In this document: piece by piece, positions 1 to 64,000 of the stretch
How positions within the stretch are numbered: the first letter of the stretch is position 1
Layout: each line of letters begins with the position of its first letter
Virus record (IMG/VR): IMGVR_UViG_3300002834_000024
Span: 210,787 to 274,786 of that record
DNA from: a virus
Lineage: Duplodnaviria > Heunggongvirae > Uroviricota > Caudoviricetes
Length of the DNA: 64,000 bases
Direction: 5' to 3' (one strand)
Position numbers and translations under genes: made by a program
The notes under the pieces: generated by a model
The model's input: the letters and a program-made list of their open reading frames with translations, nothing else
What the model was told of the DNA's origin: nothing
The model's database searches: none

Positions 1-219
1 TTGTATTTTCTTAATATCTTCTTTATCTGTAATATTTTTTAAAATATTCAAATAAATTTCAATAGCATCACTTTCTGATTTAATTGCGCCTTCAATGCTG
101 GCAGCAACTTCAAGATTTGGCATTGGATATAATTTACCATCTTGATAGTATTCATTTTCTTCTTTTAATCTTTTTAAAACATCTTTAACAATGTTTTCAA
201 TTACAAATTTATCTTTCAT
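1..219 (-). CDS. Partial ORF (runs off window), possible ferritin-like protein
   Basis: Manual translation MKDKFVIENIVKDVLKRLKEENE...AIKSESDAIEIYLNIL...; the AIxxExxAIxxY pattern resembles a ferritin-like helix. Confidence 0.45.
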   Translation of the reverse strand, partial: MKDKFVIENIVKDVLKRLKEENEYYQDGKLYPMPNLEVAASIEGAIKSESDAIEIYLNILKNITDKEDIKKIQ

Positions 220-1430
220 AGTTCATCTATATTAAAATATTTATTATCATCTGATAAAGATTTTCTTTTTTCATCTATTTCATTATCAAAATTTTCTTTA
301 TCTAAATTGTATTGTATTCCATCATATAAAGACATAAGTTCAATACTACCCTTTTTTGTATCAGCAAAAACATTAATTAATAAATCATTAAATTTTTCTA
401 CTGGTTTGGTAACTATTTCATAAAACAGATATGGAATTACATCAACCCTTAAATTTTTGGGTAATTGGTTTTCGATTTTATACCATAATGGTATTCCAAA
501 ACGTTCATCCCATTTGCTGGCAAGTCTAAAATCTGATTTTTTAATAATATATGTTGCTTTACTCTTATCTTCTGGTAATCCATTGAATGAAATTAAGTCC
601 AAGATAGCACGAATGGTTTCATATAATAATGATAGAAAATTAATCCCTTTTACATTAACAACAGACTTATCATAGGTTTTAACAATAACTTCTGATATGC
701 TGCCATTAGTTACTTCATTTTCATTTAAAATATTAGCATCTTCAAGATATAATATATATTCATTCAATGCAAGAATTTTTTTATATAGTGGTAATAACTC
801 ATCACTAATTTTAAAAATATCTTTTATATAATATTCATTAAGATTAATAATACGATTGGCTATTCCTTGCATAATACAATTTATCATTCGTCTTTTATAA
901 ATTTCATCATTTACACCACGAATGTCCTCAATTCCATTGAAAACAACATCTTCAACACTTTCTGGTTTTAATGGTGTCTTTAAATCAACATTTTGTATTT
1001 TATCAACCATTTCAATGGTCAAATCAACATCATTTTTGTCAATATCAAACATTTTTTTAATAATGTTCATAACAATAAATTCTAATTGATTTTTTAATGG
1101 ATTTTCTATTTCATAACACCTTTTTAATAATTCAGATAATGTTTTTTTTAATAATGTTTCATCATTTATATCAATATCAGGAAAATTCTTTATCAAGTTG
1201 TTTTTAATCCAAGAATAACTATTTAACAATAATCGAATAACAAATTTGTTTTCATCATCGGGTGGAAATGCAGGATGATTACCAAGTGATGTTTTATCAA
1301 GTTGAATAGCAGTAATAATGTGTTTTGGTAGAGTTGGTTCACCAGGACCATAGTCTTCCATCAATAATCTTTTATTTTCTTTAATCACATTCAATTGATT
1401 TTGTGTTATTTTTATTTTTTTTAGATTCAT
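216..1430 (-). CDS. Hypothetical protein, probably late/virion
   Basis: 404-aa ORF; N-terminal KIKITQNQL..IKE..LME pattern; TATTTATA (minus strand, 1452-1459) upstream. Confidence 0.6.
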   Translation of the reverse strand: MNLKKIKITQNQLNVIKENKRLLMEDYGPGEPTLPKHIITAIQLDKTSLGNHPAFPPDDENKFVIRLLLNSYSWIKNNLIKNFPDIDINDETLLKKTLSELLKRCYEIENPLKNQLEFIVMNIIKKMFDIDKNDVDLTIEMVDKIQNVDLKTPLKPESVEDVVFNGIEDIRGVNDEIYKRRMINCIMQGIANRIINLNEYYIKDIFKISDELLPLYKKILALNEYILYLEDANILNENEVTNGSISEVIVKTYDKSVVNVKGINFLSLLYETIRAILDLISFNGLPEDKSKATYIIKKSDFRLASKWDERFGIPLWYKIENQLPKNLRVDVIPYLFYEIVTKPVEKFNDLLINVFADTKKGSIELMSLYDGIQYNLDKENFDNEIDEKRKSLSDDNKYFNIDEL

Positions 1431-2520
1431 TATTTCGCTCTAATTCCATCTTATAAATAGTATCAAGTTTGTTTGTAATCACTTCATCATAAATCTCACA
1501 TAGTTTTAATGAAGTATCAACTGGTCCCATAAATGTTATATTATTGTATTTCTTTTTTTTACAAAAACCTTGAAGAAATTTGTACAATTCTATAATGATA
1601 TTAACATGTGGGGCATATATTAATTCAGTTTCGTTTGTACTGTATTTCAATATTAGGTAACAATCATATATAAATATATGTATAGGTCTGTCATCAAATA
1701 TTAGATTATCTAAAATGTACTTTACTTCTTTATCTCTATACTTGGCAAGTGTATTATCTGATCCAAACGATTTGAATAATTTTACAGTAGAAACACCAAC
1801 ATGATGAAATTTATCTTCAACATTCCATTTATGTTTATTAATGATAACCCAATTACTTTTAGAATCAACAATATTATCAATCAATTTTCCATAGTCATTT
1901 GGAAATTGTGATGGTTCAGTATCATCTTCCAGTTTTAATAACAACAATTCATCATTAGCTTTATGTAATTCTCGATTGAGATAAAAATATTTTCGTGGTA
2001 ATAGAATGTTTTTATTTTCATTTAATAAATTTTCAACACCATCAAATGCTTCTTCTTGGGTAATATATTTATCAAATGATTTTTTTTGAATGTATTTATC
2101 AGTAATTACAATTTGATATACAAATTTAGCCTTTTCATCTTTTTCTTGTGCAAGTTTAAGTTTTCTTCTTTCCAACCCTAATTGCATGAAGGCTTTTCCA
2201 GCACATTCTTGTGAACAGTATTGCCAATTATAATCTTTGCCCCTTAGTCTTGGTTTTTTCTTAAATTCACTTCCGCACCAATCACATATCCACCATATAG
2301 GTTTTTTAATTACATAGTTTTTTATATAACCAAGTTTTTTTCGGTATCCTTCTTTGCCTTTTGTTTTATACCATTCTTTATAGAATTTCTTTTTTTGAGC
2401 TGCTAAATGAGTAGCCCATTGAGCATCAGTATAATCTTTTTTTCTTTTTCTTGTTTTTATACCTTTTGCTTCACGTTCTTCAATAGCATTTTTTCTATAT
2501 TCTGGTATTTTTTTTGGCAT
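1381..2520 (-). CDS. Hypothetical basic protein with CxxC...CxxxC zinc finger
   Basis: CDWCG...YCSQEC motif, 379 aa. Confidence 0.6.
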   Translation of the reverse strand: MPKKIPEYRKNAIEEREAKGIKTRKRKKDYTDAQWATHLAAQKKKFYKEWYKTKGKEGYRKKLGYIKNYVIKKPIWWICDWCGSEFKKKPRLRGKDYNWQYCSQECAGKAFMQLGLERRKLKLAQEKDEKAKFVYQIVITDKYIQKKSFDKYITQEEAFDGVENLLNENKNILLPRKYFYLNRELHKANDELLLLKLEDDTEPSQFPNDYGKLIDNIVDSKSNWVIINKHKWNVEDKFHHVGVSTVKLFKSFGSDNTLAKYRDKEVKYILDNLIFDDRPIHIFIYDCYLILKYSTNETELIYAPHVNIIIELYKFLQGFCKKKKYNNITFMGPVDTSLKLCEIYDEVITNKLDTIYKMELERNNESKKNKNNTKSIECD

Positions 2521-2597
2521 TTTATTTGGTTTTATACTTTTTTTGGAATATTATTGCATTACTTTTAATATAATATAATTATCAAAATTTTAAATAC

Positions 2598-3041
2598 ATG
2601 GCAGCAAGTAAATTTTTTCCAATGAGTGAGGATATTGTAGATTTAATCCTTGATGTAATGAAAGATGATACACCCTATCTGGCGACATTAGGTCTTGATT
2701 TTACTTATCTTGGAGTTGCAAAACAACCATCAATAATTAAAGTATCAAAGATTGCACCAATAGCTGAATATCTTATTGAAAAGGAAACAATTGTAATAAC
2801 AATTTATGAACAAGCATTTGAAATGCTAACACCAGAATATAAGAAGATGGTTATAGCACATGCGTTAAATTCAATTGAATATGATTCAGATAAAGATAAA
2901 TTGAATATTCGTGGAAATGGTGGAACAGCCATTGATGAAGGGATATACAACAAATATAAAGAAACATCTGTACTGGCAGTATTTGCTGGCGAACATGCAA
3001 TCAGACAAATCGAAGAAGATAAGAAAAAAGATAAACAATAA
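2598..3041 (+). CDS. Hypothetical phage protein (possibly degenerate phage metallopeptidase-like)
   Basis: 147-aa ORF; FEMLTPEYKKMVIAHAL segment. Confidence 0.45.
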   Translation: MAASKFFPMSEDIVDLILDVMKDDTPYLATLGLDFTYLGVAKQPSIIKVSKIAPIAEYLIEKETIVITIYEQAFEMLTPEYKKMVIAHALNSIEYDSDKDKLNIRGNGGTAIDEGIYNKYKETSVLAVFAGEHAIRQIEEDKKKDKQ

Positions 3042-3364
3042 TGGACAAAATTGAAATTAGAGTTGGTATTGGTTTGGATAGTATAACTTTTGCTATATTA
3101 CCATCCAGAAGACAATATATAAATAATTGTTATCCAGATACAATTCAAGCAAACTATGTTACCATTAACTATGATATTAATAAGTGTGAAAATGTTGAAA
3201 ACTTTATTTTGAAGTATAAACATAATATTTCCACAATCTTATTTGGAATAGATAGTCAAATTGTTTTATCTGATGATAAAGTTAGAGAAATACAATTTGT
3301 GTATTCCAAAGACGAAAAAATATTATATACCTATACAATGTCAGATCATTGTAGAAAAATATAA
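3041..3364 (+). CDS. Hypothetical protein
   Basis: ORF coupled to upstream stop (TAATG). Confidence 0.55.
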   Translation: MDKIEIRVGIGLDSITFAILPSRRQYINNCYPDTIQANYVTINYDINKCENVENFILKYKHNISTILFGIDSQIVLSDDKVREIQFVYSKDEKILYTYTMSDHCRKI

Positions 3365-3368
3365 TATA

Positions 3369-3518
3369 TTATTTAGTTCTGATAATAGCACGTCTTGTAT
3401 TCACTCTTGGAGTAACCCCACCATAGTTACCATTAGGTTTAACCCCAATATTTCTTGGTGCTTGTTTTTGAACCTGTGTTTTAACAGCTGGTACAGCTCT
3501 TTTTGAACAATTGCACAT
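3369..3518 (-). CDS. Small basic protein MCNCSKRAVPAVKTQVQKQAPRNIGVKPNGNYGGVTPRVNTRRAIIRTK (49 aa, not in ORF track)
   Basis: Clean ATG-TAA ORF with TATTTATA on the minus strand at 3536-3543. Confidence 0.55.
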   Translation of the reverse strand: MCNCSKRAVPAVKTQVQKQAPRNIGVKPNGNYGGVTPRVNTRRAIIRTK

Positions 3519-3633
3519 AATATTAATTATTTTAATATAAATATGATTAAAACTTGGAATATTGAAATATTTATACTATATTTATAAATGAAATTACAGA
3601 GGTAATTCAAGAAAAAAGAAAATAACAAGGTAA

Positions 3634-4007
3634 AGGAAATTCACAGCAATTTTTTAAAAATTAACAATTATTCAATTCAAAGACCGTAGGGTTGATCTAT
3701 CGGGATCAACAAACAAAAACAAATTTCCTGTCTTTTTTAAAGGAAAACTAACAGCAATTTTTAAACATACAAATTTTAGGCGTGTATTAAAGAGTTTTCC
3801 GTTTTTTTTTTGAAAATTTAGAAATAATCAATATATTTATATTTGATTAAAAATTATATCGTGGGATGGAGAAGTGGTATCTCGTGGGGCCCATAACCCC
3901 AAGATCGCAGGATCGTAACCTGCTCCCGCAACAAACTTATAGGAAAACTAACAGCAATGTTTAAAAACCATCATTCTGAATCAATGACGACATTAAAATG
4001 TTTTCCG
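3634..4007 (+). repeat. Three ACAGCAA stem-loop units (3634-3730, 3741-3801, 3941-4007), candidate small RNAs
   Basis: Each has a GGAAA-containing 5' arm, then ACAGCAAT, an internal hairpin and the complementary TTTCC arm. Confidence 0.65.
3860..3931 (+). tRNA. tRNA-Met(CAT), initiator type
   Basis: C1:A72 mismatch, GGG/CCC anticodon stem, loop CCCATAA. Confidence 0.85.
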
Positions 4008-4056
4008 TTATTTTTTAAAAATTGAACTATTTATAATTCTAAAAGAAATTAAAAAA

Positions 4057-4191
4057 ATGTTTTTAGTAACAATGACATCTTATATTCAAAATTCTATCAA
4101 TTTACGTGGTGGAAATAAGAATAATAAACCCTTTGGTGATGATGAACAACCAAAAGGGCAAGACCTGTTATTGCAAAAATTTGAAACATAA
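4057..4191 (+). CDS. Leader peptide 1 of putative tRNA-array attenuator, MFLVTMTSYIQNSINLRGGNKNNKPFGDDEQPKGQDLLLQKFET (alternative start 4072)
   Basis: Core 4105-4164 has 19 of 20 codons for R,G,N,K,P,D,E,Q, the amino acids of the downstream array; overlaps antiterminator strand 4162-4173. Confidence 0.75.
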   Translation: MFLVTMTSYIQNSINLRGGNKNNKPFGDDEQPKGQDLLLQKFET

Positions 4192-4220
4192 ATGAAGATA
4201 TAAGTTTCCATAGTTTTTCA

Positions 4221-4279
4221 GAGAACTCTCAATAACAAGGTCAAGAATAGGGCAAGTTATTGGGAGTTTTCATTTTTTT
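4221..4279 (+). terminator. Intrinsic terminator of attenuator 1
   Basis: 16-bp stem GAGAACTCTCAATAAC/GTTATTGGGAGTTTTC followed by A and T7. Confidence 0.8.
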
Positions 4280-4322
4280 AACATCCAGTTCAAAAGAGTT
4301 TGAATAATTTGGATTACTTTTG
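4278..4322 (+). promoter_or_regulatory. TTAACATCCAG box plus TActTTTG -7 promoter upstream of tRNA array 1
   Basis: Box 4278-4288; -7 element starts at 4315. Confidence 0.75.
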
Positions 4323-4332
4323 TAAAAAATAT

Positions 4333-4407
4333 GGCGGTATCGTATAACGGTTAGTACGACTGACTTTCGCTCAGTAAATAGGGGTTCGATTCCCCTTACC
4401 GCTACCA
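4333..4407 (+). tRNA. tRNA-Glu(TTC)
   Basis: Cloverleaf, loop CTTTCGC, encoded CCA. Confidence 0.92.
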
Positions 4408-4431
4408 AGAAAGTTCTTTGAAATATAAAAT

Positions 4432-4503
4432 TCCCCTGTAGCTCCAATGTAGAGCGACAGACTGTTAATCTGTGGGTTCGTGGTTCAAGTCCACGCAGGG
4501 GAG
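4432..4503 (+). tRNA. tRNA-Asn(GTT)
   Basis: Cloverleaf, loop CTGTTAA. Confidence 0.92.
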
Positions 4504-4511
4504 CTAAAAAA

Positions 4512-4588
4512 CGAAAGGTAGAGGAGTCTGGTTCCCTCGTCATCTGATGTGCAGGTGGAGTACAATGGTTCAAATCCATTACTTTCGA
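4512..4588 (+). tRNA. Atypical tRNA-like gene (Pro-like body, non-canonical anticodon loop GATGTGC)
   Basis: Acceptor CGAAAG/CTTTCG plus A73; T arm AATGG-TTCAAAT-CCATT; D loop like the next tRNA-Pro. Confidence 0.6.
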
Positions 4589-4595
4589 CTAATAT

Positions 4596-4671
4596 CTAGA
4601 TGTATAGGAGTCTGGTTTATCTAGCTCGCCCTGGAAGCGAGATCACGTTGGTTCAAATCCAACCATCTAGA
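4596..4671 (+). tRNA. tRNA-Pro(TGG), variant loop CCTGGAA
   Basis: CTAGATG/CATCTAG acceptor, CTCGC/GCGAG anticodon stem. Confidence 0.8.
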
Positions 4672-4678
4672 CACAAAT

Positions 4679-4752
4679 GCAGGTGTCGTATAACGGTATT
4701 ATTATATCTGGCTTCCAACCAGAGGACGTGGGTTCGATTCCTATCACCTGCT
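4679..4752 (+). tRNA. tRNA-Gly(TCC)
   Basis: Cloverleaf, loop CTTCCAA. Confidence 0.92.
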
Positions 4753-4762
4753 CAACAAATAT

Positions 4763-4835
4763 GGGATTTGTGGTGTAATGGCTAGCATATAACACTGTCA
4801 CTGTTAAGGTTGGGGTTCGAGTCCCCCAGATCCCG
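4763..4835 (+). tRNA. tRNA-Asp(GTC)
   Basis: Cloverleaf, loop CTGTCAC. Confidence 0.9.
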
Positions 4836-4843
4836 CAAAAAAA

Positions 4844-4916
4844 CGAGTAGTCGCACAGTTGGTAGTGCGCTTGGTTTGGGACCAAGAGGTCGGGAGTTCG
4901 AGTCTCTCCTATTCGA
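4844..4916 (+). tRNA. tRNA-Pro(TGG)
   Basis: Cloverleaf, loop TTTGGGA. Confidence 0.92.
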
Positions 4917-4932
4917 CATAAAAATAGAAATT

Positions 4933-4998
4933 ATGAAGAAGATTTTTAAAATAAAACGAAAACATATGCAGTCCCCATAGTCACTATCGGCTATGGGG
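4933..4998 (+). promoter_or_regulatory. Mini-ORF MKKIFKIKRKHMQSP (4933-4980) overlapping a GC-rich hairpin (4973-4998)
   Basis: CCCCATAGTC/GGCTATGGGG stem; lies directly before the Lys, Arg and Gln tRNAs. Confidence 0.45.
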
Positions 4999-5013
4999 TC
5001 GCTATCAGGCTAT

Positions 5014-5084
5014 TTCCTCATAGTTCAATGGTAGAACTCTACACTTTTAATGTAGATATTCAGGTTCGATTCCTGATGGGGAAA
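5014..5084 (+). tRNA. tRNA-Lys(TTT)
   Basis: Cloverleaf, loop CTTTTAA. Confidence 0.9.
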
Positions 5085-5116
5085 CAAAAAAAAAATAGAT
5101 ATATGATAATTAATAT

Positions 5117-5188
5117 GGTTTCATAGTTCAACGGATAGAATATTTGACTACGGATCAAAAGATGAGGGTTCAAATCCTTCTGAAATCA
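5117..5188 (+). tRNA. tRNA-Arg(ACG)
   Basis: Cloverleaf, loop CTACGGA. Confidence 0.9.
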
Positions 5189-5199
5189 CAAGCATATAT

Positions 5200-5271
5200 T
5201 GTCCTATGGTGTAGTTGGAAACACACATCCCTTTGACGGATGTATCTTTTGTTCGAGGCAAAATGGGACAA
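5200..5271 (+). tRNA. tRNA-Gln(TTG)
   Basis: Cloverleaf, loop CTTTGAC. Confidence 0.85.
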
Positions 5272-5290
5272 CAAATTAAAATATAATGTT

Positions 5291-5593
5291 ATGGATAAAA
5301 TAATGATGTTTGATAAAGAACATGAAGTTCTTGTTAGTAATGATACTAATGGATTAGTATGTGAAACTGAAATGATGAATATGATTGGGAAATCAACAAT
5401 TCCAGTTTTTATGAATAGAAAGCAAAAATTAGAAGAACATGCAAGTTTGTTGTTAAATGATTTAGATGTTGAAATTATTCAATCACATCCAGTTGAACCA
5501 TCTAAAATTCATGTAAAAGTAAAATCATTTGAGGATTGGAAAGAATCTATAAAAGATATACCGCCAATTGGAGTAGTAACCATACCTAATTGA
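5291..5593 (+). CDS. Hypothetical protein (start moved downstream of tRNA-Gln)
   Basis: ORF-track 5240 start overlaps the tRNA; MDKIMMF start near 5291-5292. Confidence 0.5.
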   Translation: MDKIMMFDKEHEVLVSNDTNGLVCETEMMNMIGKSTIPVFMNRKQKLEEHASLLLNDLDVEIIQSHPVEPSKIHVKVKSFEDWKESIKDIPPIGVVTIPN

Positions 5594-5607
5594 TAATACC
5601 ATCTAAT

Positions 5608-5652
5608 TTAACATCCAGTAAAATTTATTTTTATATAAGTTTATTATTTTTG
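5608..5652 (+). promoter_or_regulatory. TTAACATCCAG box plus TAttTTTG promoter
   Basis: Box 5608-5618; -7 element at 5645. Confidence 0.75.
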
Positions 5653-5685
5653 TATCATTATTAACACAAATAATTTAAAAAAGTT

Positions 5686-6033
5686 ATGAGAATTGCATTT
5701 AGGCTTTGTGATAATACAAAACAGTTAAAAACAACTGATAAAAATGCACATGTTTTTGAAAGAGTAGATGATACATTCATAATTCCAAGAAAAGGTGATG
5801 TAGTTGTTTTTTTTGGTATAAAATATGAGGTAATTTCAGTAGAATTTACCTATAAAGAAATATCATTATTAAATATGTATCATGATGAAGCAAAGAAGAT
5901 TTATCCATTTATTGTGGGACAAGATGATAAAATAACAGATACGGTAACTGTTCATTTATTTGAATATAGTCCAAAAATAAAGAAAAAGGGGTTTATTCGC
6001 ACACTTCTTTCACATGGGTTTACTAATTTTTAA
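5686..6033 (+). CDS. Hypothetical protein
   Basis: 115 aa; IPRKGDVV motif resembles LPRKGDFI in 54677..55120. Confidence 0.55.
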   Translation: MRIAFRLCDNTKQLKTTDKNAHVFERVDDTFIIPRKGDVVVFFGIKYEVISVEFTYKEISLLNMYHDEAKKIYPFIVGQDDKITDTVTVHLFEYSPKIKKKGFIRTLLSHGFTNF

Positions 6034-6062
6034 AATTCATATTTATAAGAAAATATGTTTTT

Positions 6063-6302
6063 ATGGAAAAAATTGAAAATATTATAAAAGAAACTATAAC
6101 TGAATATGTTTTGCAACCAGAGGGGTTGGATCAAAAGATTAGAAATAAATTAACACCAATATATAATCTCATTGAAGTATTAAAAATGTATGATAAAGAT
6201 CCAGATCCAAAAATATGGGCGTTTATTATGAAAGAAAACAGTATGGTTGAAAAATCTATTCAAGAGATATTGGAATTAACAAAAGATTATCAACACACTT
6301 AA
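6063..6302 (+). CDS. Hypothetical protein
   Basis: ORF after TATTTATA 6040-6047. Confidence 0.5.
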   Translation: MEKIENIIKETITEYVLQPEGLDQKIRNKLTPIYNLIEVLKMYDKDPDPKIWAFIMKENSMVEKSIQEILELTKDYQHT

Positions 6303-6316
6303 AATCATATAATGTT

Positions 6317-6529
6317 ATGACAGAAAAACAGAAACAAAAAATTTGGAATTTCAAGGATACCAATCTTCAACAATGGCAACATGAAAGAACTATTGTTGAA
6401 AATGAATTATCTAATAATCAATCCATGTTTTGTGTTTGTGGTAAATTAGCCACAGGATTTCATGAAATGAATTGTAGAAAATTCAATGATAAAGTGGATA
6501 TAGAAACTCTTAAAAGATTAAAATTATAA
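6317..6529 (+). CDS. Small Cys/His (zinc-binding-like) protein
   Basis: CVCG...HEMNC. Confidence 0.5.
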   Translation: MTEKQKQKIWNFKDTNLQQWQHERTIVENELSNNQSMFCVCGKLATGFHEMNCRKFNDKVDIETLKRLKL

Positions 6530-6531
6530 AA

Positions 6532-6576
6532 TTAACATCCAGAACACTTTTTATTAATATGTTATGTTTATCTTTG
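6532..6576 (+). promoter_or_regulatory. TTAACATCCAG box plus TAtcTTTG promoter
   Basis: Box 6532-6542; -7 element at 6569. Confidence 0.75.
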
Positions 6577-6629
6577 AGTAATTTTTAGAGATAAAAGGAT
6601 ATTTATTTAGTAGAAAAGATAAAAATAAT

Positions 6630-7361
6630 ATGATTATGAACAAAGATAAAAAAGACTTGATAGTTGAGAGTTATAAGAACAAATTTTCCTTTTTACTTGG
6701 ATATGATCCAGAAATTGGGGGCGAATTGATAGAAGCAAACCACCATAATTTTATGTCAGAAATTATGGGACAAGATTCATTCAATAAACAACCAATGCAA
6801 AGATTAGATGAAATAACAACTGACAGATTGTTAGGAAAACATTATGAAAATGGATTTGTTATTCTGTCAGCATCAAGGAGTGAATTATCCGATGCAGAAA
6901 ATGTAACACGAAATCAAAAACTTTTAAATATTTTACAAAGTAGTAGTAATGTTTTTTCATTTTTACCAGTCTATGGTGGATATATCGAAAATAAGGGTAC
7001 AGAAAACGAACAACGTGTTTTTGAAAGAAGTTTTGTAATCTTGAATTTTGATAAAAATGGTAATGTTGGAGATTTTGATGATTTAATGAGTTTTTCACAA
7101 GAACTTTCTAATCGTTTTCATCAAGAAACATATCTTATCAAAAAACCAGGTAATGCACCACCATATTATATTCGTACAAAAAGTGGCAAGGTAGATTGGG
7201 AATTTACTGGTGAAATCAAAATAGATGATTTAACACAAAAATATTTTACCCGATTAAGACAACTTGGAAAACAATTTACATTTGAAGGTGTTTATATTAA
7301 TCCAAAACCAATGTGTTATAGTGAAAGACATTGTAGATATTTGAAAAATGAAATATTTTAA
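6630..7361 (+). CDS. Hypothetical phage protein (DUF3293-like)
   Basis: GFVILSASR...EN..RN..L...PVYGGY.E...ERSF pattern. Confidence 0.5.
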   Translation: MIMNKDKKDLIVESYKNKFSFLLGYDPEIGGELIEANHHNFMSEIMGQDSFNKQPMQRLDEITTDRLLGKHYENGFVILSASRSELSDAENVTRNQKLLNILQSSSNVFSFLPVYGGYIENKGTENEQRVFERSFVILNFDKNGNVGDFDDLMSFSQELSNRFHQETYLIKKPGNAPPYYIRTKSGKVDWEFTGEIKIDDLTQKYFTRLRQLGKQFTFEGVYINPKPMCYSERHCRYLKNEIF

Positions 7362-7403
7362 CATCCAGAAGATTGTTTTTTAAAAAAATTGTTTGTACTT
7401 TTG
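7358..7403 (+). promoter_or_regulatory. TTAACATCCAG box plus TActTTTG promoter driving a non-coding region
   Basis: Box 7358-7368; -7 element at 7396. Confidence 0.75.
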
Positions 7404-7428
7404 TATCACATATAGAGTAATCTATATT

Positions 7429-7627
7429 GTTTAAATTTAGTTATGAGGATGTGGACTGAATTGTGTGATGTATGTCATTGCAAAATGCACAATTCAAGGG
7501 ATACAGCAAGACAGCTAACAAGGTGAATTAACATCAAAGGGTGAAAATCTCACAAACATAAGGTTGAAAGCCCGTAAAAGAATTTGATGCGTGTTGATTG
7601 TGTAGTAATTATTTTAAACTTTTTTTT
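7429..7627 (+). ncRNA. Candidate structured ncRNA, about 190 nt
   Basis: Own promoter, terminal stem GTTTAAA/TTTAAAC plus T8, internal helices GAATTGTG/CACAATTC and CATCAAA/TTTGATG, GAAA-capped hairpins, no long ORF. Confidence 0.55.
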
Positions 7628-7677
7628 AAAAATTGAATTTATTGACTATTTATAATAAAATTAAAAATTTTTTAACA

Positions 7678-7788
7678 ATGAAACGATTTAGTTTACATAT
7701 TAGTATTACCTTATCAGCAATGGCGTATTGCTGGTTGGTGTCTTATTGTACACTTTTTACACATTTTGGTGGAATTGTTTCAAGTTAA
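7678..7788 (+). CDS. Leader peptide 2 of putative tRNA-array attenuator, MKRFSLHISITLSAMAYCWLVSYCTLFTHFGGIVSS
   Basis: 27 consecutive codons (7687-7767) only for F,S,L,H,I,T,A,M,Y,C,W,V, the amino acids of array 2; last codons form the antiterminator strand. Confidence 0.8.
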   Translation: MKRFSLHISITLSAMAYCWLVSYCTLFTHFGGIVSS

Positions 7789-7819
7789 TATTATATGAAA
7801 TAAAGATAGGAAAGATTAT

Positions 7820-7876
7820 AATCCCCTTGAAACAAATTAGTCAAAAAGTGATGAAAAGTTTTAAGGGGATTTTTTT
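7820..7876 (+). terminator. Intrinsic terminator of attenuator 2
   Basis: 14-bp stem AATCCCCTTGAAAC/GTTTTAAGGGGATT followed by a T-run, ending 2-3 nt before tRNA-Met. Confidence 0.82.
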
Positions 7877-7878
7877 AT

Positions 7879-7950
7879 TGTGTTATAGTTCAGTGGTAGA
7901 ACAGGTGTTTCATAGGCATCAAGTCGGGGGTTCAAATCCCTCTAACGCAA
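7879..7950 (+). tRNA. tRNA-Met(CAT), elongator type
   Basis: Cloverleaf, loop TTCATAG. Confidence 0.85.
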
Positions 7951-7960
7951 CAAATATATT

Positions 7961-8045
7961 GGAGAGTAAACCTGGACATGGGTTAGGGACCGCCTGCTAA
8001 GCGGATCGTTCCGCAAGGAATTTGGATCGAGACCAATGCTCTCCG
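7961..8045 (+). tRNA. tRNA-Ser(GCT)
   Basis: Long variable arm, loop CTGCTAA, G73. Confidence 0.85.
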
Positions 8046-8054
8046 CAAAATTTT

Positions 8055-8146
8055 GGAGGTGTAACCCTAATGTGTAAGGGACTGGTCTTGAAAACCAGCA
8101 GTAATCATGTAAAAGTGATGTGTCAGTTCGAGTCTGACCACCTCCG
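8055..8146 (+). tRNA. tRNA-Ser(TGA)
   Basis: Long variable arm, loop CTTGAAA. Confidence 0.9.
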
Positions 8147-8186
8147 CCTTAATAATGAGGTCTTTGACATGTTGGTAAAAATAAAT

Positions 8187-8274
8187 GAGAGTGCGCTAGC
8201 GTTGGAGAGCTGGGATGGGCTGTAACCCCATTGCCTTTAACAGGGCTTAGTAGGTTCGATTCCTACCACTCTCA
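8187..8274 (+). tRNA. tRNA-Tyr(GTA)
   Basis: Loop CTGTAAC, long variable arm. Confidence 0.9.
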
Positions 8275-8279
8275 CATAT

Positions 8280-8354
8280 GGGAATATCGTATAGGTGGTT
8301 ATTGTACGCTGGACTGAAAATCCAGAGGCTGGGGTTCAACTCCCTGTGTTCCCA
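8280..8354 (+). tRNA. tRNA-Phe(GAA)
   Basis: Loop CTGAAAA. Confidence 0.9.
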
Positions 8355-8364
8355 CAATAAGTGA

Positions 8365-8448
8365 GGGGATGTGGCGAAATTGGTAGTACGCATCGGGTTT
8401 AAGCCCCGATTCCCAAAAGGAGTGTCGGTTCGAGTCCGACCATCCTCA
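8365..8448 (+). tRNA. tRNA-Leu(TAA)
   Basis: Loop TTTAAGC, variable arm. Confidence 0.9.
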
Positions 8449-8456
8449 CAACAAAT

Positions 8457-8541
8457 GGGGATATGGGGGAATTGGCAGACCCGCCTGTTTTAGGAACAGG
8501 TGCAGTAATGCGTGTGAGTTCGAGTCTCACTATCCCTACCA
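8457..8541 (+). tRNA. tRNA-Leu(TAG)
   Basis: Loop TTTAGGA, encoded CCA. Confidence 0.92.
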
Positions 8542-8544
8542 AAT

Positions 8545-8615
8545 GTTCCATTAGCATAATGGTAGTGTACTGGTCTGCAAAACCAGGTGTATCCGTTCAA
8601 TTCGGATATGGAACT
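8545..8615 (+). tRNA. tRNA-Cys(GCA)
   Basis: Loop CTGCAAA, U73. Confidence 0.88.
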
Positions 8616-8629
8616 CAAAAAATATTAAA

Positions 8630-8702
8630 GGGGCTGTCATATAGTTGGCTATTATGATAGATTTGCAATCTATTCACTGGGGTTCGAGACCCCACAGCTC
8701 CA
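8630..8702 (+). tRNA. tRNA-Ala(TGC)
   Basis: G3:U70, loop TTTGCAA. Confidence 0.9.
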
Positions 8703-8708
8703 CAAAAA

Positions 8709-8782
8709 GTTTCTGTATTTCAGTGGTTTAGAATGTTACTCTTACAAGGTAAAGGTCGTTGGTTCAAATCCAACCAGAAACA
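8709..8782 (+). tRNA. tRNA-Val(TAC)
   Basis: Loop CTTACAA. Confidence 0.88.
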
Positions 8783-8792
8783 CTCATAACAT

Positions 8793-8865
8793 TGGCACGT
8801 ATATCAATGGTCAGATTACCACCCTGATAAGGTGGGGGTTACTGGTTCAAGTCCAGTCGTGCCAA
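8793..8865 (+). tRNA. tRNA-Ile(GAT)
   Basis: Loop CTGATAA. Confidence 0.9.
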
Positions 8866-8880
8866 CTAAATTTTTTATAT

Positions 8881-8951
8881 AGGTACATGGTGTAATGGTA
8901 GCATTTTGGTCTCCAAAACCAACGATCAGGGTTCAAATCCTTGTGTACCTG
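8881..8951 (+). tRNA. tRNA-Trp(CCA)
   Basis: Loop CTCCAAA, G73. Confidence 0.92.
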
Positions 8952-8957
8952 CTACAT

Positions 8958-9031
8958 GGTATCGCTGGTGTAATGGTTAGCATGGCACATTGTGAGTGTG
9001 TAGGTTAGGGGTTCAAGTCCCCTGCGATACC
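8958..9031 (+). tRNA. tRNA-His(GTG)
   Basis: G-1:C73, loop TTGTGAG. Confidence 0.88.
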
Positions 9032-9087
9032 CAAATATTTGGAAAACAATTTTAAAAACAGTATTTTTGTATTAAAATTTTAAAAAT

Positions 9088-9594
9088 ATGAATAAAAAAA
9101 TGATTTTATTGTCAATATTAATGACAAGTCTGTTTTATGGTTGTGGAAGTATGGGTAGTGTTGCTGTTAAAAATGTAAATTCATGTACATATAAAATTGT
9201 TAATACAACTTTTATTTATGATTTGTTTGATAGTGATGAAGAATATGAAAATAAATTTAGGTTAATTAAATTAGCAATTTATGATATATTTCCTAATATG
9301 GATGGTAACACATTTTTATTTGATGATGAATTAAAAGTTATTCAAGGAAAAATGATTTATAATGTACATACAGATTCTTTTTTTGGAACAAAATATGAAG
9401 GGAGAAGTAATTTCAAAATTATTAATAATAAGATAACATTTAGTAATCCCGAAATATTTTTTTTACCATCTCGTTATAGTAGTGGTGGGTGGGAGAAAAT
9501 ACCAAATGAGGGAACTATATCTGAAAAAACCGCATGTAATACAATAGATGTGTGGGAAAAAATGGTAATAAAACTTTTAGAAAACATAAAATGA
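9088..9594 (+). CDS. Putative lipoprotein located within tRNA array 2
   Basis: Signal peptide with LFYGC lipobox-like site; TAttTTTG at 9062. Confidence 0.6.
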   Translation: MNKKMILLSILMTSLFYGCGSMGSVAVKNVNSCTYKIVNTTFIYDLFDSDEEYENKFRLIKLAIYDIFPNMDGNTFLFDDELKVIQGKMIYNVHTDSFFGTKYEGRSNFKIINNKITFSNPEIFFLPSRYSSGGWEKIPNEGTISEKTACNTIDVWEKMVIKLLENIK

Positions 9595-9599
9595 TTAAT

Positions 9600-9671
9600 G
9601 CTTCTGTAGTTCAATGGCTAGAACATCTGCTTTGTAACCAGAAAATATCAGTTCGATTCTGATCAGAAGCT
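9600..9671 (+). tRNA. tRNA-Thr(TGT)
   Basis: Loop TTTGTAA; C31:C39 mismatch. Confidence 0.85.
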
Positions 9672-9871
9672 CTCAATTTTTACCAACAAAATGTCAAAAG
9701 AATTATATAATTGGTTAGAATTTCGTTTCAGACATGATAATTTAAAAAAATATCATAAATATTTTCAACAATGGGTTGATAATATAACTGAAAATCAAGT
9801 TCAAGGTTTTTATAATCAATTTACCAGTTTCATAGGTCAAGATATAATTTGGAAACCATAATTTACCAACA

Positions 9872-10195
9872 ATGAAAAATTTCAATAAACTTAGAGAGGA
9901 AGAAAAATATATTTATGAATCCATTATGGCAGCCAGAAAGGTTCAATCTTTTTTATGGGGCGAATTTGAAGAAACAAGTGCTGACATAGAAGAATTTTGT
10001 CGAATGTTTCGGAAAAGAGTTTCAAAAATTGATGAAATAGATTTTAATAATCCACATTATAAAATTGAATTAAAAAAGAGGGTACTTCAAATTTGTGCTA
10101 TTGGTATTAATTTTATCAATAAATTGGAAAATAATGACTTTCCTGAAAAACCACTATTACCATCTAATCTTTCAAACTATTCATTATCCAATTAA
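9872..10195 (+). CDS. Hypothetical protein (possibly MazG-like helical)
   Basis: ELKKRVLQICAIGI C-terminal helix. Confidence 0.4.
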   Translation: MKNFNKLREEEKYIYESIMAARKVQSFLWGEFEETSADIEEFCRMFRKRVSKIDEIDFNNPHYKIELKKRVLQICAIGINFINKLENNDFPEKPLLPSNLSNYSLSN

Positions 10196-10246
10196 TTTTG
10201 TTAATTAATTTTATTTTAAATATTTTTATATAAAATATTAATTTTT

Positions 10247-10714
10247 TTGGAAAAACAGCTTGATTATATATCAATATTTAAAGTACATAGTGTTGAACCC
10301 ATTAAACCTTCAAACTGTGATGGTACTATTCGTTACATTACATTGTGTATTACTTGTGATACCAAACCCAATGATACATCCTTTGATTCATTAAGAGTTC
10401 TTACAACCTCTAAAATTCCAGATGCTTATCATGAAGGATTTACTACATTTGAGGAATATGAGGAAATACCTTTTAGAGTGATTACTACACTAATTCAATG
10501 TAATAAGATTGATGACATATTTTATTTGGAACTTGATATGTCAAAACCATCTTGCGATATGGGTATTACAATTGATGGTTACATTGGTATTGATCCAAGA
10601 ATTGATATTGATGTAAGTAACTTTTTAATAACTTCTAACCAAGATGTGTTTAATTCAAATACAATTACTTTTAATGAGGATTTTTTTAATAATATAAAAA
10701 ACATAAAATTTTAA
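10247..10714 (+). CDS. Hypothetical protein
   Basis: TTG-start ORF ending FNNIKNIKF. Confidence 0.5.
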   Translation: MEKQLDYISIFKVHSVEPIKPSNCDGTIRYITLCITCDTKPNDTSFDSLRVLTTSKIPDAYHEGFTTFEEYEEIPFRVITTLIQCNKIDDIFYLELDMSKPSCDMGITIDGYIGIDPRIDIDVSNFLITSNQDVFNSNTITFNEDFFNNIKNIKF

Positions 10715-11112
10715 TGGAAGAACTATCAAATAATAAGATGGAAAAAGTAATGACTGAAACATGGGAAAAGTTTTTTCGTTGTATTTTTCAATCAAAGAAA
10801 AAAAGTTATGATAATTATTCAGTTTATCAATCTTTATTAAAATTTTATTTTAAAGAATGTGTAGTTAAAAATTATAGTTTAGATTTTTATTTAAGTAACT
10901 TTCGGAAAATTAAATTCATATATAAAACTTATGATGATATTTTTGATTTCATTGTTGCTGGTACATTGAATGATAGATTGGATTTTACTTTTTTCAAAAA
11001 AATTGGTAATATTGTAAAAGAAAATATTGAAATAGAGATGCAAAATAATAAAATAGAAATTTCAAAATTTGATGAAAATTACTTTAATAATATAAAAAAC
11101 ATAAAATTTTAA
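10685..11112. repeat. 30-bp direct repeat TTTAATAATATAAAAAACATAAAATTTTAA at 10685-10714 and 11083-11112
   Basis: Identical copies bracket ORF 10714..11112. Confidence 0.85.
10714..11112 (+). CDS. Hypothetical protein
   Basis: ORF also ending FNNIKNIKF. Confidence 0.55.
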   Translation: MEELSNNKMEKVMTETWEKFFRCIFQSKKKSYDNYSVYQSLLKFYFKECVVKNYSLDFYLSNFRKIKFIYKTYDDIFDFIVAGTLNDRLDFTFFKKIGNIVKENIEIEMQNNKIEISKFDENYFNNIKNIKF

Positions 11113-11116
11113 AAAG

Positions 11117-11509
11117 ATGAAAGACAATAACAAAGAAGCCAAAAAATTTGACTTAACAATTAGAAAATTAAAGGGAATTTTAAATTCCGAAACCATTAGT
11201 TTACCCACAAAAGTTCAGGCAACCGAATTATCAACATTGATTCAAGACTTATTCAAGGAGGAAAATGAAAATAATATAAAGTTATTGAAAGAACAATTGA
11301 GGGAACTTTTGAAGAAACATGTTCAATTAGAAAAGAGTGTTAAAGAAAAGGAAAAAGAATTAATTAAATTGAAAAAGGAAAAACAGGCTGAATTTGTTAA
11401 AGCATGTGATGACTTGTTTAATAAAATATCCGATATTGATACTCTTACTTCTCAATACGAAGATTCACTCAAAAGCGCAATTGTAGAAGAAGTTGATGAA
11501 GGATATTAA
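11117..11509 (+). CDS. Coiled-coil hypothetical protein
   Basis: Heptad K/E/L-rich. Confidence 0.55.
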   Translation: MKDNNKEAKKFDLTIRKLKGILNSETISLPTKVQATELSTLIQDLFKEENENNIKLLKEQLRELLKKHVQLEKSVKEKEKELIKLKKEKQAEFVKACDDLFNKISDIDTLTSQYEDSLKSAIVEEVDEGY

Positions 11510-11532
11510 AATCAAATTATCTAAAAAGTATT

Positions 11533-11574
11533 AAAAGGTTGTGAATAGTCATTTTTATTTCACAACCTTTTTTT
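11533..11574 (+). terminator. Intrinsic terminator
   Basis: AAAAGGTTGTGAA/TTCACAACCTTTT plus T-run. Confidence 0.8.
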
Positions 11575-11618
11575 AACATCCAGTAAATATCTACCATATA
11601 ATTTTTATTGTATTTTTG
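11573..11618 (+). promoter_or_regulatory. TTAACATCCAG box plus TAttTTTG promoter
   Basis: Box 11573-11583; -7 element at 11611. Confidence 0.75.
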
Positions 11619-11645
11619 TAATACATTAAAAAAATACAATAAAAA

Positions 11646-11852
11646 ATGACTAATTTTTCAAGTACAACAACAATGTTATTGTTAAATACTGCTGCTGCAT
11701 CAGCATCTAATAATTCTTTGATAAGAACATCCAAAAATTCTAATCAAGATGATGATAACAAGATCACATTAACCAAAGCGATTATTATGATAGTATTAAT
11801 TATTACTCTTTTTTCTTTATTTTTATGGATATTTTTAGAATTTATTATATAA
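11646..11852 (+). CDS. Small membrane protein
   Basis: C-terminal hydrophobic helix. Confidence 0.5.
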   Translation: MTNFSSTTTMLLLNTAAASASNNSLIRTSKNSNQDDDNKITLTKAIIMIVLIITLFSLFLWIFLEFII

Positions 11853-11853
11853 T

Positions 11854-12282
11854 ATGGAATACATTGACAAAAGAATATTACAAAAAATAGCATATGTTCA
11901 AAATGAATTGGACAAATATGTTTATTTACGAAAAGATGATAAGGGATACTACATTGAGTATGCTTTTGCGGATATAGAAGAAAAATATCCTCATGATAAT
12001 CGTTGTTTATCATGGTATGTAAAAAGGGATAATGATCCAACATTTGTATCAATGGAAGTTGATAAAATATATAGATTATCATCTTTTTCATGCTCACCAG
12101 ATAGTGGTTGTTCACCAGGTAATCCAAAATTGAATTGTGCATATTTGGCTGGCAATACAGAAAAATGGTCTTATGATGACCCAAAGAAATGTGCTTGTTG
12201 GCATTTAGAAACTCTTAATTTAGAAAAACATTCTTTTAGGTTAACATTTGAACAAGTAAAACGTTTATTTAACTTAATTTAA
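11854..12282 (+). CDS. Hypothetical Cys-rich protein
   Basis: 142-aa ORF in operon. Confidence 0.5.
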   Translation: MEYIDKRILQKIAYVQNELDKYVYLRKDDKGYYIEYAFADIEEKYPHDNRCLSWYVKRDNDPTFVSMEVDKIYRLSSFSCSPDSGCSPGNPKLNCAYLAGNTEKWSYDDPKKCACWHLETLNLEKHSFRLTFEQVKRLFNLI

Positions 12283-12462
12283 AAAAATCAGTAATTTTAT
12301 GGAAAATAAAAAAGTAAAAATACAACGATTGGATGGACGTTACTATGAAGGTAGAAGTGCATGTGGTTTACAGATGTGGGGATACACAGGTAAAGAGTTC
12401 GATGAATCGGAACCATTTTTAAAAACATTAAGTGAAAATAAAGAATATAAAATTATAAAGTT

Positions 12463-13041
12463 ATGAGAAAAATTAGGTCTAATATTTTTGAAACAAACAG
12501 TTCTTCATCACATAGTTTTAGTATAAATACTGAAACTTTTGAATATGAAGGTAAATGGTTGTTAGAAGCCATTGAAAATGGAACTCTTATTTTGAGGGGC
12601 GGCGAGTATAGTTGGGGATATGAATTACTAGCTGAAAGTGTGGAAAAAGCAAATTATTGTGCTGTTGCATTTGAATATAACTGGCTTGAATATGATTACA
12701 AAAAAATGTTTAGATCATATGAGACTGGCGATGTACGTGAAGTTGTTAAAAATATTTTTGAAGATGTTTTAAAAAGAGAACTGGGATGTACAGATATTAA
12801 ATATGATTTCAGAATAGATAGATGGACCGATAATGATTTGAATAATGAAGATGATGATATTAATTGGGCATACATTGACCATCAATCATGTGATGTTTTG
12901 TATCGAGGATTAAGAGATGCTGGGTGCATTACCAAATACAAAGATAATTTTAAGGTTAATAAAGAAAAGACAGATAAATTTTTTGTTGATCTTATTTTTA
13001 ACAAAAATTCAACAATTGAAGTATATAACGATAATGTTTAA
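12463..13041 (+). CDS. Phage 'FETNSSSSHS' family protein
   Basis: N-terminal IRSNIFETNSSSSHS, YIDHQS, C-terminal NDN. Confidence 0.65.
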   Translation: MRKIRSNIFETNSSSSHSFSINTETFEYEGKWLLEAIENGTLILRGGEYSWGYELLAESVEKANYCAVAFEYNWLEYDYKKMFRSYETGDVREVVKNIFEDVLKRELGCTDIKYDFRIDRWTDNDLNNEDDDINWAYIDHQSCDVLYRGLRDAGCITKYKDNFKVNKEKTDKFFVDLIFNKNSTIEVYNDNV

Positions 13042-13055
13042 TAATTTATAAAGAA

Positions 13056-13217
13056 ATGGCAAAGAAAAAAGGATGCGGTTGTTTCATAGGCGGATTTGGC
13101 GTTGGTTCAGTCCTTGCTATGATATTAAGTTTTATGAAGTGGAACTCAATACTGTGGACATTGTTTCATGGTTGTCTTGGATGGATTTATGTTATTTATT
13201 ATGTAATCTTTTTATAA
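13056..13217 (+). CDS. Small membrane protein (53 aa, not in ORF track)
   Basis: MAKKKGCGCFIGGFGVGSVLAMILSFMKWNSILWTLFHGCLGWIYVIYYVIFL. Confidence 0.6.
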   Translation: MAKKKGCGCFIGGFGVGSVLAMILSFMKWNSILWTLFHGCLGWIYVIYYVIFL

Positions 13218-13233
13218 AAAAATTTTAAAAACT

Positions 13234-13593
13234 ATGGACATTAAGGATTTTTGGAAAGGATGTAAAAGAATATTTGCTGCTGCAATAGTTCTTTTAGTTA
13301 TTTATGGTGTTGGTTATGTCGTTTTTCTTGACTATACCAACAAGGAAGTTGTCGAGGTTATTGTTAAAGACAAGACTGTTAAACCAAAAGGTGAGGGTAA
13401 TAGCATTTATTTGGTATTTACTGATAAGGAGGTATATAAGATAGATGATCAATGGTTTTTTGGTAAATTCAATTCTTCCGACATTTATTCTACTATCGAG
13501 ATTGGACATAAATATCAAATAGTTTCACATGGCTATCGTATTCCAATTTTATCATGTTATAAAAATATTAGAAGTGTTTATAAATTAGATTGA
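13234..13593 (+). CDS. Membrane-anchored OB-fold-like phage protein (DUF1523-like)
   Basis: TM helix, YLVFTD, FNSSDIY, GYRIPILS.YKNI. Confidence 0.6.
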   Translation: MDIKDFWKGCKRIFAAAIVLLVIYGVGYVVFLDYTNKEVVEVIVKDKTVKPKGEGNSIYLVFTDKEVYKIDDQWFFGKFNSSDIYSTIEIGHKYQIVSHGYRIPILSCYKNIRSVYKLD

Positions 13594-13594
13594 T

Positions 13595-13798
13595 ATGATA
13601 AATATTATCAAACAGGGTTATCAACCCCCCATAACCATTAAGTTTGAATGTAATAAATGTGGTTGTGAATGGGAAACTGATGAATTTCGTAATTGTGGTT
13701 CTTCTGTTTATGGTACAAAAGAAGATTATTATACTAAATATAAATATGAACACAATTGCCCAAATTGTGGTGAATCATCAACAAGATATTTGGGATGA
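13595..13798 (+). CDS. Zinc-ribbon protein
   Basis: CNKCGC...CPNCG. Confidence 0.6.
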   Translation: MINIIKQGYQPPITIKFECNKCGCEWETDEFRNCGSSVYGTKEDYYTKYKYEHNCPNCGESSTRYLG

Positions 13799-14640
13799 AT
13801 TTTGATAAATGGAAATTTATTAATACCCGAAAGGATGTTATTGAGTTACGTGAATTGATTACCAATTCATTCAAAGACCTTGTTTTTATTGAAGATAGTC
13901 ACCAATATTTTTTAAATGGAAAAGAATTAACAAGTGTTTCAAAGATTGTTGAGTCATTTGTTCCAAAGTTTGATGCGGATGGAATGGCTCAACAATGTTT
14001 TGAAAAATATTATGATAACCCAGATAGTAAATACTATCAAATGACAAAACAACAGATTTTGTCCGAATGGGTTAAGATTAATAAAGATGCTTGTGATAAA
14101 GGTCATCATAAACATGATTATGGCGAAAACTTATTCTATCTCCATACACATCAATTCGATAAAATAAAATTACAATATCTATACGATCATTATAAACAGT
14201 ACTATTTTGAACCACATCCAAATGATTTTATGAATCATAATGTGTGGAAGTTTTGGTTGGATTTACCAGTTGAATATATTCCAATTTTATGTGAAACAAG
14301 GGTATATGATGAAAGTAAAGGATATAGTGGTACATTCGATATATTGTTTGCTTGGGATAATGGTAGAACACCATTAAAGGATAACTTAATTATAGGAGAT
14401 TATAAAACAAATCGTGATTTATTCAAGAATGTTAATAATCAAATCATGTTATCCCCATTTGATAATATGTTAGATATGCCATATTCACATTATCAACTTC
14501 AATTATCACTCTACCAAATTCCATTAGAAAATATTGGTTGTCGAGTAATTGATAGAAGATTAATTTATTTAAACAATCCAGTCAAGTATGAGATGTACAG
14601 GTTGGATAATCATACAGAACAATTAAGAAATATTTTATGA
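13795..14640 (+). CDS. PD-(D/E)XK exonuclease
   Basis: E..V...YSGTFD...IGDYKT...YQLQLSLY. Confidence 0.8.
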   Translation: MNFDKWKFINTRKDVIELRELITNSFKDLVFIEDSHQYFLNGKELTSVSKIVESFVPKFDADGMAQQCFEKYYDNPDSKYYQMTKQQILSEWVKINKDACDKGHHKHDYGENLFYLHTHQFDKIKLQYLYDHYKQYYFEPHPNDFMNHNVWKFWLDLPVEYIPILCETRVYDESKGYSGTFDILFAWDNGRTPLKDNLIIGDYKTNRDLFKNVNNQIMLSPFDNMLDMPYSHYQLQLSLYQIPLENIGCRVIDRRLIYLNNPVKYEMYRLDNHTEQLRNIL

Positions 14641-15146
14641 AAAAAGATGTCTTTATTTTTTCAAAACGTGAGTTTGAAGATACAATGAAAAGATTTGAAA
14701 TTTATGATTCAAATGTTGAAAAATACGAAAATATTGCATTTATTTCAATTCTTTGTCCAACAGATTATGACACAAATGAACTGTTTTTGGATGTGTTCAG
14801 TGACAATGAACACTGGTTCAAAAATGAACACCAAAACGTTTTAAACATTGATTTTTGGGATATTGAAAAGGAAATTGAATATGGTAATGGAAAGGTTTTA
14901 AAACCATTTACTCCAGAACAAGCTGATGAAATATTAAACTTCATTGATAAAAATCAAGGTAAAGAATTTCTTATTCATTGTCATGCAGGAATTTCAAGAT
15001 CATCTGCTGTGGCATATTTCATCAGGGATTATTACGAATGGGTAAATAAAGAATTGTTTGATAGACGTTATAAGGGAAATAAATACCCAAATCAGTGTGT
15101 ATTTACATTACTTAAAAAAGCATTTGAAAAGAAATATTATGTATAA
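14637..15146 (+). CDS. Protein-tyrosine/dual-specificity phosphatase family
   Basis: HCHAGISRS (CX5R). Confidence 0.85.
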   Translation: MKKDVFIFSKREFEDTMKRFEIYDSNVEKYENIAFISILCPTDYDTNELFLDVFSDNEHWFKNEHQNVLNIDFWDIEKEIEYGNGKVLKPFTPEQADEILNFIDKNQGKEFLIHCHAGISRSSAVAYFIRDYYEWVNKELFDRRYKGNKYPNQCVFTLLKKAFEKKYYV

Positions 15147-16068
15147 ATCAAAAAACACTAATATTACTCTAAATAAAGCAAAAGATGTTAAAAAAGATGA
15201 GTTTCACACCCAATTATCAGATATTGAATGTGAATTAAAACATTATAAAGATCACTTTAAAGGTAAAGTGGTTTATTGTAATTGTGATGATCCACGATAT
15301 AGTAATTTTCCCAAATATTTTTTAGATAATTTTGCCGAATTAGAACTTGAAAGATTAATAGCAACTTGTAAAAATGATGAATGTAGTTTTTATCTTGACA
15401 GTTATAGTTCTGATACGGAAAAGTATAAAATAGAAAAATTATTAGATAATGGAGATTTTCGTAGCCAAGAGTGTATAAGATTTTTGAAACAATCTGATAT
15501 AGTAGTTACAAACCCGCCATTCTCTCTTTTTAGAGAACATTTTGACCAAATTATGGAATACAATAAAAAGTTTTTGGTAATTGGGCATCAAAATGCAATT
15601 ATTTATAAAAATATTTTTCCATATATTAGAGATAATCAGGTTTGGTTGGGTTATGGTTTTAAGGGAGATGCAACACATTTTATAAACAGGGCTGGATATG
15701 ATGATTATGCTGTATCAACCAGTCGTAAAGATGGTATGATTAGAGTGTCTGGTGTTGTATGGTTTACAAATCTTGAAATTGACAAGAATAGAGAATTAAT
15801 CCTCCATAAGAAATACAACCCAGAAGAATATCAAAAATATGAAAACTATAATGCTATTGAAGTTAGTAAGACATCTAATATCCCAATGGATTATGATGGT
15901 ATTATGGGGGTTCCTGTTTCATTTATGAATAAGTATAATCCTAATCAATTTAAAATTATTGGTTCAAACAGAGGGGTTGATCAAGATCCAAATGGTGTGT
16001 ATGGTAGAGGTTCATACATTGATGGAAAAGAAGTTTTTAAGAGAATTTTTATATGTTTAAAAAAATAA
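15139..16068 (+). CDS. Adenine-specific DNA methyltransferase, EcoRI family
   Basis: DEF.T, VYCNCDDP, GDFRS.EC, VTNPPFS, MGVP. Confidence 0.88.
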   Translation: MYKSKNTNITLNKAKDVKKDEFHTQLSDIECELKHYKDHFKGKVVYCNCDDPRYSNFPKYFLDNFAELELERLIATCKNDECSFYLDSYSSDTEKYKIEKLLDNGDFRSQECIRFLKQSDIVVTNPPFSLFREHFDQIMEYNKKFLVIGHQNAIIYKNIFPYIRDNQVWLGYGFKGDATHFINRAGYDDYAVSTSRKDGMIRVSGVVWFTNLEIDKNRELILHKKYNPEEYQKYENYNAIEVSKTSNIPMDYDGIMGVPVSFMNKYNPNQFKIIGSNRGVDQDPNGVYGRGSYIDGKEVFKRIFICLKK

Positions 16069-16069
16069 T

Positions 16070-16594
16070 ATGAATAAAAGAATTGGATTATTTGCCGGAA
16101 CTTTTGACCCATTTACTGTTGGTCATGGTGATATTGTAAATCGTTCATTATTTCTTGTTGATAAATTAATCATTGGGGTTGGAAGAAATTCATCAAAGGA
16201 ACCAATGTTTTCACTAACAGAAAGAGTGAATTTTATTAAATCAGTGTATAAAAATGATGACCGAATATCGGCAATGTGGTATGATGGTCTTACCATAGAC
16301 TTTGCTGAACAAAATGGTGTAAATATCATCATCAGGTCTATCAGGAGTTTTATTGATTTTGAATATGAGAAAAATATTGATGAGATTAATAATCAGATAG
16401 GACATGAATGTTATGGTATTCAAACAGTATTTATGTTTCCATCAAGATACTTTTCTCATATCAGTTCAAGCATGGTTAGAGAATTAATAAGACATAATAA
16501 GGATGTTTCTAAATATATTCCAGATATAAGTAATTATTCATCTCCCGAATTTGTGGATAATGAATTAAAAAGATATATTGAAAGTAAAAGATAA
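16070..16594 (+). CDS. coaD: Phosphopantetheine adenylyltransferase
   Basis: AGTFDPFTVGH, DFEYE, ISSSMVRE. Confidence 0.9.
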   Translation: MNKRIGLFAGTFDPFTVGHGDIVNRSLFLVDKLIIGVGRNSSKEPMFSLTERVNFIKSVYKNDDRISAMWYDGLTIDFAEQNGVNIIIRSIRSFIDFEYEKNIDEINNQIGHECYGIQTVFMFPSRYFSHISSSMVRELIRHNKDVSKYIPDISNYSSPEFVDNELKRYIESKR

Positions 16595-16597
16595 ATT

Positions 16598-16798
16598 ATG
16601 TCCCAAATATATACTATATATCAAGAAAAATTAGACAAAGCATTAGAAAGTAATGAAGTTTACATACAATGCCCATGTTGTCTTGAAAGTTATTATTATC
16701 CTATTTTAATAGAGGAAATTGAAGAACTTTCAAAAAAAGATGTTTATTGTATTTGTCAAGAGTGTGGAGATTCATTTTATTTAACAATAGAAGATTAA
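16598..16798 (+). CDS. Zinc-finger hypothetical
   Basis: CPCC...CQECG. Confidence 0.5.
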   Translation: MSQIYTIYQEKLDKALESNEVYIQCPCCLESYYYPILIEEIEELSKKDVYCICQECGDSFYLTIED

Positions 16799-17023
16799 AA
16801 ATATGTTAGAAGTATTTAAACCAAAAAGAGGTATCATTCAAAGATACAAGAAGTATATGAAACGGAATACAAAATCAATATTTATATTAGTAAAATATGG
16901 TGATGATGATATACGTTTAACATTAGTAAATTGAACAAATGGTGAAAATCGTTTTATCAGGAAGATAAAATAATTTTGTTGGAAACACCAACTTTTTATG
17001 AATAAAATTAATAACTAAAATTT

Positions 17024-17758
17024 ATGGTTTTAAATTATCAAAAAGAATTAGAAGAATATAATCAAGCAATATTAACATATCGTAATGAAATCCGAAAAGC
17101 ATTTGGTTGTGATATTAGTGAGGTAAAAGATATTTTAAAAGAGTTGCCAAAGACAATCAGAAAACAGAATATTGAAAAACCGATATTTAGGTTTGGTTAT
17201 AATTTTTTGGATACACTTGAAGAAGATTACTTTCAAAACTCGGCTGGGGTTTATAAATTTGATTGTACAGTTGGATGTTATATTGGTAAATCCATAAAGT
17301 TAAAAGATAGATTAAAAACACACTTTAAAAATATATCTGAAAGTACCGAACATAAAGGAAAATATTGGGATTTCAAAAACAATGAAATTGATGTGTCTAT
17401 ATTAAAATACATCAAATTAGAAGAAATTCAAGATGATATATGGCATCATATTCCCAATCTTTTTAACAATAAAGAAAATATTGAAAGATATAAAACATAT
17501 TATGTAAATGGTGAATGTACACTTGGTAAAGACTTATTCAATAAATATTCCCTATCTTGGATTGCCGAAAATGAATTATGTTTTTATGAAAGTATGTACA
17601 TTATGGAACAAGAAGAAACATTTGATAAACCTTGTTATAATTTTGGTGTTGTTAAAAATGAACAACCACAAGATATATTTCATAAAGATGATGAACTTAT
17701 ACCATTAAAATACAAAACCCGATATAAACAATTAGTAACAAAAGAATACATTCTTTAA
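17024..17758 (+). CDS. GIY-YIG nuclease family protein
   Basis: AGVYKF...CYIGKS..LKDRLKTH. Confidence 0.7.
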   Translation: MVLNYQKELEEYNQAILTYRNEIRKAFGCDISEVKDILKELPKTIRKQNIEKPIFRFGYNFLDTLEEDYFQNSAGVYKFDCTVGCYIGKSIKLKDRLKTHFKNISESTEHKGKYWDFKNNEIDVSILKYIKLEEIQDDIWHHIPNLFNNKENIERYKTYYVNGECTLGKDLFNKYSLSWIAENELCFYESMYIMEQEETFDKPCYNFGVVKNEQPQDIFHKDDELIPLKYKTRYKQLVTKEYIL

Positions 17759-18031
17759 TAAAAACTATATAATTATGAAGAATTTTTCCAAACCAATGTT
17801 ACTTACTTTGATAGTAACATTTTTTGTTGCTTGTAGTAAAGAAAATATTAAATAACTAAAATATGAAACAAATTAAAAAAGTAATTAAGTTAAAAGAAGG
17901 AGATAATGTTGATCAAAAAGTATTAGAAGAACTTTCTCCTGAAATAAACAAACACATTAAAAAAGAATTAAAAAAAACATGGGGTAAAAACCCTAAAACA
18001 TTAAAAATAAAATTTTAACAAATAGAATAAA

Positions 18032-18625
18032 ATGAAAAGAATTTTAATTACAGTATTGTTGTTAATAGGATTATCTATTAATATTTTTGCGGGTCCATTT
18101 GGTATTGATATGGGAATGAGTTTAGAGGAAGTAACAAAAATAAGTAAAATTGAACCAGTAAGTATTGGTGATGATGCTTACCTTATTACGCCACCTAATA
18201 CAAATAACCTTTTTGAAATGTATATGGTTAAAATTCATCACCTACATGGGGTTTATCTTATAAAAGCAATTGGGGTTGATATATCTGTTACAGGATATGG
18301 TGATGAATTAAAATTGGAATTTAATAAACTAGTTCAAAATCTTGAAAAAAATTATGGTAAATATAAAAAAATAGATTACTTAAAAAGGGGTAGTATATGG
18401 AAAGATGCAGATGATTTTATGATGGGATTATTAAAGGGGGATAGAAGTTTAATAGTTAGTTTTGATAAAGAATCCAAAGCAACATTACCAAGTGATTTAA
18501 AAGAAATTCTTGTTGGAGTTTCAGCAAAAAATCAAAATACTGGATATATTCTTTTAGAATATTATTCAACCAAATATGATATAATTACAAAAGAAATTGA
18601 AGAAAAACAAAATAACGTTTTTTAA
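18032..18625 (+). CDS. Secreted hypothetical protein
   Basis: Signal peptide then AGPFGIDMGMS. Confidence 0.6.
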   Translation: MKRILITVLLLIGLSINIFAGPFGIDMGMSLEEVTKISKIEPVSIGDDAYLITPPNTNNLFEMYMVKIHHLHGVYLIKAIGVDISVTGYGDELKLEFNKLVQNLEKNYGKYKKIDYLKRGSIWKDADDFMMGLLKGDRSLIVSFDKESKATLPSDLKEILVGVSAKNQNTGYILLEYYSTKYDIITKEIEEKQNNVF

Positions 18626-18729
18626 TGTCTCGCAAACTAACCACAGTAGATTTTTCAAATCCATTATACACAATTGATAATACATTTGATGATTTGGAAT
18701 TGTTATTGGAAAAAATAAAAAAAATATGA
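18625..18729 (+). pseudogene. Internally deleted remnant of the adjacent endonuclease family
   Basis: MSRKLTT...NTFDDLELLLEKIK matches C-terminus NLFTDLELLLNQIK of 18726..19859. Confidence 0.5.
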
Positions 18730-19859
18730 GATATTATAATCAGTCAACAACAAAAGAATTTATTGAGAAAGCAAAACTTATTCATGGCGATAAGTATGAT
18801 TATTCCAAAGTTGAATATACTAATGCACACACAAAAATAAGTATTATATGCCCAATTCATGGAGAATTTAATCAAACCCCCACTAACCATTTATCGGGGT
18901 ATAAATGTTTTAAATGTAGTGGACAAGGTAAAACGACTGAAAGTTTTATTGAAGAAATAAAAAAGATTCATGGTGATAGGTATGACTATTCCAAAGTTGA
19001 ATACAAAGATTGGAAAACAAGGATTACTATCATTTGTCCCATTCATGGAGAATTTGAACAAAGAGCATCAGATCATTTAAGTGGTAGTGGTTGTCCTAGA
19101 TGTGGGGGGACTTTACAATCTAATACAGAAGAATTTATTGAGAAAGCAAAATTAATTCATGGTGATAAATATGATTATTCAAAGGTAGAATATAAAAGAA
19201 ATATAATAAAAGTTTGTATAGTTTGTCCTATTCATGGAGAATTTGGACAACGACCAGACAAACATTTGGTCGGATGTGGATGTCCACAATGTGCTGGTAA
19301 TATCCAATTAACAACAGAAGAATTTATTGAGAAAGCAAAATTAATTCATGGTGATAAATATGATTATTCAAAGGTAGAATATATTAATGGTAAAACAAAA
19401 GTTTGTATAATTTGTCCAGAACATGGTGAATTTAAACAACTACCAACTAGTCATTTGCGAGGTACTAATTGTCATTCATGTCAAAGACAAAGTAATTTTG
19501 AATCTTATGTTGAAGATTTTTTTAAAAATAAAAATATTAAATACACAAAAGAACAAACTTTTGAATGGTTAAAATATAAAAAACCCATGTTTTTAGATTT
19601 TTTTTTAAAAGATTATAATATAGGTATAGAAGTTCAGGGGAGACAACACTTTAAACAAATTAGAAATTGGGATGACCTTAATAGCATAATAAAACGTGAT
19701 AAAATTAAAAATGAATTGTCTCAAAAAAATAATATTAATCTAATATACTTTACTGATTATATAGGTAATGTTGATCACATTGGAATCTACAATGAACAAA
19801 ATCTTTTCACAGATTTGGAATTGCTTTTGAACCAAATTAAAGGTACTTTTAAGTCATGA
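18726..19859 (+). CDS. Putative homing endonuclease: four DUF723-like zinc repeats plus C-terminal PD-(D/E)XK (EDxHD/Vsr-like) nuclease
   Basis: 4x FIEKAK.IHGDKYDYSKVEY..IICP.HGEF.Q...HL.G..C..C; LDFFL...IEVQGRQHF...RD..K. Confidence 0.8.
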   Translation: MRYYNQSTTKEFIEKAKLIHGDKYDYSKVEYTNAHTKISIICPIHGEFNQTPTNHLSGYKCFKCSGQGKTTESFIEEIKKIHGDRYDYSKVEYKDWKTRITIICPIHGEFEQRASDHLSGSGCPRCGGTLQSNTEEFIEKAKLIHGDKYDYSKVEYKRNIIKVCIVCPIHGEFGQRPDKHLVGCGCPQCAGNIQLTTEEFIEKAKLIHGDKYDYSKVEYINGKTKVCIICPEHGEFKQLPTSHLRGTNCHSCQRQSNFESYVEDFFKNKNIKYTKEQTFEWLKYKKPMFLDFFLKDYNIGIEVQGRQHFKQIRNWDDLNSIIKRDKIKNELSQKNNINLIYFTDYIGNVDHIGIYNEQNLFTDLELLLNQIKGTFKS

Positions 19860-20083
19860 ATAGTTCAACTTTTTTTCAAAATAAAGATTGTGAATATTTT
19901 CCATGTCATCAAATAGATGATGTTGAAAATTTTAATTGTTTGTTTTGTTATTGTCCATTATATCCGAAAGGAAATTGTATTGGAAATTATTACTACACAA
20001 AAGCAAAAAAACATTGTGAACAATGTGATTTTCCGCACATAAGAGAAAATTATGATAAACTAATTGAAACACTTAAACAATGA
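19856..20083 (+). CDS. Cysteine-rich small domain protein
   Basis: FFQNKDCEYFPCH...FNCLFCYCPLY. Confidence 0.75.
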   Translation: MNSSTFFQNKDCEYFPCHQIDDVENFNCLFCYCPLYPKGNCIGNYYYTKAKKHCEQCDFPHIRENYDKLIETLKQ

Positions 20084-20898
20084 TTAATCAAATAATACAT
20101 GGGGATTGTTTAGATATATTGATGAATGAGATTTATCATCCCAATAAAGAAAATGATTTTAATGAAGAATCTATTGATTTAACCTTTACTTCTCCGCCAT
20201 ATTTCAATGCACGTGAATATTCGCAGTACCCAACATATGAGGATTACCTAAAATTTCTTAAAAAGGTATTTACATGGGTATGGACAGTTACCAAAGAGGG
20301 TAGATTTTGTGTAGTCAATACAAGTCCTGTAATTGAAGCAAGACAATCCAGATCACATCAATCGAAGCGTTATCCAATACCATTTGACCTAAATACAATC
20401 ATGCAGGATATTGGGTGGGATTTTATTGATGATATTATATGGGAAAAGCCCGAACCATCCGTAAAAGACCGAAATGCACAATTCAGAAACAATAGAAATC
20501 CATTAACATACAAACCAAACGTTGTTACCGAGTATATTATGGTTTATCGTAAAAAAACAGATAAACTTATTGATTGGAATTTAAAACAATACAGTAAACA
20601 TCAAAGAACACAAGATAAAGTTTTGGGTATTAAAAAAGATGGTTTTTTAATAAAAGAACCAGATAGAACAAATATTTGGAAAATCCCCCCAAAATCATCT
20701 AAATTACATCCAGCAATTTTTCCTGATGAGTTAGTTGAACGTATAATAAAATATTATTCATTCAGAGGTGATATAGTTCTTGATCCGTTTTGTGGTATTG
20801 GTACAACATGTAGAGTTGCCAAATCTTTTCTTAGAAATTATATTGGTATTGAACAAAACTATGAGTATTATTGTATAGCAAAAAATAATTTAGAATAA
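20080..20898 (+). CDS. DNA N4/N6 methyltransferase (beta class)
   Basis: TSPPY ... HPAIFP ... VLDPFCGIGTT. Confidence 0.9.
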   Translation: MINQIIHGDCLDILMNEIYHPNKENDFNEESIDLTFTSPPYFNAREYSQYPTYEDYLKFLKKVFTWVWTVTKEGRFCVVNTSPVIEARQSRSHQSKRYPIPFDLNTIMQDIGWDFIDDIIWEKPEPSVKDRNAQFRNNRNPLTYKPNVVTEYIMVYRKKTDKLIDWNLKQYSKHQRTQDKVLGIKKDGFLIKEPDRTNIWKIPPKSSKLHPAIFPDELVERIIKYYSFRGDIVLDPFCGIGTTCRVAKSFLRNYIGIEQNYEYYCIAKNNLE

Positions 20899-21377
20899 AA
20901 TAAAAGATATGAAAATTATCAAAAATGGTATTGAATTTCCAGAAGAAATTGTGTTTAAATGTACAGTTTGCCAAACTCAATTTACAAATTCAAGGACAGA
21001 AACACCTCTTAGTAAAGTTGTACGTTATAATAATGCAATTGATTTGACATATTCACATATATGTCCTAATTGTTTTTGGGAAATAGACTCACACTATTGG
21101 ATAGATAGAGAACATAATTTAATGAACAAATGCTCATGAAATCAATTGACGAAGTTAAAAATGGTATGCCACCTGGTTTAGTTGTCTGGTGTGAAAATGC
21201 ACTTAATGATGCCGTAAAAGAATATGCAACTGAACAACTTGGTGAAGAAGAATATAATAGATTAGCAACCTCTAATGAGGGTGAAGATACAACTGACCTT
21301 GATGCCTTATCACAGGATTTTCTACGAGGTTTTTGGTATGCGGTTGAATTGTTTAACATGAATTTTACTAAATAGTT

Positions 21378-21806
21378 ATGGGCGTAAATAGAGAAAATTT
21401 AATTTTATATGGAATTAAAACAGGAAATCCATATGAATTTGTGAGTAGTAATGATGTAGATGAATACGATATTGCAAATGATAACAGAATAAAACATGTA
21501 TTGGAGGATGTTAAAAATTATCGTGATATTCCCTCAAATTATAAATACCATAAAAATAATCCAGAATTAGCCATTATTAATGATGGTATGAATGGAGATT
21601 ACTCAATTATTGGTATTTTAGTTGAAAATGCTGGGGATATGGAAGAAGGTGATGGTGATTTTAATACATTATTAAAAGAAAATAATTTGGTAGAATTAAA
21701 TGTAAATTTTATATCTAAACTTAGAGAAGAAGCTCCAAGTGTATTTGATTCATTTACAAATGGTGAATATGAATGTGGAGTAATTGTAATAACACATTAT
21801 ACTTAA
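21378..21806 (+). CDS. Hypothetical protein
   Basis: ORF in operon; DGMNGDYSIIG. Confidence 0.5.
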   Translation: MGVNRENLILYGIKTGNPYEFVSSNDVDEYDIANDNRIKHVLEDVKNYRDIPSNYKYHKNNPELAIINDGMNGDYSIIGILVENAGDMEEGDGDFNTLLKENNLVELNVNFISKLREEAPSVFDSFTNGEYECGVIVITHYT

Positions 21807-21811
21807 ATATT

Positions 21812-22273
21812 ATGTACGAAAAAATTAAACAGAAATTTTACTTTCTTAATAAAAATATATTGGCAAAATATATTAAAGATTATGATTCATCTATTATTGA
21901 AAATGCCAATAATAAAATAAGATATGAAATTGAGGGTGATGTAAATGATTGGGATATTGAAAAATCTGTTCGTGAAATGCCAATAATTAAATTTTTTAAT
22001 TGTTTATTACCAATTGCATTGATGTATTTTACTGATGTTCCAGGTGCTTGTGTTCGTGGCAAATTAGATGATACATTTACCAAATTGGCTGATTTATCCG
22101 ATTTAGACCTTCCACGTCATCCAGATACTTATGAAATTGCTCATAGAATGGTAGGTACAAATATATTTTTAATAAATGAAGATAATGTATTATTTCCAGT
22201 ATTGTTACCTGGTATATGGGATATATTTGAAAATGAAACAGAATTACTTAATTATATGAAAGAATATGAATAA
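21812..22273 (+). CDS. Hypothetical protein
   Basis: ORF in operon (start MYEKIK). Confidence 0.5.
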   Translation: MYEKIKQKFYFLNKNILAKYIKDYDSSIIENANNKIRYEIEGDVNDWDIEKSVREMPIIKFFNCLLPIALMYFTDVPGACVRGKLDDTFTKLADLSDLDLPRHPDTYEIAHRMVGTNIFLINEDNVLFPVLLPGIWDIFENETELLNYMKEYE

Positions 22274-22583
22274 ATCGGAATTAAGAACAAAAGAAGATAA
22301 ATGCTTGTGGGAAATATACACAAGACTATTTGCAGCATCAACCCCAAAGGGTGATTTTGCTGATTTAGTTGAAAATGCCACTAAAGATGAACATGGAAAA
22401 TTACATATACCATTTGATAATTATGTAATTGATCCAGATGTTATGGATAATATTATTCTTGAAGTATGCAAGGAATTTAAAATTCGGAAATCTGATAGAC
22501 CAAAATTTAAAACAACAGCTTATCTTGGATGTTCGCCAAGATTTAGTCCAAAAGAGTGGGAACCAACAGCATTAGCCGAATGA
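22266..22583 (+). CDS. Hypothetical protein
   Basis: ORF in operon. Confidence 0.5.
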   Translation: MNKSELRTKEDKCLWEIYTRLFAASTPKGDFADLVENATKDEHGKLHIPFDNYVIDPDVMDNIILEVCKEFKIRKSDRPKFKTTAYLGCSPRFSPKEWEPTALAE

Positions 22584-23275
22584 AACTTGATGGATACAAG
22601 GACATAACACAGTTAAATAAAAAACAAACCATATTAGTTGATATGGATCAGGTTTTAAATAACCTGAATGTAGAGTGGGTTAGATTGTATAATGAAAAAT
22701 ATAATGATAACCTACTCTATCAAAATATTACAGACTGGATTGTTTATGATTTTTTCAAAAACTGTACACATGAACAGGTGTGGGAATTATTAGAAACTCC
22801 AACATTGTTTTCAAAAATGGTCAAACCACTTGAAGATAGTGTTAAAGTTACTGAAATTTTATCCAAGTTTTTTGAGTTGTATATTGTTACATCCTGTTCA
22901 CATCCAAACATTATATTGGAAAAGTTTGAATTTGTTGAAACACATTTTCCACATATTCATCGAAGTGATATTGTTACATGTAAAAATAAATGTTTGATAA
23001 AAGGGGACTACATGATTGATGATTATGTTGAAAACCTTAGATGTTTTGATGGAAAGGGTTTGTTATTAAATACATCATATAATCTAAATGTTAATTTACC
23101 TGATAATACTATTAGAGTTACTTCTTGGGATGATATTTTAATGTATTTTGCTATACAGAATAAAGAGTTGATGAATTATTTGGTAAAGGATATGTTTGAG
23201 TGTGGCGAAAGTTATATCGAAAAATTTGATATAAAGACTGTGGCTGGAATTAAAAATTATTTGAATTTGAAATAA
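22580..23275 (+). CDS. 5'(3')-deoxyribonucleotidase (HAD)
   Basis: ILVDMDQVL, YIVTS, EK..F...HFP, DYMIDD. Confidence 0.85.
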   Translation: MKLDGYKDITQLNKKQTILVDMDQVLNNLNVEWVRLYNEKYNDNLLYQNITDWIVYDFFKNCTHEQVWELLETPTLFSKMVKPLEDSVKVTEILSKFFELYIVTSCSHPNIILEKFEFVETHFPHIHRSDIVTCKNKCLIKGDYMIDDYVENLRCFDGKGLLLNTSYNLNVNLPDNTIRVTSWDDILMYFAIQNKELMNYLVKDMFECGESYIEKFDIKTVAGIKNYLNLK

Positions 23276-23277
23276 TT

Positions 23278-23323
23278 TTAACATCCAGTAAAAAACTTAT
23301 CTAATTTTATTTTTCTATTTTTG
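23278..23323 (+). promoter_or_regulatory. TTAACATCCAG box plus TAttTTTG promoter
   Basis: Box 23278-23288; -7 element at 23316. Confidence 0.75.
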
Positions 23324-23532
23324 CATCAAATTTAAAATGAAATTAAAATGGAAAATTGGAAAGTTGTAATAATTGCAATACTACTGTTAGCAGTTGCTTG
23401 TTTAGTTGGATGGATACTGGATATATCTGGTTTTTTTGATGCTATTGGGCATAACTGGAGTATTTTTGTATGTGCATTATGCGGTTGTCTTTATATGGAA
23501 ATATTAAAATCTATAATCAGGAGAGGTAAGAA

Positions 23533-23910
23533 ATGAAAACATTTGCAGAAATTCAAAAGGGTGATACAATTTATTGTTACAATACACAGGACAATAAAAT
23601 TGAAAATCATTTAGTGTATGCAACAAGCAGTGATAAGTATACAAAACACATTGGTCTTGATTATGGAATTACTACCGATAAAATTTGTTTTTTTATAAAA
23701 AATAAAGAAATGGAAATCAATGGGGTAATTGATATACAACTTAGTACAATTTTTGATGAATATATTGTTTATTCAACTGATTATGACACATTAGTTAAAC
23801 ATAATTTAGAAGCATTGAACAAAAAAAGACAAGATGTGTTGGAAAAAATACAGGATTTACAAGATGAATTATGTAATATTGATTCACAAATATCACAACA
23901 AATATGTTAA
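23533..23910 (+). CDS. Hypothetical protein
   Basis: 125-aa ORF. Confidence 0.5.
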   Translation: MKTFAEIQKGDTIYCYNTQDNKIENHLVYATSSDKYTKHIGLDYGITTDKICFFIKNKEMEINGVIDIQLSTIFDEYIVYSTDYDTLVKHNLEALNKKRQDVLEKIQDLQDELCNIDSQISQQIC

Positions 23911-23931
23911 TTAATAAATAATAGAAAAGAA

Positions 23932-24477
23932 ATGAAAAATTTAGGAATTATTGGTGGCATAGTTGCCACAATTGCAGTTTTGGGTATTGTTATATGGTTT
24001 TTTGTATCCATGTCCTACAACAACCAAGAAAAAGGTCTTCGTAACAGAGGTGAGGCACAAAATGGTAAAATTGAAGTAGTATTTGACGAGATGTGGAAAG
24101 TATTACAAGACCAAGCTGGTGTTTCTACTGAATACAAAGAGGCGTTCAAAGAGATTTACATTCCATTAATTGAAGGCAGATATTCACAAGGTGATGGTAG
24201 TTTAATGAAATGGGTTACAGAACATAATCCTCAATTTGATCCATCCTTGTATCAAACACTTATGTTAAGTATAGAAAAGTATCGTGCTTTGTTTGCAAAA
24301 GAACAGGAAATAATGCTTGATATTAAACGGCAACACAAGGATTTATGTACACTTGAACCAAGTTCATGGTTTGTAAAGAATAAAGAAGAAATCGAATATA
24401 CTATTATTAGTTCAACAAGAACAAAACAGGTAATGGAAACAGGTATTGATGATAGTCCGCCTTTGTTTAAACAATAA
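23932..24477 (+). CDS. Membrane-anchored helical protein (LemA-like phage family)
   Basis: N-terminal TM, D.MWK.L..QAGV, GRY, W..E.NP. Confidence 0.6.
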   Translation: MKNLGIIGGIVATIAVLGIVIWFFVSMSYNNQEKGLRNRGEAQNGKIEVVFDEMWKVLQDQAGVSTEYKEAFKEIYIPLIEGRYSQGDGSLMKWVTEHNPQFDPSLYQTLMLSIEKYRALFAKEQEIMLDIKRQHKDLCTLEPSSWFVKNKEEIEYTIISSTRTKQVMETGIDDSPPLFKQ

Positions 24478-24549
24478 AATATGAACGGTATAGTAAGTTT
24501 TCTGGTTCTTGAATCCGTTTGAAAGTAAACCAAATGAAAAATCAGACAC

Positions 24550-24621
24550 GGTCCTGTAGTATAATGGACAGTACATAAAACTTCTAATTTTAGAGTGATG
24601 GTTCAATTCCATCCAGGATCA
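24550..24621 (+). tRNA. tRNA-Arg(TCT)
   Basis: Cloverleaf, loop CTTCTAA. Confidence 0.88.
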
Positions 24622-24644
24622 CATATTTTTAATACAGAAAAGTT

Positions 24645-24974
24645 ATGGAACAAAAGAGAGTAGTAAATGTAAATTTATATGAACTAGCCAATGAGATTTA
24701 TCAACTTGGTAATTCATATCATGAACATGGTGAAAAGGGTATTAATTTCAAAATATTACCTTTTAATGTGAAAGATATAAAAAACAAATTTCATGCCATA
24801 TTGAGAAAACATGGTGTAAGTGAATATGTTAAACATGAAGATGGCACAATGACTGGTGCATCTGTTGAATATATTATGTGTCATGGATATTTAATGGCGT
24901 GTTTATTTGAACATCAGGCGCAATCTTTTCAGTTGGCAATGATGTGTTTTACAGCCGATGGTGATGAAGATTAA
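24645..24974 (+). CDS. Hypothetical protein
   Basis: 109-aa ORF. Confidence 0.5.
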   Translation: MEQKRVVNVNLYELANEIYQLGNSYHEHGEKGINFKILPFNVKDIKNKFHAILRKHGVSEYVKHEDGTMTGASVEYIMCHGYLMACLFEHQAQSFQLAMMCFTADGDED

Positions 24975-25415
24975 TTATATAAAATTATGAGATGTTACTG
25001 TGGTGAAGATGATTCTTATTACGACATGGATGGAGATTTACGTTGTCGTGAATGTGGGAGTGTCCTTGATAGATGTTCACAATATTATGTTATTAATGGG
25101 GTGAAATATCAAGTTGGAACAAATAATTTATATACTGACAAAAAGAATAAAATAAAGAAATAATATGGAAATATTTTTATTATTGGGGAATGAACTATTA
25201 TTTTATATGATAGTTACTTTTATGTTCGGTTGTTTTTGTGGTTGGTTATTTACTAAACTTTTTCAAAAGAAATAATAATTATAGATTATGAGTAATTCAG
25301 TATTTGTATTATGTGTTTACCTAACTTTTTTTATTGGTATTTTTGGTCTCCCAGGACTAGTTCACTGGATTAGTAGAAACGATCATAAACACAAATAATT
25401 AAGATTTAGATTGTT

Positions 25416-26648
25416 ATGCACATATTAGTATCATTTGCAATACCATTTATAATATCAATTGTATTATTGATATTCTTCCGAAGTAAAACTGTCTGGTATG
25501 AATATTTGTTTTTATTCATTCCAAGTATTTTTGTAGGATTGTTATTGAACTGGGTAATGGTAAGTTCAAATACTTCAAAAACGGAATATTTAGGATATTA
25601 TGTTACCCATGTTCAACACTATGACAGATGGAACGAATACATACATCAAACATGTACAAGAACATGGACAGATTCGGATGGTAATTCTCACAGTGAAACA
25701 TATGATTGTTCTTATGTAAAAGACCACCCAGAATATTGGGTGATTGTAGATAATGGAAAAAATGAGTTTAATATTACTAAACAAACATTTAATAACATTA
25801 TTTTACAGTGGAAAACACCAATGATATTCATTGATATGAAAAGAAGTTATCATACAATTGATGGTGATGCACAACGATATATGTGGGATAATAACATTGA
25901 ACATTCATATACAACTACTGTACCACATTCATATACAAACAAAATACAGGCAACCAATAGTATTTTTAACTTTGAGAAACTTACTAAAAAAGAAGCATCT
26001 TCATATGGAGTGTATCTTGATTATCCAAAAATTGAATCTCTTATAACAAAAGGTGGTTGGTTTGGTGGAGGTGGTGAATATCAATCAACATTAATGGGAT
26101 TTAAACATCAGCTAGATAGTGTAAAATATTGGGATTTTGTTAATGGTTTTAATGGTAAACAACACCAATTCAGAAGTTATTTGATAGCCTATTATAATCA
26201 ACCATATAATATTTCAATGATGCAGAAAAGTTGGTGGATAGGTGGTAATAAGAATGAATTTATTATTACAATTGGTTTAGACAGTATTACGAATAAGATT
26301 GAATGGGTTAATACATTTTCATGGTCAGATGATGTATCATTATCTCACATGGTTGATAATTACTTAACACAAAGAGGTACATTGTATCTTGGTGAATTAT
26401 CTAATAATTTGATGGAATGGGTTCCAAAATATTGGAAACGTAAATCATTCAAAGATTTTGATTATCTTAAACCAACAATTACCTCGACACAATTATTTTG
26501 GTTATCAATCATTTTACTTATTGTTAATATGGGTATTGGTGTATGGGTGGTTATAAATGATATTACAAATGAACCAAGAAGATATTATAATTATGGATAC
26601 AACCACAGACAACAAAGAAAAAGAATATCCATCTGGCCATTCAATTGA
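25416..26648 (+). CDS. Membrane protein with large extracytoplasmic domain
   Basis: Two N-terminal and one C-terminal TM; W.GGNKNE, FSWS motifs. Confidence 0.65.
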   Translation: MHILVSFAIPFIISIVLLIFFRSKTVWYEYLFLFIPSIFVGLLLNWVMVSSNTSKTEYLGYYVTHVQHYDRWNEYIHQTCTRTWTDSDGNSHSETYDCSYVKDHPEYWVIVDNGKNEFNITKQTFNNIILQWKTPMIFIDMKRSYHTIDGDAQRYMWDNNIEHSYTTTVPHSYTNKIQATNSIFNFEKLTKKEASSYGVYLDYPKIESLITKGGWFGGGGEYQSTLMGFKHQLDSVKYWDFVNGFNGKQHQFRSYLIAYYNQPYNISMMQKSWWIGGNKNEFIITIGLDSITNKIEWVNTFSWSDDVSLSHMVDNYLTQRGTLYLGELSNNLMEWVPKYWKRKSFKDFDYLKPTITSTQLFWLSIILLIVNMGIGVWVVINDITNEPRRYYNYGYNHRQQRKRISIWPFN

Positions 26649-26982
26649 AGATGCCAATCAGGATAAAAAAGATGTGAAATCAGATGATGTTCCAAATAAC
26701 ATATATGAAACTGGATTTTTTATTGATGATTTGAACTTTTTTTAGTATTATTGAAATAATAATATTAAAAAAAATGGAAAAAAATGTTTATCTGGTTAGC
26801 GGTGCAACCAACAATCCAAAGAAATCACCGTATTTTAGTGTGATATATAGTATTGACCAAAAGTTGAATGGTTCCAAACTAATTAGCGAAATTGCTAATT
26901 CAGTTCAAAAAGAACTTGGAAATAATACTTTTTCAATATTGAATATAATTAATTTGAGTACCGTTAATGGGTAATCAATAAT

Positions 26983-27055
26983 TGTCCTTTCCTCTAGTTG
27001 GTTAGGAGACATGACTCATAATCATGCAAGCTCGGTTCGATGCCGAGAGGGACAA
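26983..27055 (+). tRNA. tRNA-CAT (probably Ile2, lysidine type, or Met)
   Basis: Cloverleaf, loop CTCATAA; third CAT tRNA in the window. Confidence 0.8.
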
Positions 27056-27071
27056 CAATAAAGAATAGAAA

Positions 27072-27833
27072 ATGGCAATAGATTATGCTGATGTAGTACG
27101 TTCTGTTTCAGAAGATCAGAATGAGATATTATTTAACATTTTAAAACTATATAACAATGGACAGGATTTTGATGCCGATCCAACCTATTCAAAAGGTGGA
27201 TACTATAACAAATCAAAAGAATGGATTGTTAATTCCCCAAAATATAAATTTGATGTATTCCCCGAAAAAGGGATAGATGGTGTTATCCAAATTGAACCTT
27301 TAGGAAAGTGGCCCCTTGAAACAAACAGTATCAATGCAATTAATGTAGATTTGCCATTTGTTATAACAGTTGGACCTGCAATGAAAAAAGAACAAGTTGA
27401 GGGTGAACCAAAAAATTGTGTTATAGCACGTAGGTTTTCTGGTTACTACCCAGCACCAGAACTTTTTCGTTCATACTATTGGTTTCTTCGTGAATGTTTT
27501 CGTGTATTAAAACCAGGTGGTATTTGTGTATGGAAAACTCAAAGAACAATCAGTGGTTCAAAAACACTTATGACACCTGAAATGTCATGGAGATTTGCTG
27601 ATGATATGGGATTTTATACACTTGACCGTTTTACATTGGTAGCCAAAAACAGATTATGGTCTGGGCAAGTGAAAAAACAGGAACATTCAAGAAGTTTTGA
27701 CAGTCAATTTTATGTTTTTCAAAAACCAGATGGTACGTCAAAAACAAAACAAATTGATTATTATTATTGGAAAACTGACGAATACAAAACAAAATTTGAA
27801 AAATATCAGAGTAAAGTTTTAACATCCAGTTAA
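27072..27833 (+). CDS. DNA methyltransferase-like protein
   Basis: DPTYSKGGYY, VDLPF, ECFRVLKPGG. Confidence 0.75.
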   Translation: MAIDYADVVRSVSEDQNEILFNILKLYNNGQDFDADPTYSKGGYYNKSKEWIVNSPKYKFDVFPEKGIDGVIQIEPLGKWPLETNSINAINVDLPFVITVGPAMKKEQVEGEPKNCVIARRFSGYYPAPELFRSYYWFLRECFRVLKPGGICVWKTQRTISGSKTLMTPEMSWRFADDMGFYTLDRFTLVAKNRLWSGQVKKQEHSRSFDSQFYVFQKPDGTSKTKQIDYYYWKTDEYKTKFEKYQSKVLTSS

Positions 27834-27863
27834 AACAATTTTAAATTATATTTTGTATATTTG
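27819..27863 (+). promoter_or_regulatory. TTAACATCCAG box plus TAtaTTTG promoter
   Basis: Box 27819-27829; -7 element at 27856. Confidence 0.75.
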
Positions 27864-27994
27864 TAATATTGTTTTTAGTGGAGATTTACAAATTATTGGA
27901 AATTTATTGTTGATAGCTATTGGAATTATATTCGTGAATGGACAAGCGTTGGATCAACCCACTAAGAACATTTATATTAAGTTAAAAAAAAATT

Positions 27995-28807
27995 ATGATT
28001 TATTCGCTTGAATTTAAAAATAAAAAGAAAACTCCCTTTAATTATATTGAAAAGGGATTTTCTAATGATGAGAAGTTTATTTTGAAAAAGAAATATAATT
28101 TTTCAGAGGGTATTAATGTTTTGGTTGGTTGTAATGGTTCTGGTAAATCCACATTATTAAATCTCATAAAACATTATACTTTGTGTGGTAAAAGTTTTTC
28201 GAGTGATGCAGGTATTACTTCCAATATGGAGTTTCAACAGTATTTTAATTTTACCACTAAAAAGGAATCATTACTTGATGGTGTTGTTATTACAGCAGAT
28301 TATACAAACACATTTTACAATTTAAGATTCATTGATAATTTAAAATCACATAATATTCTTGAAAAGTTTTTAAATGTTGGTCAATATTTGAATAATCAAA
28401 GTTTAAGCGATGGTGAAAAAAATGTTGCTGCTATTAGACTTATGTTAGATGAAATGTTCAGTGGTAAAAATGATGGAAAATTTCCAGTAGATCAAATCAA
28501 GAAAAATAAAGATAATACAAATGATGTTTGGCAAAACAGATGTGAATTACTATTGGGGTATTATGAAAAAAACCATAAAGATGGTAACAAGTATACAGTA
28601 ATTATGGACGAACCAGACAGAAATCTTGATTTATATAATTCAAAACAGATTTACGGTTTTTTGTCAAAAGAGAGAGAAGATACACAGATTATTGCAGCAA
28701 TTCATAACCCCACAATGATTTATAAATTATCTCAACTTGAACATGTAAATATTATTGAATTAACAGATGGATATGTTGAAGATATTGTCGAATTTATTGA
28801 AAGTTAA
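27995..28807 (+). CDS. ABC-type/AAA ATPase
   Basis: GCNGSGKST, LSDGE, IMDEPD, IH. Confidence 0.85.
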   Translation: MIYSLEFKNKKKTPFNYIEKGFSNDEKFILKKKYNFSEGINVLVGCNGSGKSTLLNLIKHYTLCGKSFSSDAGITSNMEFQQYFNFTTKKESLLDGVVITADYTNTFYNLRFIDNLKSHNILEKFLNVGQYLNNQSLSDGEKNVAAIRLMLDEMFSGKNDGKFPVDQIKKNKDNTNDVWQNRCELLLGYYEKNHKDGNKYTVIMDEPDRNLDLYNSKQIYGFLSKEREDTQIIAAIHNPTMIYKLSQLEHVNIIELTDGYVEDIVEFIES

Positions 28808-29131
28808 ATTATGAGAACAATAATATTCATTTGCACAGTAATGTTATGTGATACATTATATAAAATTAATAATGTTCAATCACAAATAGATGATGAAACA
28901 ATTAGCTATTTAGCAGTAATATTTTGGTTCTATTGTGTGGTATTTGATGTTATTGAACTTTTTAAAAAAAATAAAATAAATATCAAAAAAGAAACTGATT
29001 AATAGATGAAATAAAAGAATATCTTTCTGGTAAATTTTATGGAAATGTTGAAGATACATGTCCATTATGTTTTACACCTATAAGAAAGACAATACAATTA
29101 TCAACATTATTAGAAAGTTAAAATAAAATGT

Positions 29132-30004
29132 ATGTTAAAAAAGAAAGAACTAATCAAAAAGACAAAGAATAAAAGGGTGTTACATTACTATGCAAATGAT
29201 AATACCTTTTCTAAAATAAATTCAGATAGTCCAATTCTGAATGAGATTATTTGTGATGATTCATTAAAGGTATTGAAAACATTACCTGATAATTGTATTG
29301 ATTTAACATTAACCTCGCCCCCCTATAATTTCAATCGGGAATATAGTGAGTATGATGATCTTCAAACCAATGAAGAATATTTTGAAAAACTGTTTGAAAT
29401 CCTTAAAGAAGTATGTCGGGTAACAAAATATGGGGGTAGAGTTATTGTCAATATTATGCCATTATTTTCCGATTTCATTCCAAGTCATTTTATGATTGGA
29501 AATTTCTTTATGCAACAGAAATTTATATGGCGTGATGAAATTATATGGAATAAGAATAATCGTAATTGTTCATATTCGGCTTGGGGGTCGTATAGATCGA
29601 GCTCAAGCCCTTATATGAAGAAATTACATGAATATATTTTGGTATTTGCTAAAGGCTCAATTAAACATGATATACCAAACCACGAATATCAGGATGATAT
29701 GCAGAAACTTGAATTTTCCGAATGGGTAAAGACAGGTACTTGGAGTATGGCCCCTGAAACAAGACAAAAGGATTATGGTCATCCAGCAATGTTTCCAGAG
29801 GAACTGGCTTATCGTTGTTTGAAGTTATTCAGTGGTAGGGGTGATACCATATTAGATCCATTCAATGGTGCTGGGACAACCACAAAAATGGCTTATCAAA
29901 CAAATAGAAATTACATAGGAATTGATATTGATGAAAACTATTGTAAAACAGCAAGAGAAAGAATTGAAAATACAGAAATTGAAAATTTTATATTAACAAC
30001 ATAA
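29132..30004 (+). CDS. DNA N4/N6 methyltransferase (beta class)
   Basis: TSPPY, HPAMFP, ILDPFNGAGTT. Confidence 0.9.
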   Translation: MLKKKELIKKTKNKRVLHYYANDNTFSKINSDSPILNEIICDDSLKVLKTLPDNCIDLTLTSPPYNFNREYSEYDDLQTNEEYFEKLFEILKEVCRVTKYGGRVIVNIMPLFSDFIPSHFMIGNFFMQQKFIWRDEIIWNKNNRNCSYSAWGSYRSSSSPYMKKLHEYILVFAKGSIKHDIPNHEYQDDMQKLEFSEWVKTGTWSMAPETRQKDYGHPAMFPEELAYRCLKLFSGRGDTILDPFNGAGTTTKMAYQTNRNYIGIDIDENYCKTARERIENTEIENFILTT

Positions 30005-30178
30005 GAATTATGAGTACATACATTTTACAACCAGATGAAGATAGTGATGTTGATCCTATTGAAATAGATGTAGTTCTTGAAAGTGAAGCGATTTTAAGAG
30101 CAAAGGAAATAAAAGATGAATATGAGTGTGAATACGTTGATATTTTTAAGAAAACTTTTATAAAAGAAGTATAATATT

Positions 30179-30439
30179 ATGAAACAAGAAAAATTAATTT
30201 GTCCATTTTGTGGAAATGAAGTGGAAATTAGGGTATGTGATAGTGAAGGTAATGACAGAACTGATGAACAAGAATACATAAATGAACCGTATTCTGGAAT
30301 AGGATATTATTTATCACATTCGTTTATATCAGAGGAATTTGTTTGTCCAATCCAAACACATGAAGAAGAATTTTTAGGTTGTCATATCTATGACTCAATC
30401 GAAGAAATTTATGAGAAATGGAATAAACGTGCTGTATAA
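30179..30439 (+). CDS. Lar-like zinc-finger protein
   Basis: CPFCG...WNKRA. Confidence 0.55.
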   Translation: MKQEKLICPFCGNEVEIRVCDSEGNDRTDEQEYINEPYSGIGYYLSHSFISEEFVCPIQTHEEEFLGCHIYDSIEEIYEKWNKRAV

Positions 30440-30459
30440 CTATTAAAGACATATAAATT

Positions 30460-31272
30460 ATGGAAACGAATAAACTTTTATCAGTAAAAAATGAGATAAT
30501 ATTTAATGTATCACAAAAAATTCTTTTTGATTGCCAAAGGAAATCAATTGATGTTCTTTTATTTGGTGGTGCTTCATTATTATTTTTGCCTGGTTATGAA
30601 ATTGATTTTATAACAGAAAATCGTGGTGATATTAATGATATAGATTTAGTTGTTAATCCAAAAGATGTTGCAAGATTGAAATATTATCTTGTGGTAAATG
30701 GTTTTAAACCTGATATTAACTTCAATTTTCAACATGGAAATAAACGCATATGTTATTATCGGGAAGAAGATAATCTTTCAATTGATGTTTTTATTGGTGA
30801 TATTCTTTTATGTCAAAAAATTGAAACTATCCATAGGTTTAGATATGATAAATTGATATTAGCGCCAATGATTTTGTTTTTAACCAAAATTCAAAAATTA
30901 AAATTATCTGATAAAGATATTTTTGATATTAATCTAATATTAAAACATATAGATTTATGTGATTTTAGATTTGTAATTGAATTATGTTCTAAAAATTGGA
31001 GATGGTATAAAACTATAATTACAAATATCTTTTATTTATTAAAGGAAAAACGCATTACAGATAAAAAATATGCAATTGTATTGGAGGATGTGGCTGATAA
31101 AATTTTAGTATCCAGGAAAACCATATGTTGGAATATTAGAAAGTTTTTTGGTGGCCAGTGGTACAATGATGTTGAAGAACGTAAAAATCCCGATTGGAAT
31201 GAAACAAATACAACATCAGATAATTATATAAGAAACAAACCAGTAATAAACAACGATAATAAAACTGATTAA
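30460..31272 (+). CDS. Nucleotidyltransferase-fold protein
   Basis: LFGG...DIDLVV...IDVF. Confidence 0.7.
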   Translation: METNKLLSVKNEIIFNVSQKILFDCQRKSIDVLLFGGASLLFLPGYEIDFITENRGDINDIDLVVNPKDVARLKYYLVVNGFKPDINFNFQHGNKRICYYREEDNLSIDVFIGDILLCQKIETIHRFRYDKLILAPMILFLTKIQKLKLSDKDIFDINLILKHIDLCDFRFVIELCSKNWRWYKTIITNIFYLLKEKRITDKKYAIVLEDVADKILVSRKTICWNIRKFFGGQWYNDVEERKNPDWNETNTTSDNYIRNKPVINNDNKTD

Positions 31273-31274
31273 TT

Positions 31275-32351
31275 ATGAATAATAGTGTTTATAAGGAACT
31301 TGCAGCGATTAACAACCCAATGCTTAATTTAATTAAACCACATGAAATTAAAAAAAGACTTGATGAATATGTTATTGGTAATGAAGATGTGAAAAAAACA
31401 TTATCCACAACATTATACAATCATTATAAGAAAATATCTTACAGGGGCGAAATAGAATTAGATAAAAGTAATCTTGTTTTACTTGGTCCAACTGGTTCTG
31501 GTAAAACATTTCTTATTAAAACAATAGCAAACATATTAAATGTCCCTTATTATATTGCCGACTGTACAACCTTAACAGAATCAGGTTATGTTGGTTCAGA
31601 TGTTGAAACAGTTTTAGATGGTTTATTAGAAAAGGCTGAAGGTAATATTCAATTAGCACAAATGGGAATTATTTGTCTTGATGAACTTGATAAGATAGGT
31701 AGAAAATCAGAGAATGTATCTATTACACGTGATGTTAGTGGTGAGGGTGTTCAACAAGCATTATTAAGAATGTTGGAAAGTAGTGTTGTTCGCATACAAC
31801 CTGGTCAGAAAAGACAACACCCCGAAAAGCCTTATATCAATTTTGATACACGAAATGTTTTATTTATCGGAATGGGGGCTTTTGAGGGTATTGAACAAAA
31901 AATTAAAAAACGATTGAACCTTACCAGAATTGGTTATGCTTCTCATACAGATGATACATCTAAAAAAATTGATGAAAAAAATCTTTTGAGTGAAGTTACA
32001 ACAGATGATTTAAAATCATTTGGATTAATTCCTGAATTGATCGGTAGGATGCCAATAATCACAGCAACCGAGCATTTAAGTGAAGAAGCACTAATCAATA
32101 TCATAACAAAACCAAAGAACGCCATTTTAAAGCAATATAAGGAGTTGTTTTTAATGGATGGGTGTACTTTATCATTTACCAATGAAGCGTTGATAGCAGT
32201 GGCTAAAAAGGCTATTAAATTAAAGACTGGAGCCAGGTCTTTAAGAACCATTTTGGAAAAGGTTTTACAAGGTTATATGTATGATATTCCAAAGACAAAA
32301 GTAAAAAAATTAGAAATTACTGAAGAAATTGTTAATTCTATTATAAATTAA
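31275..32351 (+). CDS. clpX: ClpX-like AAA+ ATPase lacking the N-terminal zinc domain
   Basis: GPTGSGKT, GYVGSDVE, DELDK, RDVSGEGVQQALL, GARSLR. Confidence 0.9.
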   Translation: MNNSVYKELAAINNPMLNLIKPHEIKKRLDEYVIGNEDVKKTLSTTLYNHYKKISYRGEIELDKSNLVLLGPTGSGKTFLIKTIANILNVPYYIADCTTLTESGYVGSDVETVLDGLLEKAEGNIQLAQMGIICLDELDKIGRKSENVSITRDVSGEGVQQALLRMLESSVVRIQPGQKRQHPEKPYINFDTRNVLFIGMGAFEGIEQKIKKRLNLTRIGYASHTDDTSKKIDEKNLLSEVTTDDLKSFGLIPELIGRMPIITATEHLSEEALINIITKPKNAILKQYKELFLMDGCTLSFTNEALIAVAKKAIKLKTGARSLRTILEKVLQGYMYDIPKTKVKKLEITEEIVNSIIN

Positions 32352-32580
32352 TATATTTCCAACGAATAAAATATTTTTATGTGAAAACAGATTTAGGAAC
32401 ATTAGAATTTGATGTTATTACAGATGAAAAATTTGATGAATTTCATAAAGTAGTCATTCCAGCTCATATTGTAACAAGTCCAATAATTAATTATTGTAGA
32501 CAACATTTTAATTGGAATAAAGATAAAGTTGTCCCAGAGTTTTGTAAGGGTGAATTGATATTTAAAATGGTAAAATAATC

Positions 32581-33357
32581 ATGGGTGAAGATGTTAAGAA
32601 AATACATACTCCATTTGAACTTTTTTATACAGAGGGTTTAAGTGATGTGTCTGGTTGGGCTGGTTTAGTTCGGATATTCTTACATAAAGTAAAAAAATTC
32701 AATGAGAATAAACCAGAAAATGAACAAGCACTGATTACCCAAATTAAAGAAAAATGGGGTTCATTATGTTTATATTCATACTTACCAAAAGAACTTGATG
32801 ATTATAGGCAAATGGCTGAACATGCCAGTAACCATATTTGTGAACACTGTGGGAGTCCATTTCATGTTGGTAAATATCAAGGTGGATGGATAGAAACAGT
32901 TTGTGAAACATGTGCAAAGAATGAAAACAAATATGAACCAAATTATCATTATCATTTTACAAGTGGTAAAAAGGATACTGATGAATATCAAACTTATGAT
33001 ATATATTCAGGTGAAAAAAACAACTTAAAAGCTTGGGAAAAATTAATTGAAAGATTACAAATTAAACATCCATCACCTAATGATTTATCAATATGTAAAA
33101 CAATTAATCGTGGTGTTACATGTTGTAATAAAGAAATTGCTTGTATATCAGGTAAAGTTTATCGGCTTGAATATGTCGAAAAGTATGATTTATGGAAAGA
33201 ATATAATCATTCTGTAAAAATGGATTGTGTAATAAGATTTGCTTTGAAAGTACAAAAAATCAAAGATAAAATCGAAAAAAAATATTCTTATATTTCTTAC
33301 AAATATTGGAAAATCAAACGTTATTTTATTCTAAAATATAAAACTCTATGGGATTAA
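32581..33357 (+). CDS. Phage protein with QIKEKWG motif and zinc finger
   Basis: QIKEKWGSL...CEHCG...GWI.T.C..C. Confidence 0.6.
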   Translation: MGEDVKKIHTPFELFYTEGLSDVSGWAGLVRIFLHKVKKFNENKPENEQALITQIKEKWGSLCLYSYLPKELDDYRQMAEHASNHICEHCGSPFHVGKYQGGWIETVCETCAKNENKYEPNYHYHFTSGKKDTDEYQTYDIYSGEKNNLKAWEKLIERLQIKHPSPNDLSICKTINRGVTCCNKEIACISGKVYRLEYVEKYDLWKEYNHSVKMDCVIRFALKVQKIKDKIEKKYSYISYKYWKIKRYFILKYKTLWD

Positions 33358-33549
33358 TGTATACAGATTTTTCAGGAAATAAATATAAGATTCCAACCAT
33401 GCCAGAGGTTAATAATAGAATTACTGAAAGAAATGAAGATCTTGAAAAAAGAGTGGCAATATTGGAAAAACAATTAAATATATTTCAAAATCAAGTTTTA
33501 ATTTTGAGAGAACCTTATATAATTGATAATTAAATAAAAATATGTACTT

Positions 33550-33894
33550 ATGACGAATGAAGAAATTTTACAAAAATTAATAAACAATGGATTACCATTG
33601 GAAATCATAGAAAATGTTAAATTGTTTGATGTATGTGATACAACAAGCGGAAATGTAGTATTTGATTTCCTTTTTTATGGATCAGATGCACGAGTTCAAT
33701 ATAGTATATTATGGAAAGATAGTTCTGATGAAAATTATAAAGGGACTTATGAATTTATGTATTCTGAAATTGAAGATGAAAATTTGAGTGAAACTTTTGA
33801 CGATTTTTGTGAAACAAATCTGGATTTGTTAATTGATATTAATGATTATTTACATGAAAGTGATGTACCAGATTTTGCTTTTCCACAATTATAA
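33550..33894 (+). CDS. Acidic hypothetical protein
   Basis: D/E-rich 114 aa. Confidence 0.5.
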   Translation: MTNEEILQKLINNGLPLEIIENVKLFDVCDTTSGNVVFDFLFYGSDARVQYSILWKDSSDENYKGTYEFMYSEIEDENLSETFDDFCETNLDLLIDINDYLHESDVPDFAFPQL

Positions 33895-33909
33895 AATTTT
33901 AGATAGATT

Positions 33910-34203
33910 ATGAAAATAGTAAAAATTAGTGCTGAATGGTGTGGTCCTTGTAAAGTTCTTGCCCCCATTTTTGAAGAATTGAAAAATGAATTAGAATCTG
34001 AAAATTTGACATTTGAAGTTGTTACTGAAGATGATAAACGTTTTTCAGAAATTTCATCAAAATTTGGAATAAGAAGTATTCCAACAGTTTTAATCATGGA
34101 TGATTATGATATAACTCTTTATTCAAGAATAACTGGTTTGAAAACAAAAGATGAATACAAGAATACAATTCTTGATATAGTTAGAGAACATGGGAGTATT
34201 TAG
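33910..34203 (+). CDS. Thioredoxin
   Basis: WCGPC, SIPT. Confidence 0.9.
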   Translation: MKIVKISAEWCGPCKVLAPIFEELKNELESENLTFEVVTEDDKRFSEISSKFGIRSIPTVLIMDDYDITLYSRITGLKTKDEYKNTILDIVREHGSI

Positions 34204-34307
34204 AAATAGAGGATCAATAATAGCCATTGATAATTTTGATATGGCAGTGTTTTATATTCTTGTAATTGGTTGTTGTGTGTTAATGTATTTTGCTTATTTT
34301 AAATAAC

Positions 34308-34538
34308 ATGAAAGATAAATTAAAAAATCTCTATACTAATAATTTTGAAGATTTTATTAAATTATTGAAATTATTTTATGGGGTTGATGATGTGATGGCT
34401 GTATTACAAGATTACTATAAGAAAAATGATTTTTATTTTATTATAGATGGTAGGTTACTTAATTTTGAAACAGTTGTTGAAGATATGAGTGAAATAGCAA
34501 AGAATTTAAAATTATTCAAACAGTTTAAACTGATGTAA
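34308..34538 (+). CDS. Hypothetical protein
   Basis: ORF ending at the bidirectional hairpin. Confidence 0.45.
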   Translation: MKDKLKNLYTNNFEDFIKLLKLFYGVDDVMAVLQDYYKKNDFYFIIDGRLLNFETVVEDMSEIAKNLKLFKQFKLM

Positions 34539-34721
34539 AACAAAGCATCCCAAATCATTTTTCCATGACTGGGATGCTTTTCTGTTGTACTTCCTTTTGT
34601 TTTTGTGGGGTCTATTAACAGCGACCCACCCATCTCTTACTTCAAAGGCGGCATCACGAGAGCCTTTTCTAATAGCCTTTAAAAAGTCCTCTTGTTTGAT
34701 TGTACCAATAATAGTTTTCAT
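34512..34721 (-). CDS. Small basic protein, ArfA/BrfA-like ribosome-rescue factor candidate
   Basis: Own box-plus-TAtcTTTG promoter; HKNKRKYNRK motif; terminator hairpin inside the 3' coding region. Confidence 0.55.
   Translation of the reverse strand: MKTIIGTIKQEDFLKAIRKGSRDAAFEVRDGWVAVNRPHKNKRKYNRKASQSWKNDLGCFVLHQFKLFE
34535..34586. terminator. Bidirectional intrinsic terminator
   Basis: AAAGCATCCCA/TGGGATGCTTT stem (34542-34580), T-rich on both sides. Confidence 0.8.
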
Positions 34722-34750
34722 ATTTTTAAAATTTTATATATTAATAATTG

Positions 34751-34795
34751 CAAAGATACTAAATATTACATAATATTAAATAGTCTGGATGTTAA
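34751..34795 (-). promoter_or_regulatory. TTAACATCCAG box plus TAtcTTTG promoter (minus strand)
   Basis: CTGGATGTTAA 34785-34795; CAAAGATA 34751-34758. Confidence 0.75.
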
Positions 34796-34855
34796 AAAAA
34801 CAATGACCAACTATTTATATCCACATAAGAAGATAAATAAAAACTTTATAATACA

Positions 34856-35317
34856 ATGGCAAAGAAATCAATTGTACTAGCTAGAGAAAAAAAGGCACAG
34901 CTTGAAAAAGATAAAATAGATGCAAAACGTAATGTTACTCCTGTACCTAAACCATTTATAAACATTGTTAAACCACCAGTTGTAGAACCTGTTGTTGTAG
35001 TTAAAACACCAGAGGAAATGAATGTTATGTATCAATTGGAAATTGAGCAATTAAAAGCAGAATTGGCAAGAGTTAATAAGGAAAATGCTAAGGCATTTGA
35101 AATCATCACAAGACAACGAAAAGAAATAAACAATCTTAAAGGTAAAGGTGTGATTGATGAGGAAAAGGAAAAAGATTGGATTAAGGTTGATAAAGATGCT
35201 GAAAAAGCAATGAGAGGGAGAAAACCTGTTACCATCGTTCATAGACCAATTACTGATATAAGTAGAGAGTTCTATATGGATCATGCTGGAAACGGGCCCA
35301 TAAACGCAAGAAATTAA
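34856..35317 (+). CDS. Hypothetical coiled-coil protein
   Basis: After TATTTATA 34812-34819. Confidence 0.55.
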   Translation: MAKKSIVLAREKKAQLEKDKIDAKRNVTPVPKPFINIVKPPVVEPVVVVKTPEEMNVMYQLEIEQLKAELARVNKENAKAFEIITRQRKEINNLKGKGVIDEEKEKDWIKVDKDAEKAMRGRKPVTIVHRPITDISREFYMDHAGNGPINARN

Positions 35318-35341
35318 AGATAGGTTGGATACTGTTGTGTA

Positions 35342-35758
35342 ATGAAAAAAGTTATCATATCAGAAGAACAATACAGAAAGATAAAATTACTTGAACGTAA
35401 GGGTATTTTTGATAATAACCGAGATAGTCATGTTGATAAAGATGGTTATATCTGGTGCAAAACACCAGCATTTCCTGATCATTATATGATATGTGGTAAC
35501 ATCAATGAAAGTCGAAGTAAAAGTTATGGTGGTTTAGATTGGTTAAAGAAAAATGAGATTTCACTTTCTGATGAAGAAAAGGCATATTTTAAAAAACATG
35601 GTCTTACCTGGGATAATGGAGATTTAATTATACATAAAGGGAAAAGTAAAGATGATGATAGTGAAGTTTATTTTGCTTGGACACATCGAGCTTGGGGTGT
35701 AAAACCAACTAAATCAGAAGCAATAAAGATGGGAAAATTTATTAAATCAACAAGTTAA
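35342..35758 (+). CDS. Hypothetical, probable virion protein
   Basis: KKVIISEEQY..IKLLE / INE leader pattern. Confidence 0.55.
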   Translation: MKKVIISEEQYRKIKLLERKGIFDNNRDSHVDKDGYIWCKTPAFPDHYMICGNINESRSKSYGGLDWLKKNEISLSDEEKAYFKKHGLTWDNGDLIIHKGKSKDDDSEVYFAWTHRAWGVKPTKSEAIKMGKFIKSTS

Positions 35759-35773
35759 AAATATATAATTGTT

Positions 35774-36208
35774 ATGAATAAAAATGTCAGATTAAGAATG
35801 GGTAATATGTGTTTTGAAAATATTCAAGATATATATGAAATTGTAAAATATGAACCTAATGGTTACTATGGAAAAGAAGAAGATTATGAATTAATTAAGG
35901 TTAATTCATTTAATGGAAATGAAACAGATGCTTATGCTTATACTCCAAAAGGCGAGGGCTATGGTAGTTTCATAATTGATAAATCTTGTTTTCAAAATCC
36001 TGAAAGGTGTTATGTTGTTGCATCATTTGATGTTGATGATGAGGGTGCAAATCTTGTATGGTGTGGTGAAAGACCACTTCGATTAACCAAATCAGAATGG
36101 CAAGACTTTATGGAATGTGTTAAATTTGGATATAGCCACATTGATGGTGTTGTTAATAACAATAATATATACACTTTTGATATGTCAAATATTGAAATAT
36201 CAGATTAA
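35774..36208 (+). CDS. Hypothetical protein
   Basis: 144-aa ORF. Confidence 0.5.
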   Translation: MNKNVRLRMGNMCFENIQDIYEIVKYEPNGYYGKEEDYELIKVNSFNGNETDAYAYTPKGEGYGSFIIDKSCFQNPERCYVVASFDVDDEGANLVWCGERPLRLTKSEWQDFMECVKFGYSHIDGVVNNNNIYTFDMSNIEISD

Positions 36209-36248
36209 AATAACTATATTTATAGAATATAATAATAAATTAATTAAT

Positions 36249-37958
36249 ATGAAGAAACTTTTACTCTTTTTTATAGCGTTATCTGCATCGCTCTCAATAA
36301 ATGCAGCAGTAGTGGATACTGTGAGAATCTCTCTTAAAATGCCTGTTACAGAAAAATTTGAATTAAAAGCGAGAATAGATACAACAGGACTTTTACCACT
36401 TGTTGGGGGCGTTAAGGATACTATATTTTGGTTAGGTGAAAAAACAACAAGTTATGTAAATGTATTAGATACAACATTTGTTCATCCAATGAAATCTTTG
36501 AATATAGATAATATTAATACACTTGGATTTACAAATACTGAATTTTATGTTGGTAGTTTATATATTAATCAAACTAATCACGATTTATTACACCCTTATA
36601 ATCCAGCATTTCCAATAAATCCATCACTCACAAATGGTTCGATTGATACATTATACTATTTTAAATGGTATCAATTACCATTGGCTAATTGGATTACTAA
36701 TACCACATTAAAAATATCTGGAACAACAAATAGAACACAAGTAAAAGCACTTGATGAAGGAGAAAGTTTTAAAGTTGGATTTAATTTTGGTATTAATGAA
36801 GATGATATTCAATTTGTAAAATTATATAAAAATGATGGCACGCTTTTATATACAGGTAAAACGTTAGATAGTATTCTTGTTAATTATCCAACTTATAGTG
36901 GAATTATAGATACAATTCGTTTTGAATTTGGAAACTGGGAGGATACCATAAAATACACTGTAAATACAAACCGTTTGTTTTACAGAGTTTATAAACCTTT
37001 TGATTTTACTGCAAGATATACAAACAAACAAACTGCTGATAAACCATTAGTTGGAACTAACATTGTGGTAGATGCTATCGAATTACCAATTGTCTTATAT
37101 CTTAAAGCTAGTGATTATAATCCAAGTAAAGTTTACTCTCCATCGAATAATCAATTTATATTAGGTACATCTGTAGTTTCATCTAATGTTGATACTGTAA
37201 AGATTGACAAAGAAGGTGATTATGTATTATTTTATAAAGTTGATGGAGTTTCTTATTCAAAAACATACAAAGTAACTGTTAATCAACCAACTGCATATTC
37301 ATTAACAGTCGTAGATGGAAAAATTTTATCACCTATTGGTGGAAGTTATGTACCAGGTACAGATGTAAAAGTAGCAGCTGATAAAGCACCTGATGGATAT
37401 TACTTTGATAAATGGACGGAAAGTTATAATTTAGATTTTGAAGCATATAAAGATACGATTACTTATAAAATGCCCGCTGGAAATGTCGTTTTAACTGCTA
37501 ACTATTGTGAATTACCGATTTATACATTCAATGGTAATTTAATTAAAGATAGTATTTTAACAATTCACAGTGCTTTTGATGTCAACAAACTATTTGTTAA
37601 TGGACAACCTGTTGTTAAAATTAACCAGATGATACAAGATTCAATCGCATGTTTTTCAACACCAGATGTTTTCAATGTTGTTGATACATTTACAAATGCT
37701 TGTGGAAAAGTATTTATTACTCCGTTTAAAGTAACCGTTTCAACCATATATTTAGGCATTGATCCAATCGCTGTTGGAAGTGTGTATGCAAGTAACGGAC
37801 AAGTAGTAATCGCTCTTAATAACGTATTTGATGTTAAAATATACAATATATTCGGTTCATTGGTATATAGTGCAAAAACACAAAACGAAATCATAAATCT
37901 TTCACATGGTGTATATATCGTGGTTGTGGGGGGTAACAAATACAAGATTATGATATAA
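36249..37958 (+). CDS. Secreted beta-rich protein with InlB-B-like repeat and T9SS-like C-terminal domain
   Basis: Signal peptide MKKLLLFF; GYYFDKW..MPAGNVVLTANY; C-terminal VKIYNIFGSLV...LSHGVYIVVVGGNKYKIMI. Confidence 0.7.
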   Translation: MKKLLLFFIALSASLSINAAVVDTVRISLKMPVTEKFELKARIDTTGLLPLVGGVKDTIFWLGEKTTSYVNVLDTTFVHPMKSLNIDNINTLGFTNTEFYVGSLYINQTNHDLLHPYNPAFPINPSLTNGSIDTLYYFKWYQLPLANWITNTTLKISGTTNRTQVKALDEGESFKVGFNFGINEDDIQFVKLYKNDGTLLYTGKTLDSILVNYPTYSGIIDTIRFEFGNWEDTIKYTVNTNRLFYRVYKPFDFTARYTNKQTADKPLVGTNIVVDAIELPIVLYLKASDYNPSKVYSPSNNQFILGTSVVSSNVDTVKIDKEGDYVLFYKVDGVSYSKTYKVTVNQPTAYSLTVVDGKILSPIGGSYVPGTDVKVAADKAPDGYYFDKWTESYNLDFEAYKDTITYKMPAGNVVLTANYCELPIYTFNGNLIKDSILTIHSAFDVNKLFVNGQPVVKINQMIQDSIACFSTPDVFNVVDTFTNACGKVFITPFKVTVSTIYLGIDPIAVGSVYASNGQVVIALNNVFDVKIYNIFGSLVYSAKTQNEIINLSHGVYIVVVGGNKYKIMI

Positions 37959-37991
37959 TAGTCTCTCTCTTTTTTTCATAATAATCTCCCC

Positions 37992-38033
37992 GAAAAGGCA
38001 TTTATCTTAATTGGTAGATGCCTTTTCACTTTT
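37992..38033 (+). terminator. Intrinsic terminator
   Basis: GAAAAGGCATTTATC/GGTAGATGCCTTTTC. Confidence 0.75.
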
Positions 38034-38101
38034 CTGGATGTTAAAATTTGTTAAAAAATGTTAAAATTATTATATTTGCTATATAATAATTAATATTTAA
38101 T

Positions 38102-38533
38102 ATGGCTGACATAATACGCAGACCAAGTAAAACTCTTAAATTAAACATAGATGAAAACTGGAACGTAACATACGGAACATTTAATAACAAAAACCCCAAA
38201 ACTGTTTATATTATCATGTGGTCATGGCTAAAACCACTTAATGATGATTTCATGGATATTTTAAATGAGGTTGAAAAATTTGTAAAGCATTATAAAATTG
38301 GATTAAATGATGTATTTCAAACAAGATTGATTACGACTTTTGATATAGCACATTTAAAAATGTTGGTAAATAAGAAATCCCAATTAAAACTTAAATTACA
38401 TCTTATTCAAATTGAATGTAAACCATTTTTGGAAACAAAAGAAAATGTAATTAAAATTGCAACAGATATAATTAGTAGAATTTATCGGCTTACAGGAAAT
38501 GATTTTGAATTTAGTAGAAAGGGAAGAAAATGA
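38102..38533 (+). CDS. Hypothetical phage protein
   Basis: YGT.N.KNPKTVYI; TAtaTTTG at 38071. Confidence 0.55.
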   Translation: MADIIRRPSKTLKLNIDENWNVTYGTFNNKNPKTVYIIMWSWLKPLNDDFMDILNEVEKFVKHYKIGLNDVFQTRLITTFDIAHLKMLVNKKSQLKLKLHLIQIECKPFLETKENVIKIATDIISRIYRLTGNDFEFSRKGRK

Positions 38534-38859
38534 CTTTACATGAAACATTAGATAAACTTGGATTTTATTGGTATAAAGAAGTTGAACCTAAAATTAAATC
38601 TTATCGTTTATCCGAACAAGAATTATTGGAAAAAACAGAATATGTTCTTAATCAATTTTATCCCAAGAAAGAAAAAGAATTACCAACAATGGAAAACATG
38701 ATTAACTTTTTGATAAAAAAGAAATATCATGCAAAAGATGAGTTTATTAAAAAATGGGGTGAAGAAAAATTTTGGGATATTGCACGAATTGGTTATTGTA
38801 ATAGTCGAGGAACACCATTACAAAAAGCATATGATTATAAGAGACTTTTTATTGATTAA
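38530..38859 (+). CDS. Hypothetical protein
   Basis: Coupled ORF. Confidence 0.5.
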   Translation: MTLHETLDKLGFYWYKEVEPKIKSYRLSEQELLEKTEYVLNQFYPKKEKELPTMENMINFLIKKKYHAKDEFIKKWGEEKFWDIARIGYCNSRGTPLQKAYDYKRLFID

Positions 38860-39377
38860 CCATTAAAATGTGCCTCATCAATTTCAACACCTTTTATTGT
38901 TCGCCACATTCTTTTATACCCAAACAGTGTTTCACTGTTAGCAAAGTTACGTTTTCCATCATCCACAATTTCATAATAAAATATTGTTTTTTCATCAATA
39001 ACAACTCCAATTAAATCTCCATATTTGATGTCGCATTTATATTCCTTTAATGTTTCATCATACATGTAAATTTCGATATTTCCTGATTGTTTATATCTGG
39101 CATTATTTTGTGGTTTAATGTAGGCTTCATTTGTAGATTCTTTTATATCATATCTACATGGTAGTTCGATTGGGGTAGTATATTTTATTTCATCTTTTTT
39201 AGTTTCCCCATATAAACTATCACTGTTTGTCTTGATTCTATCAATTTGATACAATATAACCTTTTGACCAATCCATGTTTCCATATAGTCTTTTCCCCAT
39301 TCTGACATTGTTTGAAACAGGTTATCATCAAAGAATAAAGGGGATCTGGTTATTGGTAATTTTTTGTTATTTTGCAT
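38856..39377 (-). CDS. Putative head-completion/neck protein
   Basis: LYQID...SLYGE...DIKYGDLI...YYEI pattern typical of head-closure proteins. Confidence 0.55.
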   Translation of the reverse strand: MQNNKKLPITRSPLFFDDNLFQTMSEWGKDYMETWIGQKVILYQIDRIKTNSDSLYGETKKDEIKYTTPIELPCRYDIKESTNEAYIKPQNNARYKQSGNIEIYMYDETLKEYKCDIKYGDLIGVVIDEKTIFYYEIVDDGKRNFANSETLFGYKRMWRTIKGVEIDEAHFNG

Positions 39378-39582
39378 TTAATTCAATATCTTTATCAATA
39401 AATATTAGAGAGATGAAAAAAGTGGATAACATTAGTGATATACATGTTGAATGTCCTTATTGTCATATAACTTTACGTTTGGAAAACAAACGAATAAAGG
39501 TTGGAACATATGAGATAACATGTGAAGTATGTAATAAAGTAATAGGTACACTGGTTGGTAAACGTTCTAAAAAGAAAGAAAT

Positions 39583-40098
39583 ATGAAAGCAATTACAATT
39601 AAAAATCCATGGGCATTTTGGATATGTTCAGGATTGAAAGATATTGAGAATAGAACTTGGAGTACCAATTATCGTGGTAAGGTTTTGGTACATGTGTCAA
39701 GTAAAATGGAGGATATTAGTAATATTCTGGATAATTATTTCAATGATAAAATGTATCATGATTTGCAACAAAATATACAATGGATAAAAAAATCTAATTA
39801 TCCTTATAACATTAAAGATACATGTGGTGCAATAATAGGTTCAGTTGATATTGTTGATTGTGTTATTAATTATCCATCACAATGGGCTGAAGAAACATAT
39901 GAAACAAATTATGGATTTAGAAAACCTATCATATATAATTGGGTGTTAAAAAATCCAATATTATATCGAGAACCCCTTTTTAATGTTAAAGGTCAATTGA
40001 AGTTATGGGATGTAACAGCAGAACAATATAGAGATTCATATTGTAATAATGAAACTTCAGTGATGAAACATAATTTAATGTTGAAAAATGGCAATTGA
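39583..40098 (+). CDS. ASCH domain protein
   Basis: AITIKNPWA..I..G.KDIENRTW.T.YRG...KGQLKLW. Confidence 0.85.
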   Translation: MKAITIKNPWAFWICSGLKDIENRTWSTNYRGKVLVHVSSKMEDISNILDNYFNDKMYHDLQQNIQWIKKSNYPYNIKDTCGAIIGSVDIVDCVINYPSQWAEETYETNYGFRKPIIYNWVLKNPILYREPLFNVKGQLKLWDVTAEQYRDSYCNNETSVMKHNLMLKNGN

Positions 40099-43000
40099 AA
40101 TAAATAAAATTAAAACATTCCTTGAAGGAAGTGATCCCCAAAAACGCATTGTAAACATTGAATGTGGTTATGGGGATACCGAAGTTTCTATATTTTCTAG
40201 AAATGATTTAAGTGAAATAGTTGTAAATAGAGAAGAATTTTTTCCGTTTGTATGGGCAAAACTAAAAGTTACAGATATGTTGATAGCTCATTATGGAAGC
40301 CGATCTGCTCTTGAATGGGGATTAAGAACAGCAAAGATTTGGGTTGATTGTTTAAAAACGGATAATGAAAATGGTCAAAGCCCCAAAAGAATGTTGGATG
40401 GATATAATGTTTTATTCTTTGCAACAGAATCTATGTCATATTCTAAATTTACAAAATTTTTTAGAGATTGTGGAATAGATATATATGGTTCAGAAAAAAA
40501 CTTTATGGCGATAACACCAGTTGAACAATACATGATTAAATCTGGAAAACGTTATTTTAAAGAGTTAAACGAATATGATGATTTATTGAGATGTATTTGG
40601 GATATTGAAACAGAGGGATTAGATCCAAATGATTGTGCAATCACACAGATAGGTATAAGTACCAATAAGGGATATGAACAAGTATTACATGTGGAAGGTA
40701 ATACAAAAGAAGAAAAAGAAGAATCTGAAAGAAAAACTATACAAAAGTTTTTTCAAAATATTGAACATATAAATCCTGATATATTAGCTGGTCATAATTC
40801 AGAAGTATTCGACTGGCCATTTATATTAAGAAGAATTGAACTTTTATGGCCAGATAAAGAAAATATATTTGATAATATAATAAAACATTTTTGGGGACCA
40901 AATAATAAGTTTAATGATGGTAAATATGATAGATTTACCCAATTAAAAGATAAGAAAACAAAAAAAGAATATACCGCAAATCGAACTCTTTACAAAAAGG
41001 ATATTAAGTCAGTTTTAAAACTTGGAAATGAGGCTGAATATTTTTATCCAACAATTTGGTATGGACATACAGTTGTTGATAGTTTACATGCTTGTAGGCG
41101 AGCGCAAGCTATTGATAGTAATATGAAGTCAGGTTCTTTGAAATATGCTGCTGAATACGCTAAACAGAAGAAACAAAATAGAGTTTATATACCTGGTGAT
41201 AAAATATCAGATGTATATTATGATAAATCTGATTTTGTTTTAGATGAATCAAATGGCGAATGGCATAAACTTAAATCAAATGAAGAACTAACCGAAACAC
41301 AAAAGGTTGTTTCTGGTAAGTATATTGCTGATAGATACTTGTTAGATGACTTATATGAAGGTGATAGGGTTGAATGGTATTATAACCAATCTTCATTCTT
41401 TCTATCTAAAATGCTTCCAATACCATATCAAAAAGTATTAACTATGGGTACAAGTGCTACATGGAAATATATTTTATTGGCGTGGTCATACGAAAATAAA
41501 TTAGCGGTTCCGGCACTTAGTGAATTGAAACCATTTACAGGCGGATTATCACGTTTATTAAAAGTTGGTTTTGTAAAGGATATTGTTAAATTAGACTTCA
41601 ATTCACTTTATCCAGCAATTACATTATCATTTGATGTATTCCCAAAATTGGATATTTCTGGTGTTTTTAAAACATTACTTGGTCATATACTTTCTGAACG
41701 TGAAAGATTTAAAGGATTAAAAAAGGAATTTGGAAAAAAAGCAAAAGCAACAGATGATCCAGTAGAAAAATTAAAATTTGAACAAGAAGAAGCTAGAAAT
41801 GACAAATTACAATTACCTTTCAAAATATTTGGTAATGCTTTCTTTGGGTCGTATGGAGCTCCAAATATTTTTAATTGGGGCGATGTAACAAAAGCTGAAC
41901 AGATTACTTGTACAGCCAGACAATGTTTACGATTAATGACTAAATGGTTTGAAGATCGTGGATTTAGATCTGTCGTGATGGATAGTGTTACTGGTGATAC
42001 ACCAATTTTAATTAAATATAAATATAACAATGAAATTGACATAAAACAAATTTGTGATTTATTTGATGAAAATAAATGTGTTGATATAAATAATAATGGA
42101 CAATTTAGAGATTTTAGTGAAAAACCATATTTGGTTTTAACAAGAAATGGATGGAAAGATATAGAATATGTTTATAAACATAAAACCAACAAAAAAATCC
42201 ATAGAATAAAAACAAAAGATGTTTTAATAGATGTAACAGAAGATCATTCTCTTTTTGATAAAAATAAAAAAGAAATACAACCAAAAAATATTAAAATTGG
42301 CGATAAAATAGAATTATATGAAAAAAGCTTAGATTATGTTTTTAATAATAATGGTCTAAATGAAGATATTGCATGGTTAATTGGTTTATTTGTTGGTGAT
42401 GGTTCTTGTTTGTGTAGAAAACGTCCTCAAAAATATTTTTCAAAAAGAAAGTGTAATTATAATATAAATTATTGTTTTGGTTGTGATTGGAAAATTGATA
42501 ACTTAAATTATGAATTTTTAATAAAAGCACAAAATATTTTAAAAAATGAATATAATATAAATGCAAATATTAAAGATCATATAGAATCAAGTGGTGTTTT
42601 TTGTTTAAGAACAAGTAATTCAAAATTGAGTCGATTTTTTGCCGAAAATTGTTATACTAATAATCGTTTAAAAAAAATACCATCTATAATTTTAAATAGT
42701 GATTTAAAAATTAAAAAGGCATTTATTAATGGGTTACTATGTGCTGATGGATATGGTTATGATATTGATAAAACAATTAGTATTGGTCAAAAATCAAAGG
42801 TAGTTATGGCTGGTATTGATTTAATTTTTAGAGAATTAAAAGTTAATTATAGAATATTGATTAGAAAAGATAAACCCAATTTTATCACATTTAGTATTAA
42901 AAATCGTCATGGCAATAACATAAACGATAATTATTCAAAACAAAAATCAGAGGAAGTTTTTAGAAATGACATATTGTTTAATGAATATAATGATTATGTT

Positions 43001-44551
43001 TATGATATATCATTAGATGGGACATTTATAAACGCATTAGGAATGAATGTATTACATAATACAGATGGCATAAACTTTTCATATTCAGATGTGAATGTTG
43101 ATTACACATATACTGGAAATGGACTTAGCAGAAATACAAAAGAAGGTAAAGAATATCATGGAATAGAGGCTTATGTTGCAGAGTTCAATGATTTATTTAT
43201 GAGAGAAAAAATGGGTTTGGGAATAGATGAATATGCTTCAAATACCATTAACTTTTCACGTAAAAACTATGCTGACTTATTGGATAATGGTAAAGTTAAA
43301 TATGTTGGTAATAGCATCAAATCTAAAAAGATGCCTAAATACATTGAGAAATTTTTAGAAACTAATATTCTATTATTATTAAATGATGATGGATATACAT
43401 TTTTAAAAAATTATAATGAATACATTAATAAAATATATAATTACCAAATACCATTAAGGGATATTGCTTCAATTGGTTCTATTAAGGTATCACTGAAAGA
43501 ATATCAAAAAAATTCAAGTGGAAAAAATAAAGCTGGTGGGGATAAAGCAAAACAAGCATGGTATGAATTAGCACTTCAACATAATATCCAAGTACATCCT
43601 GGTGATAAAATCCATTATGTAAATATTGGTGTTAAAAAATCAGAAGGTGATGTTATTAAAGAAGATATATATGAATATGATGTTGATGGTAACATTGTAA
43701 TGGTTGATAAAGTTGATAAAAAAACGGGTGAAATTGTTTATGCAAAGCGTGGAGAATGTAAACCACTTCAAAGTAAAAAAGTTATTGGTTACAAACCAAG
43801 ATTAAATTGTGTAAGAATTGATCCAACAATCATTGAATCAGATATTGATTATTATGGGCATGAAGATATTTTTGGGGATAATCCTATTCAATATAATGCT
43901 GCAAAATATATCAGTCAGTTTAACAGCCGAATTAAAGCATTATTAGTTTGTTTTCATCCTGATATTCGAGATAAAATATTGGTTGAAACACCTGATAAAG
44001 CAAATTATTTTACAGAAGAACAATCTAAATTAACATCAGGATTTCCAAATAAAGAAATTGATCAAGATACCCTTGAAGCTCTTTTAACAATGGAAGATAA
44101 AGAGATTAAATTTTGGACACAAAATAATCTTGAACCACCATTTGTTAATGAAATTGGTATTGATTGGGAGGCAGTGAAAAGAGATTATTATCAAAGACAA
44201 GAGGAACTTAGATCTTGTGTTAAAGAAGAATCTGACAAATATAATAATATTATTGAAAGAATTACAGAAGATGATATAAAAGAATTTAACGAAAGTGGTG
44301 GTATAGTTGATAAATTATGGTTTTTTAATGAAATATTAGAATTTTGTAAAATATCAATAGATTTAGATTTTATATCAAAATTACATAATGTTAAATTGGG
44401 AACACTTTCTGATATAACTGAAAAACAATTTTATGAATCTGATGGTGATGATGAAAATGAAAGTACTGGAACCACAGATGTTAATAATGAATACGCATGT
44501 TATCAATATATGAATGATGAAGATTATGGGAAAATGCCACTCATTTTATAA
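40088..44551 (+). CDS. Family B DNA polymerase containing an intein
   Basis: DIETEG exonuclease I, DFNSLYP, K..GN..FG, D/TDG split by intein, KNYA. Confidence 0.93.
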   Translation: MAIEINKIKTFLEGSDPQKRIVNIECGYGDTEVSIFSRNDLSEIVVNREEFFPFVWAKLKVTDMLIAHYGSRSALEWGLRTAKIWVDCLKTDNENGQSPKRMLDGYNVLFFATESMSYSKFTKFFRDCGIDIYGSEKNFMAITPVEQYMIKSGKRYFKELNEYDDLLRCIWDIETEGLDPNDCAITQIGISTNKGYEQVLHVEGNTKEEKEESERKTIQKFFQNIEHINPDILAGHNSEVFDWPFILRRIELLWPDKENIFDNIIKHFWGPNNKFNDGKYDRFTQLKDKKTKKEYTANRTLYKKDIKSVLKLGNEAEYFYPTIWYGHTVVDSLHACRRAQAIDSNMKSGSLKYAAEYAKQKKQNRVYIPGDKISDVYYDKSDFVLDESNGEWHKLKSNEELTETQKVVSGKYIADRYLLDDLYEGDRVEWYYNQSSFFLSKMLPIPYQKVLTMGTSATWKYILLAWSYENKLAVPALSELKPFTGGLSRLLKVGFVKDIVKLDFNSLYPAITLSFDVFPKLDISGVFKTLLGHILSERERFKGLKKEFGKKAKATDDPVEKLKFEQEEARNDKLQLPFKIFGNAFFGSYGAPNIFNWGDVTKAEQITCTARQCLRLMTKWFEDRGFRSVVMDSVTGDTPILIKYKYNNEIDIKQICDLFDENKCVDINNNGQFRDFSEKPYLVLTRNGWKDIEYVYKHKTNKKIHRIKTKDVLIDVTEDHSLFDKNKKEIQPKNIKIGDKIELYEKSLDYVFNNNGLNEDIAWLIGLFVGDGSCLCRKRPQKYFSKRKCNYNINYCFGCDWKIDNLNYEFLIKAQNILKNEYNINANIKDHIESSGVFCLRTSNSKLSRFFAENCYTNNRLKKIPSIILNSDLKIKKAFINGLLCADGYGYDIDKTISIGQKSKVVMAGIDLIFRELKVNYRILIRKDKPNFITFSIKNRHGNNINDNYSKQKSEEVFRNDILFNEYNDYVYDISLDGTFINALGMNVLHNTDGINFSYSDVNVDYTYTGNGLSRNTKEGKEYHGIEAYVAEFNDLFMREKMGLGIDEYASNTINFSRKNYADLLDNGKVKYVGNSIKSKKMPKYIEKFLETNILLLLNDDGYTFLKNYNEYINKIYNYQIPLRDIASIGSIKVSLKEYQKNSSGKNKAGGDKAKQAWYELALQHNIQVHPGDKIHYVNIGVKKSEGDVIKEDIYEYDVDGNIVMVDKVDKKTGEIVYAKRGECKPLQSKKVIGYKPRLNCVRIDPTIIESDIDYYGHEDIFGDNPIQYNAAKYISQFNSRIKALLVCFHPDIRDKILVETPDKANYFTEEQSKLTSGFPNKEIDQDTLEALLTMEDKEIKFWTQNNLEPPFVNEIGIDWEAVKRDYYQRQEELRSCVKEESDKYNNIIERITEDDIKEFNESGGIVDKLWFFNEILEFCKISIDLDFISKLHNVKLGTLSDITEKQFYESDGDDENESTGTTDVNNEYACYQYMNDEDYGKMPLIL
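41984..43060 (+). mobile_element. Intein (359 aa) with LAGLIDADG homing endonuclease in PolB motif C
   Basis: MD|SVTGDTP...TEDHSLF...LIGLFVGDG...FINGLLCADG...VYDIS...LHN|TDG. Confidence 0.92.
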
Positions 44552-45275
44552 TGAAGATTGCATTGCTGGTGCAAAAAAACATTTATTAGATAATTCAATT
44601 GATCTTATAATTACAGATCCACCCTATGGAATTAAAGGAGATACATTAGATAAACATTATAATCGTGATGAAAGTAATGTTATTGATGGATATGTTGAAA
44701 TACCATTAAATGAATATCCACAATTTTCATTAGATTGGATTAAAGAAGCAGAGAGAGTTTTAAGACCTGGTGGTAGTATGTATATTGTTTCAGGATATTC
44801 TAATCTTATACATATTCTGAACGCTTTATTTGAAACAAAATTAAAAGAAGTAAATCATATAATTTGGAAATATAATTTTGGGGTGTATACACAGAAAAAA
44901 TATGTTTCATCACATTATCATATATTATATTATGTAAAACCAAAAGGTAAAGTTACATTTAATACTAATGCTTTTTATACAAAAGATGATAGAAAAGAAA
45001 ATGGTGGTAGTAAACAATATAATGATTTAGAAGATGTTTGGATTATTAACAGAGAATATAAACCAGGTAAGATAAAAAATAAAAATGAATTACCAGCTGC
45101 ATTGTTAAAAAAGATGATTCTATATTCAAGTAATCCTGATGATATAATTTGTGATTTTTTTCTTGGTGGATTTTCAACAGTGAAAGTGGCAATTGAATTA
45201 GGTAGGAAAGCATGTGGGTTTGAAATTAATACAAATGCTTTCAATCACAATATACAATATTTTAACATCCAGTAA
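44514..45275 (+). CDS. DNA N6/N4 methyltransferase (beta class)
   Basis: TDPPY, RVLRPGG, CDFFLGGFST. Confidence 0.88.
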   Translation: MMKIMGKCHSFYNEDCIAGAKKHLLDNSIDLIITDPPYGIKGDTLDKHYNRDESNVIDGYVEIPLNEYPQFSLDWIKEAERVLRPGGSMYIVSGYSNLIHILNALFETKLKEVNHIIWKYNFGVYTQKKYVSSHYHILYYVKPKGKVTFNTNAFYTKDDRKENGGSKQYNDLEDVWIINREYKPGKIKNKNELPAALLKKMILYSSNPDDIICDFFLGGFSTVKVAIELGRKACGFEINTNAFNHNIQYFNIQ

Positions 45276-45306
45276 AAATATATTAGATAAAAAATAATTA
45301 CATTTG
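45262..45306 (+). promoter_or_regulatory. TTAACATCCAG box plus TAcaTTTG promoter
   Basis: Box 45262-45272; -7 element at 45299. Confidence 0.75.
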
Positions 45307-45328
45307 TAAAAAATTAAAACATAAAGTT

Positions 45329-45604
45329 ATGGCTAAATGGATAAAGGCTAATGGTTCAGTCGAAACAGTGGAACCAAGAAATGGAAATAATTTTACATTA
45401 GATGAATTAAAAAAATTCGTCAATGGTTATATACAGGTCATTAATTTACCCAATGATTACAAATATTTAGTTTGTAATGAGGAAGGCAAATTATTAGGAC
45501 TTTATGAAAATAGGCAAGCAACTGACATACTTGTACTTGGAAATGGTATTATGGATGTTGTGGTTGGTGATGTATTAGTTTGTGATTATGATCAAATAAA
45601 ATAG
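45329..45604 (+). CDS. DUF3846-like protein
   Basis: FTLDELKKFVNGYIQ, NEEGKL..L..N..AT, VGDVL. Confidence 0.75.
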   Translation: MAKWIKANGSVETVEPRNGNNFTLDELKKFVNGYIQVINLPNDYKYLVCNEEGKLLGLYENRQATDILVLGNGIMDVVVGDVLVCDYDQIK

Positions 45605-46245
45605 TTATGGACAACGAAAAATTTATTAAAAGGAGTTTCCTTGCAATAGTCGGTCTTAATTTGATTGGCTTTAGTGTTATATGTTGGTTAGTATTTTTAC
45701 TAATTACAAAAGTTTTAATTCCTTTAGTTGATAAATTTTAATATGGATCAAACAATTTATAATAAAATAATCAAATTGAGTTCTTATTCAGAAAATTTTC
45801 CTGATGAAAGTTGTACAGTTAAAGTCGCTGTTAAACCAATAACTTGGGAAAAAGAAAAAAAGAATGATTCTATAAGGACATTTGTCTATGAAAATGCAGA
45901 CTATGAAGGTGGATTTGTTTCTATTGATGGTGGAAAATCTTATCATTTAGCATATAATTTTCTATTCCATAAATTAAAAAGAATACCAATTAAATACAAT
46001 TGAATATGTTACCAACTGTTATTTACACATATATGCCAACATTTGATGGTAGTTATATGATAAAGGGGGTTATGATAAAGGATGGAGAATTTCCTTATCG
46101 TTTTTCAATACCATTGGATTTTAAAAAGTTAATAGAACATGGTAATAAACGAATTGAATTATTGATTAAAAAAGAAGTTAAAAATTATTTTAGTAATGAA
46201 GAAATCAGTATGTTTGAACTATAATTAAAATAATAGTTCAAAAAC

Positions 46246-46545
46246 ATGTTTGATAAAGTAAAAGAATTTGAGAATTTAACCAGTGGTATGTTAGACTTAT
46301 ACAAAAGAAAAAATGCCGATTATGGTGATTCTTTTGAAAAAACATATCTCGATTATGGTTTAACAGCATTTCTTGTTAGAGCGCAAGATAAAATAAATCG
46401 GTTATATTCTATCAACAAAAAGAAAAAAATTGAAGTAACAGATGAAAGTGTTTTAGATACATTAAGAGATTTAGCAAATTATTCGATAATGCAAATAATC
46501 GAAATGAAAAAAGATGGAAAAACAATTGTTGGAGATGATCAATAA
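46246..46545 (+). CDS. DUF1599 / nucleotide-modification-associated domain 1 protein
   Basis: KNADYGDSF...DK.NRL...DTLRDLANY. Confidence 0.8.
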   Translation: MFDKVKEFENLTSGMLDLYKRKNADYGDSFEKTYLDYGLTAFLVRAQDKINRLYSINKKKKIEVTDESVLDTLRDLANYSIMQIIEMKKDGKTIVGDDQ

Positions 46546-46554
46546 CTAAATAAT

Positions 46555-47190
46555 ATGGAAACTATGGAAACGGTTAAAGTATTAAAAGTGGGTGACTATG
46601 TTGAAACATGTCATCTAATGCCAGCTATTCTTCAAAGGATAACAATAACTGTTATAAGTGATAAGTTAGAACAAAAATGGAATCCAGATGATGAAGATGT
46701 TTATAAGTGGGAACATTATGATGTGGATGAATATGATGAAAGTAATTTACCACCCAATTTTTTAATGGCAGATGTTGAAGTGTTTTATCCTCACATGAAA
46801 GAACAATCACCCGAATATACAGGTGGATCTTGTTGTTCAGTAAATAATTGTGGAGTACATCGAATAACCAAAGAATATTTTGACATACTTATAAATCTTG
46901 GTGAAGAAAAACTCAAAGTTTTATGGGCTTCAACTAACAAAACAACAAATATTTTTCCATCATGGGAAAAATATGTAACAACCTATGTGAATAATCCACA
47001 AGAAATAATGAAATTCATTCCAATTAAAAAAGTTATTGGTAAAGGTATCATTGAGTTTAAGGATAATTCTCGATGGAAGTGTCATAAACAAAGAATAAAA
47101 TCATTATCTATTAGGGGTGGAAAAAGAAAGACACTGAATAGCTTTAGATATATACCAATAGAAAGAATTAAAAATGAAATATCTGGGTAG
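46555..47190 (+). CDS. Hypothetical protein
   Basis: 211-aa ORF. Confidence 0.5.
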   Translation: METMETVKVLKVGDYVETCHLMPAILQRITITVISDKLEQKWNPDDEDVYKWEHYDVDEYDESNLPPNFLMADVEVFYPHMKEQSPEYTGGSCCSVNNCGVHRITKEYFDILINLGEEKLKVLWASTNKTTNIFPSWEKYVTTYVNNPQEIMKFIPIKKVIGKGIIEFKDNSRWKCHKQRIKSLSIRGGKRKTLNSFRYIPIERIKNEISG

Positions 47191-48025
47191 TAAAGAAAGA
47201 CTTGCAAATCATATAATTCCAATTATCACACAAGATAAGGAAAAATATGATTTATATATTGAACCGTTTTGTGGATCATTGGCTGTTATTGAAAAAGTGA
47301 CAGATATTCCGAAATTTGCATCTGATATTAATCCTTATCTAATTGCAATGTGGAAAGGTATTAATTGGGGGTTAAATTTAGATGCACCAATGGAAATACC
47401 AAAATCATTGTATGATGAATACAGGAATAAATTTAATTTATTAAAAAAAGCCCCACAATCAATTATTGAATATACTATTAATAATGTACAATATTATGAT
47501 GTTGATATAAGACAATTAGTAACTGATGATTGGGAAGTAACATTTAGGGAACTTTTTCTTATTGGATGGATTGGTTTCATGGCTTCATTTAATGGTAGGT
47601 TTTATGATGGTGGTTATTCTGGAAAAACAGACAAACGTGATTATGTGGATGAACAAATCCGAAATACTTTGAAACAAATACCAAAAATAATGTCTATTGA
47701 TACATTGGAAGTTAATGATTATAGACAACTTTTTAATCGAATTGGATGTAAAGAAATTTATAATGATTTTGCTAAATATAAAGGTAATTATTTAATTTAT
47801 TGTGATATACCTTATAAAAACAGTAAAAAATATGCTTTTGATACAAATTTTGATTATGATATTTTTTATGATTGGTGTCGTTTATTAAGTAAACGTGGAC
47901 ATAAAATTTTTATATCAGAATATGAAATGCCAGATGATTTTAAATGTGTTTGGGAAATGGAAGTTACAAACAGTATGCACCCAACAAAAACAAAAAAACC
48001 AATAGAAAAATTATTTACATTATGA
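47174..48025 (+). CDS. Dam-like (D12 class) DNA adenine methyltransferase
   Basis: KYLGSK, EPFCGS, IYCDIPY, FISEY, EKLF. Confidence 0.88.
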   Translation: MKYLGSKERLANHIIPIITQDKEKYDLYIEPFCGSLAVIEKVTDIPKFASDINPYLIAMWKGINWGLNLDAPMEIPKSLYDEYRNKFNLLKKAPQSIIEYTINNVQYYDVDIRQLVTDDWEVTFRELFLIGWIGFMASFNGRFYDGGYSGKTDKRDYVDEQIRNTLKQIPKIMSIDTLEVNDYRQLFNRIGCKEIYNDFAKYKGNYLIYCDIPYKNSKKYAFDTNFDYDIFYDWCRLLSKRGHKIFISEYEMPDDFKCVWEMEVTNSMHPTKTKKPIEKLFTL

Positions 48026-48477
48026 CAAAAAATACTTTCGTAAAATGCCGATTAGAAATTTATCCCATTGATATTGATAAAAAATTGGAGGAACAAGAAA
48101 CTCCTGATTTATTTACATGTAATATAAGTTTACCTGGATTTATTAATGTCAAAGAATTTACTGATGATTATAAAGAATCATTCAAAAAACTTTTAGAATA
48201 TTTTATGAATGAATTGTTTTATACCATTGTTACTGAATGGGAAGGTAATGTTGCAATGGAAAATTTGATACAAAGTTTGGATAGAAATAAATTATTCAAT
48301 ATTATTATGCAAATCAAAGATGCGGAAGAAATAGGTAATCTGAATTTTGAAAAAATGAAAACCCTATTTAATAATCTTGATAATGAATCCTTTGCTAAAA
48401 GAATGTATCAAATTAAATGTGTGATGGATCAAATAGAGAGTAGTAATTTCAAATTAAATATAAGAGGTGATTTGTAG
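48022..48477 (+). CDS. Hypothetical protein
   Basis: Start MTKNTF overlaps upstream stop. Confidence 0.5.
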   Translation: MTKNTFVKCRLEIYPIDIDKKLEEQETPDLFTCNISLPGFINVKEFTDDYKESFKKLLEYFMNELFYTIVTEWEGNVAMENLIQSLDRNKLFNIIMQIKDAEEIGNLNFEKMKTLFNNLDNESFAKRMYQIKCVMDQIESSNFKLNIRGDL

Positions 48478-48533
48478 TGCTTGCATCCTCTCTAAAAAAT
48501 GCTAAAAATCTTCAATAGATTTACTACATAGTT

Positions 48534-48578
48534 TTAACATCCAGAATATGCGATTCTGGATATTATTTAATAATTTTG
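48534..48578 (+). promoter_or_regulatory. TTAACATCCAG box plus TAatTTTG promoter of metK
   Basis: Box 48534-48544; -7 element at 48571. Confidence 0.75.
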
Positions 48579-48601
48579 TATAATTAAAATGATTGTAAAT
48601 T

Positions 48602-49768
48602 ATGAGTAAAAAAATCATTACAAGTGAATTTGTTTCTTGGGGGCATCCTGATAAGATAGCTGACCAAATTGCTGATGCTATTTTGGGTGAGTATCTAAAA
48701 CAAGATCCTAAATCGAGAACTGGTATCGAAGTGTTAATCAAGGATAATATTGTTGTTCTGGGTGGTGAAATTAAATCGAAAGGTAAAGTAGATTATGATA
48801 CAATTGTTCGAGATGTATTCAAAAAATTACCATTTCCATCAAATCATGGTCTTTTACCTGAAAATATTAAGATAATTAATCTAATTGGAAAACAATCAAG
48901 TGAAATTAGCTTAGGTGTTGATCAATCGGAAGATATAATTGGTGCAGGTGATCAGGGGTTTATGGTTGGTTATGCTTCCAATGAAACAGATGAATATCTA
49001 CCACTTGGTGTATATATTGCTAAACATATTTGCCAATATGTCAGTAAACAAACTAATCTTGGATTTGGTCCAGATACCAAAACCCAAGTAATTGTTGAAT
49101 ATGATGAGGATTATAACTCTATAGTTAAATCTATACTTGTTTCAACTATGCACCAGGGGATATTAGACCATGATCGAATGAGAGTCAAGGCTATGATTTC
49201 ATCTAATGCAATGGGTATTAACAATGATATATTTAACAAACATATTTTCAACAATCCTGAACTTCAAGTTGATGTTAATCCATGCGGTTCATGGCAAACT
49301 GGTGGACCTGTATCTGATTGTGGTGTAACTGGACGCAAAATAGTTGTGGATGCTTATGGTGGGTATGCAAATGTGGGTGGCGGATGTCAAAGTGGAAAAG
49401 ATCTCTCTAAAGTAGACAGATCGGCAGCATATATGGCTCGATATTTAGCAAAAAATATTGTAGCAAGTCGTATTGCTGATACTTGTAAGGTAGAATTGTC
49501 TTATATGATTGGTGTTCCTGAACCATCTTCAATTAACATTGAAATGAATAGAAGTCAACATTTGGTTGATGATATTAAACAATACATTTCAGATAATATA
49601 AAACTTACACCGAAATTTATTATAGATAAATTCAGTAATTGTTTTGATCCTTATAAAACAGCTGTTGATGGACATTATGGAAATAGTGATGATTGTTGGG
49701 AAAAAATTGAATTTAGTGATGATTTGATTAATTATCTGATGTATTTATCAGAAAACGAACCTGCATGA
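48602..49768 (+). CDS. metK: S-adenosylmethionine synthetase
   Basis: GHPDKIADQI, GAGDQG, D.GVTGRKIVVD.YGG, GKDLSKVDRSAAY. Confidence 0.95.
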   Translation: MSKKIITSEFVSWGHPDKIADQIADAILGEYLKQDPKSRTGIEVLIKDNIVVLGGEIKSKGKVDYDTIVRDVFKKLPFPSNHGLLPENIKIINLIGKQSSEISLGVDQSEDIIGAGDQGFMVGYASNETDEYLPLGVYIAKHICQYVSKQTNLGFGPDTKTQVIVEYDEDYNSIVKSILVSTMHQGILDHDRMRVKAMISSNAMGINNDIFNKHIFNNPELQVDVNPCGSWQTGGPVSDCGVTGRKIVVDAYGGYANVGGGCQSGKDLSKVDRSAAYMARYLAKNIVASRIADTCKVELSYMIGVPEPSSINIEMNRSQHLVDDIKQYISDNIKLTPKFIIDKFSNCFDPYKTAVDGHYGNSDDCWEKIEFSDDLINYLMYLSENEPA

Positions 49769-50598
49769 CAAAAGAAGATTTAAAAGAAGCAACACTAAAA
49801 AAATTCAATTTTTTGAATGAATATAATGTTTCAAAGGGTGGTCAATTAAATGAATGGAGAGGTACACCTTTGGTAATCGGACATGTTAAAAATTCAAATG
49901 TACAATATGCAACTGGGGATTATTATGTTTTAGTTGATGTTGGGATACCACAAACTGATAATATAGAGGATTATTATTATGATGCCATTCATTTTAATAC
50001 TGAAAAGGATGGAAGTGGTATTAATGTCGGACATTATCCTGCATTAAAAAATTTTATAACCCTTTTACCTGAATATGAAAATTCATATTATGCACATGCT
50101 ATTTTTGGAGAACCTGAAGATGTAAAACAAGTAAAATCGGATGAATTGTTTGCAACCATTCAAAAAGATGGTGATATGGCAATTTTAACTCATAATTCTG
50201 GTAATAGAATAACAAATGGGGTGATAAAAATTGGAATGACACCAAATCCTTATTCTAAATCAGATTTTATGGGAGATAGTACACCTCGTTCATACTTTTG
50301 GGGCAGTAGAGGTGGTAAGGATATTTCAAATGCACATGCAACTTATATTTACACTTGTGAACTACCATTAGACAAAATTTATGATATTCAAAATAACATA
50401 AATAATTGGTCAACAAAACAAGTATTAAGTAATGGTTATACAGCAGTTGCTTATTATATGAACAATATAAAAGGTAATGGTACAGTAGTTGCTTCTTACA
50501 AAGACATACCAATAACAACCATACAAGTTGCTATGGATTCTTCAAAAATTTATGATGCCAATTGGAATCTGATTAGAGATGAATTAAAACGTGATTAA
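49765..50598 (+). CDS. Hypothetical, probable virion protein
   Basis: LKE/LNE/LNE N-terminal repeats. Confidence 0.5.
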   Translation: MTKEDLKEATLKKFNFLNEYNVSKGGQLNEWRGTPLVIGHVKNSNVQYATGDYYVLVDVGIPQTDNIEDYYYDAIHFNTEKDGSGINVGHYPALKNFITLLPEYENSYYAHAIFGEPEDVKQVKSDELFATIQKDGDMAILTHNSGNRITNGVIKIGMTPNPYSKSDFMGDSTPRSYFWGSRGGKDISNAHATYIYTCELPLDKIYDIQNNINNWSTKQVLSNGYTAVAYYMNNIKGNGTVVASYKDIPITTIQVAMDSSKIYDANWNLIRDELKRD

Positions 50599-50618
50599 AT
50601 AAAATATAAATTAATGTT

Positions 50619-51530
50619 ATGAGTAAAATATTACACAAGTACAAAAATGGTAATGTAGATGTTACTTTGTATGAAAATGGTACACAAGTATTAGAATATC
50701 CTGATGGTTCTAACCCTGAATATGCTTTTCCAACATCAATGGATGTTCATATTACTAATAAGTGTTTATTCAATTGTCCTCAATGTCATGAAGGATCAAG
50801 TGAAAGTGGTCGTCATGGTGATTTGAATAAGTTAAGTGAAATCATATCAGTTTTACCACATGCTGAACTTGCAATTGGTGGGGGTGATGCTTTTCTACAT
50901 CCAGAGTTGGAACCATTTCTTAAAAGATGTAAGGAACAGGGGTTAGTATGTAATCTAACTGTTAATCAAAAACAATTGAAAAGAGATTTTAATCAATTAC
51001 GCAGATTTATTGATGAAAAACTTGTTTATGGTATCGGATTATCAGTTTCATCACCACGTTCATGGGATGGGGATAGAGAATGGTGGTTTGCTGGGTATGA
51101 ACATACTGTATTGCATTTAATTATGGGTATTCATACAGTTGAAGATTTGCAAATATTGCGTGATAATTTTGGGTTTAAAAAATTTCTGTTGTTGGGGTAC
51201 AAAGTGTTTGGTAGAGGTGTAGAATACTATCAAAAGAATAAAGAAACCATTGATAATAACATTAAAGAATGGGATGACAATATATTAAAGTTATTTCAAG
51301 GGTGCATTATTTCTTTTGATAACTTGGCATTAGAACAATTAACACTTCAAGGTAAATTACCCGAAAAGTTATGGAATCAATCGTTTATGGGGGAAGATTT
51401 TAACCACACTATGTATATTGACGTTGTTGAACGAGAGTATGCACCAACATCACGCAGTCCAAAATCAGATAGGGTTAAATGGGACGATATGGATTTTCTA
51501 ACATATTTCAGAAACAATCGAAACAAGTAA
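50619..51530 (+). CDS. Radical SAM protein
   Basis: CLFNCPQCHE (CX3CX2C), AIGGG, SFDNLA. Confidence 0.88.
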   Translation: MSKILHKYKNGNVDVTLYENGTQVLEYPDGSNPEYAFPTSMDVHITNKCLFNCPQCHEGSSESGRHGDLNKLSEIISVLPHAELAIGGGDAFLHPELEPFLKRCKEQGLVCNLTVNQKQLKRDFNQLRRFIDEKLVYGIGLSVSSPRSWDGDREWWFAGYEHTVLHLIMGIHTVEDLQILRDNFGFKKFLLLGYKVFGRGVEYYQKNKETIDNNIKEWDDNILKLFQGCIISFDNLALEQLTLQGKLPEKLWNQSFMGEDFNHTMYIDVVEREYAPTSRSPKSDRVKWDDMDFLTYFRNNRNK

Positions 51531-51758
51531 AATGGGAATTATTAGACATTTCAATGATGAAGATGATGGTTATCCTGTATATGGTCATGATTCAAATATG
51601 TTAAGGGATACTTGTATTAAAGACGAATGGACACATAAGCCACAAAATGGAATCGACATTGAAAGTATTTTCAGACCAGATGATTGTCCATTTGCGCTTT
51701 GTCCTCATACATTTATGTATTGTTCGGGTGGTGGTCAATGTCCAAGTCAATAACTATT

Positions 51759-52427
51759 ATGAGTAAGATAGAAGTAATACATGGTGATTGTTTAAAAATA
51801 TTACCTGATTTAAAAATAGATTGGAATCAAGTAATATTTGTTAGCGATCCCCCATACAATCAAAATTATCATTATTCTAAATATAAAGATAATTTACCAG
51901 AAGAAGAATATCTAGAAATGTTGGCTGATGTTTTTCTTGGGCGTAGTGGAACAAAACATGTTCTTATACATTATCCCGAAATGTTATATAAATATGCGTA
52001 TCTAATAGGTGTATTTCCTGAACGTGTTGTATCATGGGTATATAACAGTAATACACCCAGACAACATAGGGATATAGTCTTTTTTAATGTTAAGCCTGAT
52101 TTTAAAAAGGGTTCACAACCATATAAAAATCCAAATGATAAACGAATAAAGGCACGAATTGAATCTGGTAAGACAGCAAAATTATATGATTGGTGGGAAA
52201 TAAATCAGGTAAAAAATGTCAGTAAGGAAAAAACTGAACACCCCTGTCAAATTCCTGAAAAAGTTATGTACAACATTATTTCAATTTTACCAGAGAATTA
52301 TACAATAATAGATCCATTCTGTGGCGCTGGGACGACAGGTGTTGCCTGTAAAGAATTAAATAGGGATTTTATTGGAATTGAAATGGATGAAAAATATTTT
52401 GAAATATCAAAAAATAGATTATTATGA
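51759..52427 (+). CDS. DNA N6/N4 methyltransferase (beta class)
   Basis: SDPPY, HPCQIP, IDPFCGAGTT. Confidence 0.88.
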   Translation: MSKIEVIHGDCLKILPDLKIDWNQVIFVSDPPYNQNYHYSKYKDNLPEEEYLEMLADVFLGRSGTKHVLIHYPEMLYKYAYLIGVFPERVVSWVYNSNTPRQHRDIVFFNVKPDFKKGSQPYKNPNDKRIKARIESGKTAKLYDWWEINQVKNVSKEKTEHPCQIPEKVMYNIISILPENYTIIDPFCGAGTTGVACKELNRDFIGIEMDEKYFEISKNRLL

Positions 52428-52953
52428 TGACAGTTGGTGAAGTAGTTAAACAATTAAAGAGGATGCCACAAGATATTCCATTTCTTGTTGAAGCATATAA
52501 TGATAACATTAAAAGATGGGGTAATCATCAAGTTGATTTGGTTACACACCATTACCATGAAAATAAAGATAATCAACCATTAATTAATGAATGTGTTGTG
52601 ATGATTGATTATGATAGTTGTAAATATGGAATTATTAAAGATGATGGTACAACTATGACTGATGAGGAGTTAAGAGATTATTTTGCTAATCTATAAAAAG
52701 ATGATTGAGTGGAAATTAAGGGGACATTTTGTTTGTAATAATTGTGTTGAAACCTGTGGTAATTGTATCCCTGAATTAACAACTATTAAAAATGGTGGTG
52801 AAATAGAAGATAAAAACTTATATCCACGCAAACAATTGATTGGATGTCTTGGCAAATATTGTGATGATCCATGTAAATTACAAAAAGAACAAAGTGATTT
52901 GACAATAGAACATTTAATTAAGTTATGTACATGGATGGGAAAAAAATTAAATT

Positions 52954-52998
52954 TTAACATCCAGTAAAAAAAATCTTATGTAAATTTTATTACCTTTG
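52954..52998 (+). promoter_or_regulatory. TTAACATCCAG box plus TAccTTTG promoter
   Basis: Box 52954-52964; -7 element at 52991. Confidence 0.75.
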
Positions 52999-53030
52999 CA
53001 GTATAATTAATAATTAAAATTAGAAAAGTT

Positions 53031-54014
53031 ATGGAGACTAAATTTTCAAAGTCCGATGTGGAATTACAAGAAATTGCCTTGAATGGTAATAAAGAAACAG
53101 TAAATGACCTGTACCAGGTAGATCCGAAGTTACTTGTGGTTGAAATTGATCACAATGTCAGAAATTTTGAAGATGACAATGTTAAAGCTCACATTGAGTG
53201 GCTTAAAACCGACATCAAGAAAAATAGTATTATAACTCCTTTGTTATGTCGTAGGCATAAAAAGGTTGGGGTTTATGTTAACCCATCTAACGGAAAAGAA
53301 TATGACTTATGGTCATGGAGCGTGATTGATGGTGAATGTAGAAAACGTGCTATTGACGAATTATTAGCAGAAGGATGCGATATTAAACGTGTACCAGTCA
53401 TTTCCGAAAGACAGAACTCCAATGATGCCGATAGAGCATTATACATGCTGAAATCTAATGAGGGCTTAGCATTTACCAAATACGAAAGGGCAAAACTGTA
53501 CCAACGTTTTATGAATTTTGGATGGACAAAAGAAGAAATTGCTGAAAAGGTTTCTCGTAGTCTTAACCATGTAAATGAATGTTTGGGTTTATTGAACTAT
53601 TCAGATCAGGTTCAAAAATTATTGGTTGATAAGAAGATAACTGCAAACAATGTTATTGCAATTGAAAAACAGGTAAAGAAAGATGTGTCTGATGGTAAAA
53701 TAAAAAAACCAACAAACCGTTATGCCGAAGTTGAACAAAGACTGGCTCAAATGATGCGAAAAGCAGAAGATGCTTCTAATGAAGGTGGTAGAATTGTAAA
53801 GGTTGGTAAAATCATTAATGTTAAAAAGACTGAAAGTGAAGAATTAGCCGAACAACTTGATGCTGTACTGAACGCATTACCACGGAAACCAAGTTACACA
53901 CTTGCTGAATTGGAAGAATTGTATGACCTATTGTCCGCTGGACATCCTGTTAAAAACTCAATCAATTCAGTGTTTGGAAGTAAGGTGGAAGCCGCCACTG
54001 GAACCGAAGGTTAA
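53031..54014 (+). CDS. ParB/Srx-like protein with HTH
   Basis: NVR.F, IDGECRKRA, GWTKEEIAEKVSRS. Confidence 0.8.
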   Translation: METKFSKSDVELQEIALNGNKETVNDLYQVDPKLLVVEIDHNVRNFEDDNVKAHIEWLKTDIKKNSIITPLLCRRHKKVGVYVNPSNGKEYDLWSWSVIDGECRKRAIDELLAEGCDIKRVPVISERQNSNDADRALYMLKSNEGLAFTKYERAKLYQRFMNFGWTKEEIAEKVSRSLNHVNECLGLLNYSDQVQKLLVDKKITANNVIAIEKQVKKDVSDGKIKKPTNRYAEVEQRLAQMMRKAEDASNEGGRIVKVGKIINVKKTESEELAEQLDAVLNALPRKPSYTLAELEELYDLLSAGHPVKNSINSVFGSKVEAATGTEG

Positions 54015-54304
54015 TTGATTAATAATACATGAATGAGGGATAGGATAATTTATTATTCTATCCCAAATTTTTTTATAATACCATTTGAAATGAGTAAATT
54101 TAGAGTTGGGGAACATATTATTGTAAAACCAAAGGAAGAATTAAGTGAAGATCAATTACGATGGATTGATTGGAAAATGGAACCATTATTAGGAAAAGAA
54201 ACAGTTATTGTTTGTCGAATACATAAAGGTCATCCATATTTCAGGCTTGAAATTGATAACGAACAAACAGACTGGCATGAAATGCTGTTTAAAAAAAGAA
54301 AGAA

Positions 54305-54670
54305 ATGATAAACTGGTATGAAAGAGCAAAAGAGTTTATGACACATTATATTGGATTAAATAAATCCGACTGTGTTATCCTTGAACGATTACTTAAATCT
54401 ATTGGTGAAGAAAATTTTAATCAATTGGTTGAAGATACGAAGGACCAAACTTATGATAATACAGGTGAAGATTATAGTTTTACAGCATTTCATAAACGTT
54501 TTAGGCAAACAGATGTAAGTGGAAATACTGATATTGATTGGATATTTTGGCATTTTGTGCATATATCCAAATTACCACAAACATTATATTATGGGATACA
54601 AAACAAAAATTATGATGGAACACCATGTGATCCAGAATTTTTATATTTTGACGGACAATTTTTAAAATAA
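54305..54670 (+). CDS. Hypothetical protein
   Basis: ORF in operon. Confidence 0.5.
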   Translation: MINWYERAKEFMTHYIGLNKSDCVILERLLKSIGEENFNQLVEDTKDQTYDNTGEDYSFTAFHKRFRQTDVSGNTDIDWIFWHFVHISKLPQTLYYGIQNKNYDGTPCDPEFLYFDGQFLK

Positions 54671-54676
54671 GATAAA

Positions 54677-55120
54677 ATGAAAGTAGAATTAATCGTAGTT
54701 AATGCGTGTAATAATTACACAATAGAAATGGACTTAAAATTCTTACCAAGAAAAGGTGATTTTATATATTTACAACCATTTCAGTATGAAGTGACAGGTG
54801 TTAAATATTCTTTTGATGATTTAGATTCTAACGAATATACCCCATCAAAATCACCTGTGAGACTTTATATTAAGTCCATTCAACACATGGAATATTGTAA
54901 AAAAATTGGCATGATAATTGATCATAGTCATATATGTTTTATTGATCATTTACATACAAGACTTGATCAACTTGATATTCCAAGAAAAGAAAAACGTCAT
55001 TGTATTGATACTGATGATCCTAATGGGTTTCCAAAAGAACAAAATGTTGAATTGGATTTAGAAGACAGATTTAATAAATTACTTGACAAATATAATATAC
55101 CTTATGAAAGAGAAAATTAA
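54677..55120 (+). CDS. Hypothetical protein
   Basis: LPRKGDFI motif. Confidence 0.5.
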   Translation: MKVELIVVNACNNYTIEMDLKFLPRKGDFIYLQPFQYEVTGVKYSFDDLDSNEYTPSKSPVRLYIKSIQHMEYCKKIGMIIDHSHICFIDHLHTRLDQLDIPRKEKRHCIDTDDPNGFPKEQNVELDLEDRFNKLLDKYNIPYEREN

Positions 55121-55697
55121 AACAGTAGAATCAGAAGCAACTATGGAAAATTTAGCTGGTAATATGATTAACAGACTTAAAAATGAAATTGAACTTTTGA
55201 ACGAAGATTTAGAATGTGTTCACATTTTTTTAGATGATTGTGATGTACCAAGAAAAGATGAAAATGGTGAAGAATACTCTATTGTTGGGCGACTTCTTCA
55301 TCAAACTTATGATGATGAAGTGTTATTTGAAAAAATAGTTCCATATGGTTGTGAACAGTTGATTACTATGCCATTATGGGAGGAGGGCGATTACAGACCA
55401 ATGTTAAACATATGGCAAATACCAAAAGGGGAAACAGTAACTGAATGTTTGGAATCATACACAAAAATCAAAAATTTATGTGAGTTATTTTTTAGAGATG
55501 AAGAATATAATTTTGAAATTGATGATGATTTATCATTTGAAGAACGAATGTTACCTTGTAACATGAAAGACACTTTTACAATTAAAATATACCAATCTGG
55601 TGATATATTAGATGATGATATTGTACCTAATTATTCTATTGTTGAACTATTGAAAATTGGTTCAGATTTATTATCTTATATAGAAGAAAATAAATGA
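55083..55697 (+). CDS. Hypothetical protein
   Basis: Acidic ORF, YSIVGRL. Confidence 0.5.
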   Translation: MTNIIYLMKEKIKTVESEATMENLAGNMINRLKNEIELLNEDLECVHIFLDDCDVPRKDENGEEYSIVGRLLHQTYDDEVLFEKIVPYGCEQLITMPLWEEGDYRPMLNIWQIPKGETVTECLESYTKIKNLCELFFRDEEYNFEIDDDLSFEERMLPCNMKDTFTIKIYQSGDILDDDIVPNYSIVELLKIGSDLLSYIEENK

Positions 55698-55876
55698 GAC
55701 AAAAATGATTAGAAGAAAATGTGATCATAATTTGTATGGGATTTGTCAATATAGTAGATGTCAATATCCTTCAAAAACAAAGGATGAAATAAAACAAATT
55801 GAGAATAAAAAAATTATGAATATCAGAAAAAACTCTGTATATAGTAATACTAATGATAAAAATAGAACTTGGTATT

Positions 55877-56575
55877 ATGATTAAAAAACTATTAACAACA
55901 CTATTTCTACTTATTTGTTTAAATTGTTATGCTGATGATTCAATCATATATAGGTATAACAACACTTGGTATATGTCAAATCAATTGGCATACAGTAATG
56001 CTAGATTGGAAAATAAAAATGTTCTTTTTGTTTTTGGTGCTGAATGGTGTGGTTTAACACAAGGATCAATGAGAGCAATGGGTAATCCACCATTGTATTC
56101 AATATTAAATGAAAAATATGTTTTTCGATATGATACAACACGAACACATTGGACAAATGGATCAACTTGGTGGGCATTAAAACACTATGATCATTTAGTT
56201 GATTTGAATTTTAATCCAATGAGTATTCCAATATTTTGTATTGTTTCTCCTGATAATATGAATTTTCCAATTAGTAGAAAACAATCAAAAAGCAGTTCAG
56301 ATCAAGGAATATATAATTCAGATACATTATATCATTTTTTAGTATCTAACTTATTCATTTATAATGATACAAAAATTAAATGTTATTATGATAATGGTAT
56401 ATTAATAATAGAATCTTTAACTGAAAATGAATTGATTTTTGTGTATTCAATATCAGGAAAATTACTTTCTATTTTACATAAAAAAAGTGATACATTTCAT
56501 AAAACAATACATTTATCTTCTGGGGTTTATATAATAACAGGTCATAATTGGACAAAGAAACTATGGGTAAAATAA
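55877..56575 (+). CDS. Secreted thioredoxin-like protein with T9SS-like C-terminal domain
   Basis: Signal peptide, FGAEWCG, C-terminal VYSISGKLL...LSSGVYII....TKKL. Confidence 0.65.
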   Translation: MIKKLLTTLFLLICLNCYADDSIIYRYNNTWYMSNQLAYSNARLENKNVLFVFGAEWCGLTQGSMRAMGNPPLYSILNEKYVFRYDTTRTHWTNGSTWWALKHYDHLVDLNFNPMSIPIFCIVSPDNMNFPISRKQSKSSSDQGIYNSDTLYHFLVSNLFIYNDTKIKCYYDNGILIIESLTENELIFVYSISGKLLSILHKKSDTFHKTIHLSSGVYIITGHNWTKKLWVK

Positions 56576-57405
56576 AGAATGATAAATACTTCACACCCCT
56601 AATCCTTGCTGAACGATTAAGTAAAAAAGCATTAGATATAATTGGTAGGGTAAATGTCAGTGAAATAATTGAACCAAGTGCGGGAAATGGAAGTTTCCAT
56701 AATCAATTCAAGGTTTATAAAGCATATGATATTGAACCAAAATCCCCATATGTTACCAAACAAGATTATTTAACTCTTGAAGAAGAATATAAAAGGGGGA
56801 GATTGTATCTGGGTAATCCACCATTTGGTAATAGGAATTATCTATCATTAAAGTTTCTCAAAAAGAATATGTTATATGGTGATTATATTGCTTACATTCA
56901 ACCAATACTTTCTTTGGGTGGTTCATTACAGTTTTATGAATTTGATTTAATACATTCAGAAGATTTGGGTATTGTGGATTTCATAAATGGGGAAGATGAA
57001 AGTCAAATTATTCCATTACATGTCTGTTTTAATATATGGAAAAGATCTGCTGGTGGTAAACTCAATTCAAAACCAAATCATAAACTCAATTCTGTTGTAA
57101 TTAAAGAATATAGAAGAAATAAAAAGAATGAAAACGATCATTCATGTTACAATATAGAATCAATTACAGATGGTTATGATTATAGTATGTGTAATTGGGG
57201 AAGTGGGACATTAGGTAAAATACCTGAATATGTTGGACAATATGCACAGGAATGTTACTTTTATCTTAACAATAAAACAAAATTAAATAAGTTAAAACAA
57301 TTATTGGAATACAATACCATTCGAGAATATTGTAAAAATATTTCAATGAAAAGGATATGTGTTTCTCGCTTATACATATATTTGAAAAATAATGGATTTG
57401 ATTAA
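56563..57405 (+). CDS. DNA methyltransferase (NPPF type)
   Basis: DKYFTP, IEPSAGNGSF, YDIEP, GNPPFG. Confidence 0.85.
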   Translation: MGKIKNDKYFTPLILAERLSKKALDIIGRVNVSEIIEPSAGNGSFHNQFKVYKAYDIEPKSPYVTKQDYLTLEEEYKRGRLYLGNPPFGNRNYLSLKFLKKNMLYGDYIAYIQPILSLGGSLQFYEFDLIHSEDLGIVDFINGEDESQIIPLHVCFNIWKRSAGGKLNSKPNHKLNSVVIKEYRRNKKNENDHSCYNIESITDGYDYSMCNWGSGTLGKIPEYVGQYAQECYFYLNNKTKLNKLKQLLEYNTIREYCKNISMKRICVSRLYIYLKNNGFD

Positions 57406-57429
57406 TAAAAAAAAAAACTGCTTATCTCC

Positions 57430-57543
57430 ATGAGTTGTGGTATAAATCAAAATACCTTAATAAGCAGAATAAATGCTGGTTGGAATATAGACAGAGCAAT
57501 AAATACACCAAGTAATAAATATAATAAATTAAAAAATGATTAA
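57430..57543 (+). pseudogene. Remnant of an HNH-endonuclease C-terminal DNA-binding module
   Basis: GINQNTLISRINAGWNIDRAINTP. Confidence 0.45.
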
Positions 57544-57976
57544 AAAACTAATAATTGGTATTGATTTTGATGGGACTTGTTGTTGTCATAATTTTCCTGA
57601 AATAGGTAAAGATATTGGTGCAGTTCCAGTGTTAAAAAGATTAGTTGAAAATGGGCATCGGTTAATACTATTTACCATGCGTTCAATAAAACCAAGTGAA
57701 TGGAATGTGGTTGAAGGTGGTTATGATGTGGTTAGTGGTTGGGATAATTTAACACCAGCAATTCAATGGTTTAAAGATAATAATATACCATTATATGGTG
57801 TTAATAACAACCCAGAACAAAGTAAATGGAGTATATCCCCTAAACCATATTGTCACCTTTATATAGATGACACCGCACTTGGTTCTCCATTAAAATATGA
57901 TGGTTTTATGTCCAACAGACCTTTTGTTGATTGGAATAAGGCTGAAATAATGCTTGAAGAATTAGGACTTATTTGA
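57536..57976 (+). CDS. HAD-superfamily phosphatase (BT0820-like)
   Basis: IGIDFDGT, LILFTMR, SPKPY..LYIDD. Confidence 0.8.
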   Translation: MIKKLIIGIDFDGTCCCHNFPEIGKDIGAVPVLKRLVENGHRLILFTMRSIKPSEWNVVEGGYDVVSGWDNLTPAIQWFKDNNIPLYGVNNNPEQSKWSISPKPYCHLYIDDTALGSPLKYDGFMSNRPFVDWNKAEIMLEELGLI

Positions 57977-58027
57977 TTTTAGTTTTTAAAACAGTAGTAT
58001 TGTAATTGTAATAAAATTTGAAATATT

Positions 58028-58444
58028 ATGATAGATATGAAAGAAACCGAAAATGATAATATGAGATTATATCTTGATTCAATAGCATATAATAGTTTTA
58101 AAGAAAAGATAATCAGAACACTAACAAATAATGATTTCAAAATCATATCACATTCAAGATACCCCTCTGGCATTAGAAATGTTATTCTTGAACAACAACA
58201 CAGTATCAAAACGCCTGAACATAACTTTTTGGAATTATTACATGACAGGGTTTTAGAAAAAATGAAAGAATCAAAAATACCATTTGATAATAAAATTGTA
58301 ATTGAAATACAGCCAATTTTATTGGAAGATGGTAGTAAATATTTTGAAAGACATACACCAATGTTTTTTTCCATGAAAGATGGTCTTAACAGTCTTGGTC
58401 TTGAATGTTTTCATGTAGATGGATTTAAACCAATATATCTTTAA
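58028..58444 (+). CDS. Hypothetical protein
   Basis: 138-aa ORF. Confidence 0.45.
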   Translation: MIDMKETENDNMRLYLDSIAYNSFKEKIIRTLTNNDFKIISHSRYPSGIRNVILEQQHSIKTPEHNFLELLHDRVLEKMKESKIPFDNKIVIEIQPILLEDGSKYFERHTPMFFSMKDGLNSLGLECFHVDGFKPIYL

Positions 58445-60755
58445 TATGGCAAGAGATCCTATATCAAGACCAGTAAAATCAGGCGGAGTTATAAATAGTA
58501 GTAGAAAATCTAAAGTAGTTAGAAATCGAGTATTTTCTGTTTATAACCCATTAGACTTTATCAAACCTAATAAAAAGGTTGATAATAATTTAATAATTAA
58601 TAAAAATCAGACTATGAATATAAGAAAACAAATACTTTGTGATGAACAACTTGACATTACACAAACACATGAATCACTTGAAAATATTTCTAAAATATTG
58701 AAAAGTGAATTTATTGGAATTGATGAACAAATAGATATGATTATTGATTCCATTAAACCATGGTTATTTTTCAAGGAAACACTTGGAAAACCACATGTTA
58801 TTAATTTGTGGGGATTGACTGGTTGTGGCAAAACAAAAGTAATTGATAGACTTTTAGACTTACTTAAGGTTAAATTTATATCACATAGATTGAATGGTTC
58901 GGAATTAAACTCTGATAATCCACTGTTTTTTATTAACAGTCATCACTATAAAAATAATCATCCAATCGTAATATTTGATGAGTTCCAAAACTATCGAGCA
59001 AAGAAAAAAGATGGCGAGGAAATAGAAGGATATAATTCCATTATATGGGATTTCATTGATACAGGTATTGTAAAATATGATGGATTATTTGGTGATAATG
59101 ACAATATGGGTGTTATGGCATTGTTACGAATTTTTAAAACACTTTATTATTTAGGTAATAAAACATATAAAAATGGTTCATTTACATTAAAAAATGAAGA
59201 ACATGAAAGGATTCAAAAGGTATATGATTATGAAGAAGAATCAATTGATGTTGATAAACAATTTATCGTCAATGTAAATGATAATCCGTTAAATGTATCT
59301 ATATCTGATGAAACAATATTAGATATTACTAAATGTTTTGATGAACAACTTGATATATCAAAAAATAATATATACGCACACTATACATTAAGACAACAGA
59401 CAATTAATTATATTGAAAATTTCCTAAATATCTACAATATAAACACTGATGGTGATTTTGAAAAATATTTTACAAAACTTTCTTTAAATGATATTACAGA
59501 TTTACTTAATATCATTAGGGAAAGATTATACAGTTCGTCAAAAAAACCAACCATTGACTTTTCAAAAGCACTTATTTTTGTTGCTGGTAATGTTGATGAA
59601 GCCTTTGGTATTCATGATGAATTTAATCCTGATATATCTGCTGATGAATTTTATAAATTATCAAAAAAGGTAACAATTGTCAATATTAAAGAGGCATTAT
59701 TAAGACGATTTAGAGCTGAACATATCGCCAGACTTGGAAATATTCATATTATATATCCATCCCTCAATAAGAAATCATATCAAAAGATTATCGAATTGAA
59801 TTTGAATGGATATTCAGGACAGGTGAAAGAAATGTATAATATTGATTTAACATTTGATAAAACAATTAACAATATCATTTATAAAGAAAATGTTTACCCA
59901 ACACTTGGCGCACGTTCTGTTATATCAGGTGTTAATGATATGATTAAATCAAATTTTGCTAACACATTGCTATACAAAGATGTTAGCAATATTGTGTGTG
60001 ATAAAATAGAATATTCATATAAAAATAAAAATATTGAGGTTAATTTTTATCTGAAAGGAAAATTTGTTGGTAATACAAAACATAAAGTAACATTACGTCT
60101 TGAAAATCTAAGAGATAACAAGAAAAATGATAAACAGTCATTAGTTGCTGTACATGAATCAGGTCATGCCATTATCAGAATACTTTTATTTAAGAAATTA
60201 CCTGTTAGTATATATAGTGTTACAGCTGATACAGAAAGTTCAGGATTTACGCTTAATGGAATTGAAGATGATGAACTGTGGAATAAAACATATATTGAAA
60301 AACATGTAATGGTTTCTCTTGGTGGAAGAGCTGCTGAAATTACATTGTTTGGGGGTGATATGTTATCAGCAGGGGCATCAGGCGATTTGGAACATTCCAA
60401 TAATTTACTTTTTGATTCATATCGAAAATGGGGGTTGGGAAATTCTCTATTGGTCCGAGAATTTAACCCTGTTGAAAGTGATATTGCAAAAGAATATGAG
60501 GGTGATCAAATTCAAATAGATGTTCATGATAAATTAAATGAATTATTACGAAAAACAGTCGAAATGCTTGAAACAGAAAAACCTTTGTTGTTAGTATTAA
60601 GTAAATATTTAATGGATCACTCAACAATATCACAAAAAATGTTATTAAAATTTATTAAAACATCTGGCTTTAATATTAAAACATCAGATTTGATATTAAC
60701 AGGTGATGAAATAAATTATGGTTATAGAAATAAATTATTATCTTATTTTAAATAA
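58419..60755 (+). CDS. AAA+ ATPase fused to an M41 (FtsH-type) peptidase, no TM segment; true start may be 58614
   Basis: GLTGCGKT, IFDEFQ, GAR; HESGH, LGGRAAE, GASGD. Confidence 0.82.
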   Translation: MDLNQYIFNMARDPISRPVKSGGVINSSRKSKVVRNRVFSVYNPLDFIKPNKKVDNNLIINKNQTMNIRKQILCDEQLDITQTHESLENISKILKSEFIGIDEQIDMIIDSIKPWLFFKETLGKPHVINLWGLTGCGKTKVIDRLLDLLKVKFISHRLNGSELNSDNPLFFINSHHYKNNHPIVIFDEFQNYRAKKKDGEEIEGYNSIIWDFIDTGIVKYDGLFGDNDNMGVMALLRIFKTLYYLGNKTYKNGSFTLKNEEHERIQKVYDYEEESIDVDKQFIVNVNDNPLNVSISDETILDITKCFDEQLDISKNNIYAHYTLRQQTINYIENFLNIYNINTDGDFEKYFTKLSLNDITDLLNIIRERLYSSSKKPTIDFSKALIFVAGNVDEAFGIHDEFNPDISADEFYKLSKKVTIVNIKEALLRRFRAEHIARLGNIHIIYPSLNKKSYQKIIELNLNGYSGQVKEMYNIDLTFDKTINNIIYKENVYPTLGARSVISGVNDMIKSNFANTLLYKDVSNIVCDKIEYSYKNKNIEVNFYLKGKFVGNTKHKVTLRLENLRDNKKNDKQSLVAVHESGHAIIRILLFKKLPVSIYSVTADTESSGFTLNGIEDDELWNKTYIEKHVMVSLGGRAAEITLFGGDMLSAGASGDLEHSNNLLFDSYRKWGLGNSLLVREFNPVESDIAKEYEGDQIQIDVHDKLNELLRKTVEMLETEKPLLLVLSKYLMDHSTISQKMLLKFIKTSGFNIKTSDLILTGDEINYGYRNKLLSYFK

Positions 60756-61071
60756 AATTATGAAAGTAGAAGATTTTAAAATTGGTGCAATTGTTATTGA
60801 TAACAATGCCAAATCTAAATATGTTGTTACAAAAATTGTTAGTAAAGAGGATAGTGGTTCTTGTTCTTATGATAGAACAATTATGTTATCCAGTTATTAT
60901 TTGATTTTACAACATTATGAAATGGAACAACCTATCAAATTTGATAGATCATCAGTTATGAAAGAGATTCGTGTAACTGGATATGGTGAGGATATTAAAG
61001 ATAAATGGTCTTTGAGTACTGAAGAACCATTTTGTTTTGAAGAAACAAACACATATAATATTACAAGATAT

Positions 61072-61873
61072 GCAAAATAATAAAGTAGATGATTTTACAT
61101 ATGAATTAATATGGATGTCAATGAGATTTTGGTTATCACGTGATGAAAATATGTATTCTTTCATTCGTGATTACCCAACCCAAATGGTTAGCCGTTTTTG
61201 GGCTAAATTAGACGATTTACAGCGTTCAAAACTTATAAGTGATGCTCAACGTGAAATTGAATATGCGTTTGATGATGGACAAAAGAAACGTGCAGAATAC
61301 ATGCTTTGTGTTCTCAATGGAAAAACCAAAGCAACACTTGAAGAATATATTGCTAATTTAGATGTTGATGATGATTTTAACACAATATTATGTCAAGCAT
61401 TTTATGTTTATAAAAATGTTGAAATGGATTATAATATATTAGATGAATTTGATTTTATTATGTTACGCATGGCAATTCTGTATGCTTGTCCAAGAATGAC
61501 TATTGCATCAGCAACATTACCAGAAGATATTATTAAATATCGTTATAAATTGTTTTCATTTATACACATTTCACAAATCCTTTTGGATTTGAATAATTAC
61601 TTGAACTGGGTTGAAGAAAATTTTAAATGTGGAAGAAGATTTAGCGAAAGTTTTGATGATAAAATATGGAAAAAATTTTTGGCATTTCTTGATGAAACAA
61701 CACATTTTGATATATTAGGAAATGATGATAAAACATATAAAACATTTTTATGTGATGAAGTTTATTATTCATATGACAGATACATAACAAACCCATATAT
61801 TGATTGTTATATTTCGCCAGAAAATATTGTAAAGATTACTAAAAATAATGATCTTTATCATATACCAGCATAA
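61072..61873 (+). CDS. Hypothetical protein with internal duplication
   Basis: DDFTYELIWMSMRF vs DEFDFIMLRMAILY; start approximate. Confidence 0.5.
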
Positions 61874-61880
61874 TTAAATA

Positions 61881-63956
61881 CTAATATTTGTTTACAGCAT
61901 TACCAATTGTTGGATATTGTTCTTGCAACCATGGTAGTTTATACCAATTTTTTGAACCATCATAATTAATAAAAATATAACCAACTTGTGTTGCTATCAT
62001 TATATAGTTTGTGGTTCCATTAATTGGTATTTTTACAACACTGTTAAAAACCCCATCATTTGGATCGGTAATATCCATAATAAAATCAGGATGTATTGTT
62101 ATTAATCTACCATTAGATATATAATATAAATTATTAAAAGCATCTGTCATTGAACTGCTATTAACAGCCCATCTAAATAATGGATTTGTTTGGTATGGAC
62201 CAAGTGAAGTATTTGAATAATAAACACAACCATCTGCTACAAAAGCATAAAACTTATTAGTAACATTACTGTAATAGATATATTGGACATCGTTTTGTGT
62301 ATTACCAGCTGTTGCATTTAGATTTATATTGGTGGGAGTTTTTGTTCGAGTGTCAATTGCCCAAATTCCATTAGCTGTACCTTGATCTCCTCCACCACGA
62401 TGTACAAGTAAATAATAATTATCAAACAAACATCTTATAGAGTTATGTGAATTAGCACTTGGAAATGTTATATTACTATTATAGGCGATTGTTGGTGCTG
62501 TATAACTAAAAACCCCATTATTTCTATATCTACCATAATAATAAAAACCATCAACATATGCTGATACAGGACAACTTCTACCCCCCTGACCCCCACCCAT
62601 TCCTGGATTAATAGAAGACCATGTTATTCCACCATTTGCACTCATATATCCATTGGCTCCATCATAAGCAAATGGGGCAAAATATGGAGCAGATGTTGTA
62701 CCAAAACCACTAATTTCATTAATTACTCCACTCATATTAGTTCCACCGCTCCCAGATAAAACTGTTGTAAAAGTATTTCCACCATTTGTTGTTCGATAGA
62801 TGTAATAATCTGTAACATTATTTCCCCTACTAAAAGCACTAGATAAAATAAAAGTATGACTTGGAACACCAGAAACAGTTCCATCAATGAAATTATAATC
62901 ATTATGACTAAAATTTAATATAATTGGGGATATAAATTCCCCATTATTTTTAGTTATGTTTTTAATTTCATTTGAGTTTGATGTTCTATTAAGTAATGTT
63001 CGATTACATAATAAATAATTTTGATCATAATAACTTATATGACTTATATCAGTTCCAACGGACAAATCAGTATTATTATGAACATAAAATTTACTTGATG
63101 TTGGGGTTGTTTTCATTTCTTCTGTTAGAACATCTTTATAAGAAAATGCAAGATTTGAACCAGCAATTGTAAATACATTATTTTTCATGTCAAAAAATCC
63201 TGTTCTTGGAATAAATGGATCTGTTGTATTTGTTGTTGCAATTAAGTTTGCATTATCGTTTGTTATTAAAACATTTCCATTAGATGAATCTTGTAATAAT
63301 GTTAGATAGTTTGTTGCATCCAAATATTTCATCATTACACCATAATCACCATTATCAGTGATGGTGATATTTGGATTGGCATTATCTATTCTAAATATAT
63401 TCAAAGGATAAAATACATTGTATATCCTTCCTTGTGAATGAGATATTACATTGGCTGGTTGTGTACTTATGGCAGATATGGTAGTTGTACCTATACTATT
63501 ATAAGTACAAGGATATATATATGCAATATTTGATGTTGGTGCTTTACCTAAAATATAATATGTGCCATCCTTTTCTATACCAGATATTAGTTGAATAGTT
63601 GCTGTTATTGAACGTGTATATCTTGTTGAATATCTTATTTCACCTGTTAATTTATTATATGTAAATACATAATTATATAAAGTATTTCCACCTGTGTTTC
63701 TACCAATAGCACAGATATATTGATTCCCAGAAGCATCCCAACTTTTGAATACAACACCAGTACTATATACATTGGCATCTTTGGGGAAAATATCTACCCA
63801 ACCAGTATCTATTACATCAAAATTACTTCCTGTTATTTGTAAATTAAAAACATTTAACTTTGATAACGGATTTTGGACATATACTTGATGCCCAAAAGCA
63901 ACATCACTGAAAGGTGCTTTTTGTTTTCTAATAAAAATACTTTGAGTTCTAATCAT
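61881..63956 (-). CDS. Beta-propeller (BNR-like) protein, probable tail/receptor-binding or virion protein
   Basis: YRTTNGGNTF and MSANGGITW BNR motifs; S/T/N/G-rich; TATTTATA upstream (63978-63985). Confidence 0.6.
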   Translation of the reverse strand: MIRTQSIFIRKQKAPFSDVAFGHQVYVQNPLSKLNVFNLQITGSNFDVIDTGWVDIFPKDANVYSTGVVFKSWDASGNQYICAIGRNTGGNTLYNYVFTYNKLTGEIRYSTRYTRSITATIQLISGIEKDGTYYILGKAPTSNIAYIYPCTYNSIGTTTISAISTQPANVISHSQGRIYNVFYPLNIFRIDNANPNITITDNGDYGVMMKYLDATNYLTLLQDSSNGNVLITNDNANLIATTNTTDPFIPRTGFFDMKNNVFTIAGSNLAFSYKDVLTEEMKTTPTSSKFYVHNNTDLSVGTDISHISYYDQNYLLCNRTLLNRTSNSNEIKNITKNNGEFISPIILNFSHNDYNFIDGTVSGVPSHTFILSSAFSRGNNVTDYYIYRTTNGGNTFTTVLSGSGGTNMSGVINEISGFGTTSAPYFAPFAYDGANGYMSANGGITWSSINPGMGGGQGGRSCPVSAYVDGFYYYGRYRNNGVFSYTAPTIAYNSNITFPSANSHNSIRCLFDNYYLLVHRGGGDQGTANGIWAIDTRTKTPTNINLNATAGNTQNDVQYIYYSNVTNKFYAFVADGCVYYSNTSLGPYQTNPLFRWAVNSSSMTDAFNNLYYISNGRLITIHPDFIMDITDPNDGVFNSVVKIPINGTTNYIMIATQVGYIFINYDGSKNWYKLPWLQEQYPTIGNAVNKY

Positions 63957-64000
63957 AACATATGTTATTTTATATAATATAAATAACCGTTTTTTTTTTT

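Follow-up and report, generated by a model that had tools for sequence, protein, structure and literature searches.

PMC10264068 describes the purpose of phage tRNA genes as open for more than 50 years, and the debate on phage tRNAs sets codon compensation against counter-defence. The locus described here, in a stretch of 64,000 nucleotides (the window) of a 275-kb, 74%-complete record, has two short open reading frames that stand ahead of two tRNA arrays. The sequence-only reading had proposed a pair of multivalent attenuators matched to these arrays, a claim supported by composition, footprint geometry, conservation of leader 1 and co-variation in relatives. Both leaders are probably classical ribosome-mediated transcription attenuators with tRNA as the output. 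Since the leaders spell the amino acids of the arrays and are followed by a putatively switchable terminator, a shortage of these tRNAs at the ribosome probably leads the phage to produce more of them.

The phage is a giant, T4-like jumbo phage of termite gut origin with Bacteroidota-type signals. The tRNA genes of both arrays were called by ARAGORN and Rfam, and all features located here lie on the plus strand. Array 1 (4333..5272) contains, in order, Glu, Asn, an odd tRNA-like gene, Pro, Gly, Asp, Pro, Lys, Arg-ACG and Gln; the tRNA-like gene (4512-4589) was called Thr(TGT) by ARAGORN and received no Rfam score. Array 2 (7879..9672) contains Met, Ser-GCT, Ser-TGA, Tyr, Phe, Leu, Leu, Cys, Ala, Val, Ile, Trp, His, a 168-aa ORF and Thr. 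Neither program called Ser-GCT (7960-8048), which was recognized by its long-arm tRNA fold with a GCT loop, and the array contents given by the sequence-only reading were thus borne out. Array 1 covers the polar and charged amino acids together with Gly and Pro, and array 2 the hydrophobic ones. A gene of the S-adenosylmethionine lyase family between the arrays (6630..7361; PF23780, E 3.5e-7, above the curated cut-off) likely has an anti-defence role. Two sigma-70-like genes are present in the genome; RtcB and a phage RNA polymerase were not found in the 74%-complete record. None of 148 genes has a Shine-Dalgarno sequence and starts are A-rich, a host context that was set beside PMC7366714.

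Each leader has a promoter motif on its 5' side and a strong terminator on its 3' side, and the claimed common layout of promoter motif, start context, short ORF and terminator before the tRNAs is present at both loci. The 14-mer TTTTAAAAATTGAA occurs twice in the 275-kb record, at 4013 and 7624 of the window only, and is followed by TATTTATAAT at 4028 (leader 1) and 7647 (leader 2), so that the promoter-like elements span 4013..4037 and 7624..7656. TAACAATG stands ahead of both leader start codons. Twenty ORF starts have TATTTATA within 60 nt, with a cluster at 23-31 nt, versus 8 in the reverse orientation, and one copy is located 98 nt upstream of the major capsid gene. The leader elements are probably late promoters that would be used with a phage sigma factor. 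Promoters of a second, bipartite host type were also found: 25 of the 42 TAACATCC sites in the genome have TAnnTTTG at exactly 36-37 nt. One such promoter (4279..4322) stands 3' of terminator 1, before tRNA-Glu, and consists of a TAACATCCAG box and the element TACTTTTG at 4315-4322, which follows the Bacteroidota -7 consensus of PMC7366714; its element and spacing are kept in two related phages, L001 and L002. Another, upstream of leader 2 (7359..7403), probably transcribes into that leader, and no strong structure was found in 7400-7635 (folding z -0.8). Between terminator 2 and tRNA-Met there are 2 nt and no promoter motif; the first internal motifs of array 2 are at 8658 and 9062, the latter being the TAnnTTTG motif of the 168-aa ORF ahead of tRNA-Thr. 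The bipartite promoter was not found in five distant relatives. A generic promoter/terminator scan overlooked both terminators.

Leader ORF 1 (4072..4191, 39 aa, with an alternative in-frame ATG at 4057) contains all eight array-1 amino acids inside codons 12-26. Leader ORF 2 (7678..7788, 36 aa) encodes a hydrophobic peptide in which codons 4-30 all specify array-2 residues and codons 4-21 include all 12 amino acids. The core compositions first reported, 19 of 20 residues with all 8 amino acids for leader 1 and 27 of 27 with all 12 for leader 2, were reproduced. In the phage proteome none of 74,355 20-mers and none of 72,836 27-mers matches them, and among 300,000 random simulated peptides two reached the composition of leader 1 and none that of leader 2. 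When no core was chosen, the whole-ORF binomial p was 0.0096 for leader 1 and 1.7e-5 for leader 2. Between them the leaders include all 20 amino acids. Of 125,970 possible 8/12 splits, two reach the best score for fitting both leaders, and the real split is one of these. Codons 2-11 of leader 1 specify mostly array-2 amino acids. A match at the level of isoacceptors was rejected as not significant (13 observed vs 10.9 expected in leader 2, 3 vs 2.9 in leader 1); arginine gives the only hint, a suggestive one, in that all three leader-1 orthologs use CGN, read by the ACG tRNA of the array, and 70% of the genome's Arg codons are AGA/AGG.

Folding of the leader regions gave z-scores of -3.9 (leader 1) and -4.6 (leader 2). 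Intrinsic terminator 1 (4223..4279) has a hairpin at 4223-4269 with a 14-bp stem and a predicted energy of -18.3 kcal/mol, followed by a T-run at 4273-4279. Terminator 2 (7820..7876) has a hairpin at 7820-7871 (-20.7 kcal/mol, predicted) and a T-run to 7876. Both runs are of seven T, and both terminators stand between leader and tRNA genes. The earlier proposal that the terminator 5' arm can alternatively pair with the 3' part of the ORF agrees with the predicted duplexes of both leaders, in which antiterminator and terminator exclude each other. In leader 1, segment 2 (4162..4173, codons 31-34) pairs with 4230-4242, which comprises the terminator 5' arm and loop (-13.4 kcal/mol, p=0.023 vs random genome segments), and in the minimum-energy fold without a ribosome it pairs instead with a protector, segment 1 (4070..4081), in the start-codon region. 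In leader 2, segment 2 (7754..7784, inverted repeat I19) pairs with 7826-7857, with a core of 7775-7784 against 7826-7835 (p=0.05). Both duplexes outscore random segments by only a modest margin. Under a ribosome footprint the predicted antiterminator is lost once the ribosome is beyond codon 27 of leader 1 or 29 of leader 2: in leader 1, the terminator 5' arm is paired with upstream RNA at a probability of 0.51 that drops to 0.28-0.14 at codons 28-29, and in leader 2 the value declines from 0.76 to 0.48-0.31 at codons 30-31. All 8 and all 12 array amino acids are encoded upstream of these switch points (27/28 and 29/30). In L001 the switch is visible already in equilibrium folds, where P(terminator) stays mostly under 0.25 until codon 25 and exceeds 0.9 from codon 26 onward. 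In the window the terminator is dominant at every ribosome position at equilibrium; equilibrium folds of the full leaders were therefore rejected as proof of switching. The window's terminator state is favoured over its antiterminator state by 9-12 kcal/mol, so that switching has to be kinetic and would need a polymerase pause. The protector pairing is seen in full-length folds, yet partial ribosome-free transcripts fold the antiterminator.

Orthologs of leader 1 occur in L001 (11073-11180) and L002 (12726-12842). Across the three phages there are three length changes, all multiples of 3, which keep the frame; these and the A-rich start context are indirect signs that the leaders may be translated. 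The ORF, segment 2, terminator and protector are all kept, and segment 2 belongs to the best-conserved portions of leader 1 (core kept with p=0.005 in L001 and p=0.09 in L002). The protector forms a consensus helix with one two-sided change. L001 and L002 have no Gln in the leader cores and no intact tRNA-Gln in the examined stretches, and the window has both. Leader content was further found to co-vary with array content, as predicted, in the distant relative G001 (capsid 71% identical), whose array of nine tRNAs (T, Y, E, H, D, N, Q, P, L) differs in its set from the window; nine consecutive leader codons, LPETYHNDQ, specify exactly its nine amino acids (chance ~1e-5). That array mixes polar and hydrophobic classes, and its leader follows. 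Permutation of leaders against arrays gave p=0.004 over eight other phages and p=0.02 over the six with the promoter motif, with array blocks set by hand-made gap rules that were revised once after a first pass. Composition and this co-variation both show a surplus of leader codons that correspond to the tRNA genes behind them. Many arrays of related phages, including the second array of G001, have no such leader, and candidate leaders in G014, G004 and G017 match weakly, that of G017 sampling nearly every amino acid. Orthologs of leader 2 were not found by protein search, neighbouring genes or DNA patterns, and GenBank phages gave single-tRNA matches only. A look-up of sequencing runs listed none from RNA that contain this sequence; a second termite-gut DNA run has both leaders without differences and so adds no variation.

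In the proposed mechanism, host RNA polymerase would start at the TATTTATAAT promoter, probably late and using a phage sigma factor. Behind it a ribosome would move along the leader, transcription-translation coupling in the host being assumed. With fast decoding the ribosome would cover segment 2, the terminator would form and the RNA would end near 4279 or 7876. Slow decoding anywhere upstream of about codon 27 in leader 1, or codon 29 in leader 2, would let segment 2 capture the terminator 5' arm, and the array would be transcribed. The new tRNAs would decode the same leader codons and thereby exert negative feedback on tRNA supply. The trigger that this output could cure is tRNA loss or cleavage; amino-acid starvation would trip the switch too. 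Array 2 would depend on read-through. The sequence-only reading had each array transcribed only when its own tRNAs are short, which is not supported for array 1: the host-type promoter behind terminator 1 means that this array is not made on read-through only, and its attenuator would add a conditional, probably late, supply. Selectivity for the matching array is partial: a stall in codons 2-11 of leader 1, mostly array-2 codons, is also predicted to free the antiterminator.

These last codons favour a sensor of general translation slowing (antibiotics, ribosome damage or uncoupling), in which the match to the arrays would be secondary and selectivity small, as do the joint span of 20 amino acids and relatives such as G017 with one leader sampling nearly everything. 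Such a sensor would need neither the optimal split among the 125,970 tested nor the array-tracking change in G001, and this explanation is quite unlikely. Constitutive terminators that end small transcripts, with vestigial leaders and arrays served by downstream promoters or a phage antitermination protein, would fit the bypass promoter and the dominance of the terminator at equilibrium in the window. They are very unlikely given the promoter-free 2 nt between terminator 2 and tRNA-Met, with no motif before 8658 and 9062, the conservation of segment 2 in leader 1, and G001, which is without such a bipartite promoter.

Functional peptides, hydrophobic and membrane-bound for leader 2 and polar for leader 1, would make the match a coincidence of polar and non-polar classes, as the class division of the arrays and the hydrophobic leader 2 would allow. 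This is highly improbable: none of 134 hydrophobic proteome 27-mers holds all 12 residues, 3% of random 27-mers made solely of array-2 residues do so, a search of 1.8 billion representatives gave no comparable small-protein relative of leader 2, and the mixed-class array tracked by its leader in G001 strongly disfavours it.

A third, Lys-rich mini-leader (4933..4980, 15 aa) lies within array 1 and has five Lys codons within codons 2-10; conserved 12-aa orthologs occur at L001:11845-11883 and L002:14646-14684. It overlaps a GC-rich hairpin without a T-run (4973..4998, folding z -5.3), of which 9 of 9 pairs are kept in three phages, four with two-sided changes. In footprint folding the 3' arm can alternatively pair with the 5' end of tRNA-Lys (5014-5085). 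In a control, truncation of the upstream RNA also disrupted many other tRNAs, e.g. those at 8457 and 5117, so the in-silico invasion of tRNA-Lys is not specific alone and the case rests on conservation. There is about an even chance that the mini-leader adds a lysine-specific step deciding the folding of tRNA-Lys, and the nested leader may represent a new way to control a tRNA through its folding. tRNA-Lys is the target cleaved by PrrC-type nucleases. A layered homeostat of the tRNA pool, in which two attenuators audit the decoding of 20 amino acids and turn on the corresponding arrays, and the nested leader gates pre-tRNA-Lys folding and maturation, is a tentative extension, somewhat less probable; if it is true, the Lys leader would be a terminator-free, ribosome-controlled tRNA-folding switch.

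A codon-matched sensor before the arrays implies that slow decoding is a condition for part of the tRNA supply. The bypass promoter points to supply in two phases, one ungated and one on demand. The leader would be a ready-made reporter of the tRNAs that fail during infection, which makes the phage-tRNA question directly testable.

Known amino-acid attenuators include trpL, hisL and pheL, and the multivalent thrL (Thr/Ile) and ilvGMEDA (Ile/Leu/Val). The loci share the order of elements of the trpL/hisL type: a promoter, a short ORF that carries the regulatory codons, a candidate protector, an antiterminator and an intrinsic terminator. As in that type, the distance from the regulatory codons to segment 2 downstream is one ribosome footprint. 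The pheST operon of E. coli, with its pheM leader, is an attenuator of phenylalanyl-tRNA synthetase; there too a part of the translation machinery is attenuated by charged-tRNA supply, but the system is cellular, reads one amino acid and has a protein-coding target. Since the downstream genes are tRNAs and not enzymes or synthetases, the loci are a variant and not a member of the trpL/hisL/thrL/ilv/pheST families. T-box riboswitches, some reported upstream of Firmicutes tRNA genes, bind one uncharged tRNA directly without a translated leader; they share the tRNA-dependent choice between terminator and antiterminator, and Rfam gave no match to a T-box, with its stem I, specifier loop and antiterminator, either at the gathering score or with E values of up to 1. 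The trn operon (L-array) of Anabaena PCC 7120, stress-induced and repressed by TrcR (PMC8421152, PMC10272220), is likewise a long tRNA array silent until translation is impaired, but it has a protein repressor of the ribbon-helix-helix type at the array promoter, is plasmid-borne, differs in host group and anatomy, and has no codon-level sensing described; 'attenuat' and 'leader' are absent from the text of the NAR paper among these two. Phage tRNAs have been described as counter-defence against anticodon nucleases (PMC10264068, PMC7824862), and replacement of host tRNAs depleted during infection is the likely purpose here; in their accessible text, these studies concern tRNA content and cleavage resistance, not sensor-controlled transcription. 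In agreement with the sequence-only reading, the literature searched, with subscription journals mostly outside its coverage, gave no account of tRNA genes controlled by a leader peptide, multi-amino-acid or otherwise. Overall, classical attenuation is known (for a general description see PMC4833913), and the variant that controls tRNA genes appears new. It would widen attenuation, which in amino-acid operons serves enzyme genes and reads one to three amino acids, to whole tRNA sets under direct feedback: unlike the trpL/hisL type, the leaders are phage-encoded, the regulated genes are tRNAs whose output acts directly on the sensed variable, and, in place of runs for 1-3 amino acids, 8 and 12 are sampled, mostly by one to four codons each, the two leaders splitting all 20 between them.

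The 64-kb window holds two tRNA arrays, array 1 at 4333-5272 (Glu, Asn, Pro, Gly, Asp, Pro, Lys, Arg-ACG, Gln) and array 2 at 7879-9672 (Met, Ser x2, Tyr, Phe, Leu x2, Cys, Ala, Val, Ile, Trp, His, Thr). Each is preceded by a short leader ORF, leader 1 at 4072-4191 (39 aa) and leader 2 at 7678-7788 (36 aa), and by a terminator (4223-4279 and 7820-7876, respectively). The tRNA content, both ORFs, their common upstream motifs and both terminators were all found as a sequence-only reading had described them. The arrays divide the 20 amino acids 8 versus 12 with no overlap, unless an odd tRNA-like gene at 4512-4589 works as a tRNA-Thr. ARAGORN assigns this gene to Thr(TGT) and Rfam gives no match; its body is Pro-like and resembles the adjoining Pro gene, its anticodon loop is abnormal, and a pseudogene, a decoy or an altered tRNA are candidate readings. 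An initiator-like tRNA-Met (3860), a tRNA Arg-TCT (24550) and a CAT tRNA (26983) lie outside both arrays. The 8/12 split tracks chemistry: array-1 codons never have U in either of their first two positions, and the amino acids of array 1 are those of the glutamate family together with Asp, Asn, Lys and Gly; G001, a more distant related phage, divides the amino acids differently.

The leader 1 core takes 19 of its 20 residues from array 1, with all 8 amino acids present, and the leader 2 core takes 27 of 27 from array 2, with all 12. Such composition was seen in none of 74,355 20-mers and none of 72,836 27-mers of the phage proteome, and in 2 and 0 per 300,000 random peptides, respectively. With no core picked, the whole-ORF binomial p was 0.0096 for leader 1 and 1.7e-5 for leader 2. 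The strongest of the chance tests scored all 125,970 possible 8/12 splits; the maximum was reached by the real split and one other, with the same tie on sensing windows and on whole ORFs. Leader 2 is not accounted for simply by being hydrophobic: of the 134 hydrophobic 27-mers in the proteome, not one contains all 12 array-2 residues. A polar/non-polar coincidence as the cause of the match is strongly disfavoured by the G001 array, which mixes both classes of the window. The match is at the amino-acid level; at the isoacceptor level it was not significant.

Nascent transcripts were folded with a ribosome (footprint -15 to +14) placed on each codon in turn, and also without one; these predicted folds agree with the alternative pairing that had been proposed. 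In leader 1 the antiterminator pairs 4162-4173 with 4230-4242; in leader 2 it pairs 7775-7784 with 7826-7835 and extends over 7754-7857. The 5' arm of the terminator is captured through codon 27 (leader 1) or codon 29 (leader 2) and capture falls afterwards. All 8 amino acids of array 1 have occurred by codon 26 and all 12 of array 2 by codon 21, and the unbroken array-2-matching run of leader 2 stops at codon 30, the switch point. In full-length folds without a ribosome, the antiterminator strand in the 3' part of both leaders pairs with the start-codon region, which may act as a trp-like protector, but partial transcripts free of a ribosome form the antiterminator. The antiterminator duplexes are only modestly better than random (p 0.023 for leader 1, 0.052 for leader 2). 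In the window, folding favours the terminator state over the antiterminator state by 9-12 kcal/mol, so switching in this model must be kinetic. The structural features of leader-peptide attenuators that computation can assess are predicted at both leaders. Early codons of leader 1 mostly name array-2 amino acids, so cross-talk is likely; these codons also fold as a hairpin in which two-sided changes are seen across three phages, and the hairpin may be the reason for their composition.

Array 1 probably has a second route to transcription. TAnnTTTG, the Bacteroides -7 promoter consensus (PMC7366714), occurs exactly 36-37 nt after TAACATCC at 25 of 42 genomic sites. One copy begins at 4279 in the T-run of terminator 1, with its -7 box at 4315-4322 directly 5' of tRNA-Glu, and is conserved in L001 and L002, two metagenome contigs with leader 1 orthologs. 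As this putative bypass promoter sits between terminator 1 and tRNA-Glu, array 1 can presumably be transcribed without read-through, which speaks against the earlier claim that it is transcribed only when a tRNA of its set is depleted or uncharged. Another copy (7359-7403) lies 5' of leader 2, whose attenuator would gate its transcripts; terminator 2 is 2 nt from tRNA-Met, and the first internal promoter motifs are at 8658 and 9062. Genome-wide, this bipartite class (TAACATCCAG box, fixed 36-37 nt spacing to the Bacteroidota -7 element, 25 copies) includes window positions 4279, 5609, 6533, 7359, 11574 and 23279 and was absent from five distant relatives checked; the class suggests a site for a phage activator or repressor. 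A further motif, TATTTATA, is read as a late promoter, its timing being presumed, because it is concentrated 23-31 nt 5' of gene starts and has one copy 98 nt 5' of the capsid gene.

L001 and L002 encode a neighbouring protein that is 72-75% identical to that of the window. Both contigs retain leader 1, its antiterminator strand, the terminator and a Glu/Asn/Asp/Pro/Lys/Arg array, all three length changes of the ORF are multiples of three, and in L001 the switch is visible already at equilibrium folding. No leader 2 ortholog was recovered. The window has a tRNA-Gln and two Gln codons in its leader 1 core; in the available stretches of L001 and L002 an intact tRNA-Gln is missing, and Gln is absent from their cores. 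A degenerate, Gln-like relic lies near 13157 in L002, whose whole leader is free of Gln. The leader of L001 has a single Gln, at codon 6, and the L001 contig stops shortly 3' of tRNA-Lys. The L002 leader contains Gly codons, but no tRNA-Gly was found in that contig. Directly 5' of the tRNA locus, L002:10658-12510 holds a Cas12f/TnpB-like gene (PF07282) and, after it, a CRISPR-like array in which a 36-nt palindromic repeat recurs about five times with unique spacers.

In G001 (367 kb, capsid 71% identical), TATTTATAAT, a 31-codon ORF and a terminator precede an array for Thr, Tyr, Glu, His, Asp, Asn, Gln, Pro and Leu. This ORF reads LPETYHNDQ at codons 11-19, a permutation of precisely the nine array amino acids (chance about 1e-5) that sits 5' of the antiterminator. 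The ORF-terminator-array layout recurs in several of 20 further array regions, and matching to the own array exceeded permutation with p 0.004 (8 other phages) and 0.02 (6 with the promoter motif), kinship being ignored. Support for the expected co-variation across relatives is moderate, because the gap rules defining array blocks were altered once, kinship was ignored, some leaders fit their arrays weakly and many arrays, such as the second of G001, have no leader. That leaderless second array (L030, G001:C1:68900-69400) has, by eye, an apparent tmRNA-like gene between tRNA-Glu and tRNA-Lys. In another phage, G003, three Arg isoacceptor genes and tRNA-Asn lie behind a terminator and a leader of 42 codons, 7 of them for Arg (L035:2063-2278); the geometry of this leader is less clear, as its Arg triplet overlaps the antiterminator strand.

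Within array 1, a mini-ORF of 15 codons (4933-4980), with five Lys in positions 2-10, enters a GC-rich hairpin lacking a T-run (4973-4998), 15 nt 5' of tRNA-Lys. Both are kept in L001 and L002 (9/9 pairs retained, four with two-sided changes), and the 5' arm of the hairpin resembles, phage by phage, the 5' end of the same phage's tRNA-Lys. In footprint folding, the acceptor stem forms when the ribosome sits at codons 2-10 (P mostly 0.9-0.99), and P drops to 0.01-0.22 when it has reached codons 12-13, which in L001 and L002 are the final codon and the stop. The window stop lies three codons later, where P is 0.55, and its switch may therefore be weaker. The in-silico control for tRNA-Lys invasion was not discriminating, and the chances are about even that the 3' arm invades tRNA-Lys, as a nested Lys leader deciding its folding. 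Around the initiator-like tRNA-Met, three units (window 3630-4015; L001:10795-11025) are each closed by a GGAAA...GTTTTCC or TTTCC stem and contain an unpaired ACAGCAA motif and a T-run. L001 retains two of the units. Their folding is weak (z -0.2 to -2.1); DUF2828 has a weak match in the genome (E 3.8e-5, below cut-off), and the units are possibly Y-RNA-like partners.

The window is the final 64 kb of a linear 274,786-base virus record, about 74% complete by estimate, whose proteins are also encoded on a 347-kb contig and whose DNA is present in termite gut metagenomes from two studies. The phage encodes a T4-type Gp23 capsid protein and two sigma-70-like proteins; no RNA polymerase subunit was found in this incomplete record. 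We infer a Bacteroidota host, because a Shine-Dalgarno motif is absent from all 148 long phage genes and start contexts are A-rich, the Bacteroidetes pattern (PMC7366714). The phage also carries an odd pair with opposite activities, a SAM lyase family protein (6630-7361) and a SAM synthetase (48602-49768).

Overall, codon-matched attenuation exerting negative feedback on tRNA supply is the most probable mechanism, with array 2 fully gated and array 1 gated at one of its two promoters. The idea of two multiplex attenuators matched to their arrays is supported by composition, footprint folding, leader 1 conservation and co-variation; exclusive control is not supported for array 1. Slow decoding of leader codons would lead to transcription of the matching array, and the new tRNAs would restore supply. 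Extra tRNA would help when a tRNA has been lost rather than left uncharged, so selection probably acted through depletion or cleavage of tRNA; this would fit the SAM-lyase gene between the arrays and the counter-defence view of phage tRNAs (PMC10264068, PMC7824862). A T-box identity of the leader elements was rejected, there being no Rfam T-box match. The trpL and hisL leader peptides are attenuators, and the thr and ilv leaders are multivalent. The predicted mode of working is the same here, but the phage leaders fall outside these families in the strict sense because their targets are tRNA genes. Leader-peptide control of tRNA genes was not found described in the open literature. The locus contributes a two-way split that covers all 20 amino acids, a putative bypass promoter and a candidate switch in the folding of tRNA-Lys. 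The nearest functional analogue is the Anabaena trn operon, which is controlled by a protein repressor (PMC8421152, PMC10272220), in contrast to the leader-peptide control predicted here.

Follow-up and report, generated by a model that had tools for sequence, protein, structure and literature searches.

The window analysed in this study, a stretch of 64,000 nucleotides, constitutes the last 64 kb of a single contig of an uncultured giant phage. The contig has 274,786 bp and a G+C content of 29%, and encodes phage proteins such as a portal, a tail sheath, a helicase and a sigma factor. Its DNA is present in two termite-gut metagenome runs and is listed for zero RNA runs, and the sequence is identical in the second run, so that zero natural variants are available from this source. 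ARAGORN located 26 tRNA genes in the window, many of them grouped in two arrays. The reason why phages carry tRNA genes is debated between codon compensation and escape from tRNA-cleaving defences and, to our knowledge, almost nothing is known about the regulation of these genes. We describe here the region that precedes the first array, whose features are the following:

4028-4037, + strand: TATTTATA(AT) box, promoter-like element of the leader, assigned to the late (virion-gene) class, 29 nt before the ATG at 4057
4057-4191, + strand: leader ORF of 44 codons, with a putative sensing core at codons 17-36 (4105-4164)
4070-4081, + strand: region 1, 5' strand of the predicted anti-antiterminator, pairing with 4160-4173 in minimum-energy folds
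4092-4114, + strand: hairpin A, inside the leader ORF, present in the folds of all five homologues and in RNAalifold
4129-4158, + strand: hairpin B, within the putative sensing codons, with arms 4129-4137 and 4149-4158 made of Pro/Gly codons
4160-4173, + strand: region 2, pairing with region 1 or with region 3 in the folds
4221-4279, + strand: predicted terminator hairpin of 16 bp with a 19-nt loop, followed by A and U7
4230-4242, + strand: region 3, the 3' part of the left terminator arm and the first loop bases, predicted antiterminator with region 2
4278-4322, + strand: candidate second promoter, with a TTAACATCCAG box at 4278-4288, a 26-nt spacer and a TACTTTTG -7 box at 4315-4322
4333-5272, + strand: tRNA array 1, with genes for Glu, Asn, an odd tRNA-like gene, Pro, Gly, Asp, Pro, Lys, Arg(ACG) and Gln (ARAGORN and Rfam)
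7879-9032: tRNA array 2, with twelve kinds other than those of array 1, and tRNA-Met at 7879

The odd tRNA-like gene of array 1 (4512-4589) has zero Rfam tRNA match. The gene for tRNA-Arg(ACG) lies at 5117-5189, and ARAGORN places a tRNA-Arg(TCT) at 24550. The leader ORF is found directly upstream of array 1, and its ATG at 4057 is separated from the TATTTATA box by a distance like that seen in real genes. A second in-frame ATG occurs at 4072. In agreement, the original prediction for this DNA had proposed a leader at 4057/4072-4191, and we recovered the ORF and both ATGs at those coordinates.

Homologous leaders were searched for in several collections. Megablast of the locus against 50,697 phage records gave zero matches, distant blastn against the same records gave single-tRNA matches only, and IMG/VR, searched at the protein level with the SAM-lyase-like ORF as the query, returned zero relatives. 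Pattern scans were also discarded: in IMG/VR, the 118 matches to the promoter motif were single and scattered and were taken as chance, one leader pattern gave a GC-rich chance match without tRNAs and a second leader pattern gave none, and a pattern scan of one metagenome gave a single match that was judged as chance too. Four relatives, all from gut metagenomes, were obtained solely via protein collections. L119 and L120 are JGI contigs reached via a metallopeptidase-like gene located 1 kb upstream, and L143 and L144 are short contigs of an ENA metagenome assembly found with a profile of three leader peptides against 1.8 billion proteins. Together with the window they constitute the five homologues compared below, and all five share the order TATTTATW box, A-rich stretch, ATG, ORF, terminator, tRNA-Glu and tRNA-Asn. 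The array of L120 carries an inserted HNH endonuclease gene.

Promoter elements before the leader and before the tRNA genes

Among 255 A/T 8-mers, TATTTATA ranks first for the share of its copies that lie 20-33 nt before the initial ATG of an ORF with 60 aa or more, with 19 of 81 copies vs a median of 2.7%. The genes behind its copies include the portal and a 1832-aa tail sheath/virion protein, and the box precedes both leaders and the initiator tRNA. In front of leader 1 it is kept in all five homologues, with the form TATTTATT in L119.

The second element lies between the leader and the tRNA genes. Its TTAACATCCAG box overlaps the last two U of the terminator tract, and its TACTTTTG box ends 10 nt before tRNA-Glu. 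A promoter at 4278-4322 that overlaps the U-tract had been anticipated; the motif is indeed present, belongs to a family of 26 members and is kept in three relatives. In the window, TTAACATCCAG has 12 exact 11-mer copies and 13 matches with at most one mismatch, vs 1.9 matches expected, and 25 of the 26 copies in the whole genome are followed, at a near-constant distance of approximately 24-28 nt, by a TAnnTTTG-like box. ORFs behind these copies include helicase, sigma factor, DNA methyltransferase, ParB-like, polynucleotide-kinase-like and SAM-lyase-like proteins. T-runs also occur ahead of several further genomic copies, so junctions of a terminator with a promoter are common in this phage.

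TAnnTTTG is the -7 box that the primary sigma factor uses in Bacteroidota, where it precedes the start site by a few bases (PMC7366714), and TACTTTTG at 4315-4322 matches it. The TTTG upstream of this box is only 12 nt away, whereas in Bacteroidota it is found near -33. The conserved upstream element TTAACATCCAG, at about -49 to -39, may be the site of an activator or of an alternative sigma factor. The TAnnTTTG boxes behind the TTAACATCCAG copies suggest the phylum of the host, which is probably a Bacteroidota bacterium. Since TATTTATA precedes virion genes and TTAACATCCAG precedes replication and regulatory genes, we infer from these few annotated genes that the leader promoter is of a late class and that the second promoter, which would bypass the leader, is of an early/middle class. 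In a simple consensus scan, sigma-70-type promoters were no more frequent than expected by chance, and the terminator was missed because its loop of 19 nt exceeds 8 nt.

Both boxes of the second promoter and their spacing of 26-27 nt are kept in L143, L120 and L119, with a spacer that diverges. In L144, the most divergent relative, neither TTAACATCCAG nor TAnnTTTG was found between the terminator and the tRNAs. L144 would be an attenuator without a bypass, which implies that the attenuator can stand alone as a gate and that the bypass was added or lost within the group. Also at array 2, no TTAACATCCAG-type promoter was found between the terminator of leader 2 and the tRNA-Met at 7879. The proposal that array 1, unlike array 2, has both an attenuated and an unattenuated input is consistent with these results, as both promoter motifs occur at array 1 and the gap before array 2 is without one. 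The fold of 7400-7640, the expected transcript of an early-type promoter upstream of leader 2, gives no sign of a structured RNA (z = -0.7).

Codon content of the leader ORF

The amino acids of array 1 are E, N, P, G, D, K, R and Q, that is, eight kinds. We compared the leader ORF with all the stop-free 20-residue stretches in a six-frame translation of the whole ~275-kb genome (n = 189,383), and the core of the leader (19 of 20 residues from the array-1 set, 8 kinds) is the sole match under a criterion derived from the observed case itself, namely at least 19 of 20 residues from this set with all 8 kinds present. The equivalent analysis for array 2, again with a threshold taken from the case itself (27 residues drawn exclusively from its twelve amino acids, with all twelve present), gave a single genome-wide match, which is located inside the ORF preceding array 2 (leader 2). 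Each of these unique stretches lies directly upstream of its own matching array, at no more than 250 nt. In the relatives, 16-19 of the 20 core residues belong to the array-1 set. In the window, each of the eight amino acids has a codon somewhere within positions 17-31 of the leader ORF, and 12 of the first 16 codons correspond to the amino-acid set of array 2, a pattern that is similar in all the homologues.

The choice of codons is also informative. The sole Arg codon of the leader ORF, codon 17 at 4105-4107, is CGT; with the tRNA genes at 5117-5189 and 24550, this bears out the earlier suggestion that the leader carries its Arg as CGT, matching tRNA-Arg(ACG), and not as AGA. CGN codons in the leader are readable by the tRNA-Arg(ACG) of the array and not by the tRNA-Arg(TCT) at 24550. 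Arg codons in the long ORFs of the genome are 70% AGR and 30% CGN, and in the five homologous leaders 7 of 7 are CGN; some of these codons lie within conserved helices, so that perhaps four are independent, which gives 0.3 to the fourth power, about 0.008.

Gln provides a further case. The window has a tRNA-Gln in array 1, and its leader core includes two Gln codons; L119 and L120 have zero Gln tRNA at the homologous array end, where Lys, or Lys-Arg, is followed by a promoter or a gene, and zero Gln codon in the leader core. The amino-acid content of the leader thus appears to track the tRNA content of the array, as judged by Gln. Two Gln codons are also present in the core of L144, whose array 1 would accordingly be expected to include tRNA-Gln. 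A counter-case is found in L120, whose leader has four Gly codons, yet a Gly tRNA was not found in its array.

The reading frame is preserved in all five genomes, with 40-44 codons. Insertions and deletions inside the leader ORF are of 3 or 6 nt, and those 3' of the stop codon are of any length. Core residues vary freely inside the array-1 set, including Lys/Glu charge reversals, and the Pro/Gly positions are fixed because their CCN/GGN codons form the arms of hairpin B. Taken as sequence evidence, these data support the leader ORF core, presumably translated, as a sensor of the array-1 tRNA supply. Synonymous positions are conserved in places, for example in the run before hairpin B.

Alternative helices of the leader RNA

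The leader RNA (4040-4285) is highly structured, with z = -4.65. One of its hairpins has arms at 4221-4236 and 4256-4271 (16 bp), followed by A and U7 at 4273-4279, and an energy of -23.3 kcal/mol (z = -6.5), with 0 of 200 shuffles folding as well. Folding thus predicts an intrinsic terminator at 4221-4279, between the leader and array 1. Once the 3' arm of the terminator is omitted, the minimum-energy fold contains a helix of 12 bp with one bulged A between 4162-4173 and 4230-4242. The original prediction had set this helix against the terminator at 4221-4271, and folding predicts both structures, which share the 5' arm of the terminator and would exclude each other. Among 52 terminator-like hairpins of the genome, that of leader 1 ranks second for having a competitor helix upstream, a moderate signal for a single genome, so that conservation bears most of the weight. 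The hairpin at 4129-4158 in the sensing codons, proposed earlier, was formed in every fold. Two elements are additional to that first reading, hairpin A and helix 1:2 (4070-4081 with 4160-4173), which has a duplex energy of -8.9 kcal/mol. Leader 1 is thereby predicted to have the full four-segment design of trp-like leaders, with helices 1:2, 2:3 and 3:4 and two hairpins inside the ORF.

When each homologue was folded alone, the three helices 1:2, 2:3 and 3:4 were obtained in 5 of 5, as were both ORF-internal hairpins, with differing sequences. Helix 1:2 has 9-15 bp in folds that begin at the ATG and stop just short of the terminator, helix 2:3 has 9-18 bp when the 3' arm of the terminator is omitted, and the terminators, of 10-19 bp, are each followed by T7-T9. 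In 4 of 5 homologues the energies follow the order 1:2 < 2:3 < 3:4. The number of shuffles per 1000 that reached the energy of each duplex was:

Helix 1:2: window 6, L143 2, L120 11, L119 4, L144 49
Helix 2:3: window 14 (dinucleotide shuffles), L143 2, L120 40, L119 0, L144 220 (here the region-3 window cut off part of the helix, and a wider window gives a duplex of -19.2 kcal/mol)

In its outer part, helix 2:3 pairs GACCU with AGGUC in the window; the counterparts in L144 are GCGACU and AGUCGC, and the latter stretch of region 3 is also mimicked by region 1 of L144. From the five-way alignment, RNAalifold recovered hairpin A, hairpin B and the terminator independently, and 12 of its 49 predicted pairs are changed on both sides. 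Hairpin A (columns 82-100) has two-sided changes at 2 pairs, and hairpin B (columns 120-149) has compensatory GC<->UA and UA<->AU pairs. The pair evidence comes from the per-sequence folds and from RNAalifold on the long alignment, as the MAFFT sub-alignment misaligned the 3' arm of hairpin B. Hairpin B is clearly selected as RNA, and it is possible that it acts as a polymerase pause site.

With such a degree of structure, and with synonymous positions conserved in places, the region could be regarded as an untranslated RNA, either a small RNA or a leader that binds a protein or a tRNA, in which the four-way fold matters and the frame is incidental. We consider this very improbable, since the frame is open in five genomes with in-frame indels only, the start codon has a gene-like spacing from the promoter box, the amino-acid composition signal is found in one frame only and there is zero match to an Rfam family. 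In this sense, an Rfam scan of 3000-10000 at E<=1 gave no T-box match and nearly all its matches were of tRNA type; the non-tRNA ones were far under the gathering scores of their families. We also rejected the idea that the conserved TTCCATWGTTTTTC box and the terminator arm derive from the 5' half of a tRNA, as the best local alignment scored 17 vs a shuffle mean of 18.7.

A simpler interpretation of the locus is an ordinary gene end, where the ORF encodes a small protein or closes the initiator-tRNA/small-RNA unit as its last cistron, the hairpin is a plain terminator, array 1 is transcribed solely from the TTAACATCCAG promoter, and both the composition match and the alternative helices lack regulatory meaning. 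The strong promoter motif right behind the terminator would fit with it, and so would the T-runs before several other TTAACATCCAG copies and the fact that the terminator is favoured at equilibrium (see below); conserved peptide residues could in principle mean that the peptide has a function. However, the composition of the core is unique genome-wide and has a parallel case at array 2, and helices 1:2 and 2:3 are maintained by compensatory change in five genomes. The residues are free within the array-1 set, charge reversals included, and Pro/Gly are fixed by hairpin B. Besides, L144 is without the bypass promoter, which leaves the terminator as the sole gate to its tRNAs. On this balance we regard an ordinary gene end as distinctly unlikely.

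A proposed attenuator with two inputs

The reading that we favour, and hold to be probable, is that a ribosome-mediated leader-peptide attenuator, trp-style and responding to multiple amino acids, feeds array 1 from a late promoter, and that an unattenuated early/middle promoter feeds it in addition. Transcription would start near 4044, a few bases past the TATTTATA box at 4028, probably late and probably via the phage's own sigma factor, encoded at 97589-98473 of the genome, and a ribosome would translate the 44-codon ORF as RNA polymerase proceeds. If decoding is fast, the ribosome would be over region 2 while region 3 emerges and, after its release, region 1 would recapture region 2; the hairpin at 4221-4271 with its U7 would form and the transcript would end at approximately 4279. 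If decoding of the Arg, Gly, Asn, Lys, Pro, Asp, Glu or Gln codons 17-33 is slow, the ribosome would halt before region 2, which could pair with 4230-4242 and block the terminator, so that the polymerase would read into the ten tRNA genes. The net effect would be a negative feedback on the supply of exactly the array-1 tRNAs. From the TTAACATCCAG...TACTTTTG promoter, transcripts would start a few bases before tRNA-Glu, independently of the attenuator. Array 1 would receive a fixed and probably earlier supply plus a demand-controlled late one, and array 2 would be fed by the attenuated path only. With a promoter right behind the terminator, the read-through share of array-1 transcripts may be minor.

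Two folding models were applied to this proposal. In equilibrium folding of the full-length leader with the ribosome footprint masked, the terminator reached 93-98% at every codon in 4 of 5 homologues, L119 being the exception. As the terminator wins at equilibrium, the choice between terminator and antiterminator must be kinetic. This full-length model does not discriminate, and was replaced by a snapshot model in which the transcript ends just before region 4. In the window, pairing of region 3 with region 2 then reaches 90-99% as long as the A-site codon is 33 or lower, and it drops to 2-22% with codons 34-41 in the A site, where the ribosome footprint lies over region 2. The same behavior is seen in the four relatives. 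Region 1 corresponds to codons 5-9, ahead of the sensing core, so both it and region 2 stay free when a ribosome is stalled within the core; our reading assumes that helix 1:2 does not re-form around the stalled ribosome.

Under the snapshot conditions, region 2 becomes free wherever the ribosome stalls within codons 2-33. A stall in the first 16 codons, 12 of which are of array 2's set, would also relieve termination, and the specificity of the sensor would be partial. Such behavior would suit a real switch that reports overall ribosome speed or loading, with triggers such as any amino-acid or tRNA shortage or a host translation shut-off, and for which the enrichment in array-1 codons is secondary. 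The similar pattern of first codons in the homologues and the location of region 1 itself within the early codons point in the same direction. Nevertheless, a general sensor has no need for a core made from exactly the eight array-1 amino acids, for CGN over AGR Arg codons, or for Gln codons that come and go with a Gln tRNA gene, and leader 2 carries the complementary amino-acid set. We give a general translation-rate sensor only a small chance of being the right explanation, and retain the array-specific attenuator.

If the proposal is true, the phage gauges the decoding speed for a defined codon set and tunes its tRNA synthesis, in a feedback loop that brings the oldest known RNA switch logic to a new target class. 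The dual input would add a temporal design, with a promoter of early/middle class behind the terminator and one of late class before the leader. In this context L144, with the switch and without the bypass, constitutes a natural experiment, and the five homologues with their covarying helices are ready-made mutants, which makes the regulation directly testable.

Lys, Glu, Gln, Asn, Asp and Arg tRNAs are of the kinds targeted by anticodon nucleases and other tRNA-cleaving defences (PMC10264068, PMC11555353), and array 1 encodes tRNAs for all of them. It is conceivable, and in our opinion rather unlikely, that the leader is a sensor of attack on the host tRNA pool, that is, an inducible counter-defence circuit with the bypass promoter as a prophylactic early dose. 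Late cleavage by the host would then stall ribosomes in the leader core, and the phage would transcribe replacement tRNAs.

A literature search on attenuation of phage tRNA genes found no description of it. What is new here is the four-segment anatomy, the covariation in five genomes, the CGN choice and the two inputs of different promoter classes. The multivalent leaders of enterobacterial amino-acid operons such as ilvGMEDA and thr, and the trp/his leaders, have a short translated ORF rich in the sensed codons, and classical attenuators form exclusive 1:2, 2:3 and 3:4 helices, of which 3:4 with its U-tract is the intrinsic terminator and the most stable. The phage leader likewise has a codon-rich ORF and the three helices, in the energy order 1:2 < 2:3 < 3:4 that makes the choice kinetic. 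All the classical attenuators that we know of control genes for amino-acid biosynthesis or transport, whereas the phage leader would control ten tRNA genes and not biosynthetic enzymes, and would sample eight amino acids. It also differs from trpL in having region 1 upstream of the sensing codons and not within them, and two extra hairpins in the ORF. Unlike the enterobacterial attenuators, it is phage-borne, has a late-type phage promoter and has a second promoter between the terminator and its target.

T-box leaders bind one uncharged tRNA directly, without an ORF, through conserved specifier and T-box motifs. Both T-boxes and the proposed phage switch decide between a terminator and an antiterminator, report on the status of tRNAs and act on genes related to translation. 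In the phage leader the signal is in the reading frame and there is zero Rfam T-box match, and by both features a T-box riboswitch identity is ruled out. In phage T4, promoters of more than one class drive the tRNA cluster in the course of infection, and we know of no leader-peptide attenuator in this cluster. Both it and, on our reading, array 1 are phage tRNA blocks with multiple transcriptional inputs.

Promoter-like motif classes and an early-type promoter ahead of leader 2

Judged from sequence, the whole phage genome (contig G000:C1) is organised by two promoter-like motif classes, TTAACATCCAG and TATTTATA. The first is present in 26 copies in the whole genome, with TAnnTTTG about 24-28 nt later, and the genes behind it have replication and regulatory functions, including a sigma factor encoded at 97589-98473. 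The second is located 20-33 nt ahead of the ATG, and behind this class come the portal, the tail sheath and large unknown ORFs. One member of the first class lies upstream of leader 2, the ORF ahead of tRNA array 2:

Window 7358-7640: early-type TTAACATCCAG promoter and predicted transcript region

Transcription from this promoter would yield an RNA about 230 nt long that stops at a T-run near 7621 and includes ACAGCAAGACAGC. Folding of this predicted RNA is not significant (z = -0.7), and the Rfam scan gives no match to it.

Conserved elements around the initiator tRNA and within array 1

A TATTTATA box of its own lies 26 nt upstream of the initiator tRNA, which is flanked by repeated units that are kept in relatives (JGI contig L119 and the short ENA metagenome contig L143):

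Window 3634-4016; L119 10700-11020; L143 1-70: repeated units with ACAGCAA motif

The motif is invariant among the units, with a long-range stem and a T-run closing them. Another element is conserved in three genomes, the third being the relative's JGI contig L120:

Window 4934-4998; L119 11846-11912; L120 14647-14716: Lys-rich mini-ORF and hairpin

The mini-ORF contains four Lys codons in the L120 copy and five in each of the other two, together with one or two Arg codons of the CGN type and, in two of the three copies, Gln. A strong hairpin without a U-run is found 3' of it, with covariation across the window, L119 and L120 (z = -4.1, -2.7 and -5.9). Together, mini-ORF and hairpin could act as an additional sensor inside the array, or they could direct processing of its Lys-Arg-Gln end. 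The mini-ORF is 12-15 codons long and occupies the gap between tRNA-Pro and tRNA-Lys, in the interior of array 1.

Unusual tRNA-like elements and further genes in relatives

Two tRNA-like elements were found, one of them in the ENA contig L144:

Window 4512-4589: 'tRNA-Thr(tgt)' of array 1, 78 nt, called by ARAGORN
L144 312-385: tRNA-like sequence that shows acceptor- and T-arm features

Rfam gives no tRNA match for the former; a canonical tRNA-Thr(TGT) is encoded at window position 9600. The latter, situated between the attenuator terminator and tRNA-Glu, is called by neither ARAGORN nor Rfam. L120 carries two further loci of note, and no Gly tRNA was found in its array 1:

L120 10658-12521: TnpB/Cas12f1-like gene (417 aa) and repeats
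L120 13155-14438: HNH/DUF559 endonuclease gene and its TATTTATA box

The first lies between a metallopeptidase gene and the initiator tRNA, and its five adjoining 36-nt repeats, with a 66-nt period, look like a CRISPR array. The endonuclease gene is inserted into array 1 downstream of tRNA-Asn, and is adjoined by a degenerate, Pro-like tRNA.

Follow-up and report, generated by a model that had tools for sequence, protein, structure and literature searches.

A block of 13 contiguous tRNA genes (array 2) occupies positions 7879–9032, + strand, of the window, by which is meant the whole 64-kb stretch of phage DNA analyzed here. The genes encode, in order, Met, Ser(GCT), Ser(TGA), Tyr, Phe, Leu(TAA), Leu(TAG), Cys, Ala, Val, Ile, Trp and His. 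A preliminary description of the window had counted 14 tRNAs in this array, which held only in part: Thr(TGT), at 9600–9672, stands apart, beyond a lipoprotein-like 168-aa ORF (9088–9594) that has its own TTTG-N20-TAnnTTTG promoter match (9038–9069), all on the + strand. Judging from this internal promoter match, tRNA-Thr is likely not controlled solely by the element described below; in G001, the nearest complete relative (52% identity in DNA polymerase), Thr sits within the homologous tRNA block. The Ser(GCT) gene (about 7961–8045) was missed by ARAGORN and Rfam, and is 73% identical to the Ser(GCT) gene of G001 that ARAGORN does call, with a matching anticodon arm. DNA-pattern searches for the terminator–tRNA junction and for Ser(GCT) returned no matches. 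A motif inside the array (8158–8170, + strand) is boxA-like; similar motifs are found in tRNA arrays 3′ of an attenuator at window 4412–4424 and at about 8168–8182 of the G001 locus (L081), as well as in another relative (G002) and, just past the terminator, in L082. These motifs might point to antitermination by host Nus factors on the long RNA, which is not translated.

Upstream of the array, on the same strand, lie a leader ORF of 36 codons with an A-rich start context (7678–7788, stop codon TAA at 7786–7788) and, 34 nt past that stop, a terminator stem formed by 7823–7833 with 7858–7868 and followed by a tract of seven T (7870–7876); tRNA-Met begins 2 nt beyond the tract, at 7879. The likely promoter (7360–7403, + strand) combines a AACATCCAG element with a −7 box of the Bacteroidota type, TAnnTTTG (7396–7403), and the start site is inferred to lie near 7410. 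AACATCCAG occurs 28 times genome-wide, mostly about 30–36 nt 5′ of a −7 box ending in TTTG and usually after a T run (window sites 4280, 5610, 6534, 7360 and 11575), and probably serves either as a promoter element or as a site for a phage regulator. A second motif, TATTTATA (7647–7654, + strand), is a candidate promoter for a phage sigma factor; it is also present 5′ of the leader of array 1 (4028) and of several relatives' leaders, and upstream of genes it is found 20 times in sense and nine times in antisense orientation. Between the upstream promoter and the leader, about 230 nt (7410–7640) are richer in G+C and hold no credible gene; Rfam gives no match in 7405–7640, which folds no better than shuffled sequence (z −0.76).

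The window makes up the final 64 kb of a linear virus record of 274,786 bp (29% G+C, about 74% complete). It encodes a family B DNA polymerase that appears to contain an intein (window 40088–44551); because the same protein is found on a 347-kb contig, the full genome is probably longer than the record. The window sequence was found in termite-gut metagenomes, and two DNA runs show no differences from it over the covered parts of 3500–10000, one of which may be its source. No RNA dataset was among the sequencing runs found to contain phage sequence, and a database search found no close relative among cultured phages. The base at −3 is A in 131 of 241 genes and Shine–Dalgarno-like words precede only eight; together with the TAnnTTTG boxes, we take these start contexts to indicate a Bacteroidota host, an inference that is likely correct. 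Attenuation would here require the host core RNA polymerase. Three sigma factors are encoded in the phage genome, and neither an RNA polymerase subunit nor a tubulin was detected in the part of the genome on record (chimallin was outside the search); a beta-prime domain and tubulin were likewise not found in two complete relatives. The phage thus appears to use the host core polymerase, and coupled host transcription is possible.

Codon content of the leader

The preliminary description had listed the codons of the leader (both Ser boxes, both Leu boxes and codons for the other amino acids served by the 14 tRNAs), and this list held exactly. So did its claim of a run of 27, as residues 4–30 are consecutive members of the set of 12 amino acids; four unmatched codons had been left out, namely AAA and CGA (codons 2 and 3) and GGT and GGA (codons 31 and 32). 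Codons decoded by the block make up 31 of 35, against 51% expected (binomial, 3e-6). All 14 downstream tRNA classes are covered if four-way wobble at U34 over whole family boxes is assumed. The claim that the leader matches all 14 tRNAs codon by codon held only partly, in that strict wobble leaves Leu(TAG) without a leader codon. Each tRNA is represented by one to three scattered codons, and tandem runs of control codons are absent.

The strength of this match rests on its two components taken together. Among 2,745 six-frame windows, 31 or more matches occur in 12, and match plus full coverage in one, which is the leader ORF itself; the joint property is met by none of 72,425 windows of real genes and by seven of 31,514 base shuffles. 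Even within the restricted alphabet, the probability of covering all 14 classes is 0.03. A run of 27 is likewise absent from the 72,425 windows of real genes, but three other ORFs, all shadow frames, carry runs of 27–32. The chance of about 1e-6 per position given in the preliminary description therefore holds for real genes, fails for AT-rich shadow ORFs and was overstated, and run length alone is weaker evidence than had been claimed because such frames yield runs of this length. The absence of ATA codons from the leader, also noted there, is true and carries little weight, with a chance of 0.27 for three Ile codons. Both run length alone and ATA absence were rejected as evidence. The suggestion that the tRNA-CAT gene at 26983 decodes ATA is plausible because it has C4–G69 and C5–G68, the determinants for the lysidine synthetase of E. 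coli.

Predicted competing RNA structures ahead of array 2

The leader transcript can form three mutually competing helices from four segments, all on the + strand. Segment 1, an anti-antiterminator in the start region (7679–7689), pairs with 7772–7782 when the RNA is not translated (1:2). Segment 2 is the antiterminator strand (7775–7784, codons 33–36), which is conserved in G001. Its alternative partner, segment 3, is by folding the 5′ arm of the terminator (7823–7835), and the two form a 2:3 helix between 7775–7784 and 7826–7835. Segment 4 (7858–7876) comprises the terminator 3′ arm (7858–7868) and the T tract, and the 3:4 helix (7823–7833 with 7858–7868) gives a hairpin of −19 kcal/mol. 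Two claims of the preliminary description were confirmed at this point: 7775–7784 is the exact reverse complement of 7826–7835 over 10 bp, and it adjoins the stop codon, ending one base before the TAA. The length of the antiterminator is unusual under codon shuffling (p about 0.001), and values across the antiterminator tests ranged from p=0.001 to 0.007. Against G001, one change in the 1:2 helix is compensatory and another affects one side only; conservation of the 2:3 helix rests on sequence identity alone, without compensatory changes.

In the folding model, the naked RNA adopts 1:2 plus 3:4. When a ribosome footprint was imposed on RNA ending at 7850, the probability of 2:3 was 0.94–0.98 with A-site codons 3–28, fell over codons 29–31 and was zero from about codon 32; these values come from the model and not from measurement. 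The matched run ends at codon 30, that is, at the boundary set by the footprint (codons 29–31), and the unmatched Gly–Gly pair (codons 31–32) starts where stalling would no longer work. In full-length RNA at equilibrium, the terminator prevails (0.97) wherever the ribosome is placed, so any switch must be kinetic. A path search placed the barrier at no more than about 13 kcal/mol, a value that is an upper bound.

One rival explanation is that the leader does not gate the array at all, either because a promoter lies in the spacer or hairpin (7795–7822, with a start near 7829) or because the hairpin is a processing signal. In its favor, 7795–7822 matches a sigma-70-like consensus at 10 of 12 positions, and array 1 does have a promoter match after its terminator. 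However, sigma-70-like matches are at the level of chance (47 versus 45.2) and the site is absent from G001, on which grounds it was rejected. Neither TAnnTTTG nor TATTTATA occurs between 7654 and 8658, and only 2 nt separate the T tract from tRNA-Met, where the preliminary description saw no room for a promoter. The rival also leaves the antiterminator and the codon covariation described below unexplained, and we regard it as very unlikely. A T-box riboswitch, which would show a stem I with specifier loop and a T-box antiterminator motif, was considered separately and rejected, as Rfam gave no match to T-box or any other leader in 3400–10000 up to E=5.

Leaders and tRNA content in relatives

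A DNA-polymerase alignment query returned 80 loci, and the tRNA regions of 18 records were fetched. A true homologue of the leader was found only in G001 (L081:7887–7997); other matches in the search with the antiterminator pattern were unrelated. No homologue was found for a 51-aa extended form of the leader ORF, and a two-sequence profile of the leader found nothing among 1.84 billion representatives. The G001 homologue is also 36 codons long and has 31% peptide identity, concentrated in the base-pairing ends; it retains the length, the antiterminator strand and the terminator arm, and its matched run likewise ends at codon 30.

Between the two homologues, the codons change with the tRNA genes. 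The G001 block encodes Ser, Tyr, Ser, Phe, Leu(TAG), Cys, Thr, Ala, Ile and His and lacks Met, Val, Trp and Leu(TAA), and the G001 leader has no internal ATG, TGG, TTA or TTG and has Val solely in the antiterminator. In the G001 leader, 0 of 32 codons specify Met, Val or Trp or are TTA or TTG, versus 6 of 32 in the leader of the window (p=0.012). Because the G001 leader has four Phe codons, a Phe gene was sought in its block and was found as Phe(GAA) at L081:9362–9434, which ARAGORN had missed. The Gln, Gly and Trp tRNAs of G001 form a separate block behind another leader that is rich in Gln, Gly and Trp (z 5.3).

A sister element precedes array 1 in the window, where a leader of 44 codons (leader 1), an antiterminator and a terminator occupy 4057–4280 (+ strand); the antiterminator is also present in sister leaders. 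Array 1 encodes Glu, Asn, Pro, Gly, Asp, Lys, Arg and Gln, so that each of the 20 amino acids is served by just one of the two arrays if a degenerate Thr-like gene at 4512 is excluded. Codons for Gly, Gln and Arg account for 9 of 43 in leader 1 versus 1 of 42 in leader A of G001 (p=0.008), whose block has no Gly, Gln or Arg tRNAs. Attenuation at array 1 may only add to a basal level, because a promoter match (4280–4322) directly follows its terminator; array 2 has no such match.

Several features of these regions were recorded in passing. The degenerate tRNA-like gene (window 4512–4589, after tRNA-Asn; counterpart at L081 5894–5968) has a Pro-type D arm and a non-canonical anticodon loop with the central triplet TGT in the window and AGT in G001, and could be a non-decoding mimic. 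The tRNA-Pro that follows it (4596–4672) has C33. At window 4933–5010, a Lys-rich mini-ORF with KIKRK is followed by a hairpin without a T tract and then by tRNA-Lys, an arrangement conserved in G001 (L081 about 6262–6320). A repeat (GGAAAACTAACAGCAAT ... TTTTCC, then a T run) at window 3725–3805 and 3940–4010 flanks the initiator tRNA, and comparable motifs border tRNA blocks in G001; it could be a regulatory repeat or a small structured RNA. In G002, a tmRNA gene lies between tRNA blocks (L083 1874–2325).

Other relatives extend the match between leader and block. A G002 leader covers all nine tRNAs of its block, and in G023 two tRNA-Gln genes follow a leader of 12 codons, five of them for Gln. 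Across nine filtered leader–block pairs, leaders match their own blocks better than permuted ones (p=1e-5, or 2.7e-4 without the window). The filter ignores composition; its thresholds were chosen after a first look at the candidates, and no phylogenetic correction was applied. It dropped two apparent leaders (G001 leader A and G002), and two of the nine retained pairs show no match (z −0.3 and 0.1). In more distant relatives, a leader could not be detected before many of the tRNA blocks.

These comparisons bear on two further rivals. The first holds that the leader encodes a functional hydrophobic mini-protein ahead of an ordinary leaky terminator, with the tRNA match a by-product of hydrophobic composition. 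In support, the leader peptide has a GRAVY of 0.89, and hydrophobic or shadow ORFs give long runs of the same residues. Against it, the best 19-residue hydropathy (KD19) is 1.46 in the window, below the usual membrane-helix threshold of 1.6, and at most 0.75 in G001 (GRAVY 0.18), so that there is no conserved hydrophobic helix of about 19 residues. Moreover, the residues vary with tRNA content, identity is concentrated in the base-pairing ends, and sister leaders are hydrophilic and match their own blocks. The preliminary description had named a membrane mini-protein as the case that would refute it; hydropathy and covariation disfavor this case, since the G001 homologue lacks hydrophobic character and varies along with the tRNAs encoded, and we consider the rival very unlikely.

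The second holds that the element is a translation-coupled gauge of overall ribosome speed or amino-acid starvation, that the codon match is a trace of history or the result of mild tuning, and that losing a single tRNA class would not trigger the switch. The small number of codons per tRNA and the lack of tandem runs, unlike the his, phe and thr leaders, speak for it, as does the weak match of hydrophilic leaders (p=0.035–0.16). On the other side, individual rare codons (TGG, internal ATG) come and go with the tRNA genes, and a general gauge would need no separate leader for each block. This rival seems unlikely, though less clearly so than the other two.

A proposed attenuator and its relation to known systems

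In the preferred reading, array 2 lies under a ribosome-mediated transcription attenuator and is expressed only when the codons read by its tRNAs are decoded slowly. We regard this as likely, with function inferred in the absence of expression data. The leader-peptide attenuator proposed in the preliminary description is supported by the anatomy of the locus, by the modelled folds, by a matched run that stops at the footprint boundary and by the covariation in relatives. The element has a short ORF, an intrinsic terminator before the genes, a mutually exclusive antiterminator, matching codons and, in the model, suitable codon placement; the feature missing is tandem runs of control codons. The sequence features, their statistics, the covariation and the predicted structures are shown, and each step that follows depends on use of the promoter, translation, coupling, termination and a physiological trigger that are all inferred.

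Host RNA polymerase would start upstream, as inferred from the promoter motifs, and a ribosome would translate the 36-codon leader behind it. With fast decoding, the ribosome would reach codons 31–37 and cover 7775–7784, the terminator would form and transcription would stop at about 7876 (the structures are predicted by folding and termination is inferred). If any of the 14 tRNA classes were scarce or uncharged, the ribosome is modelled to lag within codons 4–30, so that the antiterminator would form first and trap the terminator 5′ arm, allowing read-through into tRNA-Met and the rest of the array. The new phage tRNAs would then speed decoding and re-close the switch, an inferred negative feedback. 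If the leader were not translated, the start region is modelled to sequester the antiterminator, giving termination by default; this fold is clear in the window and less so in G001.

Much of this design is familiar. The trpL, hisL, pheL, leuL, thrL and ilvGMEDA leaders share a short ORF overlapping segments 1 and 2, competition among 1:2, 2:3 and 3:4 with a U-tract terminator, read-through upon stalling and default termination without translation. Classical leaders use tandem codon runs for one to three amino acids, whereas the phage leader would sense 12 amino acids and 14 tRNA classes with scattered codons, and it would control tRNA genes rather than enzymes, such that the product is the sensed molecule. 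The pheM attenuator of E. coli pheST likewise controls translation machinery via charged tRNA but responds to one amino acid, has a protein-coding target and is chromosomal. T-box riboswitches also read tRNA status through a terminator/antiterminator switch; they differ in binding uncharged tRNA directly, without need of translation. In Anabaena, the trn operon is a spare array of 26 tRNA genes that is off until translational stress (PMC10272220). It resembles array 2 as a stress-induced spare array and differs in its control, which is exerted at initiation by the ribbon-helix-helix repressor TrcR, with no codon-specific leader in the abstract (PMC10272220). No account of attenuation of phage tRNA genes was found in the literature searched, which did not cover most subscription journals. 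Leader-peptide attenuation itself is known, and the phage element would differ in its tRNA-gene target, its phage setting and its breadth of 12 amino acids.

The design by itself cannot tell tRNA loss from amino-acid starvation. Phage tRNAs have been proposed to counter host tRNA depletion, which is a reason to sense depletion (PMC10264068); that paper concerns tRNA sequence, and the words attenuation and leader are absent from it. Extra tRNA helps mainly under tRNA loss, which fits this proposal. A bolder reading is that the leader is a codon-resolved gauge of the tRNA pool in the infected cell, that loss of any one class, for example to a host anticodon nuclease, would stall the ribosome and switch the replacement block on, and that every relocation of tRNA genes from one block to another brings a rewriting of the leaders. 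Taken jointly, these three parts could as readily prove wrong as right.

For more than 50 years it has been an open question why phages carry tRNAs (PMC10264068). The codons of a leader can point to tRNA genes overlooked by annotation tools, as with Phe in G001. The phage-tRNA question becomes directly testable with a 200-nt reporter, which could reveal which depletions, such as starvation or defence nucleases, switch the element on. If the attenuator reading is true, attenuation would come to include a feedback loop through which tRNA genes monitor what they themselves produce, and the tie between expression of the block and slow decoding would favor on-demand supply over constitutive codon compensation.
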